A stretch of DNA of 64,000 nucleotides from Dipteris shenzhenensis (Eukaryota): NCBI GenBank assembly GCA_047967505.1, contig CM106538.1, one strand, 5' to 3'. The first letter of the stretch is position 1, and the number at the start of each line of letters is the position of its first letter. A program made the translations under genes and the position numbers. A model generated the notes under the pieces. That model worked only from the letters and a program-made list of their open reading frames with translations, was not told the origin of the DNA and ran no database searches. Of the stretch, positions 1 to 64,000 are shown piece after piece.

Positions 1-320
1 GAGGAGGGGAGGGGAGGCTGTGGGGGCAGAAAACAAAAGCAGGGGGAATGTCTCTAGGCTTGGATACACACTTGAGCATAGATTTTAGGGGACATTGATA
101 CCATGGTAGAGAAAGTGGGATATGGTGGTGGATAAGGTAACCCTATTTTTTGGATGCTCAATGTTTGAAGCTATACTAGTTACGTGAATGACAGGTTGAT
201 AGCACATATTTTGGTATGTGCATACTTTAATGCTTGGTTAATTTGTTCCCAATATTGATTGCTATTTTTTGTGTACTGGATTTTTTTTAAAACAGATTTT
301 TTTGTGTGTATTGGAATTAG

Positions 321-368
321 GTGACTAGGTTGTACAAGGAGAAAGAACATGCAGAGATGGAATTTGTG
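321..368 (+). CDS. Alpha-mannosidase (GH38) internal exon
   Basis: AG|GTG...GTG|GTAAAG boundaries; 48 nt encoding VTRLYKEKEHAEMEFV, resembling the plant GH38 segment (I/V)TRxYKxKEHxExEF; in frame with the next exon. Confidence 0.88.
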
Positions 369-501
369 GTAAAGACAATTTTATAATTCCATTTTTGTAT
401 CTTAGTTGTGTTTTGAAAGAACTAGGTTGATAGAATGCAATAAGTGTTGCATCCCTCCATTCCTTAGTATCTTTCATGGTTTGAAAGTATACAAAATACA
501 G

Positions 502-621
502 GTTGGTGCAGTTCCTATAGAAGATGCTATTGGAAAAGATGTGATTGTCCGCTTGGTCACTGATGTCAACAGCAAGAATGTGTTCTACACAGACTCAAAT
601 GGTCGGGATTTCATCAAAAGA
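502..621 (+). CDS. Alpha-mannosidase (GH38) internal exon
   Basis: CAG|GTT...AGA|GTAAGT; 120 nt encoding VGAVPIEDAIGKDVIVRLVTDVNSKNVFYTDSNGRDFIKR, containing the conserved GH38 motif FYTDSNGR. Confidence 0.93.
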
Positions 622-784
622 GTAAGTCTATATCCTATGTTCAGGTCCAAGTTTTGCTCTCATAATATATTTCTATTTAAGTATACATATTTTATATTTT
701 GCTGTTGCTACTTTGAGCGACCAACTCACCTATCCTTGCTTTTTCTGTGTTCCATTCTCTCCTTTACTTTAGATTGTTTTCAAT

Positions 785-1954
785 GAAAAGACTCTTCTTA
801 AATACCCAAGAGCAATGTTCATGGTGGAAATACATAATTTAGAGCATGAGAAACAAAACACCTAGAGTGGGCAAATAGCTGCTCATCAAAGAGAGCTAGA
901 AAAGCACCAAGGTTGAGGCTGAAAGGGCCACCTCAACCCTGTTGTGCACTCTGAGAAAAAAGGGGAGCCACCCCAATTCTTGAGGAAGACAGTCCTCTTG
1001 CAAGAAGCCGCCAAGGAAGAGCCTTGCATGCTCACCCAAGTGATCATCAAATTGTGTGCAAGATCTGTCCAAATACTAGACAAAGTGGACGAAGGGGGGA
1101 TCTGCGAGCCATCCAAGGCCTCTGCTCATCTGGATCCAAATATGCCGTGCTGTAATGCTCAACAGAATCTCCCAAAAAGTATTCACCAAGGCACATGTAG
1201 GATTGTAAGGAAAGCGGGGAATTGGGAAGAATCATACTTGTGAGAATGCAAATGGGTGCAATGCATGCATAATTTTGACGACGTTGATGGATGCAATGCA
1301 TGCAAATTGGCGCTTCAATAGGGAAAAGCTCCCTGAGTACTTGTTTTTGTTTGATCTATATGCAAGTGAGAGATTGCGGATGAATGCAAGGTGCTAGAGA
1401 GAATGCTACGTGAGATTCACAACAACGAAGGGGGATAGTCCTTCATTAATCTCCCTCGAGATCATTCAAGTTCCATCTTCCCATTTAGACCTACCCTTAG
1501 CCTATGACCCATGCACCTGCCATTCAATGCACTCTAATGCACCCTGCAATTTCCTATTGTCTCTAGGACCTAAACACCTGGGAGCACATCCTTATTAATA
1601 AAATAAGTGTTACATGTCCAAATTTGGTGCTGTCTAAAGCAGTGGCTCTAGCTAAACAGGCCCTATCTACTTAGACGATCCACCGCATTAAGAACAACAG
1701 CAGTTGGTGTCCATCATAACTGCAAACACATGTCACCTTTAAATTGATGTATAATGTAATAATGTTCTAATGTCTATTAATGATAAAATTTCTCTTATCA
1801 TGACAGGAACATCATCCAGAGAGCATGCCTTAACTATATTGCGTCAAACCAAAAAATCCCCAAGAAGAGAGTCATGCCTCTCATAAAGGGCTTGAGGCCC
1901 TGAAAGAGAGAGCTAAGCCACTGAACACAGATCATGAAGGAGGAAGGAACAAGA
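785..1954 (-). mobile_element. Decayed L1-type LINE fragment (continues after 4914)
   Basis: Nucleotide similarity of about 905-1200 and 1806-1940 to about 6350-6790, which lies downstream (on -) of an L1 endonuclease; boundaries approximate. Confidence 0.55.
1204..1805. mobile_element. Possible solo LTR or insertion of about 600 bp within the L1 fragment
   Basis: Absent from the homologous L1 copy near 6650-6680; TG...CA ends (TGTAAGG...TCATGACA); no clean TSD found. Confidence 0.3.
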
Positions 1955-3200
1955 TGTTGGAAAGGTCACCTCCCCATCTGTAAGCCCCCAAATGAGGAGA
2001 GCGTGGGGGAGGGAGACCTAGGGCAGGATGTGCCCAAAGAGAGAATACCTGGATGTGTGGATCTGGGACAGATCTGGAGCATTCATGGTTGGCGGGGTAT
2101 CCCGAGGTACACAAGCCTACATGGAGAGCTATTGAGCGAGGTTTGTGGCCAGGTACATGGCCTGCAACATGCTCTGGATATGGCGCAATGAAGGCAGGTG
2201 TGCAGCAGCAGGGTCGGCGGCCTGTGTAGATAGGCTGATTGGACTGGGTATAGCCAGCCAGACAGGCCTGGTTATGGGCTGGCCAGTGGAATGCCCCCTG
2301 CATAAGCAAATAAGGCAGTACCCTGCCCTTTATACAGGGCTAGCAGGCTGGTCGGCTGGCCAATTGAAGTCGGCCAGCACACAGCCCCAAAAGGGCAGCC
2401 CACAGCCCCATAAATGGGGAGCTGTGGGGTCGGTTGATGGACAGACAAAGTCGGCCAGGAAGCCCCTTCAAGTCGGTCAGTTTTGAGCCCCTTTGGGGCC
2501 TATAAAAGGAGCCCTTTGGCAGGGCATTCAACATCCAACAGTTCAGCAAAAGCAGGAGCAGACAGGAGCAGCCAGGAGCCACTCCCTTGGGCCTCACACT
2601 GGGGGTGAAGGAGAGTTGAAGGTGAGCTGCAGGCTGAGTTCCTAGAGGCTGGACCTTGGCTGCCTTCTAGGGCAGCAAGGTGTTGTGATCACATTCTCTG
2701 GAGCAGCCCTCTGACAGCAGATAGGAGCAGCAAGAAGGCAAGCCTTGGACCTGTATTTAGGAGGTGAAGGTGACCTTGAAGGAGCTGCAGACTGGGCTTG
2801 AGTGGCAGCCCACCTAGGCTGGTTTCCAGACAGCAAGGTGGAGAGGATCGTTCTGGACGGAAAGTCTACAGATGTTCGAGGTGGAGCACGTGGACTCAAG
2901 TCTAGAGATAGCCGGCAGATAGGAGAAGGACCTTGTGGTTAGATCAGAGGACCACACCATTGGTGGGACTCTGGATCTCTCTCTTTTGTATTGTGTCCAT
3001 AGTTTTGGACGGAAATATATGAGTTTTGGTGTCTTCTATATCTGGCTGGTTAATTGTCTATTGATGAGTCTGCACACCTATTTTATGCACATTAAGTAAA
3101 GAAGTTTGTGATTCCACATCCCACACGCACACTGTGTGAGCTCCTGGGCATTACTATAAGTCTTCCGCTGCGTGTACCCTTTGTTGGGCAATTTCTAAGA
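1955..3200 (+). repeat. 5' LTR (1246 bp)
   Basis: Starts TGTTGG, ends TTCTAAGA (degenerate ACA), followed by PBS; TATA-like CTATAAAAGG near 2500. Confidence 0.88.
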
Positions 3201-3765
3201 TGGTATCAGAGCCCAAGTAGGAGGCTCATAGGTGTGGGAGCCTGAAGGCAGGGACCTTGCTGAAGGACGACCCTGATTTAGAAGCTCTTGGGAATGGACT
3301 TCCACGACTGGAGGATTGTGCCCTTGCGAGAAGGAGGGTGACTCAGGTTCAGTCAGGTGCATTAAAAGTTCGCGGTCCAAGTTATCTTGAGATGTACTTT
3401 TGTTGCAGACCTTGCCAAAGGAAGGACGGGTTGAAACAGACCCTCAGAGCATGGTGCCTGGAAGACTCCAGGTTGTTCACTCATTATGAGAGGGACAACA
3501 GGAAGATTGTGGAGGCTGGGTTGCTCGAATTCGAAGGCAGGAATGTGACGGAAGGGGTGGTGCCAGGAGGTGCTACCAGAGATGGACTTGTGTACCAGGA
3601 TGGTGTGCGGAAGCGGAAGCGGACCTGGTGGAGCAGGAGCCACTGGATGAAAAGCCAGGAAAAGGTTTCGACATTGAAAAGTTCTAGAGGACTACGACCA
3701 AGGAGTTATTGGAGCATCTTCATCGACGTGTTGGCATTGGGCCTGGATGTGTCGGTGAGAGGGGG

Positions 3766-4913
3766 TGTTGGAAAGGTCACCTCCCCATCTGTAAGCCCGC
3801 AAATGAGGAGAGCGTGGGGGAGGGAGACCTAGGGCAGGATGTGCCCAAAGAGAGAATGCATGGATGTGTGGATCTGGGACAGATCTGGAGCATTCATGGC
3901 TGGCGGGGTATCCCGAGGTACACAAGCCTACATGGAGAGCTATTGAGCGAGGTTTGTGGGCAGGTACATGGCCTGCAACATGCTCTGGATATGGCGCAAT
4001 GAAGGCACGTGTGCAGCAGCAGGTGGTTATGGGCTGGCCAGTGGAATGCCCGCTGCATAAGCAAATAAGGCAGTACCCTGCCCTTTATACAGGGCTAGCA
4101 GGCTGGTCGGCTGGCCAATCAAAGTCGGCCAGCACACAGCCCCAAAAGGGCAGCCCACAGCCCCATAAATGGGGAGCTGTGGGGTCAGTTGATGGACAGA
4201 CAAAGTCGGCCAGGAACGGTCAGTTTTGAGCCCCTTTGGGGCCTATAAAAGGAGCCCTTTGGCAGGGCATTCAACATCCAACAGTTCAGCAAAAGCAGGA
4301 GCAGCCAGGACCCACTCACTTGGGCCTCACACTGGGGGTGAAGGAGAGTTGAAGGTGAGCTGCAGACTGAGTTTCTAGATGCTGGACCTTGTTTGTCTTC
4401 TAGGGCAGCAAGGTGTTGTGATCACATTCTCTGGAGCAGCCCTCTGACAGCAGACAGGAGCAGCAAGAAGGCAAGCCTTGGGCCTATACATAGGAGGTGA
4501 AGGTGACCCTGAAGGAGCTGCAAACTGGGCTTGAGTGGCAGCCCACCTAGGCTGGCTTCCAGACAGCGGATGGAAAGTCTATAGACGCTCGAGGTGGAGC
4601 ACGCGGACTCAAGTCTAGAGATAGCCGGCAGATAGGAGAAGGACCTTGTGGTTAGATCAGAGGACCACACCATTGGTGGGACTCTGGATCTATCTCTTTT
4701 GTATTGTGTCCATAGTTTTGGACGGAAATATATGAGTTTTGGTGTCTTCTATATCTGGCTGGTTAATTGTCTATTGATGAGTCTGCACACCTATTTTATG
4801 CACATTAAGTAAAGAAGTTTGTGATTCCACATCCCACACGCACACTGTGTGAGCTCCTGGGCATTACTATAAGTCTTCTGCTGTGCGTACCCTCTGTTGG
4901 GTCATTTCTAACA
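3766..4913 (+). repeat. 3' LTR (1148 bp)
   Basis: TGTTGG...TTCTAACA; collinear with the 5' LTR apart from several deletions. Confidence 0.88.
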
Positions 4914-7900
4914 CAAAAATGCTTAAAAGACTAGCAATCCCCTTCTAGATAAACCTCACCTATCTACAAACCCATAGACAATGCTGAATAGACTCCTCAA
5001 CAGCAAGGCAACTAGGGTAAGTGGGGGCCGCTTCGAACCTAGACCTCCATTAGTTCATTGTAATAGAAAGGATGATTTTTCTATTCTCGAGGGATTTCCA
5101 GAGTCTCTTACAAAAAGATTTTTGCAAGTCAGCAAAAATCTGAAAATTTTGCCCAATGAGGAGCTTTGGTGGGCTTCCAACCCTTAAGGCTGAGCTCAAA
5201 TTTCTAAATATGTAGCGAAATAAAGGGAGGCTCTTATCTTGGTTCCCTGCATCAATCCACTCCCACCCCCTAGGGTCCCATTGCAAGTGCTTATCTTACC
5301 GACAGCCATCTATCTTTATTTAAAAAAATTTGAGTTACATCGACGACACTTAGATTTGATTTAGTCATTCGAGTTCGTATCCATTCTTGCATAGAAAACA
5401 TGTATGTCTGCCATCTTGAATGACCATGGAGATGAATGAGGGAAGAAGAGAGGTTGAAGAGGAGCTTCTCATCAGCACATTAAGTAGATACAAGAGAAAA
5501 ACAACAAAGCTAAAACTAGAGCAATGAGGTGTAGGCTTGCATGTCCCCTTTGGCATCTTTGATTTCTTTGAAGTGCCTTGTCATTTCTTACAAGGGTGTT
5601 CGGTTTGGCATTTTTCTCTCCTTGATTCTCAGTGTTGGACGGGAACAAAGCAAGATTCTTTTGCCAAGGACTCAACCACACAATTTGAAATCCTTGAATA
5701 TGTTTTCTTTTTCCGAAAAAGAGAATTCTATGAAGTATGAAAAAAATCCGCAAGAGCAAGGACGAAGCGGAAGTACATCATGCATGGCATGAACAAAAAG
5801 ACCATTCAAAGTAGGCTAATAGAAAATCTCAATGCAAACTGGAAAGAAACCAAGGGAGAGGCTGAAAGTGCCATCTCAATCTTGCTATAGACTTCGAGAA
5901 GAAGAGAGAGCCCAGTTCATGAAAAAAGGAGAAGGCATAAATGTGCTCAATAGTCTAGCCCCCCTTCCAAACGATCCTCGCCTATCTGTAGGCTCATAAG
6001 CAATGCTGAATAGTCTCATCAATAGCGAGGCAACGAGTATATGTGGAATCTGCCTCAAACCTCGATCTCTACTAGCTCACCACAATCATAGAAAGCCAAA
6101 AGAAAAGAGTGATTTTTTTAGTCTTGAGGGATATTTGGAGTCTCTTCCAAAAGGATTTCTGCAGATCAGTAGAAATCTGAAAATTCTCCCTATGAGGAGC
6201 TCTAGTACGATTCCTTTTTTTCCAAGAAATAGACTTCTATTAAGGATGAACAAAAATTGTGAGAGCTAGCTCAAAGCGGAAATACAACAGGCAGAGCATG
6301 AAATAAGGTCTCAAGATGCCCAAAAAAACTCCTCAAAAGGAGGTAGAAAATCCAAGGTTGAGGCTGTGAAATGACCATCACAACCTTGTAGAGGACTTTG
6401 AGAAGAAAGGGGACCCTCTCCATTCCTTAAGGATAGTAACCCTCCTAGCAAAGGCCACTTGGAAAGACCCCTGCATGCTCATCCAAGTGGTCATCAATGT
6501 ATGTATAGCATCTATCCAAATGCTGGCCAAAGTATGAGAGAGAGGGGTGGACCAAGGAATAGTCCAAGGCCTCTGTGCATCTAGCTCTCTAGATATGCCA
6601 CGCTGAAATGCTTGTCAGAATCTTCCAAGAGGAATTCACAGAAACATGTACCACTCTAAAAGGTAAGGTTGGAACATCATCCAGAGGGCATGACTCAACG
6701 AAGTGTTGCGCTGATGAAGAGTCATGCCTCTTGTAAAATACCAGAGGATCTGAAAGGGAAAGATTGAACCCAAGGTCATGAAGAAAGGATGGCCTGTCTA
6801 CAATCCCATAAGCAATGCTGAACTGATTCCATCGCTAAGTGGCAACGAGGACATGTAGAGTCAGCCCCAAACCTGGATCTCCGTAGGTTCACTGCAATCC
6901 TACCAAAAGCATAAAGTGAATTTTCTATTCCTGTGGGATTTCCAGAGTCTCTTCCAAAAGATTTTGTGCAAATCAGAAGAAATCTAAAAATTCTCCCAAA
7001 GAGGAGCTCTGGAGGGTCTTCAGCCTATGCAATTGATCCTTGAAACCTTCTGGCATTACTTTAGAGTGTAACGAAAGAAGGAGAGGCTCTTCTCTCGATG
7101 CCATTCATCAATCCATTCCCACTCCCTGGCTGCCAATGCAAATAATTTATTGGGACTCCACCATAGAGCCACAATCTCCATGAACCCAAGGCCAAGATAA
7201 GTGGGTCAGGGTCTAGATACCATTGAGAATTTGAGCCATGCTCTACAAAACCAATGACCCTAATAGGCTGGTCCCCTCCTGTGTAAGGGTGAGAAAACCA
7301 ACCTTATGTCTCCCGATCAAAAGAATGGCCCATTGAGCTCTAGAGGGAATGATGATACTATGTCCAGCCACTAGGGGGAGAATAGAATCTGAAACTGAAA
7401 TGCATGTTCCACCCCTAGTGCCCAAGGTAGGTGACCAAAACGTGCGACCTGAAACCAATTTACCTGATACAGCACAACTGTGTCATCCAGCTTGTGTTCC
7501 TGAATAAAAAGAATGTCAATGGAGCCCCCTATAACACTTGGATGGAGCTGAATACGGATAAGCTTCCTACTCCGGCGATGTGGTATACCACCGAGGCCTT
7601 GTATGTTCCAAGTAACAATCCTCATCGGTGGGAGAAGTAGCATGGAACATTTACCCAACCTAGTGGCGGAAACAAACCCTTTGATGGGGGAAGACAACCT
7701 GCTCGAAGAGCGAGGAAGAGAACCAAGCGGAGTAAAATTTATGGGGTGAAAGAACTCGTCCACTTGAAAAGGAAGCCACCCTGGGATGAAAAGGAATAAC
7801 AACCACTGTTAATAGGTGGAGGGCACAAACTTCTCATCAGAAAAGTCTGCTAGATCTTCCAGGCCAAAAAGAAGTTCTTGAAGATCAGGCCTAGCATAGG

Positions 7901-8851
7901 TACGTAAGATGCATGTAGTCGAAACAAGAGAGACAGTGTGCACAACCCCCTTCTCTCTATCTATGACAAAGGACACGGACGAAGGATGAGCTTGCTCGGA
8001 AGAACCCTGACCACAAATATCTGCAATAGGTTTAAGGAGAGGAGCTGCAATCACGGCATCGTCTAGAGCATCATCTCGAGTAAGCAGGGCTTAACCTTAG
8101 GTATCACTGTGGTCGAAGCTTGAAGTACCACTGTGGTCGTAGCCTAAGGGGAATCATGAGAGTCACTAGCCACAACCAGAATGGGAATGTATGAATCCCC
8201 TATCGTGTGGCTGGGTTCGGGATATGTGAGGGCCCCTCCTGAGCTGTTGGCGGTGGAGATGCATGGACACCAAGTAGAAATTAACGGGAGACGATTGGAG
8301 CAATGGGTGCGGGCTGAGTGGCACATGTATGAGGCGGTGCCGGAGGAACACTCTGAGAAGGAATAGTATGAGGACGCCATGGAGGTCACAGAGGAGTTGC
8401 AACAGAAGGCTTTTTGGGCCTCTTTTTCTTTCTCGGTCAATCCCTAGCAAAATGCCCAAAGGTCCTATAGATCCTACATAGGTTCGGTCTACCCGTAATC
8501 TCGACTCTCTGCTGAAAGAAAGAACCATTAGGGCGCTGGAGCATGATATGATCATTGGATAAGATAGGGTCATCAACGACAACCCTAACGCCAGGAACCC
8601 CATCTGATTTGACCGCTTCTACTGTGCTGAAGAGGGTAAATTAGGGTGGGGGGATCTCAATGACAATTCCAAACCGCTCTCCAATCAAAGCGAGCAGCTG
8701 ATAGTAAACCTGAGGAAGGCCGGGGAACCTGATGAAGAGTGAAGTGTCGTGACTATCCTCTTCTACTAGGAAAAAACCCAGCTTGAAATGAGCCAAAAGA
8801 TCTTCTTATAATCCAACTGCAATGATTTGGCTTTGAGAACCATGCCCGCAG
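4914..8851 (-). mobile_element. Decayed L1-type LINE(s): ORF1 remnant, APE endonuclease and repeated endonuclease/linker fragments
   Basis: MRIVTWNIQGLGG...IDILFIQEHKL (ORF 7371-7802) is an L1 APE N-terminus; homologous to 29544-30890; a similar block recurs near 4930-5290, 5945-6200 and 6800-7140. Confidence 0.8.
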
Positions 8852-9282
8852 TGTCACGATCTGTGACGTATTCCTTTCTCTATTTCTAGACTTATGGATG
8901 GTTTGATGAATGGACACTTGTGAAAGGGTATGCCCTTTCGACGGGACACTTGCCCTTTCGACGGGACACTTCCTAATGAGGCATAACCCTTCACAAGAGA
9001 CATTCTAATGAAGAGACATTCCTATTGTAATGTACCCTCTCATCAAGGGTCACACCCTTCACAAGGGGTACACACCTCTTCATGCACATACCCTTTGGAG
9101 TACACACCTTTTCATGTGTGACTCTTCACTCTTTATATAAGAGAGGCCCAATTGTATGGATGACAACAACATCCACCCTACAGATATTCAAGCAATACAA
9201 TTATTCCTTGTTCTCTGCTATCTCAGTCTCTTTTCTGTTCCTTAGCACATTTCTAAATATAGTAAATCTAGGATTTCTTACA
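8852..9282 (+). repeat. 5' LTR of Ty3 element
   Basis: Direct repeat of 15352-15782; about 5 substitutions counted by eye. Confidence 0.95.
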
Positions 9283-9964
9283 GTGGTATCAGAGCAAAAT
9301 TCGCTCCTGCCTGTAGGAAATGCCCCCCACCTTCTAGCGTTGATCTGATACATCTTTTCCGCTAGAAGGACATCCGTGCACATTGTGCATGGAAGAGATG
9401 GAGAGGATGAGGGTAAAATTTTTAAACGCCTACCTGGCCTAAAGTCATCCTGGCCTCTCCATCTCCTTCACATCACAAGTTGATGTGAATGGACACGACA
9501 AAAATCATGTCTTTTCAGGTGCTTGGGCTGTCCCAAAACCAAGGGACGCACCTTTTCCACCATGGGACACACCCTTTGGTGACGAGTCTCGACTCCTCAC
9601 TCATGGGACATACCCCATCGTGGACAGAAGGACTTACCTATTCATGCAGGGTCACACCCCTTTTAACAATAGGGACATATCCCTTCATGAACAGGTGCAC
9701 CTATTCCAAGGGTCACACCCCTTCGAATAGGCACACCTTCTAGGCCCCAAGTACCTACAAAAGGGTACCTAGAGGGGTAAAAAAGGGAAAAAAATAAACC
9801 CATCCCCTACCCCTAGGTTTACCCTAGCTACCTAGGGTTAACTAAACCCCCCATTTAATTTTTGGGGCAACTAACCCATTAGGCAGCCCAACGAAAAGTC
9901 GCCCCTTCTCCAACGAAAAACTGCTACTATCGGAATTTCTGGCAGCCTGTGCAGCACCTGCGTC

Positions 9965-10270
9965 AGCCCGTACGGATTTCCGTACCATCTGCGTCGGCCA
10001 GCCATCAGTCTGCCGTACAGCCTGCACAAGCCTAGCCGTACCTTCTGCGCAAGCCTGCCGTACCATCTGCGCCAGCCCGTACGGATTTCCGTACCATCTG
10101 CGTCAGCCGTACGGCGAGCCATCAGTCTGCCGTACAGATTTCCTTCCCTGCAGCCAGCCGTTGCGTCCATTCGTACACAGCCTGCGCACGCCCTGCAGCC
10201 TTGCCCCTGCCGTACAAACCTGTGCAATTTCCTGCAACCTGCCACAGCCTGCGCCATTCGGTACGACCAG
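9965..10270 (+). promoter_or_regulatory. CCGTAC/GTAC motif array in the Ty3 leader
   Basis: About 12 CGTAC/GTACG sites in about 300 bp, CpG-rich; function inferred. Confidence 0.5.
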
Positions 10271-10646
10271 CCCTGCACACAGTCTCCTTGGCCTCGCCAG
10301 CCCCCCCCTCCTGCGCAGTCCTTTGACCCGCCAGGTTCCTTCGCTACTGCCTTTTCCTGCACAGTCCAGCCCCCAGCCCCTTGTTTCGCCATTTATTGGG
10401 TCCTGCCAAATTAGCACCAGTTGCAGCTCCTCGCGCGATGAAGACAGCCTGTTGACAGCCCGGACCAGACAAGTATCGAGCGCTCCTCGCAAACCATTGC
10501 ACCATGGATCTCCGGACACCGACTTGCAGCCTTCTTCTATGCAATAACTTGGCAGATTAAAGTATTGCCAGGTGGAGTCTTTCCAATCTGCTTTTTAAGG
10601 ATTCTCTTTAACAAATTACAGCAAATGAAAGAATCCACATTAAAGC

Positions 10647-11279
10647 ATGGAAACCCCTGGTAATTCACCCGGCATTTCAAGGAAACCTCAGGCATCAGCT
10701 ACCACACAATATCGTGTTCAAATTGCACAGCCAGCCTTTGCATCTTAGGTCTTCTATGTCACGTGCCCTCCTAGTGACTTGGACCACATCCTCTACCTTC
10801 TGCGTGAGGCACCTCAGTTACATGATTTCCTCAGCACAGTACAGGTTGTGTTCCACAAGACACGAAGATACCCAGAACACGATATTCCTCAGGAGTTTGC
10901 TGTTCATTTTTGGAGAGAATTTTACCCCTCACCTTCGGCATCTCCAGGGTACTCTCCACCTCCTTCAGCTCCCAGATATCCTCCTCTACAGGTTGTACCT
11001 TCTCCAAGTCAGTATTTACACTCTGAAGGCACTCCCTCTCCTGGATATCCTCCACTTCCGACAGCAGCTCCTTATCCCTTTTCAGATCCGTGGACTCTGC
11101 TACCTACCCCTGTCCTATCACGAGCAGTAACACCACTTTCAGCATCACCAATATTACCTCAGACAGGACCTCCCTTACCAGATTTCCACGGGTGGTTCCA
11201 TCCTGCCTCGCCTGCCCCCTCCAACATGAGCAACCTCAGGGAGCAGCCCGAATCCTCTTCCAGGAATGGTACAAACTAG
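10647..11279 (+). pseudogene. Putative accessory ORF upstream of gag (210 codons, one in-frame TAG, proline-rich C-terminal half)
   Basis: ATG at 10647 (AGCATGG) is in frame with ORF 10779-11279; single TAG at 10746-10748; stop overlaps the gag start region. Confidence 0.45.
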
Positions 11280-12651
11280 AGCGCAAGTTCGCGCTTTTCT
11301 CACAGGGATCTCTGACATGTCGCACCGCTCGCGTGAAGCCTCTCCAGAGATTAAAGAATCAAGTCCCAAAAAGACCCCTGAAGTCAACGTCCAAGGCGAA
11401 TCACTATTGCAACTTCAAATATCTCAGCTTCAGGACAGCATCTCCGACTTGGTTCAGAAAGTTCAACAACTTCAAGATTCTCGAAGTCCCGCACATACAG
11501 AGGATGACGTGACGCAACCAGACGACGATGCAGACTCTTTCCCACCAGAGGTAGAAAACACTGAACTACGTGCCCTCTACCGATTACTTCAAGCTTCCAA
11601 AACTAAAAGACTTGACGTCAAACTTCCGGAAGCCTACACTGGTCAACGCAATCGCCGAATAGTTGACCAATGGCTCGCTAAAATGCGCATGTATTTTGAC
11701 ACTGTTGACCTCACTGAAGGCAAAAAGATCGCCTTGGCAGCCTCCCTCCTGAAGGATACAGCTTTTCTACGGTGGCAAAGATGCTTAAAGGACGGAAAAA
11801 GTGTGTTAACATGGGAACGTTTTGAACACGTGCTCCGTAAGCAGTTTGTACTTGCCAATGCGGACTTCCAAGCACGTTCAAAACTCCGACAGTTGGAGCA
11901 AACGGGTTCCCTGTCTTCCTATATCTCTCAGTTCACCACATTGGTGCTGGAGATTGATGGTTTAACTGAGGATGATCGCCTTCATGCCTTCATCTCAGGC
12001 CTAAATCTCTCGTTACGCATTGATGTTCTTAAAGCAAACATCACCACCACAGATGGCGCTATTGCTTACGCAGAGCGCATTACAGATTTCCAAAACACAG
12101 GGAAGCAGAGTGCTAATCGCACACAGAACTCTACTATGGCCAAAGGTGCTCGCTCTCAAGATCATACCAGGTTTCGAAAAAACTCTGGTAATCAAGGTCA
12201 GCGAGAATATCAAGATCCCCAGAAGCCTCCGAAATCATATGCTGGATTCCAACAGAAGCACTCCCCCAAGGATCGCGCTTCTTCTTCTTCACAAAGTCAT
12301 TACCGACATCCCCAACCTAAAGGTGCGGCCACTGACAAGAAGAACAGCTCCAGCACAAAAGGACTTTGTACCATCTGTACAGGCGACCATAGATGGTTCG
12401 ATTGTCCCAAGCGACCAAAGCAAAATTCTAATATGAAACCTAGCACTTCCCAAAAAGAAGATGCTACCTCAGCACAAGACAAGAAAGGCAAAGCTGTTCG
12501 AATGGCGAATACCATCCACCTGAGCCTTGCCAGCAACCCCGAATCTTCCCTGGTGGCCACTCAAGTACTTTGCGTTCAAGGATCGATTCGTGGAACAACG
12601 GTCACCATCCTCATCGACAGTGGCTGTTCTCATAATTTCCTAGCCAGTTGA
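11266..12651 (+). CDS. gag: Ty3 Gag and start of aspartic protease
   Basis: Retrotransposon gag-like core (WERFEHVLRKQF, LRQLEQTGSLSSYISQF), CCHC knuckle CTICTGDHRWFDCP, protease motif ILIDSGCSHNF. Confidence 0.92.
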   Translation: MVQTRAQVRAFLTGISDMSHRSREASPEIKESSPKKTPEVNVQGESLLQLQISQLQDSISDLVQKVQQLQDSRSPAHTEDDVTQPDDDADSFPPEVENTELRALYRLLQASKTKRLDVKLPEAYTGQRNRRIVDQWLAKMRMYFDTVDLTEGKKIALAASLLKDTAFLRWQRCLKDGKSVLTWERFEHVLRKQFVLANADFQARSKLRQLEQTGSLSSYISQFTTLVLEIDGLTEDDRLHAFISGLNLSLRIDVLKANITTTDGAIAYAERITDFQNTGKQSANRTQNSTMAKGARSQDHTRFRKNSGNQGQREYQDPQKPPKSYAGFQQKHSPKDRASSSSQSHYRHPQPKGAATDKKNSSSTKGLCTICTGDHRWFDCPKRPKQNSNMKPSTSQKEDATSAQDKKGKAVRMANTIHLSLASNPESSLVATQVLCVQGSIRGTTVTILIDSGCSHNFLAS

Positions 12652-15295
12652 TAAACTTCGGTTGACCACCAGTCCTAGTCTCATGGACTATCAGATTGAA
12701 CTCGCAAATGGAACTACTTTCTTGTGCAACACCAGGATCAAAAACTTGTCTTTTCGCATCCAACATTATACAGACAAGTTGAACTTCGACATCATGCCTC
12801 TTTCTCGGTACGATGTCATACTCGGACAACAGTGGCTATACGATTATGATCCATCAATCAGCTTTCGCAGCCATACTATCCAATTTGTCCACCAGGGAAA
12901 ACTTATTGAGCCGAACAAAGTATGGACACTATGAATGTTTGGTCATGCCTTTTGGGTCAAACAATGCCCCGGCCACATTCATGACATTAATGAACGACAT
13001 CTTCAGGCCTTTCCTCGATAAGTTCGTCATCGTTTACCTCGATGACATCCTCGTTTTCAGTAGATCCCTACTTGAGCACAAACAACATCTTCACCAAGTT
13101 TTTGAAGTTCTCCGCGCAAATTCTCTCTACATCAACATTGAGAAGAGTGAGTTCTTCAAGACCCAACTTGAATATTTGGGACATGTTATTTCAGCTCAAG
13201 GCATCTCTGTGGATCCCAAGAAGGTCCAGGTAATCAGAAACTGGCCTACTCCTAAGAATGTTCATGATGTCCGCTCTTTTCTCGGATTGGCAAACTTCTA
13301 CCATACAAAGGTCTATCAGTTTTCCGAAATCGCAGCTCCTATGTCCGAATTATTGAAAAGCACAGCAGTTTTTCAGTGGCTTCCCGAAATAGAGTATAGT
13401 TTTCAACAACTCAAGCAAGCACTCACTACCACACCAATTATGGCTATTGCTGACCCCAACCTTCCATTTGAGGTCATGACCGACGCTTCCGACATCGCTA
13501 CAGGAGCAGTCTTGATGCAAGAAGGCAGAGTTATATCCAAACCCGATATCCGGTCTATGATAAGGAGTTTCTTGCTGTTGTACATGCTTATCGCTCTTGG
13601 AAACATTATCTCATGGGAGCCGACTCTGTGGTCAAAACAGACCATCACTCTTTGAAGTACATCTTTACTCAGCCAGTCATGAATGCTCGACAAGCACGCT
13701 GGGTTGAGTTTCTGGCCAACTTTCACATGACCATTGAGTACATACCAGGACTACGCAATGTAGCTGTAGATGCTCTCAGCAGGTTACCTCTAGCATCAGC
13801 CATGGTAATCTCTACATTATCTGTGGATGTTCTGAATTCATTCAAAGGAAAGTATTTCAATGATAAAGACTTTGGCACAGCAGTACAGGTTCTTTCAAAA
13901 GATCAACCTTCGACTTCCGAACAAAAGATTTTCTCATCCTATTCTTATACGGACGACCTTCTGTATTATCAAGATCGCATCTGTGTACCACATGACAAGG
14001 ATGTTCGACGTCTTTTGTTAAAAGAGCATCATGTAGTTCCTTATGCTGCCCATCCAGGCATCAATAAGACTTATCGGTTACTCAGTGCAACATACTACTG
14101 GCCTCAGATGAAAAGCGATGTCATCAAAATGGTTACATCTTGCTTATCTTGTCAACAAATGAAAGCAAGCCGACGACTTCCAATAGGACTTCTTCAGCCT
14201 CTTCCAGTTCCAACTGAAAGGTGGGAAAGTATTTCCATGGATTTCATTACAACACTGCCACGATCTTCCCGAGGTAATACTCAGATTATGGTAATTGTTG
14301 ATCGATTGTCCAAAATGGCACACTTTGTTGCTTGCAAAAGCAGTGCACAGGCTCCGGACATAGCCAAACTCTTCATAGAACACATTTTTCGACACCATGG
14401 ATTACCCAAGAATATCATATCTGACAGAGATCCTAAGTTTACCAGTCACTTTTGGATTTCACTGTTCGACTCTTTGGGTACTACTCTACTGTTCAGTTCA
14501 GCCTACCACCCAGAATCAGATGGCCAGACTGAAAGAGTCAACCAAGTTCTGGAAGAAATGCTTCGACATTATGTTCAGTCATGCCTAGCAGCTTGGGAAG
14601 AGTATCTACCACTCCTTGAGTTTGCTTATAATAACTCTTTCCATAGCGCCATCAGCATGACTCCATTCCAAGCAGCTTATGGACACACTCCTATTGTACC
14701 CACAAATTTTGTACTTCAACATCGAGTGGCCCTAGCTGATCAACTGCTTCAAGAAATGCAAGACATTCTACTGCAAGTCAGGGATCATATGCGAAAAGTG
14801 CAAGAGCGGTATCAACGGTCTGCCAACAAACATAGACGTCACCTGGAATTTAACACTGGTGACATGGTGCTATTATTTGTAGCCCCGCATCGCTATAAGA
14901 CGGTTAAGTCTGTGTTTCCTAAGTTGCGACCCAAATACTATAGACCTTTCCGGATTGTCAAGAAAAATTCACCTTTAAGTTACAAATTGGAATTACCACC
15001 ATCATGGGGTAAAATCCATCCAACATTTCATATTTCTTGGCTAAAGACGTACATTCCAGGCGATGAATCAGTTCCTCCTGCAGGTGATTATGTCCCAGAA
15101 ATCGAAGACGATTATGTTCTCCTTATTCCTGAGCGTATTCTGGACCATCGACAGCGAGAGACTCGACATCGACTTATCACGGAATTCCTTGTTCTTTGGC
15201 GAGATCTGGACGACTCCGATGCTACTTGGCAGTTTGATGAAGACTTACAGCAGTACCCTGACCTTTTACAGCAGTATTTTCAGAATCTACCGTGA
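12652..15295 (+). pseudogene. pol: Ty3 pol (PR C-terminus, truncated RT, RNase H, integrase, chromodomain), frameshifted
   Basis: VMPFG..NAPATF, YLDDIL, TDASD, integrase zinc finger (HPG...CLSC), SDRDPKF, GQTERVN, C-terminal chromodomain (PERILDHR...FLVLWRD..DATW); N-terminal half of RT missing at about 12908. Confidence 0.92.
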
Positions 15296-15351
15296 TATTT
15301 TCTACATCATCTCATTATCTCCACCAGGGTCTTCTTTTGAGTGGGAGGGGA

Positions 15352-15782
15352 TGTCACGATCTGTGACGTATTCCTTTCTCTATTTCTAGACTTATGGATG
15401 GTTTGATGAATGGACACTTGTGGAAGGGTATGCCCTTTCGACGGGACACTTGCCCTTTTGACGGGACACTTCCTAGTGAGGCATAACCCTTCACAAGAGA
15501 CATTCTAATGAAGAGACATTCCTATTGTAATGTACCCTCTCATCAAGGGTCACACCCTTCACAAGGGGTACACACCTCTTCATGCACATACCCTTTGGAG
15601 TACACACCTTTTCATATGTGACTCTTCACTCTCTATATAAGAGAGGCCCAATTGTATGGATGACAACAACATCCACCCTACAGATATTCAAGCAATACAA
15701 TTATTCCTTGTTCTCTGCTATCTCAGTCTCTTTTCTGTTCCTTAGCACATTTCTAAATATAGTAAATCTAGGATTTCTTACA
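15352..15782 (+). repeat. 3' LTR of Ty3 element
   Basis: Direct repeat of 8852-9282, followed by TSD CGCAG. Confidence 0.95.
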
Positions 15783-15787
15783 CGCAG

Positions 15788-16100
15788 CCTGTGGAGAATT
15801 AAAGAACACCTAGAATAACCCTCGTTTCTATAAACGAACATCTTTAAGGTGTGGGGCGAGGTTAAAGGGTAAGGCGTGGGGCGAAGTCTTCAAGGGTGAG
15901 AACCATAGTTGCGAGCAAAAAGAGTGGTGGAAGACTCCGATTCCACGTCTTTCTAAAGATGCAACAGCTCACCTTTTGAAAATGTGCATGTTCTAGTGGC
16001 TGATGGAGGCCGACTCAAATAGAATTTCGAGCTATCCATATCGAAAGGCTGAAAGAGAGAAAAAGGGAGAGAGAGGAGTTGAGACGAGGGCTGAGAAGAA
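15788..16100 (-). mobile_element. 5' part (ORF1 start) of the L1 interrupted by the Ty3 element
   Basis: Nucleotide homology of about 15890-16000 to L1 ORF1 at about 38290-38410 (CACATTTTCAAAAG...TTCCAC.ACTCT on -). Confidence 0.7.
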
Positions 16101-16888
16101 GGCGCTTGATTGGCTTGTGTTGTTGCCATTGGCGGATGTTGTTCAGGTCAGTCCTGGTAGTCTACTTACTCGCTTTTGCTTCTGCCTACGTCATCCTATT
16201 GCATGTTGACTTTTTGAACTTTTTATGCACGTGTGAGTGTTAGTAGACCCGATTGGCCGCATTTGCTGCACTGTGCGCTATGCCTTGTTGTCTATGAGTC
16301 GTGCTGTTTTCGGCGGGTCTATTGCATAGTTTGCCATGTCAGCAGCTTTGACCTCTGTCTGCGTTCTGTATGCTGATTCTTATAGTCTGTCCGCCTCTTT
16401 CAAAAACTGGTGAAGCTGTGTATTGAGGGTTCCCCAACCCTTATCCACCTAGCCACTCCACGAGACCTCATCTCCTTAAAAGGATCCGGTGTATTGGAGG
16501 TCTTCCCCATCAAGGCTTCATAGACATTGGTCCACCCACTTCATATGTGGGATTAAGCCCTTGTACGCATTTGCCACTTGTTGGTCCTAGGTGAGGTTCT
16601 ATTGTTTAGTCATCTCCCTTCACTTGCACCTTCATGCACTTATGATTGTGCACATTCTAAGACGGGGTGCCACTTTTTGTAGAAGAAGCTACCTTCACGC
16701 AGTTGCTTTTAATTATTAAATCTCTTTGCAATTTGTGTATAATGTTCTTGTTTCTTGTAAAGACTGAAAATCATAGATAAGCATTACATTATTTCTTTCC
16801 TTTTTGCTCATACCCTTGTAATCAGCACAATATAGCTATTGTAATTTTATATGGATTGATTACTAATCATTGCATTATACCTTTGTAG

Positions 16889-16954
16889 GTGAGGGACTAT
16901 AGAACAGATTGGGATTTAGAAGTTCATGAGCCAGTGGCTGGTAATTATTATCCT
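16889..16954 (+). CDS. Alpha-mannosidase (GH38) internal exon
   Basis: CTTTGTAG|GTG...CCT|GTAAGT; 66 nt encoding VRDYRTDWDLEVHEPVAGNYYP, the conserved PVAGNYYP motif that directly follows GRDFIKR in plant GH38 proteins. Confidence 0.93.
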
Positions 16955-17116
16955 GTAAGTATTAAGAGGGTCTAGGTTTGGCATGGACATTGGTTTTTTT
17001 TCACTACATCATAAAGAAGGGAGCACTTTTCATTCTATTTTTGAAGCAATATAAAGAAAATATTTCAAGAAGAAATAAGAGATGTCCTTGTAGAAACTAT
17101 AAAGGTGTAACCATAG

Positions 17117-17119
<3 letters not shown>

Positions 17120-17157
<38 letters not shown>

Positions 17158-18804
17158 AAGAAAGAAATTTTATTAGAGTCTTCGGAAGACCGATGGGTCT
17201 ATGAGACTGGAAGAAAACATGATACAAATCATAGTAAGGGTGGAGCTACTGAAACGAGCATCATCACCCGTGATGAATCCTTAAGTCTGATCATACATAA
17301 TCAAATACATCTGGGTGTAACAATGAAAAGAAAAAGACTAGAGCGGAGCGAAATCCTTCGTATGTCATGTCACCCTGGCTGGTGCATAGCCGATGATGGG
17401 ACGCTGGTGCCCGTCAAGGGGTGCCGTGCGTCCCGGTCTCCGAGACGAGGCTCGACGCAAGACCAGAGCCACCGTGACTCCCGTGGGACGTATCCCGGGT
17501 CTAAACAATGACGGGAGGTCCCCCAGAGTGATCTGTGTGTCCCCTCGATGTCTCGTGTGTCGTGCTGCGGTCGTCGGGTCGGGGTCTTTGTCACGTCTGC
17601 GGCTAGAGATTGGACGATCAATGTCACTCGATGGGAAGAACTTTGTGATCCTGCTGTGAGAGATGTCTGATGATGTGGCCAAGCCCCATCGCCTGAGTAA
17701 GTACTCTCTGTGTCGGACCCCCTCGTGAATGAAGGCCACGAGGCATCTCTGATCTGGGTAGGCGAGGAATCTAGAAAGGAGCCCGGAGTCGTCTTTGAAG
17801 AGGCAATGGTAGTCCTTGGATCTCGTAGTACACTGGGCACTTGAAAACAAAATGCTCCTCCTACTCAACCTCCTGACAGTCGCACAATATGCATAAGCGA
17901 TGCTCCCTAGGAATCCCCTCTGCTCTGCCGCTCTCTATGCGGAGGCGGTGTGATGATACCCGAAACTGTCCAATGGAGATCCGTAGTGAGTGAGGCATAT
18001 GAAGCTTAGTGTACCCCAGTGGTGTGATGAATCCCTCCTCCGAAATATGAAGACTGTAATCTCTGTAGAAACTCAACTTCATTGGAAGCTCCCTTGGCTC
18101 CAACTAGGTCCTAAACGTGTGTAGCTGCAGGAGATCCTCTCGAATGACCTGGTTGGTGCGTGGCCCGATCGGGATGGTGGGTGGGAGTACTGGAGGGGCA
18201 TCTAAACTGTACTGAAAAGGAGAGAAGGAGAAGAAGAAGAAGAAGAAGAATATATTATCGTCCTCTGAAGACCAAAACCGGCCTATGGGACCTGGGCAAT
18301 ACAATATCACAAGTACATGAAAGCTCCTCCCGAAGATGGGAGGGTGGAAAGAGAAACCACCTTCTAGGATTCAGGTGGATTCCTATGCTTGAAGAGCTTA
18401 TACACAAATGTTCCTAAAGCTGAAGGTGACCCTTTATGCAGCAAATCAGCGAGTTTGTTATGTCCCTCAAGGAGGTGATTGAACTCTTCCCTAATGTGTG
18501 CATAGTGAGGGCATATCATTACCATGTGTTCTTCTGTTTCAACCATACCTTGATCACATAGTTGGCATATTCTACTCTCCCTTGGCATCTTTTTCCATCC
18601 CCCTGTTTCTATTTGCAGCTGGTGTGATCGGGTGCGAAGTGAGGCTAAAGCCCTCCGTTTATGCACTGCTATAGAAGTACATATGTACTTCTACGTTGTT
18701 GTCTCCCTTCCTGTATAAATTGACCAATATTCGGGGTTGATATATGTGCGATAGTACTCAAATTTATCTTTGTTTTCTGCTGTTTGCCATTTCCTGTGTA
18801 GTGC

Positions 18805-18859
<55 letters not shown>

Positions 18860-20040
18860 TTACTAATGTCTGCAAAAGGCCAAAAAAGCCTATGAGACCT
18901 AAGTCAGCTAGAAGTACACCTTTCTTGGGAGAAACTACAAGTATTCACACCCCCAAAACAAAAGATAAAACAAGTACTAGCCAACCTAGGAATGACATGT
19001 TGAGATTCCATGTGTCAAGAGTAGTTCCTATCATATCCTAACATCTATCATGAGTACGTTGAGCTCTATGTGGACCTAATGGAGGGTCCTAGTGTCTCTA
19101 CAGCATGTCTAAGATCAGTTGTTGCTGTCCTAGACTCCTCTCTATATTAGGGAAGGAGTGAGGTTGTATGTCGCCCAGATACTGCAATAATGGTTCCCCT
19201 GATAGGATAGGCCTTGGTGGGGCTTGTGTCTAGTCTCCTACTTACCTGGCATGCCTAGAAATCAGGGTCTGGTCTGAAAGAAAGAAAGAAAGAAAGTGTA
19301 TTATTGTCCACTAAAGGCCAAAATGGGCCCATGGGACATCAAGAACTCTGCATACAAGATAGCACAAAATCAACGTGCCACAAAGAAGAGGCATCGTCGA
19401 ATATCATCTAAGTGCTACGCAATACAATGCAAGTGGAAGTACATAATGTCAAATCTGAGCCTAAATACAAAGTAAACTAGATGCAAGGAAACCGCCCCTA
19501 GGTGCAAAATGGGGGGATGAGTACAATATGCCAATGCAAAGATACAAGTCCAGGTGTCACGGAGTCTGAGAACCAAAATAATACTGGAAATCCTGTCCAT
19601 CGACTCTGCCTCCTGCTATGAGAGTACAAATCTGAGCAAAGGTGAGGTGAGCGGCTGGTGGGACGAGATCTCCATGAGTAAGTCTCCTCCGAAAAGCTGC
19701 CATCATCCTGGATTTCTGGAGATGAAGCGACGAGTACGTCCCCTATGTAACAAGATCCTGCGGCGTCTACAAACCATCTCATATGTACATCCACAGGGTG
19801 GAGGCATGTGTCCTGTGTGAGCTCTGACCTCCTCGTGCTCCTCCTGGTCTCTGTCCTCTGGTATAGCGTGTGCCTGAGCTCTATCAGGCTGGGCTCTATC
19901 ACGCTCCGGTCTGTGCTGATGGTCTCTGAGGTAGTCTCGTCGAAGCATAGTGGCCCTCCCTGACATAAAGAGCTAGGCAATGCTGATCCTCGTAGTCCAT
20001 CACTCGTGAGAGAGGTCCAAAGCCATCCGTGAAGAGACAG

Positions 20041-20099
<59 letters not shown>

Positions 20100-20608
20100 T
20101 ATTAAAGTCTTCGGAAGACCGATGGGTCTATGAGACTATCAAAAACCTGATACAACAATAAACTGGTAGAGTAGCGCTACTAATCGAGCGTCCACTCCCA
20201 TATAAAGCAAGAAATGCATATCACTGCATGACCAGATACAAAGAAAAGCAATCATGTACAGCTTCAATATCACTATGGTCTCTCAACTCCGCCGTCAAGG
20301 GTGAGGGAGCGATGTCATGAAATCTGATATAGAATGTTGCTGTCCCTTTGTGGCTATGGCTTTGTGCTGTCTCTGGCGGGCCCTAATCCTGCATCTGACT
20401 AGGGTGATAGTCACTCTGGTCGGTCGTGTACCCACCTTGAACATGGATGGGATGTCACCAAGTGTAATTTGAGTATCTCCCCTCTACTTCAGCTGTTGTG
20501 TCACTGGCTCAGGATCCCGGGCACACCTAGAGCCAGTACGGGGAGCCAGTACGGGGAGTATCCCTATCATCAGGCAGGAAGAAATCCGTGATTATGTGTT
20601 GAGGGGAA
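17120..20608 (-). mobile_element. Head-to-tail array of five 5'-truncated non-LTR (RTE-X-like) 3' ends separated by GA-type microsatellites
   Basis: Units start at 17168, 18251, 18857, 19297 and 20097, each with the same 3' terminal motif after a (GA)n, (GAA)n or (GAAA)n tract; C-terminal domain FRVSSHRLRIESGR..IPRE.RLC..C..EVE..H....C and LRTRSHQLQIETGGW...RICQLC...EEH...CP. Confidence 0.8.
18808..18856. repeat. (GA)n microsatellite; related tracts at 17120-17166, 18215-18250, 19276-19296 and 20043-20096
   Basis: Direct read. Confidence 0.95.
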
Positions 20609-21513
20609 TGCGACGGGAAATGCTCGCGGAACCTGCAAATCCTTGAAAAACACAGCAACACTCTTCGAAAATACGCACAAACTCTCAAAGCTCACAAACG
20701 GAAGAGACAGAATAAGCGTGTTGGGTACAATCTCCCCCCATAGGTGTGGTGCTCTCCTTCCACCTCCTATGTATTTATGTATATTTCCAAAAAAGCTTCC
20801 GAGCAAAAATCATACAAAAGCCCTTGTGCTTTTCTCCATACCCCCTTTTACAGAAAGCCCATCCACCTTCTAGAATAGCTGGCTTTTTCTAAAAATAAAG
20901 CTTTTTTTAACTTTAGTTTATACACTTAGCCAAGCTACTAATATTCCAAAATTCAAATATGTACATAAGCTTTTGTAATATAAAAAATTAGGCATAAGCC
21001 TTATTCATCCCCGCATCACTGGAGTTGCATCTACGCGCCCAAAATATGAAGGATCATGCGTGCCAGATGACATCGCCCGATCAATTACTTTTCCCCTGGT
21101 GGATTCACACGATCAATAGTAATGAAATATTTCAAGCATAAGATAACCTTGGAATTAATCACCACAATCAATCAACCTTTCAGTATTATAGCGACGCAAA
21201 ATCAATAAATCATGGATGAATGGTACACACATGTGACACATACCATCTCATGGTGCACCTGATGCTACACATGAATAAAATCGTACGGATGGTGCACACA
21301 TGCTACACATACTATCATCGTGTAAGTGGTGCACACAATGCTACACACTCATACAGCCGCCGCCGCAGTCGTATATCCAACCATGTAGAAGCACACATGC
21401 ATCACTACGGAACAGCGAGCACACATGTATCAGCTGTGCGACAAAAATGCTAAATCTCACTAAACTAAATACTGAAGGATTAAATTAATGAGATACTTCC
21501 AATTCTCGTAACA
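20609..21513 (-). repeat. 3' LTR (905 bp)
   Basis: Direct repeat of 27140-28013 with many substitutions and indels. Confidence 0.92.
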
Positions 21514-21564
21514 TCCCTCTTGCTTGAAATCGCAATTGCTTTCAATTGCACGACAAAAAAGTAG

Positions 21565-24434
21565 TCAATAAATCAAAGTACTGGCGAAAATATCGCTCGA
21601 GCATCCACTTAGATCCTCAACGGGATGGTTCTTAAATGTAAGAAGATAAACAGAATACGAGTTTCCACATCTCGTTTGAGTGATTTGTTGATCAATGATC
21701 TGGTTTGGCTCTAAGAGTTGGGCCTCTCCTTGAAGCAACGGTGCATTGTCTAAAATAGGTCGAACTGGTGGGTCTCCATGGAAAGGTTTCAGGAGGTGCA
21801 CATGAAAAGAATTATGAAATTTTCAATCGGGTGGTAATTCGAGCCGATAGGCATTGTCATTAATGCGCTCCAAAACTTTAAAGAGACCATATGATTTAGC
21901 GGCAAACTTAACTACAGGATGTGTCTCAATACTCTAAAGTTTGCGCTTCTCAATACGTAACATAACTAGGTCACCTTCAGCAAATACAACTTTCTTTCTA
22001 CCCTTGTTTGCACGTGCAGTATACACAGCTTGAGCATGCTCGATATTCTTTTTGACAGTAGCCAAAATGCTAGAGAGATCTTCTGTAAATCGATCAGCAG
22101 CCTCTACTTGGTGCTTAAGGCGGGTCAATGGTGTAGGAATGGTCTTTCCATAGACAATTTCGAATGGAGATTTGCCTGTAGCAGAGTGCTTAGTGTTGTT
22201 GTAGGCAAATTGTAATATGTGTATAAATTTGTCCCATTTGCCTGGCTGACTAGACATGTAAGCACGTAACATGTCACAAATAGTATTTTGTGTGACCTCG
22301 GTTTGGCCATTAGACTCAAGATGAAAAGCAGTGGAAAAGTCTAACTTCATACCAAGATTGTCAAAGAGTGCAGTCCAGAAGTTACTACAAAATTTACTAT
22401 CCCGGTCTGACACGATTACTTTTGGAAGGCCATGGTGTATAAAGATGTTCTTGATGAACAAATGAGCAGCCTAAACTGCGGTCAAGGTCTTCTTACAAGG
22501 AATAAAGTAAGCCTGCTTGCTAAATCTATCAATGATAGTCCAAATCATATCAAAACCTGAGCTAGTTGTAGGAAATCCAATAATAAAGTCCATAGAAATC
22601 TGCTCCCATGGGCCATCAGGAATTGGTAAAGGCATAAGTAAACCTTGATATTTGTCCTTGTAGCTCTTGACTTTTTGACAAATAAGACATTGTGCAACAA
22701 AAGTTGCAACATCAACTTTAAGCTTAGGCCAGAAAAAATCTTGAATTACAGTCTGATACGTAGCAGCGACGCCTCTATGTCCCATGTAGGGTGGCTGATG
22801 TACCTCTTTTAGTACTAAGCGTCGAAATGGTACAGTGACACACAAGCGCTTTTCGTAGAATAGATAGTCATTATGAATGGAATACGAGGGGGTGCTATTA
22901 GCTTGCTTAATCTTATGCCAAATTTTTGAAAAGTCTCAATTAGTAGGATAGTCCGTCTTCATAGGCTCAAAAGGGTCTCCCTCGATGACTGAGATATTAT
23001 TTATGCTAGGTCAACGGCTCAGTGCATCGGCAACTACATTGTCTTTGCCTGGTTGATATTGGATCATCGGTTTAAAGCTGTCAATAAAGGCAGCCCATTT
23101 AATGTGCCGATCTGAGATCACCGGTTGAGTAAGGAGATGTCTAAGACTCTGGTGATCAGTCTTAATGAGTAACTTGGAACCCATAAGATAGTGTTTTCAG
23201 AGTTCAAGAGCATGCACCACAACGGCTAATTCTTTATCATACATGGAATAGTTTAGCTCTGCTCGTTTTAATTTACGTGACTCGAATGCAATTGGATGTT
23301 TATCTTGCATGAGCATAGCCCCAAAACCCTGTCTACTAGCATCAGTAACCATGACAAAGAAGGTCTCGTAAAGTCCGGCATGGTCAAAACTGGTGTGTGC
23401 ATCATTGCACCCTTAAGTCGTTGAAAAGCTAAAGTGTGCTGCTCACCCCACGAGAAAGCACGAGTCTTACACAGTAGTTCGGTCAATGGATGTGCCTTGT
23501 GTGCAAAATTTCTAACAAATCTGCGATAGAAACTACACAGATCTAGAAAAGATTGTAACTCATGGATATGTTTAGGCTGTGGCTAGTTTACTATCACGTC
23601 TACCTTCTTGGGATCTACTCGAATGCCTTTAGCTGAAACAATGTGTCCAAGATATTCAATTTCAGGCTGGAAAAAAGAACTTTTCTCCGGGTTGGCATAC
23701 AGTTGGTTCTCACGTAAGAGAGAGAAAACAAGATCCAAGTGTTTCTCATGGTCCTCTCGATTCTTGCTATAAATCATGATATCATCAAAGAAAACTACCA
23801 CAAAGTCTTGATAGGGTAGGAAGATACGATTCATCATCCGACGAAATGTGGCAGGTGCATTGGTCAATCCAAAAGGCATAACAAGAAATTCATAGTGACC
23901 AGTTTGGGTTCTAAAAGCAGTCTTGAAAATATCGGGCTCGATCACTCTCACTTGATGATATCCTGACTTAAGATCGATTTTGCTAAGGATTGTGGATCCT
24001 TTCAACTTGTCGAGTAGATCATCAACTCTTGGAATGGGGTATCGATTTTTCACAATGATTTTATTTAAGGCACGATAATCGATGCACATTCGAAAAGTTT
24101 CAAATGGTGAGCTACTAGGTCGAATTAGGCCTCTAGCCAAAAGATCTTCTATTTGGGATTGAATTTCTTGCTGCTCAGTAGGATTGTGTCTATATGGTGA
24201 TTTACACGGTGGTGCGCTACCTGGAATAAGGTCAATCTTATGATCCTCAGGTCTAGATTGAGGTAGGTCAGGGGGTAAGTCTTCTATAAAGCAGTCGTCA
24301 TAGGTAGCTAGAAAAGGATCCAAAGGCTCTTGCTTAGTTTTCTTAGTCTCAGGACTAGCCTCAATCTTATTGACCATAACCAGATATGTCTTTTCACGTT
24401 TGCGCAAAGCTCTTTTAGCTTGGGTATGTGACAA
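21565..24434 (-). pseudogene. pol: Ty3 pol (RT, RNase H, integrase, chromodomain-like), fragmented
   Basis: [38 protein letters not shown]; integrase GHRG...CLIC, WEQISMDF, SDRDSKF. Confidence 0.92.
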
Positions 24435-24510
24435 TATAGGCTAAACGGAAAGATTCTTGTCGCATTTTAGGGTCATAGTCTCAGTGCCTTGAGTCACAGT
24501 AATGGTGCGT

Positions 24511-26386
24511 TCAAGATACGACGCCCCAAGGCATCCCTAGAATGAGATCTTGCTCACGCAAAGGAGCGACTAAGAAATCACGGCTCTCAACTAATGGCCC
24601 TAAAGTCACCTCAAGATCCTTAACCATTTGCAAACAATTATAATTCGATCCTTGAAAAGCTGATTTGACTTTATATTTTGTTTTGATGGTTGCGAGCCCT
24701 AACTTTTCAACTAAATGTTGCAAAATGAAATCATGGGTGCTTCCATCATCAAATAAGACACTATGTTCTTTTTTGTGCAATAGTGCAGTCATATGTAACA
24801 AAGAAGTATGAAAATAGGATGCACTTTTACCTGAATAACACTTACCTGAAGGGGTGTAGTCGGCATCTTCAGTGTCGTTGTCCTCATCCTTGTCCTCTTG
24901 CTTGAAAGATTTATCATGGGATCCATCATCAATGTAGTTGATCCGTGCGGAGTTGTTGCGCTGACTATTACCATTGGTACGTCCATTGGTTCTCCCTCCA
25001 TTGCCTCCGTTGTTGTTGGTAGCATTCTTCGCTTGGATACCTGTCTTGTGTGTAGCAAGTGGATTCTTTGGACATTCATAAGAGTAGTGTCCCTTCTCTT
25101 TGCATTCATAACATGTGACAAGTTCTTTGGTTCTTCGATTAATATGTGACTTAGCAGGTTTCCAATTAGACTTACCATCATATCTACTAACTTGACCTCT
25201 TACACCCTCCTGCTTGAAGTATGAAGCGTGCTTCTTTACTCGAGGGGTGCGAGTAGCAAAGCTTCTTCCCTGCTTTCTTTCTGATTCTAATGCCAAATCC
25301 ATAGCATCAGAGGCTGTAGATGGTCGAAGCATACGTACATCAGCACGAATAGTAGGGCGTAAACCCTCAACAAAGGTACGACATTGCTCCTTTCGGGACA
25401 CTTTCTCAATAGTTTGCAATTGAAGTAGAGAGGAAAGATATTTCTCGGTGTATGCGTCCACACTCTCATTATCCAACTGCCTTAATCTTCGCCATTGCCT
25501 GCAAGTATCCTCTTCAAATTGTGTAGGTAGGAAGCGCTTCTTGATTTTATCTTTGAATGCTTCCCATGTCTTTGGAACATGAGTGCTTTCGTCAACCACA
25601 CTCCACCATAATTGTGCACTGCTTGTCATGTGACTCGCAACAAGTTTTACCTTCTCGATCTCTTCGTACCATTCTCCCAAAAAGTATTGATTGAAAGAAC
25701 TAATCCACGCAAGTAAAGCTTGTCCATCTCTTTTACCATCATATTTTGGAAAAGAAAAAGTTTTGCGATTAATCTTACCAAACTTCTTCTTATCATGAAG
25801 TTTGAGTGCTTTCAAGATGGCCTTTCCCACGTTGTCTTCATCGCTAGACTCATGTGAAGGAGTAGTGCCATGATGTCGTCATAGTGAAGTCTTCACATGT
25901 CGCTTCTTCTTCCTTTGATGTCTCGTCTTGCTTCTTCCACGCTCACTATCACTGTGTCTGATGATTTGCTGCTTTCACTTTTTTCATCATCTCTGTCCTT
26001 CATACGCTTCTTTGTGACTTCAGTCATCTCTTTTAACACTTGATTTGCGTGCTCTTTGTTGGCTTTATTTGTGTCGCACATGTACTCAAGTTCTTGCTTA
26101 AGGTCCCGTGCATGATGTTTCCATGCATCCAGTGAATTTGATGCATGCATGGGTTCCTTGTCCTCAATCGATATAGGTGGCTTTCAAGTTGTTTCACTTG
26201 GCGTAGAGCATCTTAAATCTCTTGACGTTGTTGCTTCTCATGCTGATAGCATTCTCGCCATTCTTCCTTAGTAAGTGTCATTGGTGTTAAACTTCTTCTT
26301 GACCGATGGTGATCGTTTTCCACATCCTCATCATAATGTAGATCTTCAGGATAACCTATCTCTGATGGAATACGCCTTCCAGACAT
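24511..26386 (-). pseudogene. gag: Ty3 gag-protease (N-terminal coiled-coil part disrupted)
   Basis: ORF 24511-25830 with FPKYDGK, TWEAFK..RFLP, CYECKEKGHYSYECP and degenerate protease LFDDGSTHDF; upstream broken ORFs 25893-26413. Confidence 0.85.
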
Positions 26387-27139
26387 AGTTAAGTATGATG
26401 AAAGGAAATACACACAAACACAAGACTTATCTCAATTCGGTTTCCAAGCTTTGAAAGCGGCTATTTGTCGAATAGTATCTCTGTGGGCTCTCGAACTCAC
26501 ACGATTCCAACAAGTGAATCCACGTTGCAAGGTACAAAGTAAAGCTTGTGTCCGATAGAACTTGTAGATTGCCTCCTGCTCTTGTGAACACTTGCTTTTG
26601 AGATTCTCCTCTTTCAAAATCCGTTGGGTTGCTCCCTTGTTTGTACTTTTGCCTTGAAGGATATCTTTATGACTAGAAACTTCAAAGAATAGAGCAACAA
26701 AGTGACTTGATCTAGTGGATAGTCACCAATTGTTAAGGAGACTTGAGCTAGAACAGTACCGGGATGGGGGACCTCCCGGGAAGTCTTAAGAGCAATCTCC
26801 CAAGGCTTCCTCGCGCACAGCCAACGGTGCCTTCAGTGCCAGGTATGCCAAGGACTATGCCTTGGTCGCCGCCTTTGTCGTACACTTGGAGGAGCTAAGG
26901 CGCGGGTGTACGTTCATAGGCTTCGACTTGTCTACATACGACCGACTTCTTTTGCTGCGATATTTTTTTTTCGCTGCACGTTTTCTTGCCTGCGAGCCGT
27001 TCTGCGCTGTTCGCTTCTGCTGCTTCGAACTTCGTTGCACTCTTGTACGCGGTGTCCGCAATCTAATGCGTGCTATGGTTTCTTGTTCGAGGACGCGGGG
27101 GGTGTGTGCTATGAACGAGAAACATGGCTCTGATACCAC

Positions 27140-28013
27140 TGTGACGGGAAACGCTCGCGGAACCTACAAATCCTTGAAAAACACAGCAACAGTCTTCGAA
27201 AATATGCACGAACTCTCAAAGCTCACAAACGGAAGAAACAGAACAAGTGTGCTGGGTACAATCTCCCCCCATAGGTGTGGTGCTCTCCTTCCACCTTCTA
27301 TGTATTTATGTATATTTCCCAAAAAGCTTCCGAGCAAAAATCATACAAAAGCCCCTGTGCTTTCCTCCATACCCCCTTTTACAAAAAGCCCATCCACCTT
27401 CTAGAATAGCTGGCTTTTTCTAAAAATAAAGCTTTTTCTAACTTTAGTTTATACACTTAGCCAAGCCACTAATATTCTAAAATTCAAATATGTACATAAG
27501 CTTTTGTAATATAAAAAATTAGGCATAAGCCTTATTCATCCCCGCATCACTGGAGTTGCGCCCACGTGCCCAAAATATGGCGGATCATGCTTGCCAGGTG
27601 CCATCACCCGATCAATTACTTTTCCCTTGGATTCACATGATCAATAGTAATGAAATATTTCAAGCATAAGATAACCTTGGAATTAATCACCACAATCAAT
27701 CAACCTTTCAGTATTATAGCAACGTGAAATCAATAAATCACAGATGAATGGTGCACACATGCGACACATACCATCTCATGGTGCGCCTGATCCTACACAT
27801 GAATAAAATCGTACGGATGGTGCACACATGCTACACATACCGTCATCGCGTAAGTGGTGCACACAATGCTACACACTCATACAGCCGCCGCCGCAGCCGT
27901 ATATCCAACCATGTAGGAGCACACATGCATCAGCTGCGAGACAAAAATGTTGGATATCATCAAACTAAATACTGAAGGATTAAATTAATGGGATAATTTC
28001 AATTCTCGTACCA
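27140..28013 (-). repeat. 5' LTR (874 bp)
   Basis: TGTGACGG...CGTACCA, adjacent to the PBS and to TSD GGGAA. Confidence 0.92.
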
Positions 28014-28018
28014 GGGAA

Positions 28019-29450
28019 TCTAGAGATTCACCACTCCTATGTCTCTGTGATTGCAAGAGGTGCTTACGATCCTCAATGATATAGGCAGCCAGGCATCTCA
28101 AATCTGGGAATTAGAGAAAACGGGACAGTGATCCGGAGCTGTCTCTGAACAAGCAATAGAAACGCCCCCTAATCTCATAGTAGACTGAACATCTGAATAT
28201 GAAATGCTCCTTCGACTCAACCTCTTGCATGCTGCATAGGGTGCAAATGCGTCTCTCCCTGGGAATACCCTCTGCCCGACCACTCTCAATGCGGAGTCTG
28301 TGCAAAGAGACACGAAACTCCCAATAGAGATCCTCAATGAGTGGGGTAAATGAATTTGTGTGTATCCCGGTGGGTCGATAAAACCCTCCTCTGGGATATG
28401 AAGGCAGTGGTCTCTGTAGAAGTTGAGCTTCACAGGGAGCTCAGTTGGCTCCAACCAGGTATGGAAAGTGTGCAGCTGTAGAAGATCCTCATGTATTACC
28501 TGGTTGAACTCATGAGTCTGAACCGAGGAAAAAGGGGCATCTATACTGTACTGGAAAGGAGGAAGTCTATCCATATGAAGCCCCAGTCGCTCGAACCACC
28601 ACAATGTGTGCATACCAACATCTCACATCCCCTGCCTCTGATAGTGCTATGGAGGAAGATAGGGCCAACCACGGTAATCTGCTGTGACCAGATGTGCGAT
28701 CCTCGTATGCTCGGACATGATACAAATAGGTAATGACCTAAAACACAGCATCAAGCTGTAGCAGTAAAGATCCAAACTCTGCATGAATGATCTTGTGAGG
28801 GACTAACGGCTTACCCTGGATCATCCGTGATAACATAAGAACCTGTAGCTGCTCTACACGAGGCAACTCAGCGTCAGACAAATCAAGCCCCCAACATGGC
28901 CCTTCATACATCACTGCTAGGCGTACCAAGGAGTCAAAGAGCAAGCGTCTGGTCTGAGGGTCCTGAAAATGAGAGCGAAATCAGAGCCTCTCCAACTTGG
29001 CCAGTGACACATACCCTTGACTCAAATGAGCCTGTATCGCCGGTCCTAAATGATCTTGTGAGGGACTAACGGCTTACCCTGGATCATCTGTGATAACATA
29101 AGAACCTGTAGCTGCTCTACACGAGGCAACTCAGCGTCAGACAAATCAAGCCCCCAACATGGCCCTTCATACATCACTGCTAGGCGTACCAAGGAGTCAA
29201 AGAGCAAGCGTCTGGTCTGAGGGTCCTGAAAATGAGAGCGAAATCACAGCCTCTCCAACTTGGCCAGTGACACATACCCTTGACTCAAATGAGCCTGTAT
29301 CGCCGGTCTCATTGTGAAAATAGGTCCACGAAAGACAACCCCCAAGTAAGTGTAGGAGGAGACAACCTCAATGGTTGACTTGTGAAAAGTGAACTGCTCC
29401 TATGCATCATAGCCCGAGAGGTGTTGAAGATCATGACCTTAGTGTAACCA
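28019..29450 (-). mobile_element. Continuation of the RTE-X-like copy split by the Ty3 element
   Basis: HRLRIESGRAEGIPRERRICTLC...HFIFRC and upstream LFDSLVR...YEGPCWG; homologous to 17700-18215. Confidence 0.8.
28786..29308. repeat. Near-perfect 260 bp tandem duplication (28786-29045 and 29049-29308)
   Basis: Direct read; 3 nt filler CTA between the copies. Confidence 0.92.
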
Positions 29451-30890
29451 ACACAGGTAAACTCTGCCAAACTACATCTCTAGCCACATCTCTGGCCTGT
29501 GTGTCAGGATTTGCAGAAAGAAGGGAGGCATAAAAATCTGTCGCTAAGTGTATGACGGTATCCGGATCACACTACAAAAAGCCGTCAGAGTCAATAAGCT
29601 GCTTGACACTCTCTCTACTACTATGTCTGGAACCAAGTGTAGAGAAAAAGTGTTTATTGACTCTCCCTCCCATCTGTATCCAAAAGGACTCCCGTGCATG
29701 AAAGGCATACTTTGCTCTCTGATCAAGCAATGTCTGCAAGTAAGCCCTTGTTGCAGCAAAGCGCTCCTGTATCCAAGCATCTGATGGTCGTCTCTGCTCC
29801 TCCCTCTGCAAGGCTGCCAATTGCCAGCGGATACCAATCTCCCACCTGAGTACCTCACCTCGCCAAGCACTAGTGACAGAGTGATAAAAGTCGCCGATAT
29901 TGGCAAGTGCTGTGGCCACATGTGAAGGATCGACCACCCCCCCTGCAAGTGAGAAACCCAGATCTCCAAGACTGCCTCTGTGAGAGTCTCATCTGTGTAT
30001 AAGGCATCGGGAATCCTGATACTGTGAGACCATCCTCTTAGATGGGGCTCTGAGATAGATATAACTACCGGAAAATAGTCGAAGGTGGAAATACCAGGTG
30101 CAATGCAAACTGTCCCCCCTCTATCAAGAGCCCAATCGTCCACATAGAATCTGTCAATCCGAGCATGGATAGGCATCTGCACCCTATGGTTTGACCATGG
30201 AAACAAAAGTGACTGAGACTGGGTATGAAATGCATCATCTGACCAAACGTCTCTGCCACTGAACCTGAACAAGAAGGCATCCCTAGCTGCTCTCTCGAGG
30301 GAATGAATACCACCTTCTCTGCCCCCTTGCTTATCGGATGGTGCCTCAACCATGTTGAAGTCACCTCCAATAATCCACGAATTTGTAATGTCAGCCCACG
30401 AGAGCAAGTCTTTCCAAAAAAGAACACGGTCCCCTCTATTGTTTGGAGCATAGAGGTTGAGGAAACCAACCTTACGTCCGTCAATCAAAAGTAAAGTCCA
30501 CTAGGCCCTGGAGGGGGTGATGGTACCGTGTCCAATGACCAGAGGGAGAATAGAATCTGAAACTGATATGCATGTACCTCCTCTGGTTTCCAAGGCAGGA
30601 AGCCAAAAAGTCCGGCCTGAAAAAACCTTACTTGCTCTGGCTTCCATTTTGTGTTTCTAAAGAAAAAGAATGTCTAATGAACCACCTGACACATCTGGAT
30701 GAAGTTGATTCCTGATCAGCTGTTTGCAACGGCGATGAGGGATGCCGCCCAATCCCTGTATATTCCAACTGGCTATCCTGATCGGCGGGAGGAAGCGGGT
30801 TGGAATACCTTACCCGACCTAGTGGCGGAAAAAGAACCCTCCACCAGAGCTGACCTCCTGCCATACATACGAGGTCCATGGGGAGGAAAG
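29450..30890 (-). mobile_element. L1-type LINE ORF2 endonuclease region (split by Copia)
   Basis: NLYAPN, WIIGGDFNMV and ARIDRFY APE motifs in ORF 29544-30488. Confidence 0.88.
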
Positions 30891-31379
30891 TGTTGGGGTA
30901 AAGGCACATTGCCACCCTTTTGTTAAAGTTATGACACCTATGACTGTCTTAAGACAGTCATAGGGTGAAAGCCTAATCCTAATAAAACCTATGAGTTTGT
31001 GGTGTGGCTCAACACTTTTTGACACACCCACACATTTTGTGTCTCTCTCTCTCTCTGTCTCCTTAGTTCCACTCTATCTCCCTTTCCCTCACAACTGGTA
31101 TCAGAGCACCCTCTACCTCTCCCCCTCTCTCCGGTCCACCCCTCTCTCTACCTCTCCCCTCGGGCCTCGTGCCCTCAGCAGCTAGCAGCGCGAGCAGATC
31201 GAGGCAGCGCAGCAGCAGCTAGGCCTGGGCGCAGCAGCGGCACAGCAGCAGCAGGCTAGGGCGCCGCCGCGCGCAGCAGGTGCGCGACCCGCCACGTGCA
31301 GCAGGCGCACACGCAGCAGCAGCTAGCTGCTGCACCGCACAGCACCGGCGGCAGTAGCCTACCAGGCGCGCGCAGCGCG

Positions 31380-31600
31380 CAGTACCGGCTGCGTGCAGCC
31401 CCTCACAACCCGTCGATCGGACAGGTACGGCCATCTGTACCGATTGTACGGACACCGTACATGCAACCGTACCGTACGGACGCCGCCGTACGGACGCACG
31501 GACGCTGCGCAGGAGGTTCATGTCAAATTTTTTTTGGGGATTTCGTGCCCTTGCAAGTACAGGGTACAGCAAGTACCCTGCGCAGGTACAGGAGGTACAA
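31380..31600 (+). promoter_or_regulatory. GTAC/CCGTAC motif array in the Copia A leader
   Basis: At least 13 GTAC in about 220 bp, including CCGTACCGTACGG; function inferred. Confidence 0.5.
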
Positions 31601-32764
31601 CAGGCACATAAATTTTGTTTTGGGGAAGAAGGAAAAGAGAGAGCACTCTGCTCTTCATTCCCGGAACTTGTTCAGTTCTAAAACTGTGTGTTTGAGGTAC
31701 AGCAAGTACACTGGTGTCCCTCGCGCTTGAGGTGACTATTGCCACAGTGTGTGGCGGTTGCACAGTTATTTTGTTTCGGGGAGGTCAGATGCCTTGATTT
31801 TGCAGAGGGCTTTTATGCTTTTGCTGAGTGCAAATCTCAGCTTTCGGGTGACAATTTCAAAGGGCTTTTGCCTGGAAGTTTATGCAGTATATGCCTTGAG
31901 GCAGTGTGGAGCCAGGGTGCCCACATTGGTCTTGTTTCCGCAGTGTATTCAGTGACATTTCTTGCAGGTCACATTCTGTGTACGACACCTTGAAAAATCT
32001 CAGTTGAGCCACGCTTGGCCAGGTTGCATCGAGTTTACTCGGTCCCTAACTGTCCATCGTTGACAGTGCTCAAAAGATTTTCTCTTCAATGTTTGTACGT
32101 TGGGATCTGTGTTGTTACTGTGTACACATGGCCGTTTATGCATTACATTGTCAGGTGAAAGTGCCAGGAGAGCGCTGTATTTTGTATGCTACCTCAGTGT
32201 TGAGGTGTTTTTCACTTGGTACAGGTGTCAAATCAAGGGGCTTTTGCCCAGATTTTGCTTGTGAGCACCTTGAGTTACTGTTTGAGACCTTCAGATGCCT
32301 TTTATCCCCTTGGCAGAAGGGTGATTGCTTGGGATTTGTCCCATTCTTTGTTGCAGGTTTGTGACAGGCTGAGGTGTTTGGAGCCTTTTTCAGTGGACAA
32401 AACAGTGTATGACAAGTGGTTTATGCATATAAAATCAGTGCAATACCTCATCTGAGGTGGGAGAAGTGTCCAGGACAGCAGTGTTTTGTGCCTCGTCAGT
32501 TGATGATGCACTGATAAAGCACTTGTGGAACAGCTGCAGCATTCTGAAGTTACTGTTTTATGCCTATTTTGAGCACGGTATAGTGTGTTAGAAGGTACAG
32601 TGACTGGAGGGAAAATTTTTCTGTTTTGCTGCAGATTTTTTGACAGTAAAAACAGCACTACTGTGAGTGCTCCTGGCTCTTGATAGAGCAGGTTTTCTGA
32701 GAAATCAGAATTTTATTTAGTCATTTTTTGACTTACAGGGAGTCAAGTACTTTCCTTATCTGAT

Positions 32765-35700
32765 ATGGCATCAGGGGGAAGTGAATCTTCAATTCTGAAC
32801 ATAAAGATATTGGAAGGGGCACACAATTATGCATTATGGGCAGAACAGTGTTTGAATGTACTTCTGCTAAAGAAGATTTCTAAGCCCATAAGGGTGAAGG
32901 GTGTCAAGCCATCTGGGATGTCAGATGATGAGTGGGAGGAGCTTGATTTGTCCGCTAGGGCTGCTATCATGCTTACTCTCAATGATTCTCTTGTGTTCAA
33001 TGTTCAGGCTGAAAAGACCTCTTATGGCCTATGGCAGAGGCTAGAAGAGTTGTATGCCCAAAAGAGTTCAGCCAGTAAGGTTTATTGGTTGAAAAAGCTT
33101 GTAGAGACCTTGGCATGAAGGAAGGTACAGCTATGACCTCACACTTGAGTGAGTTCAATGCCATCTTTACACAGCTTATTGCACAGGGATTGAACCTTGA
33201 TGAGGAGTTCAAGGCTACTTTCTTGTTGTGTACCCTCCCTGAGAGTTGGGACACTTTCAAGACCACCCTGTCTAATTCAAATGTCACTCTTATGTATGCT
33301 GATGTGGAGAGCTCTCTCCTTATGGAGGAGATGAGCAGGAAGAATAATATGGGCAGCAAGTCTTCCAATGCTTTGCAGGTATAGGAAAGAGGTAGGACTC
33401 AGCAGAAGGGGAGATCTGCTGGCAAGTCCAAATCCCGCAGTCAGTCCCGTGGCAAAAAGGATATTGAATGCTTTTACTGTGGCAAGAAGGGACATGTGAA
33501 GTCTAAGTGCTTCAAGTTTATACGGGATTAGAAAGCCAAGAAGGCTGAGACAAAGGATGCAGGCAGTGGAAGCAAAGGCAAAGGCAAGGCCTTGGATGCA
33601 GTGAATGTTGCAGCAGAGGACAGTGAAAGTGACAGACATGATGTTTTATGCTCTTCTGCTGTAATTGCACATACATTGGTTATTGATGGCCATGACATGC
33701 ACACCTGGCTCTTGGATTCAGGTGCTTCTTTTCATGTTACTCCTCATAGGGAGTGGTTTACTTCCTACACAGGTACTCATGGAGCTGTTCACCTTGGGAA
33801 CAACTATGCATGTCAGATTGCAGGGATTGGCAGTATACAGATAGTATTCCCTGATGGACGCACATTTATGCTTGATGGTGTTCATCATGTGCCGCAAATC
33901 AAGAAAAATCTGATTAGCACTGGCTTGTTGGATGACAGTGGTTACCACACCACATTTGGGGATTCCAAATGGGTGATTACTGATGGCCAGGTTGTAGTGG
34001 CTGAGGGTTATAAGAGTGATACCTTGTACCCTCTTTATGTTTCCAGTGTAGGTAATCATGTTGTTGCCATAACCGAGCTGCCAAAGGTTTCATTGTGGCA
34101 TAGCCGGTTGGGACACATGTCCGTTAAAGGAATGCAAGAACTGTCACGTTTGGGTTATCTGCCGTCTCTTTCATTTTCAGATTTGCCTACTTGTGATCAT
34201 TGCATATTTGGCAAGCATTCTATGACTCCTCATAAGAGGAGAACTCCCCAAAATAGAGCACCACTTGATCTAGTGCACACTGATTTGTGTGAGATGCCAC
34301 AGCTATCACTAGGGGGTGCAAAGTATTTCATTACTTTTATTGATGATGCCACACGTAAAGTGTGGGTCTATTTCTTGAAGCATAAGAGCGATGCCTTAGA
34401 TGCTTTCAAGAAGTTTGTCGCTCAGGTTGAGAATCGGACAGGTCGCAGGCTGAAATGCCTCAGATCCGATAATGGGGGTGACTATGTGTCACATGCTTTT
34501 GTACAGTTTTGCGAAGCTAAGGGCATTAAACAGGAACTCACAGCCCCTCATAATGCATCTCAAAATGGTGTGAGTGAGCGGATGAATCGAACTATTCAGG
34601 AGAAGGTTCGATGTATGTTGTCTTATGCTGCATTGCCCCATGGCTTTTGGGCAGAAGCCGTGCAAACAGCAGTTCACATAATTAACAGGTCGCCGAACAA
34701 GGCTTTGGAGTTGAAAGTGCCAGAGGAGGTGTGGTCTGGCAAGCCACCTTCATATAAGCACTTACGTGTGTTTGGCTGCGAGTGCTTTGCTCATGTACGC
34801 AAAGAACTGCGCACCAAACTGGAGCCAAAGTCTTTCAGATGCATCTTCATGGATTATGGTGACGAAGGTGAAATGGGGTACAGGTTATGGGATCCCGTCA
34901 AACGGAAGATTATACGCAGCAATGATGTCATCTTTAAAGAGGATAGTGTACACAAAGAACCCGTGCAACTTGTGGAATACAGGAGCATTGTTTATGATGA
35001 TGTCGGACAGCAAAGAATGCCCATTAATATGCAGCAGCAGGCTGCTGTAGATAACCCTGTTCAAGAGGGTATACAGGCTGAAAATCAGCCAGACAATTTT
35101 GCCAATGATGCACCACTGGATATGCCAGCAAATGGGGCTGTAGAACAGCCAAATATGGTGGTACAGCCACCCGTCATGCATGACGAACAGGCTAGACAGG
35201 AGCCTAATCCGGAACATTTTGTTAGGAGGAGCACCCGTGTGCAACGGCCTCCTGACAGGTTTGTTCTAGGAGCCAATAATGTGGCTGATTTTATCATGCT
35301 GACAGATTGTGGTGAGCCTTCCAGCTTCAAGGAAGCTATGGGAAGAACAGAGAAAAGGAAGTGAGAGAAAGCCATGCAGTCAGAAATGGACTCCCTACTT
35401 CAAAATGATACATGGGACTTGGTGCAGCTACCTGCAGGCAGAAAGGTTTTGCCATGCAAGTGGGTTTACAAAGTCAAAGTGGATTCAAATGCTTTACCAA
35501 GGTATAAGGCCAGATTGGTTGCCAAGGGGTTTAAGCAGGAGAAGGGCATTGACTTTGATGAGATTTTTTCCCCTGTAGTCAAGATGACTACTTTGAGAGC
35601 AGTGTTAGCCCTTGTTGCTCATGAGGACATGGATTTATGTCAGATGGATGTGAAGACTGCTTTTCTTCACGGAGATCTCCATGATGAGATCTACATGAGT

Positions 35701-36864
35701 CAGCCAGAGGGATATGCTGTTAAAGGGAAAGAGCAGCTTGTGTGTAAGCTCAAGAGGAGCTTGTATGGACTCAAGCAGGCGCCAAGGGAATGGTACAAGA
35801 AGTTTGATGCCTTCATGCAGTCCCAAGGGTATCATAGGTGTGAGACCGATCACTGCTTGTACACCAAACGGGCAAAGGATGGCAGTTTGATGCTACTCAT
35901 TCTATATGTGGATGACATGCTGATTGCCAGCAAATCTCAGCAGGAGATTATTGCTTTGAAGAAACAACTGCATAAGTCTTTTGACATGATAGACTTGGGT
36001 GATGCAAACCATATTCTTGGTATGCGGATTATTCGTGACAGGTCCAAGGGACTTCTGTTTCTATCACAGAAGGAGTACATTGACAAAGTACTGCAGAGGT
36101 TTAAAATGGAGGGGGGGAAGTCTATTAGTACCCCGCTGCCTCCACATTTAAAACTCAGCAGTAAGGACAGCCCCAGATCAGATGATGATAAGGCTGAAAT
36201 GGCCAAGGTTCCGTATGCATCTGCAGTTGGTTCTTTGATGTATGCCATGGTTGCCACTCGTCCGGATATTGCTTTTGCGGTGGGAGTCATCAGCAGGTAT
36301 ATGGCAAATCCAGGCAAGCGGCACTAGGAAGCAGTGAAAGGTGTCTTGAGGTATCTCAAGGGTACCAAAGACTTGTGCATATGCTATGGTAGGCAGGATG
36401 CATTGGTGCATGGTTTTACAGATTCAGACTATGCAGGGAATGTAGATAACCGGAAGTCTACTACCGGTTATATTTTCACATTTGCAGGAGGTGCTATATC
36501 ATGGGTGTCTCGGTTGCAGAAATGCGTTGCACTGTCAACCATTGAAGCTGAATATGTTGCAGCCACTGAGGCTTGCAAGGAAGCAATATGGCTTACTCGG
36601 CTGGTGGGAGATTTGGGCATTGCAGGAGATATGCCAGTTTTGCATTGTGATAGTCAGAGTGCTATCATGTTGGCAAAGAATCCGGTCTTTCATCAAAAGA
36701 CCAAGCACATAGATGTGAAATACCATTTCATCAGGGAGGTACTGGAAGACAAGCGACTTGAGCTTGTGAAGGTGCATACTGATGATAATCCTGCAGATTT
36801 GCTCACTAAGAGCTTGCCTACAAAGCGGTTTGCACATTGCCGCCACATCATGGGATTAGGATGA
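32765..36864 (+). pseudogene. pol: Copia gag-pol polyprotein with frameshift and several stops
   Basis: LLDSGASFH protease, WHSRLGH/CDHC zinc finger, LRSDNGG, QMDVKTAFLHG, YVDDML, DSDYAG, ADLLTK; fragments 32765-33118, 33085-33384, 33592-35364, 35374-36327, 36334-36864. Confidence 0.95.
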
Positions 36865-37173
36865 GACCATTCTTATTTTATGGTCTTGTATACAGTAACT
36901 GTATATTGCTGTAATTTTTTATTCTTTTCTCCCCTTTAGGCACATTGGCCTTTAGGTGGGAGGTTGTTGGGGTAAAGGCACATTGCCACCCTTTTGTTAA
37001 AGTTATGACACCTATGACTGTCTTAAGACAGTCATAGGGTGAAAGCCTAATCCTAATAAAACCTATGAGTTTGTGGTGTGGCTCAACACTTTTTGACACA
37101 CCCACACATTTTGTGTGTCTCTCTCTCTGTCTCCTTAGTTCCACTCTATCTCCCTTTCTCCCTTTCCCTCACA

Positions 37174-38560
37174 GAAAGTCCACAGGTGAGAGAGAGAAAG
37201 ATCTCTCAATAGGGATGCCGATAACTGGGTCTCCGAAAGTGGAAGGTACAAAATCATCATCTGAGAGGTCAGAGAGGTCCTCAAGAGCGGAAAAGGAGTT
37301 TTGCTAAGCCAGTCCTAGGGAGGGGGTCCGAAGGATTCCTACCGAAGCAGGGAGAGAATGTATGACCCCCTTCCCTCTATCCACGAAAGGAGGCATCTGT
37401 ACTGGGTCCTGATCAAGAACTACTACGGACGAGGTGCCAACAACCTGGGCTACTGAGGGAGGTATAGCCTGATCCTAGGATGGAGTGGAAGAAGGCTCCT
37501 AAACACTAGGCTCGAAGGTGTTAGCCTCCCGAGGCTCCAAGGGGGATGCCTTCGAAGCGGTGGAAGTATGATCTGAAGTAGAGGGCCTAACCCACCATGG
37601 GCCAAAGGTGGTGCGGGGTGCAGGAGGGACTCGAGCAACCCTAGGAGGAGGGGGAGCTTGTGTCTGAGGCGGTGCCTGTGGAGCAGTATGTCCTGCTTCT
37701 GCTCTATGTCGTAAGCTAGTACGAGCTGGTTGCTTTTTGGGCCTCTTTTTCTTCTTTGGGCAATCTCTGGTGAAGTGCCCCGAGGATCTGCAAATCCTGC
37801 AGTGGTCCTGCCGACCTGCAACCTCAAATCTTTGGTGGAAGAATGACCCATCGGGTCGCTGTAGCATGATGTGATCATCTGAAATATTAAGGTTCTGGAC
37901 AATGACCCTAACCCTGGGTACCCCATCCATCCTGACCGCCTCAGCAGCCGAAGAGGGTCACCAGGAAGAGGGGGATCTCTGCTACCACACCAAATCTCTC
38001 GCCAATAAGTGAAAGAAGCCGGTGATAAACTAAGGGGAGACCAGGGAACCTGATTTAAATAAAAATCCTTGCTTGTCCTCTTCAACTGGGTTAAAGTCCA
38101 GTCGAAAAGAGGGAAACAAAAAATTCCTCATGTAGCCTAGAAATAGAAACCCAGCATGTAGCAGGTCTCTCGTGACGTCCGGGGAATCTAGGCACACCTG
38201 AAAGAAACCTCATCCCAACAAACGAACATCCTTAAGGTGGGGGGCGAGCTCCTGGGGAAGCGCGGCAAGCATCCAATCTCGAGCCTATGATCTGGAGGGG
38301 TGTGAACCAAAGATGCGTGCGAAGAGAGTCGTGGAACACTCATGCTCCAAGTCCTTTTGCAACTGCTGCAGCTTACGTCTTTTGAAAATGTGACGGTTCT
38401 CACGGCCGGTGTGTGCGGTAACGGATTGACTCAATGGGTGCCCATTCATCAATTGAGGTGGGGAAGGTTGACTCAAACACAACAAAAAACTCCGTCCGGT
38501 TTCCTGATGCCTAGGAGACCCCCAAAAAACGGGGGTACACTTGAAGGGAGAGGGTGAAGG
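37174..38560 (-). mobile_element. L1-type LINE ORF1 region (5' half of the copy split by Copia A)
   Basis: Zinc knuckle CRICRSSGHFTRDCP; ORF1 remnants; homology to 15890-16000. Confidence 0.8.
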
Positions 38561-39000
38561 AAGGAGAGAGAGAGGAGAGAGAGCAAGTCAAAAGAAGAAG
38601 GGGGTAGGTTGAAGGAGGAGGGAGGTTGAAGAAGGGGGGAGCTGGAAAGGGGGAGAGCCTAGGGCAGCAAGGGAGAGAATGGAAAGGGACAACAGGAGGA
38701 GAGGGGAAGGAGTGAAGAGGAGAGAGGGAGGGGAGGAGAGAAGGAGGGGGGCAGAGGAGGAGAGGGAAGGGGGGGGGGGTTGCAAGCAGCAGCGTGGGGG
38801 GGGACGGGCACAGGAGCAACAGCGGGAGGGGCAGCGCAAGCAGCAGCGCGGGGGGGTAGTGCAACGGCAGCGCGGGGGGGAAGGAGAGGGGAGGAGAGGG
38901 GAAGGGAAGGGCAACAGGTAGGGAGGGAGGGGAGGGAGGAGGCAGCAAGGAGGGGAGTCGAGGGGAGGGTAGCAGGAGGAGTGGGGAGCAGCAGCAGGCA
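38545..39000. repeat. Purine-rich low-complexity tract with G-runs (possibly the L1 5' UTR, pyrimidine-rich on -)
   Basis: GGAG/GAAG-rich sequence and repeated GCAGCGCGGGGGGG units. Confidence 0.7.
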
Positions 39001-41930
39001 CTAGCAATCGCCCTTGTTTGACCCCAATCGCACTCAAAATCTCTGTAGTCCACTCAGATCCTGCGTGTGAACTCTGCTCGAACTCAGATCTTGCCCGAAC
39101 TCTCCTCAAGACTCTCTCATAAAGTGCCATCATTGCCCAGATAATCTCTTGACCATAACCCAAGTCCTATAGGCGCCTGATGAGACGAGCCCTAGGGACT
39201 TTATCAAAGGCTTTGCGGAAATCCACAAAGCAACAGTAAACCTTTTGTATCCTCGCTCTCGCCTCCTCAATGATACGTCTGAGCGTAAGGATTTGGTCCA
39301 TAGTCCCATGATCATGTCGGAAGCCTGCCTGCCCATATGCCCCGAGCCCTTGCGTCTCTGCAAATCGACTAGCCTCAGAATCAAGCACTGATACATAAAT
39401 CTTGGCCATGACATGCCCAATCATGATGGTCCTGTAGTTTCCCGGGTTTATGGGATCTGCTGCCTTATGGATGGGTGAGATAGTGTTGAGGGTCCAAGTG
39501 CGAGGGAAGCCAAGGCAAATGGCTTTATTGAAAAGCCTTGCTAGGATCGGGGCAAGGAGATCAATCCCATGTGCAATGAACTCAGTACACAAACCCTCAT
39601 GATCTTTTGCTCATCCATTGTGAAGCTTCGCTACGGCATCCTTCACACCCCCTGTATTGAAAAGTGTGCAGGTGGTAGGGCGGGGTATGTGTGAAAGGTC
39701 AGGAACAGGTTGATTTGGGATGTCATATAGTGTGTGTGCATAATCATATCCTAATAATCCGTGATAGGTGAAGTAGACCGTCTCTCTAGAAATTTCCGGC
39801 AAAAGTCGAGTTGTTACTAAACAAAGAATTCTGCAGCTCCTCCTTGTTTTAACAGACAAATTCCCGTTTCTTCCTTCGAACCAATCGACGGTACTCGCGC
39901 ACCGTTTTCGGTTCAGAAGGAAGGTCATGTTTGGCTTTGAATCTGAGCTGACGGCCCAAGGCCTTACACTCATCATCGTACCATCTATTACAAGGGACAG
40001 TCCTAGGAGGCGGTGGGCGGGTAGAGCGAGTAGTGTGAGGAAAGGCATGAAGAGCAACGTCATGAAGTGAGCGAGTAATCAGGGTAGCTTGGTCCTCTAG
40101 CAGGGGGAGAAAGTCAAAATAGGTGAGAAGTGTTTTGAGGTGTGCCGAATATGTAGGTGAGAGGCTGCGATCAAAGTGTAGGTCATGATAAGTAGTGCCA
40201 GGCATCTCTAATCGGGGACAAGAAACTGGATAGGGATCCTTTCTAGAAAACAAAAAAACTGGATAGGGACTGAAGACCATCTCTAAAGAGGCAATGATAG
40301 AAGCCTCTGATCTTGTACTACACAAGGTATGTGAAATTGAAATGCTTCTTTGAATTGATCTTTCGAGACTCACACAAAGTGCAGATGCACTCTCTGGGTA
40401 CGCCCTCCGCCAAACCACTCTCAATACGGAGACGGTGTGACGAGACTTGGAACTGCCCTATCACTATCCTCAAGGAGTGAGGGAGGTGGATCCCTATGTA
40501 CATTGGTGGGACGATGAAGCCCTATGCTGAGATCCATAGGTAGTGATTTCTGCGGAAGCGGAGCTTCACACGAAGCTCACGAGGCGGCAGCAAGTCGTGA
40601 ATGTGTGTAATCGTAAGAGATCCTCTCGAATGAACTGATTCACCTCGTGATAGGTGAGCGAGATAGAGGGGGCCTCAACACTGTAATGGAGGGGAAGTAG
40701 CCTAACAATGTGGAGTCCCAAGCTCTCAAACAATCTATATGTACGTGCGAGCACCTCTGGTCACCCTCTATTGCCAGTGCAATGGAGGAGGATAAGGCCA
40801 ACCAAGGAAGCGTATGTCGCCCTGTGGTGTGAGATCCATACTATCTAACGCAGTAGAGGTATGTGATGATCTGAAATGCCGCATTGAGCTATAGTAGTGA
40901 TGCCTCGAACTCAACCAAAACTATTTGATGTGGGATTGAAGGCTTACTGCAAATCATACGGGAGAAAGCATGGAAGCCTCTCAACACGAGCGAATCTGTC
41001 TCTGGTAGGTTTGGACCCCCCATACATACCTGCTAGTCGGGGACCACAAAGTCAAAGAGAAGAGTCTTGGTCTGAGGGTCCTGAAAATGATAATGAAAGC
41101 ACTATCGCTTGAGCTTGGCTAGCGCGGTGTACCCCTTGCTTAATTGAGCCTGTAATGTTGGTCGCATCGTACAGATCGGGCCGGAGAATAGGACCCCTAC
41201 GTATGTATAGGATGCAACAACCTCCATCATCAACCCATCCAAGGTAAAATGCTCTTTGTGCGTGGCTTCCCGAGATGTGTTGCATTACATAACCTTGGTT
41301 TTACCAAGGTTGACCTTCAAGTTATGTGTCTCACAGAAGGCATGGAGTACATCCAAGTGTCATTGGAGACCCTCGGTTGAGGAAGATAGTACGACCATAT
41401 CATCTGTGTAAGGGAGAATTTGGAGCAGAGATGTGTCTAGAGAGCAACCAGCCCTTCAAGGGTCCCAATAAAAGTCTCAAGCTCATCAATGTAGAGGCCA
41501 AACAAGGTTGGTAATAGTGGATAACCTTGTTTGACCCCATCCTATGCCTGCCCAAACCCTACCCGAGACTCTCTCATAGAGTGCCATGACCGCCCAAGTG
41601 ATCTCCGATCATACCCCAACTCCTATAGACGTCTGATTACTATGTCAAAAGCCTTGAGGAAATCCACAAAGCAGCAATAGACCCTCTATCTCCATGCTCG
41701 ATGATGAGAACCCTAAGGGTAAGTATATGATCCATAGTCCCATGATCTACCTGGAAGCCTACGTGTCCCACTGCTTTGAGTTCTCAAGGCTTTGCAACTA
41801 GACTAACCTCTGTGTCAAGCACTGATGCATAGATCTTGGACATGACATGCCCAATCATAATGGTCTTGTAGTTTTTCGGGCCAAGGGATCTCCTACCTTG
41901 TGTATGGGGGTGATGGCGTTAAGGGTCCAA
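39001..41930 (-). mobile_element. Two or more RTE-X-like non-LTR fragments (RT and C-terminal domain)
   Basis: PIHKAADPINPGNYRTIMI, QAGFR, CCFVDFRKAFDKVPR, IGVKQG; second copy with FQVSSHRLRIESG near 40400 and RT remnants at 41500-41930. Confidence 0.85.
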
Positions 41931-42307
41931 GTGTTCAGATGTAGTTTTTCTGGTGAAACATGAGTTTCAGCTAGTTGTTGCCCTTAACGATAACCAAGGC
42001 AGATGGTGAAGGAAATGGAGAGAGTGAGAGCTAGAGAGAGTGAGAGAGTCGAAAGCTTGGAAGCTGTAGTTGCAAAATAGAGTGTAAAAGAGTACAACAC
42101 AAAGTGAGTAGGATAAGGTTTTGTCCTAGTGACAAAACCTTAGTAGTCACTAACCATAGTTAGTGAACTAACTGCAGTTAGGGGGAAAAACCTCTAAATT
42201 GAGGGAAAAGTGCCCCTAACTAACTTATTATATTACATTGGTCACTGCTGAATTATATCTATAATTCCAGCACCCCCCTGCAGTGCCAATGTCATGTACA
42301 AGGCTGA

Positions 42308-45300
42308 TCAATCACCAAACGGATATAAGTTCAGGGCACTGCGAAATGCCTCAAACTTCTCATGTGGTAGCGCTTTGGTGAAAATATCTGCAACGTTGTC
42401 ATGTGTAGACACAAAGATCATACTGATCTCTCCTGCATGTAACTTCTCTCTGACGTAGTGATAGTGAACCTCAATGTGCTTCGTGCGAGCATGAAACACT
42501 GGATTCTTTGCCACTGCAATGGCACTCTGACTATCAGTGAGAATTGGAGAAGGACCCTCCAAAGACAGATGAAGATCAGCAAATAAACGTCTCAGCCAGA
42601 CACATTCAACTGTTGCTGTGAAAGCTGCCCTGTACTCAGCTTCACATGATGAGGTAGCCACTGTAGATTGTTTCTTGCTCAGCCATGAAATGCAAGATTT
42701 TCCCAAAAAGAAACAATTGCCACTAGTGGACTGCCTAGTGTCATAATCACCAGCCCAATCTGAATCACTGTAGGCATGCATCTGCAAGTCACCCCCCCTG
42801 GGAAATAGTAAGCCAAAAGACTTGGTGCCTTGCAAATAACGGAAGATGCGCTTAACTGCCTGCCAATGCATAGTTTTGGGGCTGTGCATGTACTTGCTCA
42901 CCTGAGATACTGCAAACTGAATATCAGGCCTAGTATTGCAGAGATATATGAGGCATCCAACAGCTTGACTGTAAAGTGTGGCATCAACTGATTCTCCTGC
43001 ATCATGCATTGTGAGTTTCAGCCCCGGTTCCATAGGAGTAGATATGGGCTTACACTCTTGCATGTTAAATCTGTCCAAAAGTTTCTGAACATACTTGGAC
43101 TGAGACATAACAGTGCCACGTCTCTCATGAGAGAACTGGATCCCCAAATAAAAGTGAAGCAGCCCCAAATCTGACATATCAAAGTGGGTCTGCAAATCAG
43201 TTTTGAAATCTGCAATTTTGTCCTCATTGGACCCTGTGAGCAGTAAGTCATCAACATAAAGAAGGATGACTAATATTTCCCCCCCATCCATCTTGATGTA
43301 GAGGGTGCTCTCAGTAGGACTATTGTGCAGCCCCTTGCTGGTCAAAAAGGCATGTATCTTGGCATACCATGCACGAGGGGCCTGTTTCAGCCCATATAAA
43401 GCTTTATTAAGCTTGCAGACTTGAAGTGCATTTGCTGTAATTCCAAAACCCGGAGGTGGTTTGACATACACCTCTTCCAGCAAGTCCCCATTTAAGAAGG
43501 CTGTTTTGATGTCCAACTGATGAACATTCCACTCAAAATGTGCAGCCATTGCAATTACTGATCGGATGGTAGTCATCCGGGATGTAGGAGCAAAAGTCTC
43601 CTCATAATCTATGCCCTTTTTCTGAGCATAGCCTTTAGCAACCAGCCTGGCTTTATATCTGTCAATGGAGCCATCTGGCTTCCGTTTGACTTTAAATACC
43701 CATCGTGTGCCAATAGCATGTTTACCCTGTGGCAAGTCCACAACATCCCAAGTCTGATTTTTTTGCAATGGACTGCAACTCATCGTGCATGGCATTCATC
43801 CAATGCACATTACCTTGTGCCTCTTCAAATGTGGCAGGCTCCTCTTCATCAAGGAGAGTACCTGCATATGCTGATTCCATTGAATTAGCACCTTCCATGT
43901 GCCTTGCTGCACTGCGAGTCCTGCCAGGTAACGGAGCATCAAGTTTACTCTCCCGGAGAGTCTGTAACAGCCAGTTTGGGACTGTTTTTGCTGCATGTAT
44001 GTCTGCAATTTCTTGCTGCACCACTTGTTCCACTGCCTGTGGAGGAGGCATGACATCCTGTGGTGGAACTGAAGCATTTGAAGGTTGCTGTAAATTCTGA
44101 TTTGGATCAGAAAAATCAGCAGGGGAACCCAAAGCAATGGGTAGCAACCCTTGAAAGACATCTTCTGAAGGTGAAGGCATTTGAAAATCAGCCTGAGTGT
44201 GAGCTGAATTTTCAGAAAATATCACATCTCTACTTACAATGATTTTGCGTGTAGCAGGATTGTAGAGACGATACCCCTTGCTTTCTGCACTGTATCCAAC
44301 AAATATGCATTTGATGGCTTTATCTGACAATTTGTGCCTAAATTCAACTGGTACATGTGCATAGGCAAGGCATCCAAAGACTCGGAAGTGATCCACTGCA
44401 GGCTTCCTGTCATTCCAAACCTCAAAAGGAGTTTTTGTTTTTAAAGCCTTAGTGGGAGCCCTGTTCAAAATGTAATTGGCACACATCAAACCCTCTAACC
44501 AGAATTTATGAGGCATGTGTTTGCTTTTCAGCATACATCTGTCCATCTCCATGAGGGTTCTATTTTTCCTCTCAGCTTTGCCATTTTGCTGAGGGGTTAG
44601 CCTGACTGTGAGCTGATGCACAATACCCTTTTGTTTGAGGAAAGCATCAAATTCTGCAGATAGGTATTCCCCACCTCTATCCGTGCGTAATGTCTGGATC
44701 TTGAGCCCGGTTTCATTTTCAACCATGGCTGAAAAGTGTTTAAACACTGTGAACACTTCAGATTTCTTTTTCAGACCATAAACCCAAGTAAAATTGGAGT
44801 AGTCATCAATAAATGTGACAAAGTAGAGATGACCACCCAATGACGGAGTCCTCATGGGACCACAGACATCACTGTGTATAAGCTGTAATTTGCGAACAGC
44901 TTTAACTGAACCATCCTTCTTGAAGGGAAATCTATGCATTTTACCTAAAATGCACCCTTCACAGGCATGTGGAGGAGGTATCTCAAGAGGTGGCAATGCA
45001 TCAACCATTGAAAATTTCTGAAGTGTCATTAAGCTCTTGTAATGCATGTGGCCATATCTGGCATGCCATAATTCTGCATTTTGCATGGCAACTGTAGGGG
45101 TAGAAATTGCCAAAGCATGAGCTGCTCTTTTCTGAAAAATATCAAGCTGAAAAAGCCCACGCAGCAGAGTACCAGATAACATTAAGGCATAGTTAGCTTC
45201 CCTGTCCCGGACAGCACATTTGTCATCCTCAAAGATGACCTGAAATCCCCCTCTGTTAAGAGTGGACACTGAAAGGAGATTTTTGGTTATGCCAGGCACA

Positions 45301-46652
45301 TATAAGACATCAGAAAGTCTGAAAATTGAGCCATCAATTGCAGTGAGCTCAACTTCTCCTGTGCCACGTACTGAATATGAGGAGTTGTTGGCACAAGTGA
45401 CTTTCTTACCAACAGGAGGTGGATGCAAGGAAGTAAAGAGACACTTCCTCGAAGTGATGTGCTTGGATGCACCGCTGTCAAAATACCATGTGTTCAGTGT
45501 TTCATCAACACTGAAAGCAGATGCATTTGAAGGAGAGTCAAAACTGCAAGTAAAAAATGCATATGTATCATCACTGCAAGAAGCTGTACTATCCCGAGCA
45601 TCTGGAACAGCCAACCTAGAATCAGAAATGCAAGATAAAAAGGCATAATCTTGACCAACAAAGTTGGCTGCAGCATCCCCACTGTCAGATGCACAAGGGG
45701 CTGAATCTGAAACAGCCATTCCTGAGCTGTTTTTCTTTTCCTTTGCAATCCTTTTCCTGCATTCTGCTATGTGATGACCTGGCTTTTTGCAGTAGTGACA
45801 AAAACCCTTCTTTTTGGGCTTGCTTGCATCACTTTTAGCCTTTTGTGAAGGCTGTCCTAACCCACTGGAAGGCTGATTTGCTGCTGTTTTTGCCTGTCCT
45901 TTTGTTTTTGATTTGAATTTTGAGAGCATGGCTTGTTCACCTGCACGTGAAGCCAAATTTTTCCTGGTCTGCTCTTCCTGAAGCAGAAGTCCTATCAACT
46001 CATGAAAAGAAAGAGGATTTGCACCCCCCCTCAATGATAAATTCAGCGAAGTGTGAAAGCTGAGATAAGACTCAGGAAGAGAGTTCAGAGTGGTTGTAAT
46101 CATCTCTGAATCAGGAATAATTTCATCTATGTTTAACAACTGCTCTCTGAGATCCTGTAGCTTAGTGAGGTGGACTGACATGGAGTCACCCTCCTCCATA
46201 TGTGTATTGCTCAACTCTCTTTTTAAAAAAGATACCCTGGCATCATTCCGTGTTGCATACATGCTTTCCAAAATATCCCACGCTGCCCTGGAGGTCTTAC
46301 ACGACCGGATATGCGGAATGATTGATCTTTTCACTGAAAGAGAGATGCATGACAAGGCTAAGGCATCCCGTGAATCCCATCTCTTTTGCTCAGGAGTATT
46401 GACTGTAGCTGCACCAACAACTTGTCCTGCAGCTGCACCTTGTGCACGACCTCTTCCACCTCCTTGCTGAGGAGGGGTAGCAGGTGCAATATCTGCTGGT
46501 CGGATTTCATCCCCATTGACATAATCCCATAAATTGCGAGAAATCAGAATATTACGTACCATGAAACTCCAGAGGGAGTAGTTGGTACCATCCAATTTGT
46601 CTTCCTGTGAAAGACCACCGAACTGGAACTCATTCTGATTTTGATGGGCCAT
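42308..46652 (-). CDS. pol: Copia gag-pol polyprotein with a single frameshift at 43758-43764
   Basis: Start MAHQNQ...KLDGTNY, CHYCKKPGHHIAEC, WYFDSGAS, WHARYGH, LRTDRGGEY, QLDIKTAFLNG, YVDDLL, SDSDWAGD, ADIFTK; two ORFs overlap at an A7 run. Confidence 0.9.
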
Positions 46653-47159
46653 ATCTGAGAAAGAGATTGAAGCAGATACAAAGCTGAATTCCCTTACTGG
46701 GAATAAAATGCACAACTCCCAAAAAACACACCCAAGCACGGGCTGTATATGCAACTTAGATTTCTGCACTTGAGCTGTCAGAAATCTGTTCAAGCATAAA
46801 ACACTCTCCAAAATCTGCCAAAAGTGTTCCAAACACTCCAAGAAAGGCAGTATGTACTGAATACTCCAAAAAATGCTCTCCCAACACAAAAGCCCCAATT
46901 TGTGGCTAGAAATTGCAGCCAGAAAGGGGTCAAAATGCTAAAAACCCCAAATCTGCAATTTAAAACAAAAGCCCCAAATTTCAGACTATATTTCCAATTT
47001 TTCTCCAGATGTAGCTCCAAAATTGCACAATGATTGCAATGGCTGCAATATGCAAAAATGCCCCAAATGTACTCCAAAACAACTGCACCAAACTGTAGTT
47101 TTCTGCAAGAGAAGCCTGTCAAAGAACACCCGAGGTTGACAACAACCGGTCTATATCTG

Positions 47160-47560
47160 CAAGTACAGATGGTAAGTCCAAACTGTACGGTCAATACTGA
47201 TTGGACGTACTGTACGGAAAGTACGGAACAGGCCGAACAGTACGGGAAGCAAGAGCTGTACGGTCAACTTGTACGGCTTCCTGCGCAGGTACGGCGAGCA
47301 GATACGGGAGCTGCACGACAAACAGGTACGGATATTGTACGGCGCGCAGGTACGGAAGCAGAGCGCTGTACGGCGGCAGATGACGAAACGTACGGAGCTG
47401 GTACGGCGATGTACGGCTGCAGATGGCGAAACGTACAGAGCTGGTACGGCGATGTACGGCGGCAGATGGCGACACTTGCGTCAGGATTCCGTACAGTCGT
47501 ACGGACTGTACGGACAGATTGGAGCGGGCTGGAGCTGGAGGTAAGGCGCTGGTACGAGAA
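47160..47560 (-). promoter_or_regulatory. CCGTAC motif array in the Copia C leader
   Basis: About 23 GTAC in 400 bp, about 18 as GTACGG (CCGTAC on the element sense strand), directly downstream of the PBS; function inferred. Confidence 0.55.
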
Positions 47561-49418
47561 GGAGCAGAGGGCTCAAAGGCCTAGAACCTGCTCTGATACC
47601 AAATGAAGGAAATGGAGAGAGTGAGAGCTAGAGAGAGTGAGAGAGTCGAAAGCTTGGAAGCTGTAGTTGCAAAATAGAGTGTAAAAGAGTACAACACAAA
47701 GTGAGTAGGATAAGGTTTTGTCCTAGTGACAAAACCTTAGTAGTCACTAACCATAGTTAGTGAACTAACTGCAGTTAGGGGGAAAAACCTCTAAATTGAG
47801 GGAAAAGTGCCCCTAACTAACTTATTATATTACATTGGTCACTGCTGAATTATATCTATAATTCCAACAGATGGCTGATTATACAGTCTCATTCAGGGAG
47901 AAATTTTTGGATTTGCCTCGGTTTATGCACCTTAATTTTCTCGCAGAGTAGAGGTTTAATTTGGATTGATATGCAAGCCTATCCTTGGAGACAGCATGGC
48001 TTCATTTGTGGGGATTTTAAACTCAACAGGGTGATAATACTTCTTTTTGGGTCCCACTGCAAGAACCTGATGGGAAAACTACCATATAATCAGAGTCTTC
48101 AAGACCTAAGTGCCTGGAGAACAGGGTCAGGATCAAGATACCACTATGAGTCCATGCCCCACTCCATGTAACCTGCAATCCTAATAGGTTGGAAGGCAAC
48201 CTCCAAAAGAATATCATTTGAAGATTTGAGAAGTCTGCCTCCCGACTGAACATCAAAGACAAGGGTCTCCTCATGTGCATCCCGCAAGGCAATGATCTGT
48301 AAGGGAACACCCGTCCCCGAGAAATATCCCAACCAAGTGGACTCTGTGATCGGCAAGTCATCTATATCTATCCACTCTGCTGGTATGGCTGCCTCTATCT
48401 GTTGCATCCTGACTGCAATCCCTCTGAGGTGGCCAACTAATAAGAGTCTCTGATCCTCTGGAAGCTATCTAAAAGCCTTTTAGGCACCTATAATGGAAGC
48501 AAGTCCTCTCTCCCATTTAGACCACTGCATATAATGTGACACTCCTAGTGACTGCCTGTCTATTTCTTTGCGAGAGGAGGGTGTAACTCTTTGAAGAGCA
48601 TCTCTGAAGCTGCCCCAAGCTTTCTGAATGGAAGCCATGAGAGGGGAAGGGGGAGATCTAAGATGGGCTGAAGTAAAAATCCATCTTGAGCTGTCCATCC
48701 AATCTCCCCCGTGAGAAGGTGTACAAGACTGAATGCTACGTAGGAAAAAATATTTCCAAGGCTCGCCTAGGCATCAATCCTCTCACTACGAATTTGCAGA
48801 GCAAGGCCATACACTACAAATTCAGATAAGTAATATTGAGACCTTCCCCTGTGGGGAGAATGAGGGTCTCCCAAGCCACCCTAGCTACAACATCTGAGGT
48901 ACCTTCTAACCCATTCCAAAGAAAGCTCCTGACAGGTCTCATGAGCTGAGTGCAAAACAAATCCAAGGATGTCTTTAACGAGGTGAGTGTCTGCGGTGTG
49001 GCATCCAAAAAACAGCCGTATCACCTACCAACTCACTATCCAAAAGCTCATCCTCCTGCCTCAATGGAAGTCTCAGCCCTATAATATCAGCTTGAGCTCT
49101 GAGGTAATAGCTCATAGCTTCGGCCACAAATAAAAAGAGAAAGGGGGCTGTTGGGGTAAAGGCACATTGCCAACCCTTCATTAAAAGATAGGACACCTAT
49201 GACTGTCTTAAGACAGTCATAGGGCAAACCTAATCCTAATAAAACATAAGTGAGTTTGTGGTGTGGCTCACATTGGACTTCACACCCGCACTAGAGTGTC
49301 TCACTCTCACTCTCTTGCTCTCTTCCACTCCACTCTTCTTCCCCCCTATCAACTGGTATCAGAGCCTCCTTTTCCCTTGCCTCCTCTCCCTAGCTTCCTC
49401 TCCCTAGCCTAACCTTTT

Positions 49419-50020
49419 CCGTACGGACGTACGGACCGTACCGTACGACCGTACTTCGTCCGTATAGTCGTACGAACGGACTGCGACAGCGCAGCAGCAC
49501 AGTGCGCAGGCGGCGCAGCAGTGCAGAGTGTGGTAGCGGGCGTGGTCACGGGCGTGGTCACAGGCGTGGTCGCAGATCGTGGGCTGTACAGCAGCTACAT
49601 AGCTGCAGGGCGGAGCTGCATCAAGCAGCTATACAGCTGCCTGCAGGTGCATTTCGCGCGCAGGGCGGCGCACTTCGTACACAGGGCAGCAGCAGATCTG
49701 CGGGCAGCAAGGCGGCGCATCGCGCAGGTGCAGGCCTCTTTCGTGCGCCGTACATCTGTACGGCCGTACAGTTGTACGGTGGCCGTACGTCCGTACTGCC
49801 GTACTGCCATACCTACAGGGAGCTGTTTTTTCGTTTTTTGTGCAGCAGGGAGGTACATTTTTCGGTTTTTTCGGGAGCTGTGTCAGGGACTTTCGACAGG
49901 AAGACATCGTTTTTTCTGGATCTGCGTCAGAGGAGTACATTTCTCCTTGGATTTGTACCCTGCACAGGTACAGCAGGTACATCTGTACCCTGCACAGGTA
50001 CACAGGTACTAAAGTACAGC
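49419..50020 (+). promoter_or_regulatory. CCGTAC/GTAC motif clusters in the Copia B leader
   Basis: 6 GTAC in 49419-49475, 7 in 49747-49806 and more to 50020; function inferred. Confidence 0.55.
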
Positions 50021-51210
50021 AGGTCCAGCCTTTTTTTTTTTTTGGGAAAGAAAGAGAGGAGAAAGAGCATTCTGCTCTTCATTTCTCTTGATTCAAGGTC
50101 ATTTTTCAGTTCACAAAAACTGTCTTATCTTGAAAGTACAGCCAGTACTTTCATTCATCTCGTGCTTGAGGTGAAGGAACCACAGTGCGTGGTTGATTGC
50201 ACAGTTATTCTGTTCTGGGAATGTAATGCCTTGATTTTGCAAGAGGACATATGCTTTTACTGGGTTGAATCTCAGTTTACAGGTGAGCAGATCATAGGGC
50301 TTTTGCACGGAAGGTGATGCATTGTATGCCTTGAGGCAGTGTGGTGCCAGAGAGCACACTTTTGTCTTGATTTCCGCAGTGTCGAGGTGACATTTACTTG
50401 CAGGTCACATTTCTTGTGCAACACTCAGAGAACTTCAGTTGAGCCACGCTTGGCCAGGGCGCATCGAGTTTACTCGGTCCCTAACTGTCCATCGTTGACA
50501 GTGCTCAAAAGGTTCCTCATTGAGTGTTTGTACGTTGGGATCTGTGTATGTCATTTCTACACAGGGCAGTATATGCATTACACTGGTGGATATTTTTTGT
50601 CAGAGAGATTTTCATGTTGCATGCTACCTCAGTGCTGAGGTGTTCTCCACTTGATTCAGTTGTCAGATCAAGGGGCTTTTGCCCAAACTTTGTTTGACAG
50701 CACTTGGGATACTGACAGAGATCTTCAGATGCATTTTCTCCCCTTGATATAAGGGTGATTGCTTGGGATTTCTCCCATTTTCTGTTGCAGGCTTTGTAAC
50801 AGGCTCAAGGATCATTTACTTTTTTTTTGGATGTTAGTCAAGTGGTTTCTGCAATTTAACTCAGTGCAAGACCTCATCTGAGGTGGGAGAAGTGATCAGT
50901 ACAGTCAGTACAGCAGTGTTTACAGCAGTGTTGGTGATTTTGTCAGATGATTATGCACTGTTAAGCACTTGTTGAGCAGCAGCAGTCTGAAATTACTGTT
51001 CTTTTATGCCTCTTTGAGCTCAGAACAGTGTGTCAGAAGGTACAGTTTTTGCAGGGTCATTTACTGTTTTGCTGCAGATTTTACTGACAGTAAAAACAGC
51101 ACCATTGAGAGTGCTTCTGGCTCTTGAATAGAGCATTTTTTTTTCTGAGAAATCAGAACTTTTATTCAGTCTTTTTACTTCCAGGGTGTCAGGTACTTTC
51201 CTCATCTGAT

Positions 51211-54200
51211 ATGGCATTAGGGGGAAGTGATGCTTCTATTCTAAACATAAAGAAACTGGAAGGAGCACACAACTATCCATTATGGGCAGAACAATGCTTG
51301 AATGTACTTCTGTTAAAGAAGATTGCTAAGCCCATAAGGGTGAAGGGTGTCAAGCCATCTGATATGTCAGCTGATGACTGGGAAGAGCTTGACTTGTCCG
51401 CGAGGGCAGCTATCATGCTCACTATTTCAGACACTCTTGTGTTCAATGTATAGGCTGAAAAGACCTCTTATGGTCTATGGCAAAGACTAGAAGAATTATA
51501 TGCCCAAAAGAGCTCAGCCAGTAAGGTTTATTGGCTGAAGAAGCTGGTTGATCTTCGCATGAAGGAAGGTACAGCTATGACCTCACACTTGAGTGAGTTC
51601 AATGCTATCTTTACACAGCTGATTGCACAGGGGTTGAACCTTGATGAGGAGTTCAAGGCTACTTTCTTGCTGTGTACCCTCCCCGAGAGTTGGGACACTT
51701 TCAAGACCACCTTGTCAAACTCGAATGCCACTCTTATTTATGCTGATGTAGAGAGCTCTCTCCTTATGGAGGAGATGAGCAGGAAGAATAATGCGGGCAG
51801 CAAGTCTTCAAATGCTTTGCAGGTACAGGACAGAGGCAGGACTCAGCAGAAGGGGAGATCTGCTAGTAAGTCCAAATCCCGCAGTCAGTCCCGTGGCAAA
51901 AAGGACATTGAATGCTTTTATTGTGGCAAGAAGGGACATGTGAAGTCGAAGTGCTTCAAGTTCATACGGGATCAGAAAGCCAAGAAGGCTGAAACAAAGG
52001 ATGCAGGAAATGCAAGCAAAGGCAAAGGCAAGGCCAAGGCAGATGACTTGGATGCAGTGAATGTTGCAGCAGAGGACAGTGACAGTGACATACATGATGT
52101 TTTATGCTCTTCTGCTGTAATAGCACATGCTTGGGTTATTGATGGCCATGACATGCACACCTGGCTCTTGGAATCAGGTGCCTCTTTTCATGTTACTCCT
52201 CATAGGGAGTGGTTTACTTCCTACACAAGTACTCATGGAGTTGTTCATCTTGGGAACAACTATGCATGTCAGATTGCAGGGATTGGCAGTATACAGATAG
52301 TATTTCCTGATGGACGCACATTCATGCTTGATGGTGTCCGCCATGTGCCGCAAATCAAGAAAAATCTGATTAGCACTGGCTTATTGGATGACAGTGGTTA
52401 CCACACCACATTTGGGGATTCCAAATGGGTGATTACTGATGGCCAGACTGTAGTGGCTGAGGGTTTTAAGAGTGATACCTTGTACCCTCTTAATGTTTCC
52501 AGTGTGGGTAATCATGTTGTTGCCATAACCGAGCTGCCAAAGGTTTCATTGTGGCATAGCCGGTTGGGACACATGTCTGTTAAAGGAATGCAAGAACTGT
52601 CACGTTTGGGTTATCTGCCGCCTCTCTCTTTTTCAGATTTGCCTACTTGTGATCATTGTATTTTTGGCAAGCATTCTGTGACTCCTCATAAGAGGAGATC
52701 TCCCCAGAATAGAGCACCACTTGATCTAGTGCACACTGATTTGTGTGAGATGCCACAGTTATCACTAGGGGGTGCAAAATATTTTATTACTTTCATTGAT
52801 GATGCCACACGTAAGGTGTGGGTCTATTTCTTGAAGCATAAGGGAGATGCCTTAGATGCTTTCAAGAAGTTTGTCGCTCAGGTAGAGAATCGGACAGGTC
52901 GTAGGCTGAAATGCCTCAGATCCGATAATGGGGGTGAGTATGTGTCACATGCTTTTGTGCAGTTTTGCCAAGCTAAGGGCATCAAACAGGAACTCACAGC
53001 CCCTCATAATGCATCTCAAAATGGTGCAAGTGAGCGGATGAATCGAACTATTCAGGAAAAGGTTCGATGTATGTTGTCTTATGCTGCATTACCCCATGGC
53101 TTTTGGGCAGAAGCCGTGCAAACAGCAGTTCACATTATTAACAGGTCGCCAAACAAGGCTTTGGAGTTGAAAGTGCCAGAGGAGGTGTGGTCTGGCAAGC
53201 CACCCTCATACAAGCACTTACGTGTATTTGGCTGCGAGTGCTTTGCTCATGTACGCAAAGAACTACGCACCAAACTGGATCCAAAGTCTATCAGATGCAT
53301 CTTTATGGGTTATGGTGACGAAGGTGAAATGGGGTACAGGTTATGGGATCCCGTTAAACGGAAGATTATACGCAGCAATGATGTCATCTTTAAAGAGGAT
53401 AGTGTACACAAGAAACCCGTGCAACCTGTGGAATACAGGAGGGTTATTTATGATGATGTTGGACAGCAAAGAATGCCCATTTATATGCAGCAGCAGGCTG
53501 CTGCAGATCACCCTGTTCAAGAGGGTATACAGGCTGAAAATCAGCCAGATAATTTTGCCAATGATGCACCACTGGATGTGCCAACAGATGGGGCTGTAGA
53601 ACAGCCAGATATGGTGGTACAGCCACCCGTCATGCATGAACAACAGGCTGGACAGCAGCCTAATGCGGAACATTTTGTTAGGAGGAGCTCCCGTGCACAA
53701 CGGCCTCCTGTCAGGTTTGTTCCAGGAGCCAATAATGTGGCTGATTTTATCATGCTGACTGATTGTGGTGAGCCTTCCAGCTTCAAGGAAGCTATGGGAA
53801 GAACAGAGAAAAAGAAGTGGGAGAAAGCCATGCAATCTGAAATGGACTCCCTACTTCAGAATGATACATGGGACTTGGTGCAGTTACCTGCAGGCAGAAA
53901 GGTTTTGCCATGCAAGTGGGTTTACAAAGTCAAAGTGGATTCAAATGCTTTACCTCGGTATAAGGCCAGATTGGTTGCCAAGGGATTTAAGCAGGAGAAG
54001 GGCATTGACTTTGATGAGATTTTTTCCCCTGTAGTCAAGATGACTACTTTGAGAGCAGTATTAGCTCTTGTTGCTCATGATGACATGGATTTATGTCAGA
54101 TGGATGTGAAGACAGCTTTTCTTCACGGAGATCTCCATGATGAGATCTATATGAGTCAGCCAGAGGGATATGCTGTTAAAGGGAAAGAGCAGCTTGTGTG

Positions 54201-55320
54201 TAAGCTCAAAAGGAGCTTGTATGGACTCAAGCAGGCACCAAGAGAATGGTACAAGAAGTTTGATGCCTTCATGCAGTCCCAAGGGTATCATCGGTGTGAG
54301 ACCGATCATTGCTTATACACCAAACGGGCAAAGGATGGCAGTTTGATGCTACTCATTCTGTATGTGGATGACATGCTTATTGCCAGTAAATCTCAGCATG
54401 AGATTAATGCTTTGAAGAAACAACTGCATAAGTCTTTTGACATGAAAGACTTGGGTGATGCAAATCATATTCTTGGCATGCGTATTACTCGTGACAGGTC
54501 CAAGGGACTTTTGTTTCTGTCACAGAAAGAGTACATTGACAAAGTACTGCAGCGCTTTAAAATGGAAGGGGGGAAGTCCATTAGTACCCCGTTGCCTCCA
54601 CATTTAAAAATCAGCAGTAAGGACAGCCCCAGATCAGATGATGATAAGGCTGAAATGGCCAAGGTTCCGTATGCATCTGCAGTTGGATCTTTGATGTATG
54701 CCATGGTTGCCACTCGTCCGGATATTGCTTTTGCGGTGGGAGTCATCAGCAGGTATATGGCAAATCCAGGCAAGCGGCACTGGGAAGCAGTGAAAGGTGT
54801 CTTGAGGTATCTCAAGGGTACCAAAGACTTGTGCATATGCTATGGTAGGCAGGATGCATTGGTGCATGGTTTTACAGATTCAGACTATGCAGGGAATGCA
54901 GATAACCGGAAGTCTACTACCGGTTATATTTTTATATTTGCAGGAGGTGCTACATCATGGGTGTCTCGGTTGCAGAAATGCGTTGCACTGTCAACCACAG
55001 AAGCTGAATATGTTGCAGCCACTGAGGCTTGCAAGGAAGCAATATGGCTTACTCGGCTGGTGGGAGATTTGGGCATTACAGGAGATATGCCAGTTTTGCA
55101 TTGTGATAGTCAGAGTGCTATCATGTTGGCAAAGAATCCGGTCTTTCATCAGAAGACCAAGCACATAGAGGTGAAATATCATTTCATCAGTGAGGTACTG
55201 GAAGACAAGCGACTTGAGCTTGTGAAAGTGCATACTGATGATAATCCTGCAGATTTGCTCACTAAGAGCTTGCCTACAGAGCGGTTTGCACATTGCCGCC
55301 ACATCATGGGATTAGGATGA
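51211..55320 (+). pseudogene. pol: Copia gag-pol polyprotein with one in-frame TAG (51451-51453) and protease D to E change
   Basis: ATG 51211 is in frame with the 1253 aa ORF 51559-55320; TAG corresponds to CAG in copy A; LLESGAS versus LLDSGAS in A. Confidence 0.93.
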
Positions 55321-56436
55321 GACCATTCTTACTTTATGGTCTTGTATACAGTAACTGTATATTGCTGTAATTTTTTATTCTTTTCTCCCCTTTAGGCACA
55401 TTGGCCTTTAGGTGGGAGGTTGTTGGGGTAAAGGCACATTGCCAACCCTTCATTAAAAGATAGGACACCTATGACTGTCTTAAGACAGTCATAGGGCAAA
55501 CCTAATCCTAATAAAACATAAGTGAGTTTGTGGTGTGGCTCACATTGGACTTCACACCCGCACTAGAGTGTCTCACTCTCACTCTCTTGCTCTCTTCCAC
55601 TCCACTCTTCTTCCCCCCTATCAGGGGCTAAAGGGCATCCCTGACGGACCTGACACCCCTCTGCTGATCCATGCATCTGTGAATCCAAAGCGAGCGATGG
55701 TACCCTCTAGAAAACCCCAGGCTACTCTGTCATAAGCTTTCTCAAAGTCCAGGAATATAATGGCAAGCCTATGGCCATTATGCATGGCCCATTCAGAAGC
55801 CTCCCAAAATGAGAAAATACTATCAAAGACGCTCCTGCCATGCACAAATCCCGTCTGCATATCATGTATAAGATCTGGAAGAGAGGGCTGCAACCGTAGG
55901 CTGATTGCTTTTGCTAGGATTTTGTACAAAGTGCCCAACAAAGTGATCGGTCTCCACTGAGACACTAAATTTCTATAACCCCCTTGTGGGATAAGATGAA
56001 TGAGGCCCTTAGTAAGTGAGTTTGGCATCTCACCTGAGTCTTAAAAGCCCTGCAGGGCTGAGGTAATGTGATCCCCAATATGATTCTAAAATGAAATAAA
56101 GAAAGAGGGTGTAAAGCCCATCTGAACCAGGGCACTTGCCCTTGTGAAGGGCAGAGAGAGCAGTCCTAAACTCTATGTGGGTGAATGGTGCATCAAGTGA
56201 GACTATCATATCTCCAGTCACCAACATAGGTAAGTGTTGCCAAATAACACCTCGAGCATCATCTCTGGCCGGAGTGTCAGGATCTGCTGTAAGAAGAGAG
56301 GCATAAAAATATGTGGCTACCTGCAAGACGGTACCTGGATGTGTCTATAAAACTCCGTCTGAGTCAACAAGTTGTGAAATGCTCTCCCTACTATGACTTG
56401 AACCAAGAGTAGAGAAGAACTACTTGTTGACCCTAC

Positions 56437-56570
56437 TGTGAACACAAGGAGAGCAAGAGTGAGAGAGAGAATGAGCTGAATGTAAGTGTACTGAATAGTG
56501 GACTAAAATGAAGTGAGTACAAAAGAGAAGTGAGGGTTTTGTTGTAAGTGACAAAACCCTATGGTTTTAT
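56437..56570 (-). repeat. Truncated LTR fragment related to the Copia C LTR
   Basis: Starts TG; GA-rich stretch, AAGTGAGTA and GGTTTTGT...GACAAAACC hairpin as in 42007-42142. Confidence 0.55.
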
Positions 56571-58738
56571 TCCTCGTAGGCATATCACTGACAATATTGC
56601 AAATGCCTATGTTGAGATTGAGTATGCCAAGTATAGAGAGTAGGATGTTCTCTTGTTGCAAGTAGATATTGCAAAGGCTTTTGACACCATAATGGATTTT
56701 ATAGCTCAGACCATGCTAGCTTTGGGCTCAGAAATTGCAGTATATCATCTTTTGACTCTACAATGTGACAGCCAAGCTGCATGCATCTTGTCGGGGGATA
56801 TTTCTGAAGCTTGGACACTCCATTGTTCAGTTCACCAGGGCTGTCCTCTTAGGGCTATTCTATATGCTATAGCCACGCATCCTATGCTTCTTTAATCATT
56901 TGGTGGCGACTAGCATGTTACATGGCTTGCACATTCTTGGAAGTCGCCCTCTGGTTGCTCCGGCTTATGTAGATGATTCCTTTTTTTGTGCCACGTGATA
57001 CTGAAAGGAACCTTGCTTCACTTATGCAGTCTCTCTCATTGTATGGGCTGGTTGCTGGCCTTCATGTCAATTTTCAGAAATGTCGCTTGTTGCCTTTGCA
57101 TTCTAAAGGTTGGCATAGTTTGGTATGGCCAGGGGAAATTGTCACGCCCACTCAGCCGGTATGCCATCTTGGTTATCCTCTGGGTTGGACAATTATAGGT
57201 CGCCAACAGATTGATTGGGTTCTTGCCAAATTAAAGAAAAAGCTGGAATATTGGAAGTTAGCTACTTGGCCTTTGCATGTCCGGCTCATAATTGTTCAAT
57301 CTATTTTGGTGGCCTACATTCAATTTTATCTGCCATTGATCTTTTTTACCAAAGGAGATCTTACATCCTTTATGTCTACCATCATGGAAATTTTCTGGCA
57401 TTCAAAACATGGCAGGAAAAGCTTGTGCTTGCTTCCTATACAACAGTTATGTTCACCAAAATTGCATGGGGGGTCGAATATTCTCAATATCCAGTTGCAC
57501 ATTCTGGCTCATAAAGGGAAAATGATGCTACAGTTCCTACATGGTGATCACCCTTGGGCTACTATGATGCGCTTCTTGCTTCTTCAAATTACTACTAGTG
57601 CATTTGGTTATTGGCAACCTATTTAGTGGGATATTCTATTGGGCAGTATTGAAGACAAGGTCAAAGGTTGTCCTCTCGTTTCTCAAATGTTTTCGGATTG
57701 GAAACATATTCTCTCACATTTGGCTTGGTATGGCCGTGACTCTTTGCAGGGTAACTCTTTGAGAGCTGAGAGCATCCATTGGTCACGGGTTTTTTCTCCA
57801 CCGTAGGCTTTGTAGGAGCCCAGACGCTCATATTTTCTTTAGATCCCCTTTGTGACAGATGTCATTCATGATGATGGTACTCTTCTATCCTTTCCTTTGG
57901 CTGCTGGAAAATATGGTTTAGGAATTCACTATCATCCTCTAAGGCAAACCATTACTCGGATGCTTCAGCCGTTTTAGCCAGTACCGCCTTTAGATTTCAA
58001 GACAGAGGCTTCAGGATTGGACTCTTCGTCCAGCACACTCATCCATTCGTCCTTTGAAGCTGTCTCATATTATAGTGTCATCTTTATATAAAGTTATGCT
58101 ATCTCCACCTTGGGTGCCAGATAGGGCTAATCAGATTTGGTGTTAGCATCGTCCAGTCAAATGGTGGAGAAAAAGATTAAAACAGATTTGGCACTCCAAG
58201 GTCCCTCTTAGACAACAGGTCTTTTTATGGCGCGTTTTGTTGGGGTTTTCCCATCTGGACAGCTTCTATCATGCAGACGTATTGCTCCGGCTATTTGTCA
58301 TCGGTGTTTGATTCCAAGGGAGTCTATGTCTCATTATTTTTGGCACTGCTCCAAGACACGGGACTTCTTGGGCATCCTTCGGCAAAGATTGCGACTGAAA
58401 TTTCCTCAAGCTTCTTTCGGGAAGCTTTTCTGGCTTTTTGGGATATATCCTTGACGGCTGGATTTTGAGTTGTTCTTTACCTGGGTTCGCTATTGGGCAC
58501 TCTAGACTCTGTGGAAAGACAGAAACCATAGAGTCTTTGGTGATTTTTCTACTTTTGTTTTCTTTCGTCGTTCTTTGCAGCAATCGCTCTTTGATTGTCT
58601 GCAAACTCACTACATAGATTATGATGTATATTTGTTCTATGTGGGGATTTTCTCTTGATATACTTTTTCAGCTTCCCAGTTTTAAGATAGCCACCTTGTA
58701 ATATAAAACATCCAAAGTTTTGAACCCAAAAAAAAGTG
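56570..58738 (+). mobile_element. L1-type LINE (second family), RT and C-terminal zinc finger with poly(A) 3' end
   Basis: VDIAKAFDT, HQGCPL, AYVDD remnant, ICHRC...ESMSHYFWHC; ends TATAAAA...CCCAAAAAAAA. Confidence 0.88.
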
Positions 58739-58753
58739 TGTTTGTGTGTGTGA

Positions 58754-58803
<50 letters not shown>
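58739..58803. repeat. Compound (GT)n(GA)n microsatellite; similar tracts at 59013-59036 and 63029-63130
   Basis: Direct read. Confidence 0.92.
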
Positions 58804-58808
<5 letters not shown>

Positions 58809-59010
58809 TAGAGTTTTTGGTGACGCGACTTTCTTTCTGCAGGTACTTGCAACAATCGTTTTATGATTGTTTGCAAACAGGGTCTCTAGATCAGGATGTA
58901 TATTTGTCATATATTGACATCTTTGCTTGATGTATTTTGAGCATATCCTGCTTTGGGATGCTTATCTTGTAGTATAAAAGCAACAATATTTTCACCAAAA
59001 AAGAAGGAGA
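58804..59010 (+). mobile_element. Second, 5'-truncated L1 3' end
   Basis: Homologous to 58527-58738 (CATAGAGT.TTTGGTGA...GCAATCG...TGATTGT.TGCAAAC); ends TTTCACCAAAAAA. Confidence 0.75.
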
Positions 59011-59039
59011 AACTGTGTGTGTGTGTGAGAGAGAGTCAT

Positions 59040-62000
59040 AAATCCGTACTGTTTGTACTTTTTATTAGAAATCCATACCGTCTGTACTTTCTGTCAAAAA
59101 TCTGTACAGTCAGAAATCCGTATAGTCAGAATCCCTACAGTCCGCATCGTCAGAATCCGTACTATCCGTACTTTCTGCTGTTGTTGTACTTGCTGTCCTT
59201 TCCTCTTTGTAAAGCCTTGTTGCTTCCAAGCCTTCCATTTTGTTCCTTGTTTCTCCTTTTCCTTGACTCAAATGGCAGATTATTCCTCTGAGAAAACCTT
59301 TCATAATGACAAGTTGGTTTCCAACAAAAACAAAAACATGTGATGGATTCAGATGATTCCCTTCATGACTATGCTGAGGCTTAGCTTGTTTATGAGGTTA
59401 TGCATGAAGGGTTTGAAGACACCCGCAAGGGCTGGAAAGATCCACTTCCCACCACTGGCATTATGGTGGAAGTGGATGATATCTTTGATCCAGTTAAGGA
59501 GTATGCAAAGCATGCCATTATAATTTTCTTCCATTCAATGCCTTGTTCAAGGGGAAATCTTTGAATTTGCATCAGTTTATGCCCCCCAATCTTCTCATGA
59601 TAGAGCTTTGATCTGGGCTGCCATGCATAGCTTTCCATGGCGACAACATGCCTTCATTTATGGTGACTTTAATAATGCCCCTCAATTGAGTGACAACACC
59701 TCAGGCCACACTCATATGTTGGCTTCTGAAACACAGGCATGGTCTGATTTTTTGCTTCAGTTGCGCCTAGTTGATCTTTGGAAGGAATTACAGCCCATGC
59801 TTCCAGGCTATAACTTTCAACATAATGCTTGATCTTCTTATCTGTTACAAATAACACAACTATCTATTCCTATTGCAGATCACGGGAGCAGCACCATGGA
59901 TATCCTCCCAGCCAACCTTGCTAAAGCTAACGAGTAGACAGAGAATTCGGATATCAAAACAAAGGTGAAAATCCACAGCCCTACAATAAAGTCCATGGAA
60001 ATGCTCTCCCACTTACTCAGTGGTATTTCCAAGGGCTGTAAAAGTCCGGGTGGCTTCACCCGCTCGGCCTTGCTTACCTGACACGAGAAACACCGTGTCA
60101 CATATTCATGAATATGCTTTTTCATCTTTGGCCAAAAGAAATCTCGCTTCACGAGATCATATGTCTTCTCGACTCCTGGATGTCCCGCACATGGGCTATC
60201 ATGGCACTGTCGAATGACTCTCTGCCTGAGATTATTCTGACTAGGTACTACAACCTTGCCATTTCTTTTCAGCATACCATCCCTTATGGTATATCTTGCA
60301 TAAGTTTGGCCTTTTCTGGATGCGAGGGTATCCTTTTCATTTTCCCCGGGTTTTAACACATGAGCTTTAGGCCATAAGCTCTGGACAAACTCGTCCACTT
60401 TTTGAGTTTCTCTAATCTCGGTCATTAGAGCACTCTCTAATACTGTGAAACAGCTTGTTTTATGGTGTTAAAACTTTCTTGTTGCTTCTGTCCCCATATA
60501 AAAGGTACTTTATCTGAGGTCAGATTAGTCAATGGCGATACTATTTCGGAATATCCTTTGATATGCCTTCTATAAAACTGGACAAACCCCAAGAATGATC
60601 GCAGTGCGGTCAGACTAGCGCGGTCAGACTCTGAGGGATTGGCCAAGTTAGTATCACAGCCACTTTCTTTGGATCCATTTCTACCCCCTGTGGAGTAATT
60701 ATGAATCCTAAATATTCAAGCCTAACCATACACAGTATAGTTTTCTTTTTATTTACATAAAGACTGGCTTTCCTCAAAGTACTGAACACTACTCTTAAGT
60801 GTTCACAATGCTCAGTAATACTTTTACTGAATATCAGGATATCGTCAATAAAATGTACTACGAACTTTCCGATATACGGACGTAGTAAATCATTCATAAG
60901 CATGACGAATGTAGCCGGAGCATTGGTAAGTCCGAAGGGCATTACCAAAAACTCATAATGACCAAACCTGCTTCTGAAAGCGGTTTTATGCACATCCTCG
61001 GCTCTAATCCGGATCTGATGGTAGCCACACTTAAGATCTATCTTGCTGAAAATCACGGCTCCATGTAATGCATCTAGCAAATCATCAATCCGAGCCATCG
61101 GATACCTGTGCTTAACAGTGATATTATTCAATGCTCTGTAATCTATACAGAGGCGAAACGTATCATCCTTTTTCTTCTTTAATATCACTGGCGAAGCAAA
61201 AGGTGAGAAACTTGGTTGAATCTGCCCCAACTTGAGGTATTCTTCCAGTTGTCTACGCACCTCCGCCTCTTCAGTAAAACTCATTCTATAGGGAGGTCTA
61301 TTTACAGGTTCTGCCCCCGGGATCAATTCAATCTTATGCTGAACTTTCCGCTCTGGAGGTAACCCATAAGGTAGTTCATCCCTAAAACATTCAGAGAACT
61401 CCTCTGTTATAAGATTAGCCAGCTTGGCCATCTCACCACTTTGCGTAACATCAGTGCTAGCCGAAGAATCATCAACCGGCTCTACCGATGCTGTGCAAAG
61501 GAATAAAAATTCTTCCTAAGCTTTTCAGATTTCCATCACGGAAACCAACGGTCCCTGAGGTATATCTTTCTCACGTCGTAAGACATAAAGCACATCATTC
61601 ATCTTGATTTGATATATCAATGGCTGGATTCTTCCTATAATGCCACGCCATACCCAGGGCTATATCTGCATGAGCAAGCTTGGTCATTTCAAAATCAAGC
61701 TTCTCAGCATAGTCCTGAATACGAAGCTCCAACTGGGTAACCCTTTGGTCCCATACTTCAGTTGAACTTCCATCTGCCATCCTGACTGTATACGCATAGT
61801 CAGATGGACTTGTCTTTAATTTCAGCCTCTTCACGAGCTTGGAGTTAATCACATTGTGAGTTGACACCGAGTCAAACAACACAATGACATCATGATTGGC
61901 CACTTGTCCTTTCATTTTAATTAACTCCGTATCATTAAAGGCTGTATGCCCCGTTGCTGCGGGCTTAGATAGGATGTTATCAGGTGCACTCGTCACTAGC

Positions 62001-63028
62001 TTAGCAACAGACACACATAACAGTACGGGATGACCACCGCTCGAAAACCGTCCGTCGTCGTCGTGCAGTCCCCTCCAATTCGTAGCCTTGGGCTCTGAGA
62101 CCAAATGTTACAAATAACACAACTATCTATTCCTACTGCAGATCACGGGAGCAGCACCATGGATATCCTCCCAGCCAACCTTGCTAAAGCTAACGAGTAG
62201 ATAGAGAATTCCGATATCAAAACATACGTGAAAATCCTTCTCTTCTCTCTCTAGCCTCAACAAGTCCCATCTCCCTAGATAGATCTAGATGCCACATGTC
62301 ATCCATATAGGGCCTTCCTAATGCAACATTTCACCCCTCTCTTGGGATGCATTAAATCCTTTGCCTCTAGGCATAATCTTTGCATTAGGCCCTTAGCCTT
62401 AGATCTACCTAGTCTGGTGCTATCAACCCTCACCTAGGACCTTGACATTAATTCCCTCCCGATCTTTTACATGAAGCGCAAACAAATAATTTACAAAGAT
62501 AGATCCTTTAAGGGAAATGTCGACTGATTCTTTTGAGGTCATGCTACCTCGGCTAGAGCGTAACATTATTGGGCATGCTTGGACAGATGGTATCAGGTTA
62601 ATCCACAGCATTGTGATGCCTTTACTTGTCAAATTTGGGTTGATCATGCTTTCACACATTTAGATCATGCTCCTCTTTAGTTGAGGCTCTTTAGTTGAGG
62701 CTTTCCTTACATGAATTCCTCACTTACAGATTGCCTTGCCGAAGGCTTTTGCTGATTAATAATAGTTATCTGGAGCATGTTGACTTTAAAGCCGGTCTCT
62801 GATGCTATTCAGCGTCTCTCTCGTGAGATACACATTGGTTTGGATTATGCATGGTAGGCTTTTGTTGCTATCTCTGCATGACGCTTGTCATGAAAATGAC
62901 TTAGATGTATCGTCTTTAGAGGTGTTTTCCCACTGCTTTTGATTTTTCAGAAAAGTTTGTTTTCCAGGCTATTCTCATTCGAAAAAGTTTTTCTTATTAT
63001 AAATACAGTGGTTTCACCAAAAAAAAAA
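59040..63028 (+). mobile_element. Internally deleted + strand L1 (59040-59842 and 62566-63028) split by a Ty3 element
   Basis: SVYAP, FIYGDFNN, and HNA*SSY|WACLDRWY across the insertion; ends ATAAA...TTTCACCAAAAAAAAAA. Confidence 0.75.
59843..62565 (-). mobile_element. Heavily deleted Ty3/Gypsy element (2.7 kb)
   Basis: 5' LTR 62106-62565 (TGTTAC...GTAACA); 3' LTR remnant 59843 to about 59974; degenerate PBS at 62092-62103; TSD TTATC/TTATT; PR (VLFDSVSTHN), RT ([29 protein letters not shown]), integrase zinc finger. Confidence 0.92.
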
Positions 63029-63045
63029 GTGTGTGTGCGTTTGTC

Positions 63046-63131
<86 letters not shown>

Positions 63132-64000
63132 TGGAAAGCAGGGCAGGAGCCGGGAGAGAAGGAATGCAAGGTGGGAAGGCAGAATGGCAAGGGGGTCGAG
63201 ACGGGGGCAGTAAAAGGCTGTATTCCATGTAGAGCAATATGGGTTTGTACAAGCAGTACGGACGAAGGGGTTGGAAGGGGATGGGATAGGGCACACCTAT
63301 GAGCAAAAAAGGGGTGGAAGAGAGGGATGGCTGAGTCAATGTAGGAAGGGACCAGGGGTGTGGGCTGAAGGAGTGTGAAATGGGCTGAAGGAGGCAGAGG
63401 TAGAGGCAGGCTAAAGGGGAGGCAGACTGGAGAAACACTGAGGGAGAGGCGAGTTGGAGAGGCGGGCTGGAAGGAGGTGGGATGAGCGAGGAGCACACTG
63501 AAGAGTCCAGGTTCTCAGATCCAAGAAGCCAACATTTCCTGTTGGGCAGCTAAACTCAAACTCTGGTCTGCTTTAGTAGCTGTTTGTCTTGGGAATGCTT
63601 AGCAAGCTAACACGGCATTTTAATGTATGTTTGCTCATGGAGAGAGTAAACTATCAAACCTCATAGCAGGTTCTATTTGTCATCTTCTAGAGTCCATCCT
63701 ACCACTCAGCCTAAAACATGCCTGCTCAAAGGCACGAATGGGGATTTCCTTATCAGATTTATCTGACTATTCCAATTGGGCCAGGATTTTCCTACTCCCG
63801 ACAATCTGGGTGTATGCGACTTGTAGCCTGAGACTTAAAAAAGTGTCCAAGGTGTCTCTTAATTATGTGAAAAATTTAATGAACCCTCTTGTCACAGATC
63901 TCAATATATTGAGCGTGTTAATATGAAAAACTTTGAAGTTATAAGAACTTTTCCAGGTCCATAATGTGTTTGTTCTGTGCGCAAAATCTACTTAATGTTT

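Follow-up and report, generated by a model that had tools for sequence, protein, structure and literature searches.

Arrays of CCGTAC in the post-PBS leaders of Ty3 and Copia retrotransposons: a candidate platform for a host SBP/SPL-type DNA-binding protein

At least three independent lineages of LTR retrotransposons, namely a Ty3 chromovirus, the Copia A/B pair, and Copia C, carry dense arrays of the hexamer CCGTAC in the leader that follows the PBS. The arrays lie within one 64-kb window, which is the whole stretch of DNA analysed here, and they are CpG islands by observed/expected ratio (o/e) inside CpG-poor elements. The reading that we favour, tentatively and at somewhat less than an even chance, is that each array forms a platform of sites for a host DNA-binding protein, for which an SBP/SPL factor is the best candidate.

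The window is a nest of retroelements in which self-comparison and a PBS criterion, a 12-nt complement of the tRNA-iMet 3′ end, delimit five complete LTR elements. The Ty3 chromovirus (Ty3_1) lies on the plus strand with LTRs at 8852-9282 and 15352-15782 that are 98.8% identical and a PBS at 9284-9295, and Pfam confirms its Ty3 gag, integrase, and chromodomain. Ty3_2 is a minus-strand element with LTRs at 20609-21404 and 27140-27932 (about 94.2% identical) and a PBS at 27127. Copia A (plus strand; LTRs 30891-31086 and 36965-37158, 98.5% identical; PBS 31096-31107) and Copia B (plus strand; LTRs 49143-49351 and 55414-55623, 99.0% identical; PBS 49354-49365) are sisters that share 90.8% identity across 5.5 kb of internal sequence. 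Copia C is a minus-strand element whose 5′ LTR (47604-47866) and 3′ LTR (42007-42269) are each 263 bp long and 100% identical, with a minus-strand PBS at 47590-47601 immediately inside the 5′ LTR. Gag, protease, integrase, and RVT_2 were confirmed by Pfam in Copia A, B, and C. The Copia C and Copia B proteins are 34% identical over 847 aa. Copia C had been described as unrelated to the others from the sequence alone; it is indeed a distinct lineage, but it is still a Copia element and is better called distant.

Among named proteins, those of the fern Adiantum come closest to the Copia C polyprotein, at about 60% identity, and the nearest Atlas clusters belong to the Streptophyta, which indicates that the host is a land plant and probably a fern. 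A land-plant host should, in turn, encode SBP/SPL factors. A gathering-threshold Rfam scan and a tRNA scan of the whole window returned no match.

All four arrays sit between PBS and gag, within leader sequence that is both transcribed and reverse transcribed. The Copia C array occupies 47160-47560 on the minus strand and contains 23 GTAC, with 18 CCGTAC in the sense (minus-strand) orientation and one on the plus strand. The Ty3_1 array (9965-10270, plus strand) holds 12 GTAC, including 10 sense CCGTAC, and contains two copies of the inverted repeat GTACGG-ATTT-CCGTAC. In Copia A, 13 GTAC at 31380-31600 on the plus strand form two clusters, the first (31382-31488) with eight GTAC as CCGTAC/GTACGG and the second (31557-31595) with five in CAGGTACAG-type units. 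Copia B carries 24 GTAC on the plus strand at 49419-50020, in clusters at 49421-49470, 49750-49853, and 49935-50014. These recounts agree with the sequence-only reading of the window, which had reported about 23 GTAC in 400 bp and about 18 sense CCGTAC for Copia C, about 12 sites for the Ty3 chromovirus, at least 13 for Copia A, and a dense array for Copia B. That reading had also placed the arrays downstream of the PBS. This is true of all four, but their distances differ: the first GTAC lies about 35 nt from the PBS in Copia C, 53 nt in Copia B, 275 nt in Copia A, and 670 nt in Ty3_1, so the Ty3 array does not stand directly behind the PBS.

The 937-nt leader of Copia C contains one ATG where 12 are expected, and Copia B has none between its PBS and position 50221. 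Apart from that single ATG of Copia C, AUG is absent from about 800-850 nt of leader in Copia B and in Copia C, and both leaders resemble working 5′ untranslated regions. A coding function for the arrays was considered and rejected, as three of the four lack an ATG and no long open reading frame is annotated in them; stop codons are also rare. The distal part of the Copia C leader (46653-47159, minus strand) has a CpG o/e of 0.15 and abundant TTTGGRG-type words, and across the leaders as a group, CAGCAG, CT-rich, and TTTGGRG repeats form further simple arrays.

No CCGTAC occurs in the LTRs of the four array-bearing elements. Two further LTR elements in the window, Ty3_2 and an element with a PBS at 3201, have no CCGTAC in their leaders; the Ty3_2 leader shows a mild excess of GTAC (8 versus 2.9) that is matched by 7 of 1000 shuffles. 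The four elements with arrays have short LTRs (196-431 bp), and the two without have long ones, 796 bp in Ty3_2 and a long repeated LTR unit in the element with the PBS at 3201, an association that is anecdotal with so few elements.

Counted on both strands, the window contains 62 CCGTAC against 6.40 expected (sd 2.84, maximum 13), and none of 100 dinucleotide-preserving shuffles attains this number. Fifty-six of the 62 fall within five blocks, with 13 at 9968-10215, 8 at 31425-31493, 19 at 47185-47513, 13 at 49419-49804, and 3 at 59044-59171. The GTAC core is not enriched over the window as a whole (270 versus 250 for a uniform 4-mer) but is highly concentrated: 79 copies lie in 1686 bp of arrays (46.9/kb) and 191 in the other 62,314 bp (3.07/kb). 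All eight clusters in the window with at least four GTAC coincide with arrays named beforehand. On the sense strand, the arrays contain 44 CCGTAC where 0.1 would be expected from the remainder of the window. An unbiased scan for clustered 6-mers ranks CCGTAC first, at 19 per 400 bp, followed by CAGCAG at 12, and CCGTAC is the sole strongly enriched 6-mer common to all lineages. The next independent shared word is CATCTG, which is found 10 times against 1.03 expected, an enrichment of about tenfold across three lineages.

Each leader is enriched in its own right. Observed and expected GTAC counts are 17 and 4.4 in Ty3_1, 16 and 2.8 in Copia A, 26 and 3.8 in Copia B, and 25 and 3.1 in Copia C, and in each of the four leaders the count was attained in 0 of 1000 dinucleotide shuffles. 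These shuffles preserve CpG count, and the arrays are well in excess of chance. The sample is one 64-kb window with three to four independent lineages. Spacing between neighbouring motifs gives a broad, non-specific signal at 10 to 14 bp without a sharp helical period.

Parts of the arrays are tandem duplications, with a 43-bp unit repeated 2.6 times in Copia C, a 22-bp unit repeated three times in Ty3_1, and units of 8-16 bp in Copia B. Raw motif counts are inflated by this duplication; nonetheless, once near-identical flanks are merged, 9 distinct flank contexts remain in Ty3_1, 13 in Copia A, 22 in Copia B, and 19 in Copia C. Alignments of the GTAC sites of Ty3_1 and Copia C carry 1.2-2 bits of information per position across CCGTAC, falling to about 0-0.7 bits on either side. 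C precedes GTAC at positions -2 and -1 in 22 and 19 of 23 sites in Copia C and in 11 and 11 of 12 in Ty3_1. Confinement of the information to CCGTAC is the pattern of a protein site and not that of a conserved sequence block. The copies of the 43-bp repeat in Copia C differ by five mismatches, one of them in motif columns (24 of 67 columns), which are too few to give power.

The arrays of different lineages share no detectable sequence beyond the motif and composition. Array pairs were aligned against a null in which motifs were held fixed and spacers shuffled (200 shuffles, 10 pair tests), and Copia A/B is the sole pair that aligns better than this null (0 of 200). The Ty3_1-Copia C pair is borderline (7 of 200) and not significant over 10 tests, and the eight other pairs are unremarkable. 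Because only the sister pair beats the null, the arrays are not copies of one recently captured segment, and the earlier statement that the sequence between motifs cannot be aligned between families is borne out. Even the leaders of Copia A and B are largely unalignable despite their sister status, and GTAC clusters are kept in both. They share a homologous CAGGTACAG sub-array, which is expanded in Copia B, and Copia B has an additional CCGTACGG cluster straight after its PBS.

Material outside the window is sparse. Three public sequencing runs contain small shares (0.17, 0.12, and 0.06), with no RNA run among those listed, and their contigs cover the gag-proximal leader of Copia C (46400-47060) and its LTR (47573-47878). 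No run contig spans 47063-47470 at 80% likeness or more; as contigs break at repeats, this gap is not counted as evidence. One contig (n = 1), about 86% identical to Copia C over LTR and PBS, diverges at 47486 and continues into a 30-letter overhang that opens with TACGG and keeps two GTACGG and one more GTACG, all oriented as in Copia C. No relative emerged when metagenome and viral contigs were scanned at the protein level, and the pattern of a PBS, 50-80 nt, and then two CCGTAC had 0 matches in the metagenome and viral contig collections.

The untranslated parts of plant LTR retrotransposons are known for hypervariable tandem repeats and are a source of satellites. The arrays resemble such repeats as fast-evolving short tandem units between the LTR and the coding region, and they could be functionless products of a slippage-prone leader, in which CCGTAC units expanded by chance and constant regeneration keeps CpG content high. 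The recent tandem repeats within the arrays, the other simple arrays in the same leaders, and the fast turnover of the sister-element leaders would all follow from this. So would the state of a block near 59 kb, the sole array outside a datable element, which is decaying through CpG loss and is thus not conserved by the host genome. Hypervariable repeats are family-specific, however, whereas here one 6-mer crosses families and is the sole conserved part. Chance expansion leaves unexplained why the same 6-mer recurs in three to four lineages with no further sequence in common, and why, among the 9-22 diverged contexts of each array, conservation is limited to the six positions of the motif; no other 6-mer in the window behaves in this way. 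We regard a functionless origin as improbable.

The CpG content of the arrays differs sharply from that of the elements around them. Array CpG o/e is 1.01 in Ty3_1, 1.19 in Copia A, 1.06 in Copia B, and 1.39 in Copia C, compared with 0.65, 0.29, 0.28, and 0.23 in the remainder of the same elements and 0.45 window-wide, in agreement with the earlier observation that the arrays keep CpGs in a CpG-poor background. The LTRs of Copia A, B, and C contain zero, one, and one CpG, respectively. Of 144 array CpGs, 66 lie within CGTAC/GTACG. The youngest element, with its identical LTRs, already combines a CpG-depleted body with a CpG-island leader, which makes this contrast a property of the lineage and not of age.

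The unit of the arrays is the same as the published SBP element. SBP-domain proteins recognise 5′-CCGTAC(A/G)-3′ according to PMC6508781, and PMC10796333 gives a GTAC core with a longer consensus, TNCGTACAA. The two sources agree with the statement that SBP-domain (SPL) proteins bind a GTAC core, often as CCGTAC. The arrays contain the GTAC core and 36 of the 38 CCGTAC[AG] in the window, although the base after sense CCGTAC is only weakly A-biased (A 15, C 11, G 10, T 8). The long consensus TNCGTACAA fits one of 79 array sites and two sites in the whole window. Plant-promoter SBP/SPL cis-elements, such as copper-response elements, consist of the identical 6-7 bp word (PMC6508781; PMC10796333), and the word is clustered. 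They occur in single or few copies upstream of host genes, whereas here 12-24 copies lie in the transcribed leader of a mobile element and do not fit the long consensus. The mismatch to TNCGTACAA, the two array-free LTR elements, the restriction to one window, and the merely broad spacing signal are points against an SBP platform.

The closest structural parallel is the gypsy insulator, a 340-bp segment of the 5′ UTR in which short, variable spacers set apart 12 Su(Hw) sites (PMC2374998). The arrays described here have the same layout, with 12-24 motif copies separated by variable spacers over 220-600 bp between PBS and gag; a gypsy-type layout, taken as at least 10 copies in a few hundred bp at this position with variable spacers, is therefore present. 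The two systems differ in kingdom, motif, and protein. Gypsy spacers are AT-rich, in contrast to the GC- and CpG-rich spacers here, and the motif here recurs in several element lineages.

The gypsy precedent is an insulator and not an enhancer, and the binder need not be an SBP protein. A DNA platform could instead serve a bHLH-type factor that prefers CCGTAC, an insulator or boundary protein, or a lineage-specific factor that promotes or counters silencing, since the sequence evidence for an array of protein sites applies equally to each of these and the long SBP consensus is lacking. In a modelling paper (PMC13234004), CCGTAC is assigned to bHLH28 as well, and SBP and bHLH motifs co-occur, so that SBP is not the sole candidate; the E-box-like word CATCTG, enriched about tenfold in three lineages, points the same way. 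On the other hand, 36 array sites are exact copies of the published SBP element CCGTAC(A/G), in the literature text consulted, no further family of plant factors recognising a GTAC core came up, and convergence on a site that purely recruits silencing is not expected. A non-SBP binder receives a low probability from us, similar to that of a functionless array.

Under the preferred reading, an SBP/SPL-type platform, the array would be a cluster of predicted sites for one host sequence-specific DNA-binding protein, most likely of the SBP-domain (SPL-type) class. From the arrays we infer protein binding, the SBP identity of the binder, and activation or protection of the element. A platform located in the transcribed leader, between PBS and gag, is copied with every retrotransposition. 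It could act as a downstream enhancer, as a protected CpG island, or as both, and it would thereby make element transcription follow the activity of the factor across tissues or conditions. The arrays would arise and turn over through short tandem duplication, with selection retaining the 6-bp word while the spacers drift. Enhancers of LTR elements are usually located in U3 and not in the leader, which counts against the platform reading.

Other mobile elements offer partial precedents. ONSEN is a plant LTR retrotransposon that carries a few heat-shock elements in its LTR (U3), and the likeness lies in a mobile element with sites for a host factor, candidate sites in the present case, that set the timing of transcription. 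The difference is that the LTRs here are 196-431 bp long, those of the Copia elements have almost no CpG, and the sites are strung along the leader in a long array. In Arabidopsis, VANDAL21 has arrays of motifs for the anti-silencing protein VANC in its non-coding parts, and these are tied to loss of DNA methylation. Both cases show short motifs amassed as tandem arrays in non-coding transposon DNA. The VANDAL21 binder is a family-specific protein that the transposon itself encodes, whereas the motif here is common to different families, which points to a host protein. A search of article text gave no report of GTAC or CCGTAC arrays in retrotransposon leaders or of transposon-borne SBP sites; supplements may hold motif-by-TE tables. 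Host-factor site arrays on retroelements are thus a known kind of feature, of which CCGTAC leader arrays appear to be a new form.

A more specific version of the platform model is doubtful but conceivable. It proposes that Ty3 and Copia lineages independently built CpG-island modules with 12-24 candidate SBP/SPL sites, which would couple their transcription to the SPL-controlled phase-change or reproductive programme or to copper status; CpG would have been stripped from the short LTRs, and occupancy of the array would block promoter-proximal methylation. Such modules would parallel, in plants, the hijacking of germline factors by retroelements of animals, and they would be a new type of regulatory array carried in the leader. 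Should SPL-type factors bind the arrays, this would reveal how retrotransposons of plants match the timing of their activity to heritable cell lineages. The arrays would also provide a natural case in which a regulatory module evolved convergently and a CpG island is maintained inside CpG-depleted mobile DNA, and CCGTAC leader arrays would serve as a sequence marker for such elements in the very large, little-studied genomes of ferns.

Orientation and palindrome content bear on whether the motif is read in DNA or in RNA. The sequence-only reading had suggested that CGTACG palindromes act as RNA dimerisation or packaging signals. The count of CGTACG is 12, and independent flanks would give 12.5, so that this self-complementary 6-nt word is not enriched above its halves as expected of such a signal; together with the asymmetry of the conserved unit, this weakens the dimerisation alternative, and the suggestion is disfavoured. 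Motif orientation is strongly biased in Ty3_1 (7 CC-only, 0 GG-only) and Copia C (18 to 1) and mixed in Copia A and B. Spacer composition follows the same division: in the two biased arrays, spacers are rich in C (0.38-0.41) relative to G (0.20-0.22), and in Copia A and B they are balanced. As the sense bias tracks spacer composition, it does not require an RNA-level reading, and orientation that follows spacer C-richness fits orientation-free recognition of double-stranded DNA.

A broader RNA-level role is unlikely, though we consider it somewhat more probable than a functionless array or a non-SBP binder. CCGUAC words in the genomic RNA leader could be contacted by Gag/nucleocapsid or by an RNA-binding protein of the host, or could pair with one another, and thus serve packaging, dimerisation, export, or translation. 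Being post-PBS, the arrays belong to the genomic RNA, and the AUG-free leaders of Copia B and C and the strong sense bias in Ty3_1 and Copia C are in keeping with such a role; the two-way orientation in Copia A/B and its dependence on spacer composition are not. The leaders fold somewhat more stably than shuffled sequences (z of -2.79 and -2.63 against 100 shuffles each), and GUACGG-loop-CCGUAC hairpins form twice in Ty3_1 and also in Copia C. A z near -2.7 is expected, however, for any sequence full of a self-complementary core, and no Rfam family matches. In a murine retrovirus, nucleocapsid binds the word UCUG, which the shared word CATCTG contains. The Gag proteins of Ty3 and Copia belong to different families, which makes a common packaging word unlikely unless it is read by a shared host factor. 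Such an RNA-level function would imply a host RNA-binding factor shared by unrelated retroelements, which would be equally new.

The block near 59 kb (59035-59190, strand unassigned) is a degenerate array of AATCCGTAC type with seven GTAC and three CCGTAC. It had been interpreted as the opening of a plus-strand L1 at 59043-59172, and this assignment is not supported: the array is not followed by L1 open reading frames on the same strand, as an L1 5′ UTR would be. Plus-strand open reading frames at 58941-59832 have no Pfam match, a PDB sequence search with two open reading frames around the array gave no meaningful match, and the stretch at 59880-62107 encodes a minus-strand Ty3 protease/RT/integrase. 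The proposal that several lineages carry arrays of the same motif, which equals the published SBP element, is supported for at least three LTR lineages, but the L1 example fails. Twenty-three of the 24 open reading frames around 47.9-49.2 kb and 55.6-59.8 kb are without a Pfam match, and the exception is the only L1-like sequence, a minus-strand RT fragment (55621-56040) that matches residues 503-625 of human L1 ORF2p (E 1e-8). This fragment adjoins the 3′ LTR of Copia B and is cut by Copia B. Nothing recognisable lies between it and the 59-kb array, and the RT could not be tied to the array. The units of the array itself include the decay variants CCATAC, CTGTAC, and CCGTAT.

The GTAC-dense leader arrays, which lie between the primer binding site (PBS) and gag, contain a second recurrent word, the E-box-like CATCTG. 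It occurs 10 times, compared with 1.03 copies expected, in the arrays of Ty3_1 (the plus-strand Ty3 chromovirus), the sister elements Copia A and Copia B, and the distant Copia C. CATCTG is common to three lineages, often with a GTAC site immediately adjacent, and could be the site of a second factor or an RNA word.

All four arrays (9965-10270 in Ty3_1, 31380-31600 in Copia A, 49419-50020 in Copia B, and 47160-47560 in Copia C) contain only 0-3 stop codons per frame in all three sense frames, and ATG is nearly absent from them as well. The scarcity of stop codons is probably a by-product of sequence in which TA is always followed by C.

The Copia LTRs are short (196-263 bp) and contain 0 CpG in Copia A (30891-31086), 1 in Copia B (49143-49351), and 1 in Copia C (47604-47866), whereas the neighboring leader arrays have CpG observed/expected ratios above 1. 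From these counts, CpG looks to have been purged from the promoter-bearing Copia LTRs.

The Copia leaders also carry other repeats. In both Copia A (31176-31280) and Copia B (49471-49749), simple arrays rich in CAGCAG/GCAGCGCAG separate the PBS from the GTAC clusters. In Copia C, the leader's distal half (46653-47159, minus strand) is an array of a second kind, with many copies of words rich in T and G (TTTGGAG and TTTGGGGC, for example), a CpG observed/expected ratio of 0.15, and a single ATG.

An L1-type reverse-transcriptase fragment on the minus strand (55621-56040), which matches human L1 ORF2p residues 503-625 (E 1e-8), terminates at the Copia B 3′ LTR; the insertion of Copia B thus seems to have interrupted a LINE that was already present.

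Further repeated units lie elsewhere in the window. A 132-bp direct repeat (96% identical; 59843-59974 and 62106-62237) lies on both sides of a minus-strand Ty3 protease/reverse transcriptase/integrase fragment, as might be expected of an element that has undergone rearrangement or partial deletion. At 28786-29308, two tandem copies of a 263-bp unit share 99% identity. The stretch 1955-4911 contains two copies of a long LTR-like unit, which are 92-98% identical and approximately 1.75 kb apart. An iMet PBS follows the first copy, at 3201, and the very short internal region lacks a GTAC array. Just outside the LTR of Ty3_2, a minus-strand Ty3 element, a small GAGCCAGTACGGG tandem of 2.2 copies (20530-20558) may be the remnant of another array.
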